DNA from: Eledone cirrhosa
Lineage: Eukaryota
Direction of reading: 5' to 3'
Assembly: GCA_964016885.1 (NCBI GenBank)
Contig: CAXHJY010000226.1
Location: forward strand, 1-64,000
DNA length: 64,000 nt
The position numbers and the translations under genes were made by a program. Each line of letters begins with the position of its first letter. Position 1 is the stretch's first letter. Under the pieces are notes generated by a model. The model saw nothing but the letters and a program-made list of their open reading frames with translations. It was not told where the DNA came from and did not search any database. Positions 1 to 64,000 of this stretch are shown piece by piece.

Positions 1-1320
1 TACACATATATATACATACATATACATACATATACATACATATACATACATACATATATATACATACATACACATACATATACATACATATACACACATA
101 TATATACACATACATACACATACATACATATACACATATATACATACATATATACATACATACATATATACATATACATACATATATACATACACACACA
201 CATACATATACATACATATATACATACATACATACATATACATACACATATACATACATATATACATATACATACACATATACATACACACATACATATA
301 CATACACATATACATACATATATACATACATATACACATACATACATACATACATACATACATACACACATATACATATATATACATACATACATACATG
401 CAATATACATACATATACATACATACATACATACATATATACACATATACATACATACATACACATATATACATATACATACATATATACATACATACAC
501 ACACATATACATACATACATACATACATATATATACATATACATACACATACACATACATATACATACATATACATACATACATACATACATATACACAC
601 ATATACATACATATATATATACATACACACATACATACATATACATATATATACATACATACATACACACACATATACATACATACATACATACACACAT
701 ACATACACATATACATACATACATACATACATATATACATACATACATATATACATATACATACATACATACATACATATACATACACATACACATATAC
801 ATACATACATACATATACATACATACACATACATATACATACATACATATACACATACATACACATATACATACATACACATATACATACATATACATAC
901 ATATACATACATATATATATACATACATATACATATACATACATATATATATACATACATACATACATACATACACATATACATACATATATACATACAT
1001 ATACACATACACACACATATACATACATACATACATACATACATATACACATACATACATACATATATACATACATACACACATACATACATACATATAC
1101 ATATACACACATACATACATACATACATATACATACACACATACATACATACATATACATACACATATACATACATACATATACATACATACATACATAC
1201 ATACATATACATACACATATACATACATGTATATACATATACATACACATATACACATACATACATACATATACATACACACACACATACATATATACAT
1301 ATACACATATATATACATAT
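1..1320. repeat. Degenerate (TACA/TA/CA)n microsatellite
   Basis: Almost entirely tacata/tacaca/tata units. Confidence 0.97.
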
Positions 1321-1932
1321 ATGGTGGCTGCCAACTCGTTTTCGAGTACGGCCACTACTTTATATCCATGTAGGAGAACCCCTACCGATACGCTGAACGA
1401 GTGTGACTTTTTAGTCCAGCCAGCAACTTGAAAACTCTGGTACAAACACTACACTTGTGACAATTATTGACACATAGTGCTGGGCCCATGGTACCATGTA
1501 ATGACAAGTGCAGAGAGATCTCCAGATACAAAGCAATGCCTGTGCCGTGAAGCTTTTATAGTGAGCAAAGGCACTGCACAAAGCCAGTCCCACTCTCTTA
1601 ACCAAGATGATATTTACCAAAAAGAAGAACAAGTCAACATCATTGGATACCATCAGGGTTGCAGGTGTTATATCAGAGTTTTCCTTCTCCTAGAATTCTG
1701 CCTTGACAAAGGCTAAGGGGTCATCTCTCCCGGTGATTTTGGATGGCCATTGACTCTTAAGAGCTCCTTTGCCCTTTGACAGGTTTTGTTTTTAGTCCTG
1801 CAGGATGTCCAAAGTCACCCTCCTCACCAAGAAACCTTAGTGGGGTTGCCAGTTTAGTCGCCAACGACCCGACCATGAGACAGGTTGTACTGGGATACAT
1901 GTTACCAGCAGCACCAAGTGGTGACCTGACAT
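1321..1932 (-). mobile_element. Non-autonomous RTE-derived element (RTE 5'UTR joined to an RTE 3' terminus, no ORF)
   Basis: 1533-1735 aligns by eye with the 5'UTR of the RTE at 37446-37670 (gcaatgcctgtgc...cccactctct...caacatcat...ccttctcctaga). 1321-1353 (atggtggctgccaactcgttttcgagtacggcca) matches that RTE's 3' end at 33326-33358 (atgatggctgccccctcgttatcgagtatggcca). Confidence 0.8.
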
Positions 1933-3047
<1,115 letters not shown>

Positions 3048-3930
3048 GTCATATGAATATATATCTCATATGAAATAAAACAGCCAATTTTCCACGCAAT
3101 ACTTTTAGTTAGCACCCCGAACGCATAATTGGGAATATAATCACTTATTTCCTAATGTTTGTTGAGTGTGTTGGAATTTGGCCGGAGTATCGCTAAAAAG
3201 CTTTCTCCGATATTGTATTTATTTATTTACTCTTGGCGCAGCAGAATCGAAATAATTCCCGGTATAAGGTTAGCATTTCTTTGTTTATTTTTTATATATG
3301 AATATTGATTGTTCCTTATATCTCATTCCGTTAATTTGCCCGAGAAAATATGTGTGTGTGATCAAATGTATTCACATAGATATTTTTTCAATTTCCAATT
3401 GAATTCTTAGCAAGTGGCCTGAATTTCTTTCAGAATTCATTGTCATGCGCATGTATTGTTTTTTTGGCGGTAATTTGCTTCCTTAATTTTTGAATCAGTT
3501 TGAGTACTTCTTTAGAACTGCTGGACTGGCACCTGACAGATACCTCTGGCACAGAGGATGATGATTATCGGTAAATACTGATGTCGGTTAGATTATCAAT
3601 ATTGGTATTATTGAGGCACCCACTGATGAATTATAGGAGCCCATTTGAATATATATCTATTGATCGTATACAAGCTCCTACATAAATTGGTATAATTTCA
3701 CCCAAATTGTAGGAATCCTATAATGAAACGAGACGTCCGTCTGGGAAAAAATATATAAGATATGTTTCATATGAAATAATACAGCCAATTTTCCACGCAA
3801 TACTTTTAGTTAGCACCCCGAACGCATAATTTGGAATATAATCACTTATTTCCTAATGTTTGTTGAGTGAGTTGGAATTTGGCCGGAGTATCGCTAAAAA
3901 GCTTTCTCCGATAGTGTATTTATTATTACA
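3048..3930 (+). mobile_element. PLE pLTR-like/retrozyme-like repeat, family A (~700-bp unit, ~1.25 units)
   Basis: The segment atgaaata..acagccaattttccacgcaatac...gtatttatt occurs at ~3070 and again at ~3771. Contains an HHR fold and is flanked by (TA)n. Confidence 0.75.
3619..3745 (+). ncRNA. Type I hammerhead ribozyme with a large branched stem II (family A)
   Basis: ccca-CTGATGA-attatagga[~77 nt]tcctataat-GAAAC-g-agacgtc-c-GTC-tggg. Confidence 0.8.
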
Positions 3931-3940
3931 TATACATATG

Positions 3941-4046
<106 letters not shown>

Positions 4047-4221
4047 TATATACATATACATATATATATATATACATATACATATACATATATATATACA
4101 TATACATATATATGTACATATATATATATATATACATATATATACATTTATATATATATATATATATACATATATATACATATATATATATATATATACA
4201 TATATATATACATATATATAC

Positions 4222-4254
<33 letters not shown>

Positions 4255-4255
4255 C

Positions 4256-4472
<217 letters not shown>

Positions 4473-4572
4473 CATAAAATATATATAGATACACATATAT
4501 ATATATATATATACATATATATTTATATACATATATATATATATATACATATATATACATATATATATATAC

Positions 4573-4637
<65 letters not shown>

Positions 4638-4690
4638 CATATATATATACATATATGTATACATATATATATATATACATATATATATAC

Positions 4691-4721
<31 letters not shown>

Positions 4722-4776
4722 CATATATATATACATATATATATATATACATATATATATACATATAAATATATAC

Positions 4777-4811
<35 letters not shown>

Positions 4812-4846
4812 CATGTCTATATATATATATACATATATATATATAC

Positions 4847-4877
<31 letters not shown>

Positions 4878-4976
4878 AATATATATATATACACATATAT
4901 ATATATACACATATATATATACATATATATATACATATATATATATATACATATATATATATACATATATATATAC

Positions 4977-5056
<80 letters not shown>

Positions 5057-5057
5057 G

Positions 5058-5089
<32 letters not shown>

Positions 5090-5257
5090 CATATATACAT
5101 TTATATATATATATATATATATATACATATATATACATATATATATATATTTATATATATATATATAAAAGACGTAAAATAAGAAAATATCTTTAAAAAA
5201 AAAAAAAAATTTTTTTTTAAATTTTTTACTTACTATGTTAGTTGATATATTAAATTA

Positions 5258-5293
<36 letters not shown>

Positions 5294-5374
5294 TATATAA
5301 ATTTATATATATACACATATATATATATATATACATATATATAAATATATATAAATATATATATACATATACAC

Positions 5375-5405
<31 letters not shown>

Positions 5406-5406
5406 C

Positions 5407-5507
<101 letters not shown>

Positions 5508-5627
5508 CATATATACATATATATACATACATATATATATATATAAATATATATATATACATATATATACATATATATATATACATATATATATATATCT
5601 TTTCGATTCTGCTGCGCCAATATGTAT

Positions 5628-5679
<52 letters not shown>

Positions 5680-5746
5680 GTACATATAAATATGTATATA
5701 TATATGTATATATATATATATATATGTATATATAAATATGTATATA

Positions 5747-5793
<47 letters not shown>

Positions 5794-5794
5794 C

Positions 5795-5839
<45 letters not shown>

Positions 5840-5870
5840 CTATATGTATATATATATATGTATATATATG

Positions 5871-5953
<83 letters not shown>

Positions 5954-5997
5954 GTGTGTATATATATATATATGTATATATATATATTAATATATAC

Positions 5998-6030
<33 letters not shown>

Positions 6031-6065
6031 CATTTATATATATATATACATATATATATATACAC

Positions 6066-6102
<37 letters not shown>

Positions 6103-6103
6103 C

Positions 6104-6136
<33 letters not shown>

Positions 6137-6271
6137 CACATATATATATACATATATATGTATATACATGTATATATATACATATAAACATATATATATA
6201 TATATACATATATATATACATATATATATATATATAGATAGATAGATATATATATAGATATATAGATACAA

Positions 6272-6352
<81 letters not shown>

Positions 6353-6353
6353 C

Positions 6354-6384
<31 letters not shown>

Positions 6385-6489
6385 CATACATATACATATA
6401 TATATATACATATATATATACATATATATACATATATATATATATACATATATATATATAGATATATATATATACATATATATATATAC

Positions 6490-6579
<90 letters not shown>

Positions 6580-6717
6580 TTATATATATATACATATATA
6601 TATATACATATATATATATACATATAGATATACATATATATATATATACATATATATATACATATTTATATATACATATATATATATATATATACATTTT
6701 ATATATATATACATATA

Positions 6718-7910
6718 TATGTCCAATATTGCTGTCACTGGAAAGCTGCTGCAGTGGATCAAGAGCTTCCTGTCAAACAGAACCCAACATGTTGTAGTTG
6801 AAGGAGTCAAATCCAGCCCAGCCAAAGTCAGTAGTGGGGTCCCACAAGGCACTGTGTTGGGCCCACTTCTCGTCATCATCTATATTAATGACATCACTGA
6901 CATCATCAAACACAGCAACATTAAAATTTTCGCTGATGATTCCAAGCTCCAAAAGGTCATCAATGGCGTGGATGACCGGATAAGCCTTCAGTCAGACCTA
7001 CTGGCTGTTACCCAATGGGCGGAAAAGAACAACATGTTACTGAACGAAGACAAATTCGAACTGATCCACTTTGGAAAAGAGGATGCTCTGAAACTCCCGT
7101 ACTCCCTTCCCTCCGGGGAAACTCTCGTGGCATTAACAACATCAGAGACTTGGGAGTAACTGTGGACAGCAACAAAAGCTGGGCTACGCATATAAGCTGC
7201 AAAGTTGACATGGCCCGCAGAATGTGTTCCTGGATCCTCAGAACCTTCCAGTCGAGAGATTCCCACACCATTATCCTTCTCTTCTCTACTTTTGCCCGAC
7301 CACACCTTGAATACTGTTGTCCACTGTGGTCTCTCCACACGAAACAAAGTATCATGAAACTTGAAGCTCCTCAAAGGGCAAACGAAAAAGATAGATGGCA
7401 TGTCAGACCTTGACTACTGGGGTCGACTAGAAAAGCTGAAACTTTACTCACTCCAACGTCGCCGTGAGCGTTATATTATCTGCATGATGTGGAAAATGTT
7501 CCATCATCACTGCCCAAATGATGTTGGCATCGCCTTCAAGATACACCCAAGGCTTGGGCCCCGTGCTATCCGTCCCATACAAAAATCTAAATCGCAACTC
7601 ATAACAACAATACGGCACAATTATTTCCCCTCAATTGGCCCTGCTCTCTTCAACATCACACCAGGACACGTCAAAACAGAAAACTGACCACACAAAATTC
7701 AAGAAGTCTTTGGACAAATTCCTCCAAGTAAACCCGGACAAACCACCCACACCCGGATATGTCTCCGCAAACAGTAATTCTCTTCTCGAATGGGCCATGG
7801 TGCCCAAATCCTGAATTGAAAGACTTCGCCAGGTGGTGCTATTAAGTTATACATGGCCTGGGCCAATACTGGCCAAAACATTTCAAAGTTATTCAAAGTT
7901 AATCAAAGTT
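6718..7910 (+). mobile_element. 5'-truncated CR1/L2-group LINE (RT C-terminal half), frameshifted
   Basis: [18 protein letters not shown] and [11 protein letters not shown] motifs spread over three frames; (ttcaaagtta)n 3' tail. Confidence 0.9.
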
Positions 7911-7922
7911 ATATATATACAT

Positions 7923-9331
7923 ATTGGCGCAGCAGATTCGAAAAGATTCCCGGTATATGGTTAGCATTTCTTTGTTTATTTTTTATATATGAATATTGAT
8001 TGTTCCTTATATCTCATTCTGTTATCTTGACCAAGAAAATATCTGTGTGTGTCATCAAATGTTCTACACACATAGATATTTTTTCAATTTCCAATTGAGT
8101 TCTTAGCACGTGGCCTGAATTTCTTTCAGAATTCATTGTCATGCGCATGTATTGTTTTTTTGGCGGTAATTTGCTTCCTCATTTTTTGAATCAGTTTAAG
8201 CACTTCTTTAGAACTGCTGGACTGGCAATCTGACAGATACCTCAGGCACAGAGGATGATGATTATCGCTAAATACTGATGTTGGTTAGATTATCAATATT
8301 AGTATTATTGGGGTACCCACTGATGAATTATAGGAGCACACTAGAATATATATCTATTGATGGTATACAAGCTCCTACATAAATTGGTATAATTTCACCC
8401 AAATTGTAGTAATCCTATAATGAAACGAGACGTCCGTCTGGGAAGAGATATATTAGATATGACTCATATGAAATATAACAGCCAATTTTCCACGCAATAC
8501 TTTTAGTTAGCACCCCGAACCCATAATTGGGAATATAATCACTTATTTCCTAATGTTTGTTGAGTGTGTTGGAATTTGGCCGGAGTATCGCTAAAAAGTT
8601 TTCTCCGATATTGTATTTATTTATTTACTCTTGGCGCAGCAGAATCGAAATAATTCCCGGTATAAGGTTAGTATTTCTTTGTTTATTTTTTATATATGAA
8701 TATTGATTGTTCCTTATATCTCATTCTGTTATTTTGCCCGAGAAAATATCTGTGTGTGTGATCAAATGTTGTATTCACATAGATATTTTTTCAATTTCCA
8801 ATTGAGTTCTTAGCACGTGGGCTGAATTCCTCTCAGAATTCATTGTCATGCGCATGTATTGTATTTTTTGGCGGTAATTTGCTTCCTTATTTTTGAAACA
8901 GTTTGAGTACTTCTTTAGAACTGCTGGACTGGCAACCTGACAGATATTTCAGGCACAGAGGATAATGATTATCGCTAAATACTGATGTTGGTTAGATTAT
9001 CAATATTAGTATTATTGGGGAACCCACTGATGAATTATAGGAGCCCGCTTGAATATGTATCTATTGATGGTATACAAGCTCCTACATAAATTGGTATAAT
9101 TTCACCAAATTGTAGGAATCCTATAATGAAATGAGACGTCCGTCTGGGAAAAAATATATTAGATATGTCTCATGAGAAATAATACAATCAATTTTCCACG
9201 CAATACTTTTAGTTAGCACCCCGAACGCATAATTGGGAATATAATCACTTATTTCCTAATGTTTGTTGAGTGAGTTGGAATTTGGCCGGAGTATCGCTAA
9301 AAAGCTTTCTCCGATAGTGTATTTATTATTA
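7923..9331 (+). mobile_element. Family A repeat, two tandem ~705-bp units, each with an HHR (8316-8442, 9023-9148)
   Basis: Diverged copies of 3048-3930 with the same 3' end (gtatttattattac) and HHR cores retained. Confidence 0.8.
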
Positions 9332-9381
9332 CATATACATATGTATATATGTATATATGTATATATATATATATATATATT

Positions 9382-9455
<74 letters not shown>

Positions 9456-9516
9456 TATATACATATACATACATATATAATATACATATACATATATATA
9501 TACATATACATATATA

Positions 9517-9548
<32 letters not shown>

Positions 9549-9570
9549 CATTATATATATATATATATAA

Positions 9571-9701
<131 letters not shown>

Positions 9702-9728
9702 CATATATAAATATATACATATATATAT

Positions 9729-9833
<105 letters not shown>

Positions 9834-9922
9834 AAAATTAAAATACTAGAGTTAAACACACTCGTCGTAATATAGAAATGGCAGTATAAGATATAGCTCA
9901 ATGTAATATAACAGAGCCGAAA

Positions 9923-9971
<49 letters not shown>

Positions 9972-9987
9972 CATAAAATATATATAG

Positions 9988-10028
<41 letters not shown>

Positions 10029-10179
10029 TATTTATATACATATATACATATATATATACATATATATATACATATATATATATATATACATATATATATA
10101 CATATATATATATAAACATATATATATATACATATATATATACATATATATACATATATATATATACATATATATATAC

Positions 10180-10210
<31 letters not shown>

Positions 10211-10333
10211 CATATATATATACATATATATATAAATACATATATATATACATATATATATATATACATATATATATACATACATATATATATATATACA
10301 TGGATATATATATATATACATATATATATATAC

Positions 10334-10364
<31 letters not shown>

Positions 10365-10400
10365 AATATATATATATATACACATATATATATATACACA

Positions 10401-10493
<93 letters not shown>

Positions 10494-10509
10494 TTACATA
10501 TATATATAC

Positions 10510-10572
<63 letters not shown>

Positions 10573-10579
10573 TATATAC

Positions 10580-10616
<37 letters not shown>

Positions 10617-10627
10617 CATATATATAT

Positions 10628-11446
10628 AATTAAGTTAAAAATGTACATCCACATATGTATACTGAAATACTAGTATGCATATGAATACACACACGTGTAC
10701 ATATGTAGATGTACTGAGTTTTTCACTGGACACTTTACTGTGAGTGTCCAGCTATTCTGTATGTAAACACACAGACAAACCGAATAGCTGGACACTCACA
10801 GTAAAGTTTCCAGTAAAAAACTCGGTACATCTACATATGTACACGTGTGTGTATTCATATGCATACTAGTATTTCAGTATACATATGTGGATGTACATTT
10901 TTAACTTAATTGTTTAAGCGTCAGTCATACAAAAGTGAGTTACAAACGAAACGAAATTTAATTTCGTTTTGTTATTTGTTTTTATCGTCTCAGCTGAACC
11001 GGTACGTACTCACGCTCTATGCAAATTAGTCTGCCCACTACTAATTTTCATAGAAAAAGCATATAACGATATGTGCTTTTACGATTCTCTAGAAAGGCCG
11101 GAGGATAGGTAAATATTGCTGATGAGATTTAACAACATCGAAACTAGTCCAATATTCTGTCTGGCTTTCTGGAGAATAGAGGAAAGGTGTTTCCTCGAAA
11201 ACCAGTATGACTCTAAAAACCGGTTTGTCTGTGTGTTTATATACAGAATAGCTGGACACTCACAGTAAAGTGTCCAGTGAAAAACTCGGTACATCTCCAT
11301 ATGTACACGTGTGTGTATTCATATGCATACTAGTATTTCAGTATACATATGTGGATGTACATTTTTAACTTAATTGTTTAAGCGACAGTCATACAAAAGT
11401 GAGTTACAAACGAAACGAAATTTAATTTCGTTTCGTTATTTGTTTT
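10628..11446 (+). mobile_element. Diverged family B (467-bp) insertion: short inverted arm (10628-10782) plus ~1.4 direct units
   Basis: Homologous to the 21426-28116 array; orientation switch at ~10782. Confidence 0.85.
11112..11156 (+). ncRNA. Minimal type I hammerhead ribozyme (family B variant, GUC site)
   Basis: aatattg-CTGATGA-gat(ttaacaac)atc-GAAAC-ta-GTC-caatatt. Confidence 0.85.
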
Positions 11447-11505
11447 CATATATATATACATATATATATATATACATATATATATATACATATATATATA
11501 TATAC

Positions 11506-11620
<115 letters not shown>

Positions 11621-11631
11621 CATATATATAC

Positions 11632-11714
<83 letters not shown>

Positions 11715-11750
11715 CATATATATAAATATATATATATATACATATACACA

Positions 11751-11820
<70 letters not shown>

Positions 11821-11822
11821 TA

Positions 11823-11892
<70 letters not shown>

Positions 11893-12131
11893 CACATATA
11901 TATATATACATATTGCAGCAATATGTATATATATATATATACATATATATATACATATTGCTGCGCCAATATGTATATATATATGTATATGTATATATAC
12001 ATATATATATATATAAATATATATATATACATATATATATATACATATATATATATGTACACATATATATACATATATATATATACACATATATATACAT
12101 ATCTTTTCGATTCTGCTGCGCCAATATGTAT

Positions 12132-12218
<87 letters not shown>

Positions 12219-12281
12219 CATATATATATACATATATGTATATATATATACATATATATATACACATATATATATATATAC

Positions 12282-12364
<83 letters not shown>

Positions 12365-12399
12365 CATATATACATATATATATATATACATATATATAC

Positions 12400-12436
<37 letters not shown>

Positions 12437-12645
12437 CATATCTTTTCGATTCTGCTGCGCCTATATGTATATATACATGTATATGTATATATATATATAT
12501 ATTTATGAATATATAAATATGTATATATATATGTATATATATATATATATATGTATATATAAATATGTATATATATATGTATATATATATATATATATGT
12601 ATATCTATATGTATATATATATATGTATATATATATATGTATATA

Positions 12646-12702
<57 letters not shown>

Positions 12703-12713
12703 ATGTATATATG

Positions 12714-12798
<85 letters not shown>

Positions 12799-12803
12799 GT
12801 GTG

Positions 12804-12851
<48 letters not shown>

Positions 12852-12872
12852 CATCTATATATTAATATATAC

Positions 12873-12914
<42 letters not shown>

Positions 12915-12950
12915 ATTTATATATATATATACATATATATATATACATAG

Positions 12951-13028
<78 letters not shown>

Positions 13029-13137
13029 ATATATACATATATATGTATATACATGTATATATATACATATAAACATATATATATAATATACATATATATA
13101 TACACATATATATATATATAGATAGGTATATATACAA

Positions 13138-13204
<67 letters not shown>

Positions 13205-13205
13205 C

Positions 13206-13262
<57 letters not shown>

Positions 13263-13369
13263 CATATACATATATATATATACATATATATATACATATA
13301 TATATACATATATATACATATATATATATACATATATATACATATACATATATATATATACATATATAG

Positions 13370-14110
13370 AGATTACAGTAATCAAAGTTCAGTTTAAGTC
13401 ATTTATTTGCTTACAATTGTTTCCTCCAAACCGAGGTTTGGATTCTTCGGAGCAACTATTTATAACATACTTGACCTCCTTTTCAACCCAAGAGACACAT
13501 AAAACATATGCGCATATTGATCAACAGTCGGGTGACATTCATCAAATGATACAGCATGGCAATTTACATATAAAGGTTACAGGATAAAAATAAAATAAAA
13601 ACAAGAGTGAAAATAAGAGTGAAAATAAAGATAAACATGAAGCGTTGGCAGTCTATGAAGATAAAGCAAGAGGAAAGCTTAGAGTAGTCAGTGTATGAAA
13701 CAATCTCCCGTGTAGCATGCACGCGTGTCTTATCTATACATGATTAGAGTGCATCAGAATGATATTTGCAGGGTCAGGCAGTTGAAGCTGGCAATCGATC
13801 TTATTGTGTAGGCTGAATTATTAAGTCATTTATTCTCATACATCTGTATGATATACAGTCTCGGATGCGGGGAAACACCAAAATATCAAAAACCTTCAAC
13901 ATACTATAAACCTTATTGTATCGTAGGCAAGGCCGTACCACTGTCCTTGCTCACACCACCACTCACATAATCCATGAGACGCAATATATATATAAAGAAC
14001 ACGCGTCTATTGTATAATTCGCGGTGGTTCAGCATATAGTCAAGCTATAAACCGCATCCAGTCGGTTCTTAATTAATATATCATGCTGTCCAGATTCCGG
14101 AAGTGCCTGA
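13370..14110 (-). mobile_element. HHR-bearing non-coding island, putative PLE pLTR (family C)
   Basis: Unique island in (TA)n with an HHR fold near its minus-strand 3' end. Confidence 0.55.
13407..13455 (-). ncRNA. Minimal hammerhead with variant core CCGAAGA
   Basis: Reverse complement reads ttgct-CCGAAGA-a-tccaaac(ctcg)gtttgga-g-GAAAC-aatt-GTA-agcaa. Confidence 0.7.
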
Positions 14111-14140
14111 ATATACATATATATACATATATATATATAC

Positions 14141-14199
<59 letters not shown>

Positions 14200-14200
14200 C

Positions 14201-14255
<55 letters not shown>

Positions 14256-14283
14256 TATATATATATAGATATATATAGATATA

Positions 14284-14630
14284 TTTCATTTTCATTTCAT
14301 TTTACATCCGCTTTTCCCTGCTTGCAAGGGTGGGACGGGAACTGATTCTGGCTTGATTTCTACAGCTGGATGCCCTTCCTAACACCAACCTCATTTACAG
14401 TGAGTGCTGGGTGCTTTTTTTGCCGTGGCACCTCCACGACCACTTTGCAGTGGGATGATAGAGACTAGAGACCCCATTCCCTATCATCTCATTTCTACAG
14501 CTGAGTAAACTGGAGCAATGTGAAATAAAGTCTCTTGCTCAAGGAAACAACACATCACCTGGTCTGAGAATTGAACTCACAACCTTTCGATTGCAAGGCC
14601 AATGCTCTAACCACTAAGCCATGTGCCTCC
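14284..14630 (-). mobile_element. tRNA-derived SINE resembling cephalopod SINEs
   Basis: Minus strand has A box tggcttagtgg, B box gagttcaattc, CORE-like ccttgagcaag, the body motif ttaggaagggcatccagctgtagaaa and a (tgaaa)n tail. Confidence 0.85.
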
Positions 14631-14658
14631 ATATATATATATACATATATATATATAC

Positions 14659-14711
<53 letters not shown>

Positions 14712-14743
14712 CATATATATATATACATATAGATATACATATA

Positions 14744-14775
<32 letters not shown>

Positions 14776-14832
14776 CATATTTATATATACATATATATAT
14801 ATACATATATATGTATATATATATACATATAT

Positions 14833-16015
14833 ATGTCCAATATTGGTGTCACTGGAAAGCTGCTGCAGTGGATCAAGAGCTTCCTGTCAAACAGAACCCA
14901 ACATGTTGTAGTTGAAGGAGTCAAATCCAGCCCAGCCAAAGTTAGTAGTGGGGTCCCACAAGGCACTGTGTTGGGCCCACTTCTCTTCATCATCTATACT
15001 AATGACATCACTGACATCATCAAACACAGCAACATTAAAATTTTCACTGATGATTCCAAGCTCCAAAAGGTCATCAATGGCGTGGATGACCGGATAAGCC
15101 TTCAGTCAGACCTACTGGCTGTTACCCAATGGGCGGAAAAGAACAACATGTTACTGAACGAAGACAAATTCGAACTGATCCACTTTGCAAAAGAGGATGC
15201 TCTGAAACTCCCGTACTCCCTTCCCTCCGGGGAAATTCTCGTGGCATCTAACAACATCAGAGACTTGGGAGTAACTGTGGACAGCAACATAAGCTGGGCC
15301 ACGCATATAAGCAGCAAAGTTGACATGGCCCGCAGAATGTGTTCCTGGATCCTCAGAACCTTCCAGTCGAGAGATTCCCACACCATTATCCTTCTCTTCT
15401 CTACTTTTGCCCGACCACACCTTGAATACTGTTGTCCACTGTGGTCTCCCCACACGAAACAAAGTATCATGAAACTTGAAGCTCCTCAAAGGGCAATCAC
15501 GAAAAAGATAGATGGCATGTCAGACCTTGACTACTGGGGTCGACTAGAAAAGCTGAAACTTTACTCACTCCAACGTCGCCGTGAGCGTTATATTATCTGC
15601 ATGATGTGGAAAATGTTCCATCATCACTGCCCAAATGATGTTGGCATCGCCTTCAAGATACACCCAAGGCTTGGGCCCCGTGCTATCCGCCCCATACAAA
15701 AATCTAAATCGCAACTCATAACAACAATACGGCACAATTATTTCCCCTCAATTGGCCCTGCTCTCTTCAACATCACACCAGGACACGTCAAAACAGAAAC
15801 TGACCACACAAAATTCAAGAAGTCTTTGGACAAATTCCTCCAAGTAAACCCGGACAAACCACCCACACCCGGATATGTCTCCGCAAACAGTAATTCTCTT
15901 CTCGAATGGGCCATGGTGCCCAAATCCTGAATTGAAAGACTTCGCCAGGTGGTGCTATTAAGTTATACATGGCCTGGGCCAATACTGACCAAAACATTTC
16001 AAAGTTATTCAAAGT
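14833..16015 (+). mobile_element. 5'-truncated CR1/L2-group LINE, open RT C-terminal frame to 15930
   Basis: Near-identical to 6718-7910 with the same 5' breakpoint; [10 protein letters not shown] and FTDDSKL motifs; ttcaaagtta tail. Confidence 0.9.
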
Positions 16016-16114
16016 TATATATATACATATTTATATATACATAAATATATATATATATATATACATATATATATACATATACATATATATATATACATAT
16101 ACATATATATATAC

Positions 16115-16167
<53 letters not shown>

Positions 16168-16192
16168 CATATATATACATATATATATACAC

Positions 16193-16243
<51 letters not shown>

Positions 16244-16295
16244 CATATATATATATATACATATATATACATATATATACATATATATCTATCTA

Positions 16296-16345
<50 letters not shown>

Positions 16346-16413
16346 TATATATATACATATAAATTAATAAAATAATGAATAAACAAAGAAACAGTTCCTT
16401 ATATTAAAAAATT

Positions 16414-16553
16414 CATCATTTTACGATCGCTTCTAGGATATATATGTGTTAGAGTTGGTATGCATATTCTATAGATCTATGTACAATATTTATACAAACT
16501 ATCAGAGGGAATATACATACCTACACATATATATGCTGTCTTCAGAAATAATG
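16414..16553 (-). ncRNA. Degenerate hammerhead with long stem II (family D)
   Basis: cattattt-CTGAAGA-[long stem]-GAAG-cgatcg-TA-aaatgatg. The paralogue at 28517-28661 keeps GAAAC-gatc-GTT. Confidence 0.55.
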
Positions 16554-17247
16554 ATATTTGTTTATTGAAAAAAACAAAGATTCAATACAATAGGCCTCTT
16601 TGGGAATAGGTTTTGAATTGACCAATAGAGAGATAGTGAGGGTCAGGATAGTAATATAGTAGTAGAAGAACCTTAAATTATGGGTAGAGGAAGGTAGATT
16701 TCAGTTTTGGATGGAAAAGAATATTATGAATGAAGGATTATTTTAGGGAAGGAATAGGTCATATGCTGACCTCATAAATAATTTTATTTGTTCATTGAAT
16801 AAAACCAACAAAGATCTAATATATTCTGTCTGTTTGGTAAGAGGTTTAGAATTAACCAATAGAAAGTTAATAATTGGCCAAATGGTAAAATAGTAGTAAT
16901 TGAAGCTTATTTTAGGGGTGAAAATAGGTCAGGTGGTCAATAAAAGGTATACAAGCAGTTGCTGTTATAAAATAGTAATGCCAGTACAAATATCTAAGGT
17001 GACTAAAGTTTTAAGATAAGAATGTTAGTGAAAAAAATACATCTATGAAAAGAATATAAATTAATTTAATTGATGGGTATATTTATATTGATAAAATTAT
17101 ACTAATACATATAGATATGATAAATAAGAGTTAGATGCAGTTGAAAAGTGCTGTTAAAGATGAGAGGAAATTAAAAGAATATAAAAATAATATATATATA
17201 TATATATACACTTATACATATATATATATATACATATATATAAACAT

Positions 17248-17290
<43 letters not shown>

Positions 17291-17393
17291 CATATATACA
17301 CTTACATATATATACACATACATACTTATACATACACATACACACACACACACATACACACATATATATACACACATATACATACATATACAC

Positions 17394-17424
<31 letters not shown>

Positions 17425-17845
17425 CATAGGTATATACATGCATACATACATACACATATATATACACACACATATACACTTATATATACATATAATTATT
17501 GGGGGGTGGGGGTTAAATTTATTAGTGAGAAATAGTAAATATATATAGTTTTCAAGGAACATAGAGTCATAACCTGAAGTTAAAGCAATATATATGTTTA
17601 CTTAATGGTATCAGTTTTAGGAAATGATATTTGTAAGAAGGAAAGCAAAATTATGTAGTTCATCAGTAGTAGAATATTAATTATAGGTTAACTAAATTAA
17701 AAATAGTATTATATTAATTTCTAAAGTGTATATTAAATAGGTTTATAATTTTTAAAGCAAAATTATGTAGTTCATCAGTAGTAGAATATTAATTATAGGT
17801 TAACTAAATTAAAAATAATATATAAATTAATTTCTAAAGTGTATA

Positions 17846-18410
17846 TTAATTAGGTTTATAATATTTAAAGATTTTTCTCAGTTTATGATTACACGATATT
17901 ATTAATTCCTGTCGCTTATTTAATAGGATATCCTTAGATTTCATTATTTCAAAAAGTTCTTGGGAACATAATCTACATTCATTTCTACTATTTTGATAAG
18001 GGGTGGCCCTTTTGAGCACACTCCAGGTCAGGTCATATTCTATATTCCTCTTTCTATAGCTATTTATTATTTGAGCTAGAGATGTTGTATTAGCTAGTGC
18101 GGCATTTTTAAAACTATGTTTGTGGGTATTAAATCTTACCTTAAATTTGTTAGAGGTAGCTCCTATATATGAATAAATTGAGTCCTTAGTGTTAACTTTA
18201 CATTTATATACTATGATATTAACAAGGCAATTTCCTTTTAATGGACAGTTTGCCTTGTTTCTACAGTTACAACTTTTCGTGAATCCTGTATCTGAGGAGA
18301 TATTATGGTTAGTTTGATGTACTGGTGGTATACTCATATATGCATTATAGGCACTTATATTTTGTTTTATGTTTTTGGTTGTTGAGTAGGAGAATTTAAC
18401 CGTTGATCTA
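17846..18410 (-). pseudogene. Penelope-like GIY-YIG endonuclease domain, 5'-truncated (Neptune-like)
   Basis: [20 protein letters not shown]...YIGAT, RFNTH and CRLC..E...LLNKRQE...CNH motifs. Confidence 0.88.
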
Positions 18411-18418
18411 TTTATACA

Positions 18419-18550
<132 letters not shown>

Positions 18551-18551
18551 C

Positions 18552-18584
<33 letters not shown>

Positions 18585-18623
18585 CATAAAAATATATATA
18601 TATACATATATATATATATAAAT

Positions 18624-18770
<147 letters not shown>

Positions 18771-18892
18771 CATATATATATATATAAAAATTAAAATACT
18801 AGAGTTAAACACGCTCGTCGTATTATAGAAATGACAGTATGAGATATATCTCAATGTAATATAACAGAGCCGAAAATACATATATATATATA

Positions 18893-19528
18893 TATCAAGA
18901 TAAGCAGAACAAGTAAAATTCAACCACTTTTTCAAAATAAATTAAAATTAATATACAATTAAAATTAATCAAAATTAAAAAATATAATATAAATATTTAC
19001 CTATTCAAATGGCCCTAACTGTACAGTTTCACGGTGCAAAACATTAAATATCATGAGGATATTAATGGAAAAGCAACGATCATCAGAGAAGCATTTTCCT
19101 GTCCTAGGGTTAAAAACCCCAGGAACGACAAAATATATGACCTCACTCCAACTAATACAGGTCTGAAAGGTCGTGAAAGTGACCCGTAAATACATTGGTG
19201 TATAGTGAAGGCGGGAAATCGTAGACTAGCCGTCTATGATCGCTACTAAAAAAGATTTTTAGCAACTAAATAGAACGACAAAGATTTATCTCTACACACT
19301 GGAGATTATTGAATAAGGTTAATATATATCTGAGGGTACAATGTACCCCCGGAAATATATAGTGTGTCTATGATTTACGGTGGTTCTATGGTAATAATTT
19401 GATATACCAGAACTTAATATCAAGATAAGCAGAACAAGTAAAATTCAACCAATTTTTCAAAATAAATCAAAATTAATATACAATTAAAATTAATCAAAAT
19501 TAAAAAATATAATATAAATATTTACCTA
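18893..19528 (-). mobile_element. Partial-tandem pLTR-like repeat (~525-bp unit; 110-bp direct repeats at 18893 and 19417) with an HHR-like fold at 19013-19090 (family H)
   Basis: Reverse complement reads ttct-CTGATGA-tcgttgc...gcaccgt-GAAAC-tgtaca-GTT-aggg. Confidence 0.65.
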
Positions 19529-19584
19529 TATATATGTATATACACATATATATATATATATACATATAAATATATATAGATACT

Positions 19585-19615
<31 letters not shown>

Positions 19616-19635
19616 TTACATATAAATATATATAG

Positions 19636-19780
<145 letters not shown>

Positions 19781-19871
19781 CATATATATACATATATATA
19801 TATATATATACATATATATATACATATATATATATATACATATATATATACATATATATATACATATATAT

Positions 19872-21160
19872 AGTATATAAGGGAGAGGATCAGGAGTGTG
19901 TAACACTCCACTTATCCAATAGGCAGTATAAGGTTAGCTCGATGTCTGAGGACAGAGCCGTAATATAATTAACAACAAAGAACGCTTAGAGCATAGGTAT
20001 ATCTTTACTTGCTGACAGTGTTTCGTCCACACTATAAGTGGGACTCATCAGAGCATAAAGAGTGATTACATATTACACAAGCAATAACAAATCCAAGACA
20101 TTGAAGAAATAAAAAATAAACATTGAACAATAAGCATCGAAAAATAAGAGGTGCTATCAGTCACAGTTGGGCAGGGTGCTGTTAACATACAAGCATACAC
20201 ATAAGCATGAGCACCTGCATGCAACCACGCAACAGGCAGCCATATGCAACACATATAGTATAGACTAATACAAATAACATATCATGGACGAGTATGCAAA
20301 AGCTAAGAGATGAATGGTGGATATACAATGGGTAAAAATACAATGGGTAAAAGTAAGATAAACAAAGGATAAAAATAGATTAACCATAGATAAAAAATAT
20401 AGATATACCATAGATGAAAAATAGATTAACCATGGATAAGAGATAGAGAATAGATAAGGAATAGACAAGAATAGATAAGATAGATAGGAGAAGATAAAAA
20501 TAGATGAAAAATAGACAAATAATATATATAAAAAATATAAAAAATATATATAAAATATACAGATAATAGAGATAAAGGGTAAAGAATAAAATAAAATAAA
20601 ATAAAATTATATAAAATAAAATACAATGAAATAAAATAAAATAAAGTAAAGTGAGATAAGATATATATTTTTTGAATATATTTCTTGAATATATCAGGGG
20701 CACACGAACGCCTTAAGTGTTACAGTTATCCATATCACAACAATCAAATGCTCAAATGAGATTTATAATCAACTGGTGCCATGTCCACACTCGATTGAGT
20801 TGACCATTGCAATGGAGACATCCCAGGTTGGGCAGTCACATAAGTTCACACTCGAAAGTCACGGGTGTGCATTCACACAGTTGAGCGGTGGGGCAATCAC
20901 AAAAGGTTCACACTCGGGCGGGAATCCATTGGTCAACAGAGGTATATCCACATCACTAGCAAGGACGTATGCAAGGAAGGTAGGTAAATTCACATGCAGC
21001 AGCAGGAACATCCATGGGCAGATAACTGAGTGTCACGAAGTCACAAGGTAGCAAGCAAAATCGTTTACATCAACATGAACATCAAGAGGCAGATAAGTGG
21101 GCCGAAAGCAAGCAAGTGCAGGTGGGGAAGAGATGCATGTCCACACGTGTAGTCGCCCGA
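19872..21160 (-). mobile_element. HHR-bearing pLTR-like element (family E) with an unassigned upstream segment
   Basis: Homologous, inverted, to 50120-50862; HHR at 20003-20060. Confidence 0.7.
20003..20060 (-). ncRNA. Minimal type I hammerhead (family E)
   Basis: ctttatgct-CTGATGA-gtcc(cacttatagtgt)ggac-GAAAC-act-GTC-agca-agtaaag. Confidence 0.85.
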
Positions 21161-21185
21161 TATATGTATATACATATATATATAC

Positions 21186-21246
<61 letters not shown>

Positions 21247-21425
21247 CACATATATATATATACACACATATATATATATACATATATATATATATACATA
21301 TATATATATACATCTATATATACATATATATATATAAATATATATATATATACATATACACATATATATATATACATATATATATACATATATATATATA
21401 CACACATATATATAAATATATATAT

Positions 21426-23261
21426 ATAAAAACAAATAACGAAACGAAATTAAATTTTGTTTCATTTGTAACTCACTTTTGTATGACTGACGCTTAAACA
21501 ATTAAGTTAAAGATGTACATCCATATATGTATACTGAAATACTAGTATGTATATGAATACACACACGTATACATATGTAGATGTACCAAGTTTTTTCACT
21601 GGTCACTTTACTGTGAGTGGCCAGCTATTCTGTATGTAAACACACAGACAAACCGGTTTTTAGAGTCATACTGGTTTTTGAGGAAACACCTTTCCTCTAT
21701 TCTCCAGAAAGCCAGACAAGGAATATTGAACTAGTTTCGTTGTTGTTACAACTCATCAGCAATATTTACCTATCTTCCGGCCTCTCTAGAGAATCGTAAA
21801 AGCACATATCGTTATATGCTTTTTCTATGAAAATTAGTAGTGGGCATACTAATTTGCATAGAGTGTGAGTAAGTACCGGTTCAACGGAGACGATAAAAAC
21901 AAATAACGAAACGAAATTAAATTTTGTTTCATTTGTAACTCACTTTTGTATGACTGACGCTTAAACAATTAAGTTAAAGATGTACATCCATATATGTATA
22001 CTGAAATACTAGTATGTATATGAATACACACACGTATACATATGTAGATGTACCAAGTTTTTTCACTGGTCACTTTACTGTGAGTGGCCAGCTATTCTGT
22101 ATGTAAACACACAGACAAACCGGTTTTTAGAGTCATACTGGTTTTTGAGGAAACACCTTTCCTCTATTCTCCAGAAAGCCAGACAAGGAATATTGAACTA
22201 GTTTCGTTGTTGTTACAACTCATCAGCAATATTTACCTATCTTCCGGCCTCTCTAGAGAATCGTAAAAGCACATATCGTTATATGCTTTTTCTATGAAAA
22301 TTAGTAGTGGGCATACTAATTTGCATAGAGTGTGAGTAAGTACCGGTTCAACGGAGACGATAAAAACAAATAACGAAACGAAATTAAATTTTGTTTCATT
22401 TGTAACTCACTTTTGTATGACTGACGCTTAAACAATTAAGTTAAAGATGTACATCCATATATGTATACTGAAATACTAGTATGTATATGAATACACACAC
22501 GTATACATATGTAGATGTACCAAGTTTTTTCACTGGTCACTTTACTGTGAGTGGCCAGCTATTCTGTATGTAAACACACAGACAAACCGGTTTTTAGAGT
22601 CATACTGGTTTTTGAGGAAACACCTTTCCTCTATTCTCCAGAAAGCCAGACAAGGAATATTGAACTAGTTTCGTTGTTGTTACAACTCATCAGCAATATT
22701 TACCTATCTTCCGGCCTCTCTAGAGAATCGTAAAAGCACATATCGTTATATGCTTTTTCTATGAAAATTAGTAGTGGGCATACTAATTTGCATAGAGTGT
22801 GAGTAAGTACCGGTTCAACGGAGACGATAAAAACAAATAACGAAACGAAATTAAATTTTGTTTCATTTGTAACTCACTTTTGTATGACTGACGCTTAAAC
22901 AATTAAGTTAAAGATGTACATCCATATATGTATACTGAAATACTAGTATGTATATGAATACACACACGTATACATATGTAGATGTACCAAGTTTTTTCAC
23001 TGGTCACTTTACTGTGAGTGGCCAGCTATTCTGTATGTAAACACACAGACAAACCGGTTTTTAGAGTCATACTGGTTTTTGAGGAAACACCTTTCCTCTA
23101 TTCTCCAGAAAGCCAGACAAGGAATATTGAACTAGTTTCGTTGTTGTTACAACTCATCAGCAATATTTACCTATCTTCCGGCCTCTCTAGAGAATCGTAA
23201 AAGCACATATCGTTATATGCTTTTTCTATGAAAATTAGTAGTGGGCATACTAATTTGCATA
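21426..23261 (-). repeat. 467-bp HHR satellite, left arm (3.9 units; HHRs at 21722, 22189, 22656, 23123)
   Basis: Exact 467-bp period, also visible in the ORF track; HHR on the minus strand. Confidence 0.95.
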
Positions 23262-26200
23262 CTCAAAAACCAGTATGACTCTAAAAACCGGTTTGTCTGT
23301 GTGTTTACATACAGAATAGCTGGCCACTCACAGTAAAGTGACCAGTGAAAAAACTTGGTACATCTACATATGTATACGTGTGTGTATTCATATACATACT
23401 AGTATTTCAGTATACATATATGGATGTACATCTTTAACTTAATTGTTTAAGCGTCAGTCATACAAAAGTGAGTTACAAATGAAACAAAATTTAATTTCGT
23501 TTCGTTATTTGTTTTTATCGTCTCCGTTGAACCGGTACTTACTCACACTCTATGCAAATTAGTATGCCCACTACTAATTTTCATAGAAAAAGCATATAAC
23601 GATATGTGCTTTTACGATTCTCTAGAGAGGCCGGAAGATAGGTAAATATTGCTGATGAGTTGTAACAACAACGAAACTAGTTCAATATTCCTTGTCTGGC
23701 TTTCTGGAGAATAGAGGAAAGGTGTTTCCTCAAAAACCAGTATGACTCTAAAAACCGGTTTGTCTGTGTGTTTACATACAGAATAGCTGGCCACTCACAG
23801 TAAAGTGACCAGTGAAAAAACTTGGTACATCTACATATGTATACGTGTGTGTATTCATATACATACTAGTATTTCAGTATACATATATGGATGTACATCT
23901 TTAACTTAATTGTTTAAGCGTCAGTCATACAAAAGTGAGTTACAAATGAAACAAAATTTAATTTCGTTTCGTTATTTGTTTTTATCGTCTCCGTTGAACC
24001 GGTACTTACTCACACTCTATGCAAATTAGTATGCCCACTACTAATTTTCATAGAAAAAGCATATAACGATATGTGCTTTTACGATTCTCTAGAGAGGCCG
24101 GAAGATAGGTAAATATTGCTGATGAGTTGTAACAACAACGAAACTAGTTCAATATTCCTTGTCTGGCTTTCTGGAGAATAGAGGAAAGGTGTTTCCTCAA
24201 AAACCAGTATGACTCTAAAAACCGGTTTGTCTGTGTGTTTACATACAGAATAGCTGGCCACTCACAGTAAAGTGACCAGTGAAAAAACTTGGTACATCTA
24301 CATATGTATACGTGTGTGTATTCATATACATACTAGTATTTCAGTATACATATATGGATGTACATCTTTAACTTAATTGTTTAAGCGTCAGTCATACAAA
24401 AGTGAGTTACAAATGAAACAAAATTTAATTTCGTTTCGTTATTTGTTTTTATCGTCTCCGTTGAACCGGTACTTACTCACACTCTATGCAAATTAGTATG
24501 CCCACTACTAATTTTCATAGAAAAAGCATATAACGATATGTGCTTTTACGATTCTCTAGAGAGGCCGGAAGATAGGTAAATATTGCTGATGAGTTGTAAC
24601 AACAACGAAACTAGTTCAATATTCCTTGTCTGGCTTTCTGGAGAATAGAGGAAAGGTGTTTCCTCAAAAACCAGTATGACTCTAAAAACCGGTTTGTCTG
24701 TGTGTTTACATACAGAATAGCTGGCCACTCACAGTAAAGTGACCAGTGAAAAAACTTGGTACATCTACATATGTATACGTGTGTGTATTCATATACATAC
24801 TAGTATTTCAGTATACATATATGGATGTACATCTTTAACTTAATTGTTTAAGCGTCAGTCATACAAAAGTGAGTTACAAATGAAACAAAATTTAATTTCG
24901 TTTCGTTATTTGTTTTTATCGTCTCCGTTGAACCGGTACTTACTCACACTCTATGCAAATTAGTATGCCCACTACTAATTTTCATAGAAAAAGCATATAA
25001 CGATATGTGCTTTTACGATTCTCTAGAGAGGCCGGAAGATAGGTAAATATTGCTGATGAGTTGTAACAACAACGAAACTAGTTCAATATTCCTTGTCTGG
25101 CTTTCTGGAGAATAGAGGAAAGGTGTTTCCTCAAAAACCAGTATGACTCTAAAAACCGGTTTGTCTGTGTGTTTACATACAGAATAGCTGGCCACTCACA
25201 GTAAAGTGACCAGTGAAAAAACTTGGTACATCTACATATGTATACGTGTGTGTATTCATATACATACTAGTATTTCAGTATACATATATGGATGTACATC
25301 TTTAACTTAATTGTTTAAGCGTCAGTCATACAAAAGTGAGTTACAAATGAAACAAAATTTAATTTCGTTTCGTTATTTGTTTTTATCGTCTCCGTTGAAC
25401 CGGTACTTACTCACACTCTATGCAAATTAGTATGCCCACTACTAATTTTCATAGAAAAAGCATATAACGATATGTGCTTTTACGATTCTCTAGAGAGGCC
25501 GGAAGATAGGTAAATATTGCTGATGAGTTGTAACAACAACGAAACTAGTTCAATATTCCTTGTCTGGCTTTCTGGAGAATAGAGGAAAGGTGTTTCCTCA
25601 AAAACCAGTATGACTCTAAAAACCGGTTTGTCTGTGTGTTTACATACAGAATAGCTGGCCACTCACAGTAAAGTGACCAGTGAAAAAACTTGGTACATCT
25701 ACATATGTATACGTGTGTGTATTCATATACATACTAGTATTTCAGTATACATATATGGATGTACATCTTTAACTTAATTGTTTAAGCGTCAGTCATACAA
25801 AAGTGAGTTACAAATGAAACAAAATTTAATTTCGTTTCGTTATTTGTTTTTATCGTCTCCGTTGAACCGGTACTTACTCACACTCTATGCAAATTAGTAT
25901 GCCCACTACTAATTTTCATAGAAAAAGCATATAACGATATGTGCTTTTACGATTCTCTAGAGAGGCCGGAAGATAGGTAAATATTGCTGATGAGTTGTAA
26001 CAACAACGAAACTAGTTCAATATTCCTTGTCTGGCTTTCTGGAGAATAGAGGAAAGGTGTTTCCTCAAAAACCAGTATGACTCTAAAAACCGGTTTGTCT
26101 GTGTGTTTACATACAGAATAGCTGGCCACTCACAGTAAAGTGACCAGTGAAAAAACTTGGTACATCTACATATGTATACGTGTGTGTATTCATATACATA

Positions 26201-28116
26201 CTAGTATTTCAGTATACATATATGGATGTACATCTTTAACTTAATTGTTTAAGCGTCAGTCATACAAAAGTGAGTTACAAATGAAACAAAATTTAATTTC
26301 GTTTCGTTATTTGTTTTTATCGTCTCCGTTGAACCGGTACTTACTCACACTCTATGCAAATTAGTATGCCCACTACTAATTTTCATAGAAAAAGCATATA
26401 ACGATATGTGCTTTTACGATTCTCTAGAGAGGCCGGAAGATAGGTAAATATTGCTGATGAGTTGTAACAACAACGAAACTAGTTCAATATTCCTTGTCTG
26501 GCTTTCTGGAGAATAGAGGAAAGGTGTTTCCTCAAAAACCAGTATGACTCTAAAAACCGGTTTGTCTGTGTGTTTACATACAGAATAGCTGGCCACTCAC
26601 AGTAAAGTGACCAGTGAAAAAACTTGGTACATCTACATATGTATACGTGTGTGTATTCATATACATACTAGTATTTCAGTATACATATATGGATGTACAT
26701 CTTTAACTTAATTGTTTAAGCGTCAGTCATACAAAAGTGAGTTACAAATGAAACAAAATTTAATTTCGTTTCGTTATTTGTTTTTATCGTCTCCGTTGAA
26801 CCGGTACTTACTCACACTCTATGCAAATTAGTATGCCCACTACTAATTTTCATAGAAAAAGCATATAACGATATGTGCTTTTACGATTCTCTAGAGAGGC
26901 CGGAAGATAGGTAAATATTGCTGATGAGTTGTAACAACAACGAAACTAGTTCAATATTCCTTGTCTGGCTTTCTGGAGAATAGAGGAAAGGTGTTTCCTC
27001 AAAAACCAGTATGACTCTAAAAACCGGTTTGTCTGTGTGTTTACATACAGAATAGCTGGCCACTCACAGTAAAGTGACCAGTGAAAAAACTTGGTACATC
27101 TACATATGTATACGTGTGTGTATTCATATACATACTAGTATTTCAGTATACATATATGGATGTACATCTTTAACTTAATTGTTTAAGCGTCAGTCATACA
27201 AAAGTGAGTTACAAATGAAACAAAATTTAATTTCGTTTCGTTATTTGTTTTTATCGTCTCCGTTGAACCGGTACTTACTCACACTCTATGCAAATTAGTA
27301 TGCCCACTACTAATTTTCATAGAAAAAGCATATAACGATATGTGCTTTTACGATTCTCTAGAGAGGCCGGAAGATAGGTAAATATTGCTGATGAGTTGTA
27401 ACAACAACGAAACTAGTTCAATATTCCTTGTCTGGCTTTCTGGAGAATAGAGGAAAGGTGTTTCCTCAAAAACCAGTATGACTCTAAAAACCGGTTTGTC
27501 TGTGTGTTTACATACAGAATAGCTGGCCACTCACAGTAAAGTGACCAGTGAAAAAACTTGGTACATCTACATATGTATACGTGTGTGTATTCATATACAT
27601 ACTAGTATTTCAGTATACATATATGGATGTACATCTTTAACTTAATTGTTTAAGCGTCAGTCATACAAAAGTGAGTTACAAATGAAACAAAATTTAATTT
27701 CGTTTCGTTATTTGTTTTTATCGTCTCCGTTGAACCGGTACTTACTCACACTCTATGCAAATTAGTATGCCCACTACTAATTTTCATAGAAAAAGCATAT
27801 AACGATATGTGCTTTTACGATTCTCTAGAGAGGCCGGAAGATAGGTAAATATTGCTGATGAGTTGTAACAACAACGAAACTAGTTCAATATTCCTTGTCT
27901 GGCTTTCTGGAGAATAGAGGAAAGGTGTTTCCTCAAAAACCAGTATGACTCTAAAAACCGGTTTGTCTGTGTGTTTACATACAGAATAGCTGGCCACTCA
28001 CAGTAAAGTGACCAGTGAAAAAACTTGGTACATCTACATATGTATACGTGTGTGTATTCATATACATACTAGTATTTCAGTATACATATATGGATGTACA
28101 TCTTTAACTTAATTGT
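23262..28116 (+). repeat. 467-bp HHR satellite, right arm (10.4 units; HHRs at 23645+467n, n=0-9)
   Basis: Reverse complement of the left-arm unit with a 467-bp period. Confidence 0.95.
23645..23689 (+). ncRNA. Minimal type I hammerhead (family B, representative of 14 copies)
   Basis: aatattg-CTGATGA-gttg(taacaa)caac-GAAAC-ta-GTT-caatatt; stem III is the palindrome aactagtt. Confidence 0.88.
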
Positions 28117-28154
28117 ATATATATATATATATATATATACATATATATATGTAC

Positions 28155-28185
<31 letters not shown>

Positions 28186-28404
28186 TACATATATATATAT
28201 ATATACATACATATATATATATATACATATATATATATATGTATATACATATATATATATACATATATACATATATATATATACATATATATACAAATAT
28301 ATATACATATACATATATATATATATATATATACATATATATATACATATATATACACATATCTAAATATATATACATATATATAAATATATATATATAC
28401 ACAC

Positions 28405-28435
<31 letters not shown>

Positions 28436-28461
28436 CATTTATATATATATATATATATACA

Positions 28462-28661
28462 TAAAATATTAAACAAATAATGAACAAACAATTCCTTATA
28501 TTAAACAAAAAAAGTTCACTATTTAACGATCGTTTCTAGGGCATATATGTGTTATAATTGGTATGCATATTTAACAGATCTATGTACAAAATTATACAAA
28601 ATTATACAAATTATCAAGATTAAATATACATACCTAACTCATATATACGCCGTCTTCAGAT
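28462..28661 (-). mobile_element. Family D pLTR 3' fragment with HHR core
   Basis: Homologous to 16362-16550; CTGAAGA...GAAACGATCGTT. Confidence 0.65.
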
Positions 28662-28734
28662 ACATATATATATATATACACTTATATATATATACACATA
28701 TATATATATATACATATATATATATACGTACATA

Positions 28735-28770
<36 letters not shown>

Positions 28771-28918
28771 CATATTTATATATATAAATATATACACATA
28801 TATATATATACATATATACATATATATATACATATATATATACATATATATATATACATATATATATATACATATATATAATATATATATATATATACAC
28901 ATATATGTATATATATAC

Positions 28919-28951
<33 letters not shown>

Positions 28952-29055
28952 CATAAAAATATATATATATACATATATATATATATAAATATATATATAT
29001 ATAAATATATATATATATACATATATACATATATATATATGTATATATATATATG

Positions 29056-29123
<68 letters not shown>

Positions 29124-29172
29124 CATAAATATATATACACATATATATATACACATATATATACATATATAT

Positions 29173-29269
<97 letters not shown>

Positions 29270-29306
29270 TATATACATATATATATATATATACATATAT
29301 ATATAC

Positions 29307-29393
<87 letters not shown>

Positions 29394-29418
29394 CATATAT
29401 ATAAATACATATATATAC

Positions 29419-29507
<89 letters not shown>

Positions 29508-29543
29508 CATATATATAAATATATATATATACATATACACATA

Positions 29544-29577
<34 letters not shown>

Positions 29578-29586
29578 CATATATAT

Positions 29587-29655
<69 letters not shown>

Positions 29656-29720
29656 TATATGTACATATATATATATATGTATATATATACATATATACAT
29701 ATATATATATATATACATAC

Positions 29721-29752
<32 letters not shown>

Positions 29753-29772
29753 GTATATACATATATATATAT

Positions 29773-29821
<49 letters not shown>

Positions 29822-29899
29822 CATATATATATATACACACATATATATATATATACATATATATAATATATATATATATATACACATATATATATATAC

Positions 29900-29932
<33 letters not shown>

Positions 29933-30051
29933 CATAAAAATATATATATATACATATATATATATATAAATATATATATATATAAATATATATATATATA
30001 CATATATACATATATACATATATATATATATACATAAATATATATATATAC

Positions 30052-30110
<59 letters not shown>

Positions 30111-30217
30111 CATATATATATATATAAAAATTAAAATATTAGAGTTAAACACTCGTCGTATTATAGAAATGACAGTATAAGATATAGCTCAATGTAATAT
30201 AACACAGCCGAAAATAC

Positions 30218-30268
<51 letters not shown>

Positions 30269-30289
30269 CATATAAATATATATAGATAC

Positions 30290-30324
<35 letters not shown>

Positions 30325-30340
30325 CATATAAATATATATT

Positions 30341-30688
30341 GATATTGTTATACTTTGGGAGGGTCATGTTGCCAATAAGAAACACACACAGAAACAAAAT
30401 GGCGTAGGATAGAAGAAAGGAAAGGCACAGAAACAAAGAAAGGAATCCCCAGTCACTGAAGAGGTCACAGAGTGTGTGACGAAAGGACTATGACTATATA
30501 TAAACAACTATCTGGTTGTGGAACCAACCAACCAACCAGAAATTTATAGGTTTGTAAATTTATAAATTTATAAATATATAATAAATTGAAGTGAAATCAA
30601 CTGGTGCGTGTGTTTCTTATTGGCAACATGACCCTCCCAAAGTATAACAATATCGGTTTCAACACACGATTTCAATTAAAGAATCTTA
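30341..30688 (+). mobile_element. ~345-bp mini element (family F): 47-bp inverted repeats, 3' tail and internal HHR at 30451-30495; further copies at 32390, 40347, 42633, 44937, 48524 and 52768
   Basis: gatattgttatactttgggagggtcatgttgccaataagaaacacac at 30341 with its reverse complement at 30608-30654; agtca-CTGAAGA-g-gtcaca(gagtg)tgtgac-GAAA-ggac-TA-tgact. Confidence 0.8.
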
Positions 30689-30727
30689 TATAGATACATA
30701 TATATATATACATATATATATTTATAC

Positions 30728-30784
<57 letters not shown>

Positions 30785-30797
30785 CATATATATATAC

Positions 30798-30862
<65 letters not shown>

Positions 30863-30863
30863 C

Positions 30864-30896
<33 letters not shown>

Positions 30897-30909
30897 CATA
30901 TATATATAC

Positions 30910-30940
<31 letters not shown>

Positions 30941-30941
30941 C

Positions 30942-30974
<33 letters not shown>

Positions 30975-30997
30975 AACATATATATATATATACACAC

Positions 30998-31043
<46 letters not shown>

Positions 31044-31413
31044 GTATATACATATATATATATACATATATATATATACATATATATACAAATATATATA
31101 CATATACATATATATATATACATATATATATATACATATATATATATATACATATATATATATACATATATATATATACACATATATATATATATATACA
31201 TATATATACATATATATATATAAATATATACATATATATATATACATATATATATATACACATATATATATATATATACATATATATACATATATATATA
31301 AATATATACATATATATATATATACATATATACATATATATATACATATATATATATATATACATATATATATACATATATATATATACATATATATATA
31401 CATATATATATAC

Positions 31414-31446
<33 letters not shown>

Positions 31447-31453
31447 AATATAC

Positions 31454-31492
<39 letters not shown>

Positions 31493-31505
31493 CATATATA
31501 TATAC

Positions 31506-31538
<33 letters not shown>

Positions 31539-31571
31539 CATATATATAAATATATATATATACATATACAC

Positions 31572-31604
<33 letters not shown>

Positions 31605-31623
31605 CATATATATACATATATAT

Positions 31624-31684
<61 letters not shown>

Positions 31685-31690
31685 TATATG

Positions 31691-31724
<34 letters not shown>

Positions 31725-48473: not shown

Positions 48474-48507
<34 letters not shown>

Positions 48508-48876
48508 CATATAAATATATATTGATATTGTTATACTTTGGGAGGGTCATGTTGCCAATAAGAAATACACACAGAAACAAAATGGCGTAGGATAGAAGAA
48601 AGGAAAGGCACAGAAACAAAGAAAGGAATCCCCAGTCACTGAAGAGGTCACAGAGTGTGTGAAGAAAGGACTATGACTATATATAAACAACTATCTGGTT
48701 GTGGAACCAACCAACCAGAAATTTATAGGTTTGTAAATTTATAAATTTATAAATATATAATAAATTGAAGTGAAATCAACTGGTGCGTGTGTTTCTTATT
48801 GGCAACATGACCCTCCCAAAGTATAACAATATCGGTTTCAACACACGATTTCAGATAAAGAATCTTATATAGATAC

Positions 48877-48973
<97 letters not shown>

Positions 48974-48986
48974 CATATATATATAC

Positions 48987-49053
<67 letters not shown>

Positions 49054-49110
49054 CATATATATATATACATATATATATATACATATATATATATATACAT
49101 ATATATATAC

Positions 49111-49179
<69 letters not shown>

Positions 49180-49218
49180 AACATATATATATATATATAC
49201 ACACATATATATATATAC

Positions 49219-49249
<31 letters not shown>

Positions 49250-49272
49250 CATATACATATATATATACATAT

Positions 49273-49313
<41 letters not shown>

Positions 49314-49362
49314 CACATATATATATACATATATATATATACATATATATATATACACACAT

Positions 49363-49399
<37 letters not shown>

Positions 49400-49414
49400 C
49401 ATATATATATGTAC

Positions 49415-49449
<35 letters not shown>

Positions 49450-49804
49450 CATATATACATATATATATATATACATACATATATATATATATACATATAT
49501 ATATATATGTATATACATATACATATATACATATATACATATATATATATACATATATATACAAATATATATACATATACATATATATATATACATATAT
49601 ATATATACATATATATATATATACATATATATATATACATATATATATATACACATATATATATATATACATATATATACATATATATATATAAATATAT
49701 ACATATATATATATATACATATATACATATATATATACATATATATATATATACATATATATATACATATATATATATACATATATATATACATATATAT
49801 ATAC

Positions 49805-49907
<103 letters not shown>

Positions 49908-49910
49908 CAC

Positions 49911-49957
<47 letters not shown>

Positions 49958-50071
49958 CATATATATATACATATATATATACATATATATATACATATAT
50001 ACATATATATATATATACATATATATATATATTATACATATATGTATATATATATATATATTTATATATAC

Positions 50072-50102
<31 letters not shown>

Positions 50103-50119
50103 CATATATATATATAATA

Positions 50120-50862
50120 TAATAAATTTATTTAATTACATTTAATTACATTTAATTATACATTTAATTATATCTTATATTATATTATTTTAATTTAGTC
50201 TATGTTATTTGATTTTAGTTTACCTTATTTTATCTTATTTTACGATTATATTATATTATGTTCTATGTATATAATTTTTAATTTTTAATTTTATATTATT
50301 TTATCTCATTCCTTACCCTATATTTTATATGTAAGTTTGTTATGTATTTCTTTGTATTTCTTTTTATATATATTATAAGTCTGTTTTTCACCTATTTTTT
50401 ACCTATTTTTTACCTACTCTTACCTAATCCCATTATCTTATCTACTCTTGTCTGTTCTCTTATCCATGTGTCTACTCTTGTCTGTTCTCTTATCCATGTG
50501 TATGCTTGTATGTAACTATATGTTGACAGCACCCCGCCCAACTGTGACTGATAGCACCCCTTATTTTTATTTTTATTTTTACTTTTATTTTTATTCTTAT
50601 CCTCTATCGTCTATTATTACCTTTCATTCTTCAATGTCTTGGATTTGTTATTGCTTGTATGGTATGTAATTAACCTTTATGCTCTGATGAGTCCCACTTA
50701 TAATGCGGATGAAACAATGTTAGCAAGTAAAGATATGCATATGCTATAAGCGTTCTTTGTTATTTATTAATTATATTACGGCTCTGTCCTCAGACATTGA
50801 GCTAACCTCATACTGCCTGCTGGATAAGTGGAGTGTTATACACCCCTGATCCTTTCCCTAGC
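50120..50862 (+). mobile_element. Family E pLTR-like copy with HHR at 50675-50732
   Basis: tgct-CTGATGA-gtcc(cacttataatgc)ggat-GAAAC-aat-GTT-agca; homologous to 19872-20200. Confidence 0.75.
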
Positions 50863-50894
50863 ATACATATATATATATACATATATATATATAC

Positions 50895-50934
<40 letters not shown>

Positions 50935-51310
50935 GGAAAGTTATATTTAAATTGTTGGGTTACAACTAGTAAATATTTATAACTGATATAAAAGCACTCA
51001 ACAAGTATTTGGAGTATATTTACGATATTAAATAAATGGAAACTATATTTATAAAACCATATTTATTTCATTATATATATTTCAGGGATAACATATTAAC
51101 AATATGTTATGCCTTCTTCAGACAAAATACAATATAGACAGTTTTATAGATAAACAGATTTGACATACCGTTCAACATCGACTTGAACGGTATGTCAAAT
51201 CTATTTATCTATAAAACTGTCTATATTGTATTTTGTCTGAAGAAGGCATAACATATTGTTAATATGTTATCCCTGAAAAATTTAAATATAGTTTCCATTT
51301 ATTTAATATC

Positions 51311-51351
<41 letters not shown>

Positions 51352-51393
51352 TATATATATATATATACATATATATAAATACATATATATACA

Positions 51394-51575
<182 letters not shown>

Positions 51576-51628
51576 CACACATATGTATATATATACATAT
51601 ATATAAATATATATATATACATATACAC

Positions 51629-51663
<35 letters not shown>

Positions 51664-51678
51664 CATATATATACACAC

Positions 51679-51735
<57 letters not shown>

Positions 51736-51792
51736 TATATACATATATATATACATATATACAAATATATATATATACATATATATATATAC

Positions 51793-51881
<89 letters not shown>

Positions 51882-51896
51882 CATATATATATATAC

Positions 51897-51929
<33 letters not shown>

Positions 51930-51930
51930 C

Positions 51931-51991
<61 letters not shown>

Positions 51992-52016
51992 CATATATAT
52001 AAATACATATATATAC

Positions 52017-52047
<31 letters not shown>

Positions 52048-52058
52048 CATATATATAC

Positions 52059-52145
<87 letters not shown>

Positions 52146-52180
52146 TATATACATATATATATATATACATATATATATAT

Positions 52181-52237
<57 letters not shown>

Positions 52238-52307
52238 TATATGTACATATATACATATATATATATATATATATACATATATACATATATATATATATAT
52301 ACATACA

Positions 52308-52340
<33 letters not shown>

Positions 52341-52358
52341 GTATATACATATATATAT

Positions 52359-52431
<73 letters not shown>

Positions 52432-52436
52432 CACAC

Positions 52437-52467
<31 letters not shown>

Positions 52468-52566
52468 CATAAAAATATATATATATACATATATATATAT
52501 ATAAATATATATATATATAAATATATATATATATACATATATACATATATACATATATATATATAC

Positions 52567-52698
<132 letters not shown>

Positions 52699-52720
52699 AC
52701 ATATAAATATATATAGATAC

Positions 52721-52751
<31 letters not shown>

Positions 52752-53123
52752 CATATAAATATATATTGATACTGTTATACTTTGGGAGGGTCATGTTGCC
52801 AATAAGAAACACACACAGAAACAAAATCGCGTAGGATAGAAGAAAGGAAAGGCACTGAAACAAAGAAGGAATCCCCAGTCACTGAAGAGGTCACAGAGTG
52901 TGTGACGAAAGGACTATGACTATATATAAACAACTATCTGGTTGTAGAACCAACCAACCAACCAGAAATTTATAGGTTTGTAAATTTATAAATTTATAAA
53001 TATATAATAAATTGAAGTGAAAGCAGCTGGTGCGTGTGTTTCTTATTGGCAACATGACCCTCCCAAAGTATAACAATATCGGTTCCAACACACGATTTCA
53101 GATAAAGAATCTTATATAGATAC

Positions 53124-53182
<59 letters not shown>

Positions 53183-53183
53183 C

Positions 53184-53250
<67 letters not shown>

Positions 53251-53251
53251 C

Positions 53252-53282
<31 letters not shown>

Positions 53283-53295
53283 CATACATATATAC

Positions 53296-53360
<65 letters not shown>

Positions 53361-53393
53361 AACATATATATATATACACACATATATATATAC

Positions 53394-53424
<31 letters not shown>

Positions 53425-53445
53425 CATATACATATATATATACAT

Positions 53446-53476
<31 letters not shown>

Positions 53477-53529
53477 CATATACACACATATATATATATA
53501 TACATATATATATATACATATATATATAT

Positions 53530-53571
<42 letters not shown>

Positions 53572-54063
53572 CAGGAAAGAAGGTTTACATGGTTTGCTAT
53601 ACAAAAAAGTTTTTAATCACATAGCTTACATTTGTTTCACTGAACTGGTATGTCTAGAGATCGCTATCCGCCTAATTTTGCGTCACTCGATCGCCAATAC
53701 AGAATTATAACCAGTCAGATCTTCGGAGCATGCGAGAATGAAGAAAATACACAGGCAAGAAAATAAAAGAAAATATGGAGTAGTTATGGCATTCAATTAG
53801 AACAATAAACAACAACAATTATTACAACAATGCTATCAATAAACTATTTAAGGAGACCCTGACATTACTTAGGTGGGGGGTATATAATGTATCTAATGTT
53901 ACGGCGTGAAAACCAGAACCAGCTGTCATAAGGCAAAAAGTATCGTAGTGTGTATCAATTTTAAATTATCTTCAACCGTATACATGAGTGGGACCACTGT
54001 CAAAGCTCAATAGTTGTAGAGTTAATACAGAGGTTAACGAATTAATATACGCATATATCTACG

Positions 54064-54095
<32 letters not shown>

Positions 54096-54664
54096 AATAT
54101 AAATACATATACACATATATGTGTACATAGACACATACATACACACTAATATACACTCGTACAAAAATATACATACATGCAAAGAGAAAAGCGTGCTAAT
54201 TGTAATATGGCAAAAAGAAGGTAAAGTAACATTGTAGTAGTGAAATGAGAAAAACTAGGATCTAGGATCAAATGATTGCAGCAGCTGAGAAGGAGTAAGA
54301 TTGTTGGTAGATGAGGTATTTACAGACTATTGTGTGGTATAGACTTGTGAAGGAAATAGTATACTTAATGAATATATATTTTTTTTGTGGGTAGTAGGTA
54401 TCCTAATTTAAAGCTATGTTATGTTGGTTCGATTCACGGAGGTTTGAATCTTATGAATTTAGTGGCTATTCTATGCCTGCAGAAGATAGATCTTTCTAAC
54501 TTATTATTAAGTAGTCTTTTAACATTTCTAAGGATATACAATAGCTCAAGATCACACAGCCCGCAATAGGACATACCTGTACTATAGGTTTTAGCAGCCG
54601 ACAACTTCGACCAGTTGATAGTGTAGCTAGCGTTGCTGTCCTTCAATTCCCATATTTTTCTGGC

Positions 54665-55988
54665 GACACGTTACTTATAGCTAGGAACCTAAACAACCAG
54701 AGCTTGGAAAGACTAAGGAAAAATATTAGAATATTCTTCAAAAAACTAGGCCTAAGTATTACCTACGAACTAAACCATAAGAAGGTAAATTTTCTAGATG
54801 TAACTCTAAATCTAAATACTGGATTAATAGAACCTTTCCACAAAAATAATGAAAATCTTGCCTACATTAGTTACAACTCAAATCACCCCAAATCCATAAT
54901 TAAATCCATAGCACGTAGTATATCCCTCCGAATATCCCGCCTATCCTCAAACCTAGAAATCTTTAACGAGCATGCTGACTATTATAATGCAGCATTAAGT
55001 AGGGCCGGTCATAAAGATAAACTACAGTATATAGTGAATAAGGACAACATAAACAATCCTAGTAATTTCTACTCCAACCGCTCACATAATAATAAGAATA
55101 GCTTGACTAGACATAGGGTTAGACATGTAACACCTAGAGTAAACGGCCAAAACACTAATAACGTAAACCCTAGAAACAATAGAAGAAACAGACAAAGGAA
55201 ATACCTATGGTTCAACCCAATATTCAACTCCTCTATAAAAACTAGACTGCCCTCTATATTCTTTAAACTAATAGATAAACACTTCCCTATCTCGCATAGA
55301 TATCACAAACTACTCAATAGATCTACTATAAAACTCTCTTTTCAACAGCAGCTAACATAGAATCACACATACGCAAGATCAACCGCAGAAATATCTCAAG
55401 TAAATCAATTGCACCTATACATAAGCACAAACTCATCACAACATCACAACCACAAGCGCATACAAACGCGCAGCAGCAAAACCCCATTGGGCATATATCA
55501 CAACCCACTTATAACAGGGTACTAAATAGGAATGTAAAAGCTGCACATAATAGCGCCTCAAACTGCAACTGTCACCTCCCAGATAGGTGCCCATTGGCGA
55601 ATAGATGTCTCGATTCGAGTCTGGTGTACATGTGCACTGTCATCTCGGGTAACTCCACTTGGATTACATAGGATCCACCGCGGGTTCTTTTAAGAAAAGA
55701 TGGTATGTGCACAGGCACTCGATGAAAAACCGAGCTCTTATGGGTTCCACCACCCTCGCCAGAAAAATATGGGAATTGAAGGACAGCAACGCTAGCTACA
55801 CTATCAACTGGTCGAAGTTGTCGGCTGCTAAAACCTATAGTACAGGTATGTCCTATTGCGGGCTGTGTGATCTTGAGCTATTGTATATCCTTAGAAATGT
55901 TAAAAGACTACTTAATAATAAGTTAGAAAGATCTATCTTCTGCAGGCATAGAATTGCCACTAAATTCATAAGATTCAAACCTCCGTGA
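54665..55988 (+). pseudogene. Penelope-like RT C-terminus, linker and GIY-YIG; 5'-truncated, frameshifts near 55340 and 55658
   Basis: VNFLDVTLNL, SNHP, WFNP, CNC...CP...C, LVY...YIGST and CGLC..E...FCRH motifs. Confidence 0.9.
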
Positions 55989-56326
55989 ATCGAACCAACA
56001 TAACATAGCTTTAAATTAGGATACCTACTACCCACAAAAAAAATATATATTCATTAAGTATACTATTTCCTTCACAAGTCTATACCACACAATAGTCTGT
56101 AAATACCTCATCTACCAACAATCTTACTCCTTCTCAGCTGCTGCAATCATTTGATCCTAGATCCTAGTTTTTCTCATTTCACTACTACAATGTTACTTTA
56201 CCTTCTTTTTGCCATATTACAATTAGCACGCTTTTCTCTTTGCATGTATGTATATTTTTGTACGAGTGTATATTAGTGTGTATGTATGTGTCTATGTACA
56301 CATATATGTGTATATGTATTTATATT

Positions 56327-56375
<49 letters not shown>

Positions 56376-56696
56376 GTAGATATATGCGTATATTAATTCG
56401 TTAACCTCTGTATTAACTCTACAACTATTGAGCTTTGACAGTGGTCCCACTCATGTATACGGTTGAAGATAATTTAAAATTGATACACACTACGATACTT
56501 TTTGCCTTATGACAGCTGGTTTTCACGCCGTAACATTAGATACATTATATACCCCCCACCTAAGTAATGTCAGGGTCTCCTTAAATAGTTTATTGATAGC
56601 ATTGTTGTAATAATTGTTGTTGTTTATTGTTCTAATTGAATGCCATAACTACTCCATATTTTCTTTTATTTTCTTGCCTGTGTATTTTCTTCATTC

Positions 56697-56814
56697 TCGC
56701 ATGCTCCGAAGATCTGACTGGTTATAATTCTGTATTGGCGATCGAGTGACGCAAAATTAGGCGGATAGCGATCTCTAGACATACCAGTTCAGTGAAACAA
56801 TGTAAGCTATGTGA
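56697..56814 (+). ncRNA. Hammerhead with CCGAAGA core and long stem II (inverted copy at 53617-53735)
   Basis: tcgcatgct-CCGAAGA-tctgactggt...accagttcagt-GAAAC-aat-GTA-agctatgtga. Confidence 0.65.
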
Positions 56815-57031
56815 TTAAAAACTTTTTTGTATAGCAAACCATGTAAACCTTCTTTCCTGATTTATTATTACTCCAAGTGTTTACAACATAGGAATTACAG
56901 CATACCCGCAGCATCACTATGAAAACGCTTGTTGAGTCAAACCAAGCCAAGCGTTAATACCATCCACTACCTGGAATACCATAACTGGACTTCACCTAAG
57001 TGGACTGCATTTAACTATTATTTGTTAATCC

Positions 57032-64000
<6,969 letters not shown>

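What the first reader, a model, noticed from the sequence alone, without database searches (positions are those of the whole stretch)
10628..11446. Independent, diverged insertion of the same family reuses the same two termini and shows HHR covariation
This copy is also two inverted arms. One arm ends at ...ttaacttaatt and the other runs ~70 nt further to ...ttcgttatttgtttt. These are the same two endpoints as the large array (28116 and 21426), although arm lengths and the inner junction differ. Its HHR stem II is GAU/AUC versus GUUG/CAAC, a compensatory A-U/U-A swap, and it has the canonical GUC site. Fixed outer ends with variable inner junctions point to a defined integration mechanism, not ordinary satellite unequal crossover.
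Basis: partly seen in the sequence, partly recalled or inferred. Interest (0 to 1): 0.8.

Follow-up and report, generated by a model that had tools for sequence, protein, structure and literature searches.

The report
Hammerhead retrozyme with Penelope-type two-arm insertion
This is one copy of a small ribozyme-carrying jumping repeat whose insertions nearly always join two back-to-back partial copies, each ending at one of two fixed points, which is the footprint of Penelope-like retrotransposon enzymes and offers a natural record of how they insert.

Summary
In 58 sampled stretches, 98 of 101 outer ends fall at two sites ~70 nt apart (S, T), against 1 of 101 inner ends; 38 of 40 two-armed loci pair one S with one T. 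A 63%-identical family keeps homologous ends. This is the known Penelope-like element (PLE) signature (inverted truncated copy, one-sided tail, TA target) on a non-LTR retrozyme. Corrections: this copy belongs to the larger subfamily A, the array to a younger subfamily B; the stem II swap is real but one event, and this copy has lost the fourth pair. Best model: a PLE enzyme nicks both strands 12-13 bp apart, primes cDNA from S and from T on the same multimeric or circular RNA, and the truncated ends are end-joined. One locus pairs a retrozyme T arm with an S arm of a young autonomous PLE. The partner, expression and cleavage are unproven. Known kind, useful mechanistic data.

The parts
10617..10628 (+). 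Left copy of a 12-bp target-site duplication (last base shared with the S end)
   Evidence: Read from the junction strings; 14 of 20 informative loci show 12-14 bp
10628..10782 (-). Short arm, 155 nt, 5'-truncated; its 3' (outer) end is the S site
   Evidence: unit positions 183 to 28
10782..11446 (+). Long arm, 1.4 units of a 464-nt unit, 5'-truncated; its 3' (outer) end is the T site
10905..10918 (+). Internal copy of the small hairpin that holds the S site
   Evidence: predicted in folds of A, B and C units
11112..11156 (+). Type I hammerhead: stem I 11112-11118 with 11150-11156, core 11119-11125 and 11140-11143, stem II 11126-11139, palindromic stem III 11143-11148, predicted cut after 11149
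   Evidence: Rfam HH9 at 27.9 bits, E 1.1e-4, below its gathering score of 52; no match at gathering level
11369..11382 (+). S-site hairpin; S ends map to its loop and 3' strand
11376..11446 (+). 71-nt tail between S and T, present at one end only; holds a 13-bp hairpin at 11409-11437
11447..11458 (+). Right copy of the 12-bp target-site duplication
9333..13368 (.). (TA)n-rich microsatellite that received the insertion
21426..23261 (-). Subfamily B array, T arm, 3.9 identical 467-bp units
23262..28119 (+). Subfamily B array, S arm, 10.4 identical 467-bp units

Best explanation
The stretch is one insertion of a non-autonomous, hammerhead-bearing repeat (non-LTR retrozyme) moved by the RT and GIY-YIG endonuclease of a Penelope-like element. 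Shown in the DNA: two divergent arms, both with sense 3' ends outward; two fixed outer ends; scattered inner ends joined with short overlaps or small inserts; a 12-13-bp duplication in AT-rich targets; the same sequence variants in both arms. Inferred: the enzyme binds the structured S-T segment of a multimeric or circular RNA and nicks both target strands 12-13 bp apart. One 3' end primes at T and the other at S, 70 nt upstream in the same unit. Both cDNAs run upstream through the hammerhead site for a variable number of units and stop, and host repair joins the two truncated ends. Hammerhead cleavage as a dimer and circularisation would supply a monomer template. This copy has one hammerhead and is probably inert.
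For: 98 of 101 outer ends at S or T, 1 of 101 inner ends; 38 of 40 two-armed loci are S+T, 16 of 17 in subfamily B alone. Duplications of 12-14 bp in 14 of 20 informative loci; informative matches of 10 bp or more in 49% of 39 true flank pairs against 13% of 650 mismatched pairs. A minority variant is fixed in every unit of both arms in 24 of 44 loci, in one arm only in 0 of 44, and is private or nearly so in 8. Variants lie in register between the arms at L046 and L061. Family C (63% identity) keeps homologous ends, 13 of 14 two-armed insertions S+T by eye. A young autonomous PLE in this genome has the same two-end rule. A purified PLE protein nicks and extends both strands from two internal RNA sites that bound the tail (PMC11167929).
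Against: No autonomous PLE with clear sequence homology was found among three families examined. In vitro the PLE protein showed no strand difference in start site, and hammerhead cleavage was dispensable, so obligate S+T pairing and a circular template are not predicted by that work. Two loci are S+S. L057 and L119 lose register between arms after one to three units, and L040 has repeated variants in one arm only. L036 suggests the arms can come from different RNAs. Subfamily B spreads with a GUU site, and family C lacks the usual first G-C pair of stem II. The loci are best-scoring matches, a small and young-biased sample.
Confidence: 0.8

Rival explanations
1. Same enzyme, but each arm is copied from a separate RNA molecule held by an asymmetric protein dimer; arms look alike because transcripts from one source locus are loaded together.
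For: L036 has a 100%-identical young PLE fragment as its S arm and a retrozyme as its T arm, with a 6-nt overlap and no TA between them. Register between arms breaks at L057 and L119. The PLE protein is predicted to be a dimer (PMC11167929).
Against: 0 of 44 loci have a variant fixed in one arm and absent from the other, although many haplotypes coexist. L036 is the only such locus; none was seen among 40 candidates scored with the chimeric query, and a deletion between two neighbouring insertions could mimic it.
Confidence: 0.3
2. Fold-back or self-priming: one cDNA is made and then copied back on itself, or an antisense template self-primes, giving the inverted arm (proposed for rotifer PLEs).
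For: This copy's inner ends lie about 20 nt apart at a hairpin, and L116 has coincident inner ends. Palindromic junctions led to this model in PMC3846280.
Against: Across 40 loci the inner ends are unrelated (mean circular distance 128 nt, 117 expected if uniform; 4 of 40 within 22 nt). The S arm is longer than the T arm in 11 of 37 loci, including the array, so it cannot be a copy of the T arm.
Confidence: 0.07
3. Ordinary satellite DNA: arrays grow by unequal crossing-over, with inversions and ends set by local breakage in TA repeats.
For: Variants shared by scattered or periodic units inside older arrays (L040, L041, L042, L066) fit later duplication. The 2026 preprint invokes local satellite-like amplification.
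Against: Does not explain two fixed ends, S+T pairing, 12-14-bp duplications, or 99-100% identical arrays on different contigs.
Confidence: 0.03
4. Mobilisation by an apurinic-endonuclease LINE through twin priming, as recalled for L1 5' inversions.
For: The window holds an intact-looking LINE ORF with endonuclease and RT domains at 33786-37526.
Against: No poly(A) or repeat tail. Both arms contain the same 3' region, and T-arm inner ends do not cluster at S as blocked twin priming would give. The two-end rule is shared with a GIY-YIG PLE in this genome.
Confidence: 0.03

Closest known systems
Non-LTR retrozymes of animals (Cervera and de la Pena 2020, PMC7229834, passages; Li, Clavereau and Pollet 2026 preprint 10.64898/2026.07.22.740005, parts 1-3 of 5)
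   Same: Non-coding tandem units of a few hundred bp, low G+C, strongly self-paired, one type I hammerhead per unit, duplications longer than 4 bp, co-existence with PLEs.
   Different: The passages read describe head-to-tail arrays only. 'Inverted' occurs 0 times in the first main text and only in a reference title in the second; 'tail' 0 times in the second. Here arrays are two divergent arms with fixed S and T ends. RNA, circles and cleavage are not shown here.
Endonuclease-containing Penelope-like elements, inverted pLTR and tail structure (Craig 2021 PMC8557442; Arkhipova 2013 PMC3846280; passages)
   Same: Inverted 5'-truncated copy joined head to head, tail at one end only, short duplication, (TA)n target, partial tandems.
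   Different: No ORF. Tail is 71 nt (about 57 nt in family C and in the local PLE) against 30-40 nt reported. Duplication 12-14 bp against 8-10 bp in the rotifer examples. Both arms can be multi-unit, up to about 16 units.
Poseidon element of Anolis, in vitro (Frangieh 2024, PMC11167929, parts 1-2 of 4)
   Same: Both strands nicked and extended in AT-rich DNA; two internal start sites that bound the tail; start sites in a stem-loop; little primer homology; uncleaved RNA is a substrate.
   Different: That work saw no strand difference in start site; here the two arms of one insertion almost always use different sites.
Non-autonomous Chlamys elements such as MRC1 (PMC8557442, passage)
   Same: Non-autonomous PLE derivatives with multi-copy head-to-tail insertions.
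   Different: Those generally share 3' sequence with an autonomous family; none was found here. This family carries a hammerhead.

Membership tests
Non-LTR retrozyme | Tandem non-coding units of a few hundred bp with a type I hammerhead in each | tested here: met
   466/467-bp units, one hammerhead each; this copy has 1.4 units and one hammerhead, short of the two-unit criterion for an 'active' copy in the preprint
Non-LTR retrozyme | Low G+C, highly self-paired unit RNA | tested here: met
   about 34% G+C; folding z-score -8.7 for this copy, -11 to -12 for A, B and C units
Non-LTR retrozyme | Dispersed copies with duplications longer than 4 bp and no LTRs | tested here: met
   695 and 138 first-look candidates; 12-14 bp in 14 of 20 informative loci
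Non-LTR retrozyme | Expressed as linear and circular monomer RNA | tested here: inconclusive
   No RNA holder listed; the runs laid were contigs of unknown kind
Type I hammerhead ribozyme | Conserved core, three stems, NUH cut site | tested here: met
   Core invariant apart from position 7; GUC, GUU, GUA sites; 92% of cells paired, 6 of 16 pairs with double changes. Stem III is 2 bp with a palindrome, the dimer type of PMC4209133. Below Rfam gathering score
Type I hammerhead ribozyme | Self-cleavage | not testable with these tools
   Needs in vitro transcription of monomer and dimer
PLE-mobilised element | Inverted 5'-truncated copy joined head to head | tested here: met
   46 adjacent minus/plus arm pairs
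PLE-mobilised element | Tail present at one end only, bounded by two start sites | tested here: met
   38 of 40 S+T; 71 nt rather than 30-40 nt
PLE-mobilised element | AT-rich or (TA)n target | tested here: met
   flanks printed
PLE-mobilised element | Sequence homology to the pseudo-LTR of an autonomous PLE in the genome | tested here: inconclusive
   None with two families; an 18-of-21 antisense match at the T ends with the third, p about 0.02, duplex energy not significant. Only three of many families were examined
Autonomous PLE | Single ORF with RT and GIY-YIG endonuclease | tested here: not met
   No ORF of 90 aa or more lies within the 464-nt unit; those listed that touch the stretch run on into the TA flanks

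The most novel reading that the evidence does not exclude
PLE integration is an intrinsically asymmetric, two-primer reaction: one enzyme complex cuts both strands 12-13 bp apart and starts one cDNA at each side of a conserved structured RNA element, on one circular template copied as a rolling circle. This would explain inverted arms, the one-sided tail and homogeneous multi-kilobase retrozyme arrays in one step, and the L036 locus would be a caught case of a retrozyme and an autonomous PLE RNA sharing one integration event.
Probability: 0.4. Interest if true: 0.75.

Novelty: new member of a known kind. Interest (0 to 1): 0.5.

Why it matters
How PLEs make inverted arms and a one-sided tail is stated to be unresolved (PMC8557442, PMC11167929), and retrozyme mobilisation by PLEs has rested on co-occurrence and homology in the papers read. 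A young, high-copy family with scorable ends gives numbers that a mechanism must meet: one S plus one T, a 12-13-bp stagger, shared haplotypes in both arms, unrelated inner ends. It also names a candidate enzyme to test. Seven paper searches listed no paper whose title or abstract start reports this for a retrozyme; older subscription papers on Penelope structure are outside the library, and supplements were not read.

Tried and rejected
Rfam at gathering level: no match in the window; miRNA-like hits at E-value level reflect the inverted arms. PLE family of window 17846-18427 as partner: no DNA similarity beyond TA-rich sequence in 30 loci. PLE upstream of the L044 arm as partner or co-insertion: an older family, mostly 85-91% identical, with an unrelated 3' region in 4 loci. 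Base-pairing of the retrozyme tail with the young PLE's T site: duplex energy reached by 194 of 500 shuffles; kept as a weak lead only. More chimeras: none besides L036 among 40 scored of 652 candidates, judged from the table only. Expression: no RNA holder listed; four runs of unknown kind laid as contigs, two giving one unit-length contig, which cannot tell a circle from a tandem array. A first monomer fold included junction letters and was replaced. The automatic duplication finder returned 23 nt for this copy because TA repeats allow slippage; the 12 bp is read at the junctions. Covariation between A and B over the whole unit: 1 double change, 4 single consistent changes, 4 broken pairs, too few to test. 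Helitron-type origin: rejected from recalled knowledge, since those leave no duplication. Earlier scan notes: nothing returned. A planned set of 14 autonomous-PLE loci was not obtained, so the S+T count for that family rests on 5 loci.

Full report
OBSERVATION. The stretch is as described. A minus-strand arm of 155 nt (10628-10782) and a plus-strand arm of 1.4 units (10782-11446) diverge from a junction with one shared base, inside a (TA)n tract. Taking the hammerhead strand as sense, both outer ends are 3' ends. On a 467-position unit they lie at 183 (site S) and about 255 (site T). The array at 21426-28119 has the same two end classes in the opposite order.

FAMILY. The genome (3.0 Gb) holds 695 first-look candidates for this copy and 138 for the array unit; 40 and 38 were scored. 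I fetched 37 stretches around subfamily A matches, plus two extensions, and 20 around B matches. These are best-scoring hits and favour young copies. A (466 bp) and B (467 bp) differ at 19 positions. This copy is 98.0-98.3% identical to 35 A stretches and 93.9-94.9% to 20 B stretches. B arrays are 99-100% identical across contigs. So this is a slightly decayed A copy, and the array is a young B insertion.

ENDS. After dropping one duplicate stretch (L050), a second copy in L049, arms cut by a fetch edge, an internal piece of L047 and a 33-nt piece of L105, 98 of 101 outer ends fall at S (182-189) or T (254-258); 1 of 101 inner ends does. Of 46 adjacent arm pairs, 6 were set aside (2 cut by the fetch edge, 4 with an interrupted or other end). 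Of the other 40, 38 are S+T, 2 are S+S, none T+T (p about 7e-10 against one half); for B alone, whose query held no end, 16 of 17. The S end of L041 was read from the adjoining stretch. Three more loci have a T arm and an S arm of about ten bases, and L119 has an insertion of little more than the tail. Inner ends of the two arms are unrelated, and junctions show mostly 1-3-base overlaps or short inserts, as expected of end-joining (inference). Of 39 loci, 20 have a duplication that is not pure TA, and 14 of these are 12-14 bp, with clear cases in mixed sequence (L053, L059, L102, L104, L111). Contigs of run X1 also run on into (AT)n at both sites; that run may be the same individual.

CONSERVATION. 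A family C, 63% identical and about 420 bp, with 1663 candidates, has ends at the homologous places; by eye 13 of 14 two-armed insertions in 30 loci are S+T and one is T+T. In predicted folds S lies in a small hairpin and T follows a longer hairpin in A, B and C. Of 125 pairs of the A fold aligned to C, 77 are unchanged, 15 change on both sides, 13 on one side and 20 break. The hammerhead is type I with a 2-bp palindromic stem III, the kind that works as a dimer (PMC4209133, passages). In 14 chosen sequences from A-D, 6 of 16 pairs change on both sides and 92% of cells pair, above all 500 shuffles and all slid controls; they descend from about four lineages, so this is supportive, not a significance test. 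B has a GUU site and C a U-U at the base of stem II, so catalytic strength is uncertain.

TEMPLATE. In 24 of 44 two-armed loci a minority variant is fixed in every unit of both arms, in none is it fixed in one arm only, and in 8 it is found in at most two loci. A new variant filling a whole array suggests a monomer bottleneck, as cleavage, circularisation and rolling-circle copying would give (inference; proposed for PLEs in PMC4209133). At L046 and L061 unit-specific variants lie in register in both arms, which puts S and T in the same unit of a mixed multimer. Against a simple picture, L057 and L119 fall out of register, L040 repeats variants in one arm only, and L066 repeats a five-unit block; later duplication or multimer circles could each explain these.

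PARTNER. L036 reads (TA)n, S end of a PLE, its hammerhead and GIY-YIG region on the opposite strand, a 6-nt overlap, then a retrozyme A arm ending at T, (TA)n. That PLE family is young (150 scored matches at 98-100% protein identity) with open frames to 1281 aa. It has RT and C-terminal GIY-YIG features; Pfam support is weak (GIY-YIG E 1.8e-4 on the fragment, nothing on the full ORF). A CX4CxxC motif before the endonuclease fits the Neptune or Nematis description in PMC8557442. It has its own S and T ends about 57 nt apart, S+T in 4 of 5 loci where both ends were visible. It shares no convincing sequence with the retrozyme, and L036 is a single case, so it is a candidate only.

MECHANISM AND RIVALS. 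The DNA fits a staggered double nick with two priming events, one at T and one at S, followed by end-joining. A purified PLE protein does nick and extend both strands from two internal sites that bound the tail (PMC11167929). Fold-back (PMC3846280) predicts close inner ends and an S arm no longer than the T arm; neither holds. Satellite exchange cannot fix the ends. One template against two remains open.

VERDICT. A non-LTR retrozyme family that works like a non-autonomous PLE, with a footprint already described for PLEs and a link already proposed for retrozymes. I did not find the counted S+T rule, the footprint on multi-unit retrozyme arrays or a chimeric insertion in the texts read (searches). 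Supplements of those papers were not read and may show such structures. New member of a known kind; interest 0.5.

Noticed in passing
window 44029-44462, 46519-46946, 50907-51335: Three 99%-identical copies of another hammerhead-like two-armed insertion in (TA)n, one arm about 75 nt longer than the other: the same architecture in an unrelated family.
   Followed up: partly
window 30309-30719 and similar islands to 53145: Short two-armed pseudo-LTR fragments with a hammerhead, of the young PLE family found at L036.
   Followed up: partly
window 17846-18427 (-): C-terminal fragment of a GIY-YIG PLE protein; abundant family, 150 scored matches at 92-100%. No Pfam hit.
   Followed up: yes
window 33786-37526 (-): Uninterrupted 1246-aa LINE ORF with endonuclease, RT and zinc-finger matches.
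   Followed up: no
window 19846-21193 and 50095-50892: Related fragments (79%) each with a hammerhead-like core.
   Followed up: no
window 54117-56348: 550-bp inverted terminal arms, 99.8% identical, around a PLE-like reading frame.
   Followed up: no
L068 560-3001: An unrelated 310-bp hammerhead repeat, also as two divergent tandem arms in (TA)n, about 500 bp from an A array.
   Followed up: no
L119 2282-2365: Minimal insertion: the S-T tail with about eight upstream bases and a few bases of an inverted S end.
   Followed up: partly
window 28116-64000: Long (TA)n with the same small islands repeated about every 2 kb, suggesting block duplication of the microsatellite with its passengers, or assembly trouble.
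   Followed up: no
runs X5 and X6 on window 10817-11343: Runs labelled as two other organisms each hold one unit-length contig of this family at low depth; kind of run unknown.
   Followed up: partly

What the first reader, a model, noticed from the sequence alone, without database searches (positions are those of the whole stretch)
21426..28116. 467-bp hammerhead-ribozyme satellite with a head-to-head inversion: candidate retrozyme/circular-RNA element
Seen: about 14 apparently identical 467-bp units, each with a complete minimal type I HHR (7-bp stem I, CUGAUGA, 4-bp stem II, GAAA, palindromic stem III AACUAGUU). There are 3.9 units one way and 10.4 the other, joined at 23261/23262, with both 3' ends facing out into (TA)n. 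Known: tandem minimal HHRs occur in newt satellite 2, schistosome Sm-alpha, PLE pLTRs and metazoan non-LTR retrozymes; they cleave as dimers and can give monomeric circular RNAs. Inference: this is a non-coding retrozyme copied by PLE RT, possibly by rolling round a circular template from both target ends. I do not know of a description of this family.
Basis: partly seen in the sequence, partly recalled or inferred. Interest (0 to 1): 0.92.

Follow-up and report, generated by a model that had tools for sequence, protein, structure and literature searches.

The report
Hammerhead retrozyme with Penelope insertion footprint
This repeat is one of more than two thousand insertions of a small non-coding element that carries a predicted self-cutting RNA motif, and most two-armed copies have the same back-to-back shape, which suggests that a Penelope-type retrotransposon enzyme copies one RNA from both ends of a DNA cut.

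Summary
The array is real: 3.93 + 10.40 identical 467-bp units, head-to-head, with 14 hammerheads. The ribozyme is a canonical type I motif, not a minimal one. It is not a lone satellite but one of at least 2,336 dispersed insertions. The inversion is the family's rule. Arms face out into (TA)n; one ends at unit position 257, the other at 182-189. This holds in 40 of 49 two-armed loci and 37 of 39 end pairs on contig C1. Flanks show a ~12-bp target duplication (39 of 40, p 5e-5). Both arms nearly always carry one haplotype, their lengths are independent, and copies do not pile up at the cleavage site. This is the inverted-arm, one-sided-tail footprint of Penelope-like elements (PLEs); Hydra-like PLEs in this genome show it too. 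Best reading: a non-LTR retrozyme, copied by a PLE protein from both ends of a staggered cut, at two fixed RNA start sites, probably on a circle. Not shown: cleavage, RNA, circles, the partner PLE.

The parts
21426..23261 (-). Arm ending at the 'long' start site L (unit position 257); 3.93 identical units, 4 hammerheads; 3' end faces left into (TA)n
23262..28116 (+). Arm ending at the 'short' start site S (unit position 185); 10.40 identical units, 10 hammerheads; 3' end faces right into (TA)n
23261..23262 (.). Head-to-head join of the two 5'-truncated arms (unit positions 290 and 1); blunt, no overlap or filler
23634..23705 (+). Canonical type I hammerhead (first + copy); core 23652-23658 and 23673-23682; predicted cleavage after 23682 (unit position 421)
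   Evidence: stems I and II at pair probability 0.63-0.99 in the circular fold; covariation with sister family
21426..21497 (-). ~70-nt 'tail' (unit positions 186-257) between the two start sites; terminal on this arm only. The same segment lies inside every unit, e.g. 23447-23518
21417..21428 (+). Left copy of the inferred ~12-bp target-site duplication (pure TA here, so only consistent with the family rule)
28116..28127 (+). Right copy of the inferred target-site duplication
21160..21428 (.). (TA)n target tract, left part
28116..28460 (.). (TA)n target tract, right part
10628..11449 (.). Second insertion of the family (94% identical): S arm 10628-10782 (-), L arm ~10782-11449 (+), one hammerhead at 11119
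53567..57033 (.). Context: 5'-truncated Hydra-like PLE (family H1) with the same plan (inverted short-end arm, long-end arm, both in (TA)n). Candidate kind of helper, not shown to be the helper

Best explanation
A non-autonomous retroelement (non-LTR retrozyme) that borrows a PLE reverse transcriptase/GIY-YIG protein, most likely of the Hydra clade. Steps: (1, inferred) arrays are transcribed; consecutive hammerheads cut after position 421 and the 467-nt monomer is closed into a circle. (2, inferred from footprint) the PLE protein nicks (TA)n on both strands about 12 bp apart, leaving 3' overhangs that mostly end in ATA. (3, footprint shown) each overhang primes cDNA on the sense RNA at its own fixed internal site: one at 257 (RNA ...UUUUUAU), the other at 182-189 (in and beside a small hairpin loop), with 1-3 nt of pairing. 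One end nearly always takes L and the other S, usually on one haplotype, as expected of a dimer holding one RNA. (4, inferred) each polymerase runs on independently through the ribozyme site, for 0.1 to more than 10 units. (5, partly shown) the two cDNA ends are joined head-to-head, often by microhomology or with short filler, and second strands are filled in, giving inverted arms, a one-sided tail and a ~12-bp duplication. Long arms can later grow by DNA-level duplication.
For: L+S pairing: 40 of 49 two-armed loci; 1 LL, 1 SS, 7 with another or cut-off end. From end patterns alone on the first 78 Mb of C1: 37 LS, 2 SS, 0 LL of 39 pairs, p 1.4e-9 against free choice (this set overlaps the first). 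Genome-wide L ends 1,151 + 1,185; S ends 1,067 on the non-redundant strand; controls 0. Duplication: 39 of 40 L+S loci share >=12 nt between flanks; shuffled pairings leave on average 16.5 below 12, p 5e-5. Same haplotype: 35 of 46 arm pairs have no discordant recurrent site, 10 have 1-2, one has 6; 6 pairs share alleles seen nowhere else in the sample; a 20-unit locus carries 4 such alleles in every unit of both arms. Arm lengths are uncorrelated (rho 0.06) and S is longer in 16 of 40. Only 1 of 98 5' break points lies within 5 nt of the cleavage site (2.3 expected); genome-wide 11 copies start there against 15 at a control site. Join overlap >=2 nt in 15 of 29 filler-free joins against 18% by chance. 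A sister family at 62% identity keeps the core, with 5 of 14 pairs changed on both sides (5 sequences), and has the same two-end plan. Hydra-like PLEs here show one long and one short end in 10 of 11 paired cases; the 11th pairing (L129) is doubtful. A PLE protein extends both target strands from two internal RNA sites that bracket the tail (PMC11167929).
Against: No cleavage, transcript or circle was observed. The helper is not identified: PLE families H1, H2 and H3 share no real sequence likeness with the unit. In the one PLE tested in vitro, hammerhead cleavage was not needed and unprocessed RNA was the main template; start sites did not differ between strands. Eight of nine Xenopus retrozyme dimers did not cleave in vitro. 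Locus L079 has two different haplotypes, so one RNA is not obligatory. Shared haplotype could also come from one dominant source locus per cell, or from conversion between arms. In 29 of 46 pairs another locus was as close as the sister arm, because many loci were picked for near-identity. Long arrays carry variants shared by subsets of units (26 within an arm, 4 across arms in 3 loci), so DNA-level expansion happens. 17 of 66 insertions looked single-armed by BLAST; 3 of these have a short second arm. Core conservation within the family is partly forced by the search patterns.
Confidence: 0.6

Rival explanations
1. Same two-ended PLE insertion at L and S, but the template is an uncleaved linear multimeric transcript; long homogeneous source arrays are regenerated by unequal exchange in DNA, and the ribozyme acts at another step or is a passenger.
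For: Unprocessed RNA is the dominant template of the anole PLE in vitro. Subset-shared variants in long arrays show DNA-level expansion, and 4 variants in 3 loci occur in some units of both arms. It also predicts no pile-up at the cleavage site.
Against: 25 distinct haplotypes among 39 multi-copy insertions, fixed across units even in 2-4-unit inserts, need a one-unit bottleneck in most generations. Daughters of linear multimers can only be shorter than their parents. The core and stems are kept across a 62%-identical sister family.
Confidence: 0.25
2. The template is the cleaved linear monomer, and the polymerase jumps precisely from its 5' end to a 3' end to make tandem units.
For: It would also fix one haplotype across units. 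One of 248 crossings shows a lesion right at the site (L080).
Against: No excess of copies beginning at the cleavage site (11 vs 15 genome-wide; 1 of 98). Only 4 of 248 crossings have an indel nearby.
Confidence: 0.07
3. One-ended priming followed by fold-back self-priming (the model offered for inverted PLEs in PMC3846280), or a later DNA-level inverted duplication.
For: It explains identical haplotypes in both arms. A few joins sit at a palindrome centre (L033, L092), and 13 of 98 break points fall in the 214-246 hairpin against 6.9 expected. The LL and SS loci with mirrored flanks look like DNA fold-backs.
Against: The two 5' break points lie within 35 nt of each other in only 7 of 40 loci (6.1 expected by chance), either arm can be the longer one, and the second arm ends at its own fixed site beside a duplicated target.
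Confidence: 0.05
4. An ordinary satellite, or an assembly artefact at this locus.
For: All 14 units are identical, which consensus polishing could favour. The join was not checked with long reads.
Against: The same plan recurs with different break points and haplotypes on many contigs. Contigs of four public runs hold the unit and its tandem joint, and one shows (TA)n starting at 23518, the L site (that run may be the window's own source).
Confidence: 0.03

Closest known systems
Metazoan non-LTR retrozymes (Cervera & de la Pena 2020, PMC7229834, passages and Discussion read; Li, Clavereau & Pollet 2026, bioRxiv 10.64898/2026.07.22.740005, parts 1-3 of 5 read)
   Same: Non-coding tandem units with one type I hammerhead each, GC below 50%, no LTR, highly self-paired unit, thousands of copies, co-existing PLEs. 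Both papers propose PLE mobilisation; the 2020 paper proposes a circular template.
   Different: The unit (467 nt) is above the 170-400 nt of the 2020 paper but within the 51-972 bp of the 2026 one. In what I read neither reports inverted two-arm inserts, fixed paired 3' ends, a tail or a defined duplication length. Unlike the Xenopus families, no pLTR homology to the three PLE families checked was found here.
EN+ Penelope-like elements, Hydra clade (Craig et al. 2021, PMC8557442, passages and section 11 read; Arkhipova et al. 2013, PMC3846280, passages read)
   Same: Partial tandems, inverted 5'-truncated copy, tail on one end only, (TA)n target, 8-10-bp duplications in rotifer PLEs, microhomology joins; non-autonomous multicopy head-to-tail elements in Chlamydomonas.
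   Different: No ORF (longest stop-free run 62 codons). Tail ~70 nt against 30-40. Duplication ~12 bp. The whole element is the repeat.
Anole Poseidon PLE in vitro (Frangieh et al. 2024, PMC11167929, parts 1-2 of 4 read)
   Same: Both target strands cut and extended; two internal RNA start sites bracket the tail; AT-rich target; predicted dimer.
   Different: That study saw no strand difference in start site and no homology at priming. Here the two ends of one insertion take different sites almost without exception, with 1-3 nt of pairing.
Rfam Hammerhead_HH9 (RF02275)
   Same: Full-length model match with extended helix I and bulge, E 9e-8.
   Different: 37.7 bits, below the gathering score of 52; helix III is a 2-bp palindrome.

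Membership tests
Non-LTR retrozyme | Tandem non-coding units, each with a type I hammerhead | tested here: met
Non-LTR retrozyme | Dispersed, high copy, with at least two consecutive intact hammerheads at some loci | tested here: met
   7,713 and 8,396 motif matches, controls 0; >=2,336 L ends
Non-LTR retrozyme | Low GC, highly self-paired unit with the hammerhead free to fold | tested here: met
   GC ~0.35; -149.6 kcal/mol, z -8.8; hammerhead-constrained circle -143.8 vs -145.3
Non-LTR retrozyme | No LTR, primer-binding site or polypurine tract | tested here: inconclusive
   No LTR in the loci mapped; primer-binding site and polypurine tract not searched for
Non-LTR retrozyme | Self-cleavage of the transcript | not testable with these tools
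   needs in vitro transcription
Non-LTR retrozyme | Expressed as unit-length linear and circular RNA | not testable with these tools
   needs raw RNA reads or Northern; only contigs of runs of unrecorded kind could be laid
Canonical metazoan type I hammerhead | Helix I ~6 bp, helix II 4 bp, helix III 1-2 bp with palindromic loop, full core | tested here: met
   definition; sequence; covariation
Minimal PLE hammerhead (min-HHR) | Helix II 7-8 bp, helix I 4-5 bp, no helix III | tested here: not met
PLE-mobilised non-autonomous element | Inverted 5'-truncated arm with a tail on one end only | tested here: met
PLE-mobilised non-autonomous element | Short target duplication and microsatellite target | tested here: met
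PLE-mobilised non-autonomous element | 3'-end or pLTR homology to an autonomous PLE of the same genome | tested here: inconclusive
   none for families H1, H2, H3; several other PLE families seen were viewed only as single pieces
Hydra-clade PLE (window 53567-57033, family H1) | RWK, DKT, CxCx5C linker, CxxC and CxH around the terminal E/N, (TA)n insertion | tested here: met
   motifs read by eye in the 808-aa ORF against the list; Atlas neighbours with GIY-YIG/RVT_1; no tree built; Pfam and PDB sequence searches empty
Hydra-clade PLE (window 53567-57033, family H1) | Canonical hammerhead in the pLTR | tested here: inconclusive
   none found by motif scan or Rfam; family H3 has one

The most novel reading that the evidence does not exclude
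These insertions record the PLE integration complex directly. A protein dimer cuts (TA)n with a ~12-nt 3' stagger and holds one circular RNA by a conserved ~45-nt element. Its two polymerases start at two different fixed sites 70 nt apart and each rolls round the same circle, displacing the other's cDNA, before the ends are joined. That would explain the inverted arms, one-sided tail and partial tandems of all EN+ PLEs by one mechanism, and would be genomic evidence that ribozyme-made RNA circles are retrotransposition templates in animals.
Probability: 0.4. Interest if true: 0.82.

Novelty: new variant of a known kind. Interest (0 to 1): 0.63.

Why it matters
How PLEs make their tandem and inverted inserts is called undefined in PMC8557442, and the link between retrozymes and PLEs rests on co-occurrence and pLTR likeness. 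This family supplies thousands of young, short, protein-free inserts in which the rules can be counted: paired L and S ends, a ~12-bp stagger, one haplotype per event, independent arm lengths. It names a 467-nt substrate, two start sites and a target for a direct in vitro test of circle against linear template. The element class itself is known, which caps the score.

Tried and rejected
Helper search. (1) PLE family H1 (808-aa ORF, copies up to 99% identical): no sequence likeness beyond TA-rich noise. (2) L031 seemed to give PLE H2 a 3' end like the unit, but none of 29 other H2 copies has it. It is a chimera of H2 with sister retrozyme R2: one case, a weak hint at most. (3) L228 seemed to join PLE H3 to the unit, but the rest of the H3 3' region continues behind it: an insertion into H3, joined by a 9-nt microhomology. 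Expression: no RNA holder listed; contigs cannot show ends or strand. No Pol III A/B box, TATA or sense poly(A) signal by simple motifs recalled from memory, so the promoter is unknown; read-through is a guess. Rfam miRNA matches are TA-rich noise. Duplication length for PLE H1 and H2 could not be read (pure TA flanks or misplaced ends). The RTE-like LINE ORF at 33789-37526 (clade name recalled) was set aside as helper because the footprint is of PLE type. Literature: 9 searches listed no paper on inverted two-arm retrozyme inserts or paired start sites. The library lacks most subscription journals; Repbase and Dfam could not be searched; supplements of the papers read were not opened and may hold such cases. 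No earlier scan finding by sequence or place. No other animal genome could be searched.

Full report
OBSERVATION. The array is as described: 21426-23261 on the minus strand (3.93 units) and 23262-28116 on the plus strand (10.40 units), all identical to one 467-bp unit, joined bluntly, with (TA)n on both sides. Unit positions below count from 23262. There are 14 hammerhead cores. Rfam has no match at gathering score; relaxed, Hammerhead_HH9 matches end to end at 37.7 bits, E 9e-8. Helix I is 6-7 bp with a UAA bulge and a further helix, helix II is 4 bp with a 6-nt loop, and helix III is a 2-bp palindrome. By the definitions in PMC4209133 (passages) this is the canonical metazoan type I motif, not the minimal PLE one. 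The monomer folds far better than shuffles (z -8.8), the ribozyme stems form in the circular fold, and no reading frame exceeds 62 codons.

FAMILY. A second copy of the same shape lies at 10628-11449. In the 3.0-Gb own genome, a 34-nt core pattern matches 7,713 times and a looser one 8,396 times, controls 0. I mapped 66 insertions in 64 stretches. They were not a random draw: 12 were picked for identity to this unit, about 20 for identity to an 88%-identical 469-bp subfamily, most of the rest are the first listed on C1, and nearly all had to contain a hammerhead. Contigs of four public runs of unrecorded kind, from four studies, hold the unit and its tandem joint; one shows (TA)n beginning at 23518. 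That run may be the window's source.

FOOTPRINT. 49 loci have two arms, head-to-head, with 3' ends outward. In 40 one arm ends at 255-258 (L) and the other at 182-189 (S); 1 is LL, 1 is SS, and 7 have another or a cut-off end. The LL and SS loci have mirrored flanks and look like later DNA fold-backs. Of 17 loci that looked single-armed, 3 have a short second arm of the complementary class. A count that does not need the ribozyme, from end patterns on the first 78 Mb of C1, gives 37 LS, 2 SS, 0 LL (it overlaps the first set). Genome-wide there are 2,336 L ends and about 2,100 S ends (1,067 on the strand where matches are not counted several times). The 3' end of the left flank and the 5' end of the right flank share at least 12 nt in 39 of 40 L+S loci; shuffled pairings leave 16.5 below 12 on average (p 5e-5). 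The mode is 12, and nine loci show it as an interrupted 12-13-mer, two of them with the interruption in ambiguous end bases. The length includes up to 5 nt of overlap with each element end. With both 3' hydroxyls used as primers, a duplication implies 3' overhangs (inference).

ONE TEMPLATE, TWO INDEPENDENT ARMS. Of 46 arm pairs overlapping by at least 100 nt, 35 have no discordant recurrent site, 10 have one or two, and L079 has six; six pairs share alleles found nowhere else in the sample. In 17 of 46 no other locus was as close as the sister arm; in the rest near-identical loci exist, partly by my selection. A 20-unit locus carries four private alleles in every unit of both arms. Arm lengths are uncorrelated, S is the longer arm in 16 of 40, and the two break points lie within 35 nt of each other no more often than chance (7 vs 6.1). 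This argues against fold-back self-priming, the model in PMC3846280 (passages). Of 49 joins, 29 have no filler, and 15 of these overlap by at least 2 nt (18% expected); 20 have 1-51 unassigned bases, some probably mapping failures.

WHICH RNA. A cleaved linear monomer would end copies at 422. Only 1 of 98 break points is within 5 nt, and an unbiased genome-wide test finds 11 copies starting there against 15 at a control site. 248 unit copies cross the site, 4 with a nearby indel. Circle and uncleaved multimer both fit this. For the circle: 25 haplotypes among 39 multi-copy insertions are each fixed across their units. Against, or beside it: long arrays hold variants shared by subsets of units (26 within an arm, 4 across arms), and the anole PLE uses unprocessed RNA in vitro. 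Among 82 positions that vary between fixed haplotypes, none falls in the 16 core positions (partly forced by the search patterns) or in 172-214 (chosen after the fact). The latter covers the S site and a predicted junction, and is a candidate protein-binding element. Across 20 copies, 6 of 147 predicted pairs change on both sides, one in helix II.

SISTER FAMILY AND HELPERS. A 427-431-bp family (R2) aligns around the circle at 280 of 452 columns (score 188, shuffles at most 48). It keeps the core, compensates 5 of 14 pairs in a five-sequence alignment, and has its own L and S ends about 56-60 nt apart. The window holds a truncated PLE at 53567-57033 with the same plan. Its family has intact 808-aa ORFs with the Hydra-clade motifs listed in PMC8557442, a clade that inserts in (TA)n. 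H1 and H2 pair a long with a short end in 10 of 11 cases. No PLE tested shares sequence with the unit, and two apparent links fell apart. The helper is therefore inferred by kind only.

COMPARISON AND VERDICT. It meets every testable criterion of a non-LTR retrozyme and works like a non-autonomous PLE. Inverted arms, a one-sided tail and short duplications are known for PLEs; two start sites and extension of both strands are shown in vitro; PLE mobilisation of retrozymes is proposed. I found no report of this footprint on a retrozyme, nor of near-obligate L+S pairing on one haplotype (nine searches, limits under Tried and rejected). PLE-type two-ended insertion: about 0.85. Circular template as well: about 0.6. 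Interest 0.63.

Noticed in passing
window 30334-30691, 32383-32741, 40340-40694, 42626-42982, 44930-45286, 48517-48869, 52760-53116: Seven copies of a ~357-bp element in (TA)n with one CUGAAGA hammerhead-like motif and 50-bp inverted ends; they seem to be part of larger local duplications.
   Followed up: partly
window 19880-20202 and 50496-50859: Two 79%-identical pieces, each with a type I hammerhead-like motif (CUGAUGA, GUC or GUU triplet); a further family.
   Followed up: partly
window 53567-57033: Truncated Hydra-like PLE with inverted short-end and long-end arms, tail about 170 nt; young intact copies elsewhere. No Pfam or PDB sequence match for the 808-aa protein.
   Followed up: yes
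window 17497-18415 (-): Endonuclease region and part of the 3' UTR of a second Hydra-like PLE family (H2).
   Followed up: partly
L169-L197: Sister retrozyme family R2, 427-431 bp, 3,760 first-look candidates, hammerhead with a U.U mismatch at the base of helix II and a GUA triplet.
   Followed up: partly
L031:1085-2771: Chimeric insert: inverted long end of PLE H2, H2 body, then an R2 arm ending at its long site; possibly a template switch between retrozyme and PLE RNA.
   Followed up: partly
window 44063-44437, 46548-46921, 50936-51310: 375-bp element with an internal ~210-bp inverted repeat and a CUGAAGA...GAAA motif on both arms.
   Followed up: no
window 3056-3933 and 7909-9336: ~708-bp partial tandem units inserted in (TA)n; no hammerhead by motif scan.
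   Followed up: no
window 58021-58256, 60201-60436, 62431-62666: Three identical 236-bp inserts in (TA)n, each starting with a 76-bp palindrome.
   Followed up: no
window 33789-37526 (-); 6717-7901 and 14831-16017: A 1,246-aa stop-free frame with APE and RT domains and C2H2 fingers, and two copies of another RT fragment.
   Followed up: no
L073:7211-7773: Two-armed copy flanked by (ATG)n on the left and (CAT)n on the right instead of (TA)n, with an atypical end at position 114.
   Followed up: no
L079: The only insertion whose two arms carry different haplotypes (6 recurrent sites).
   Followed up: partly
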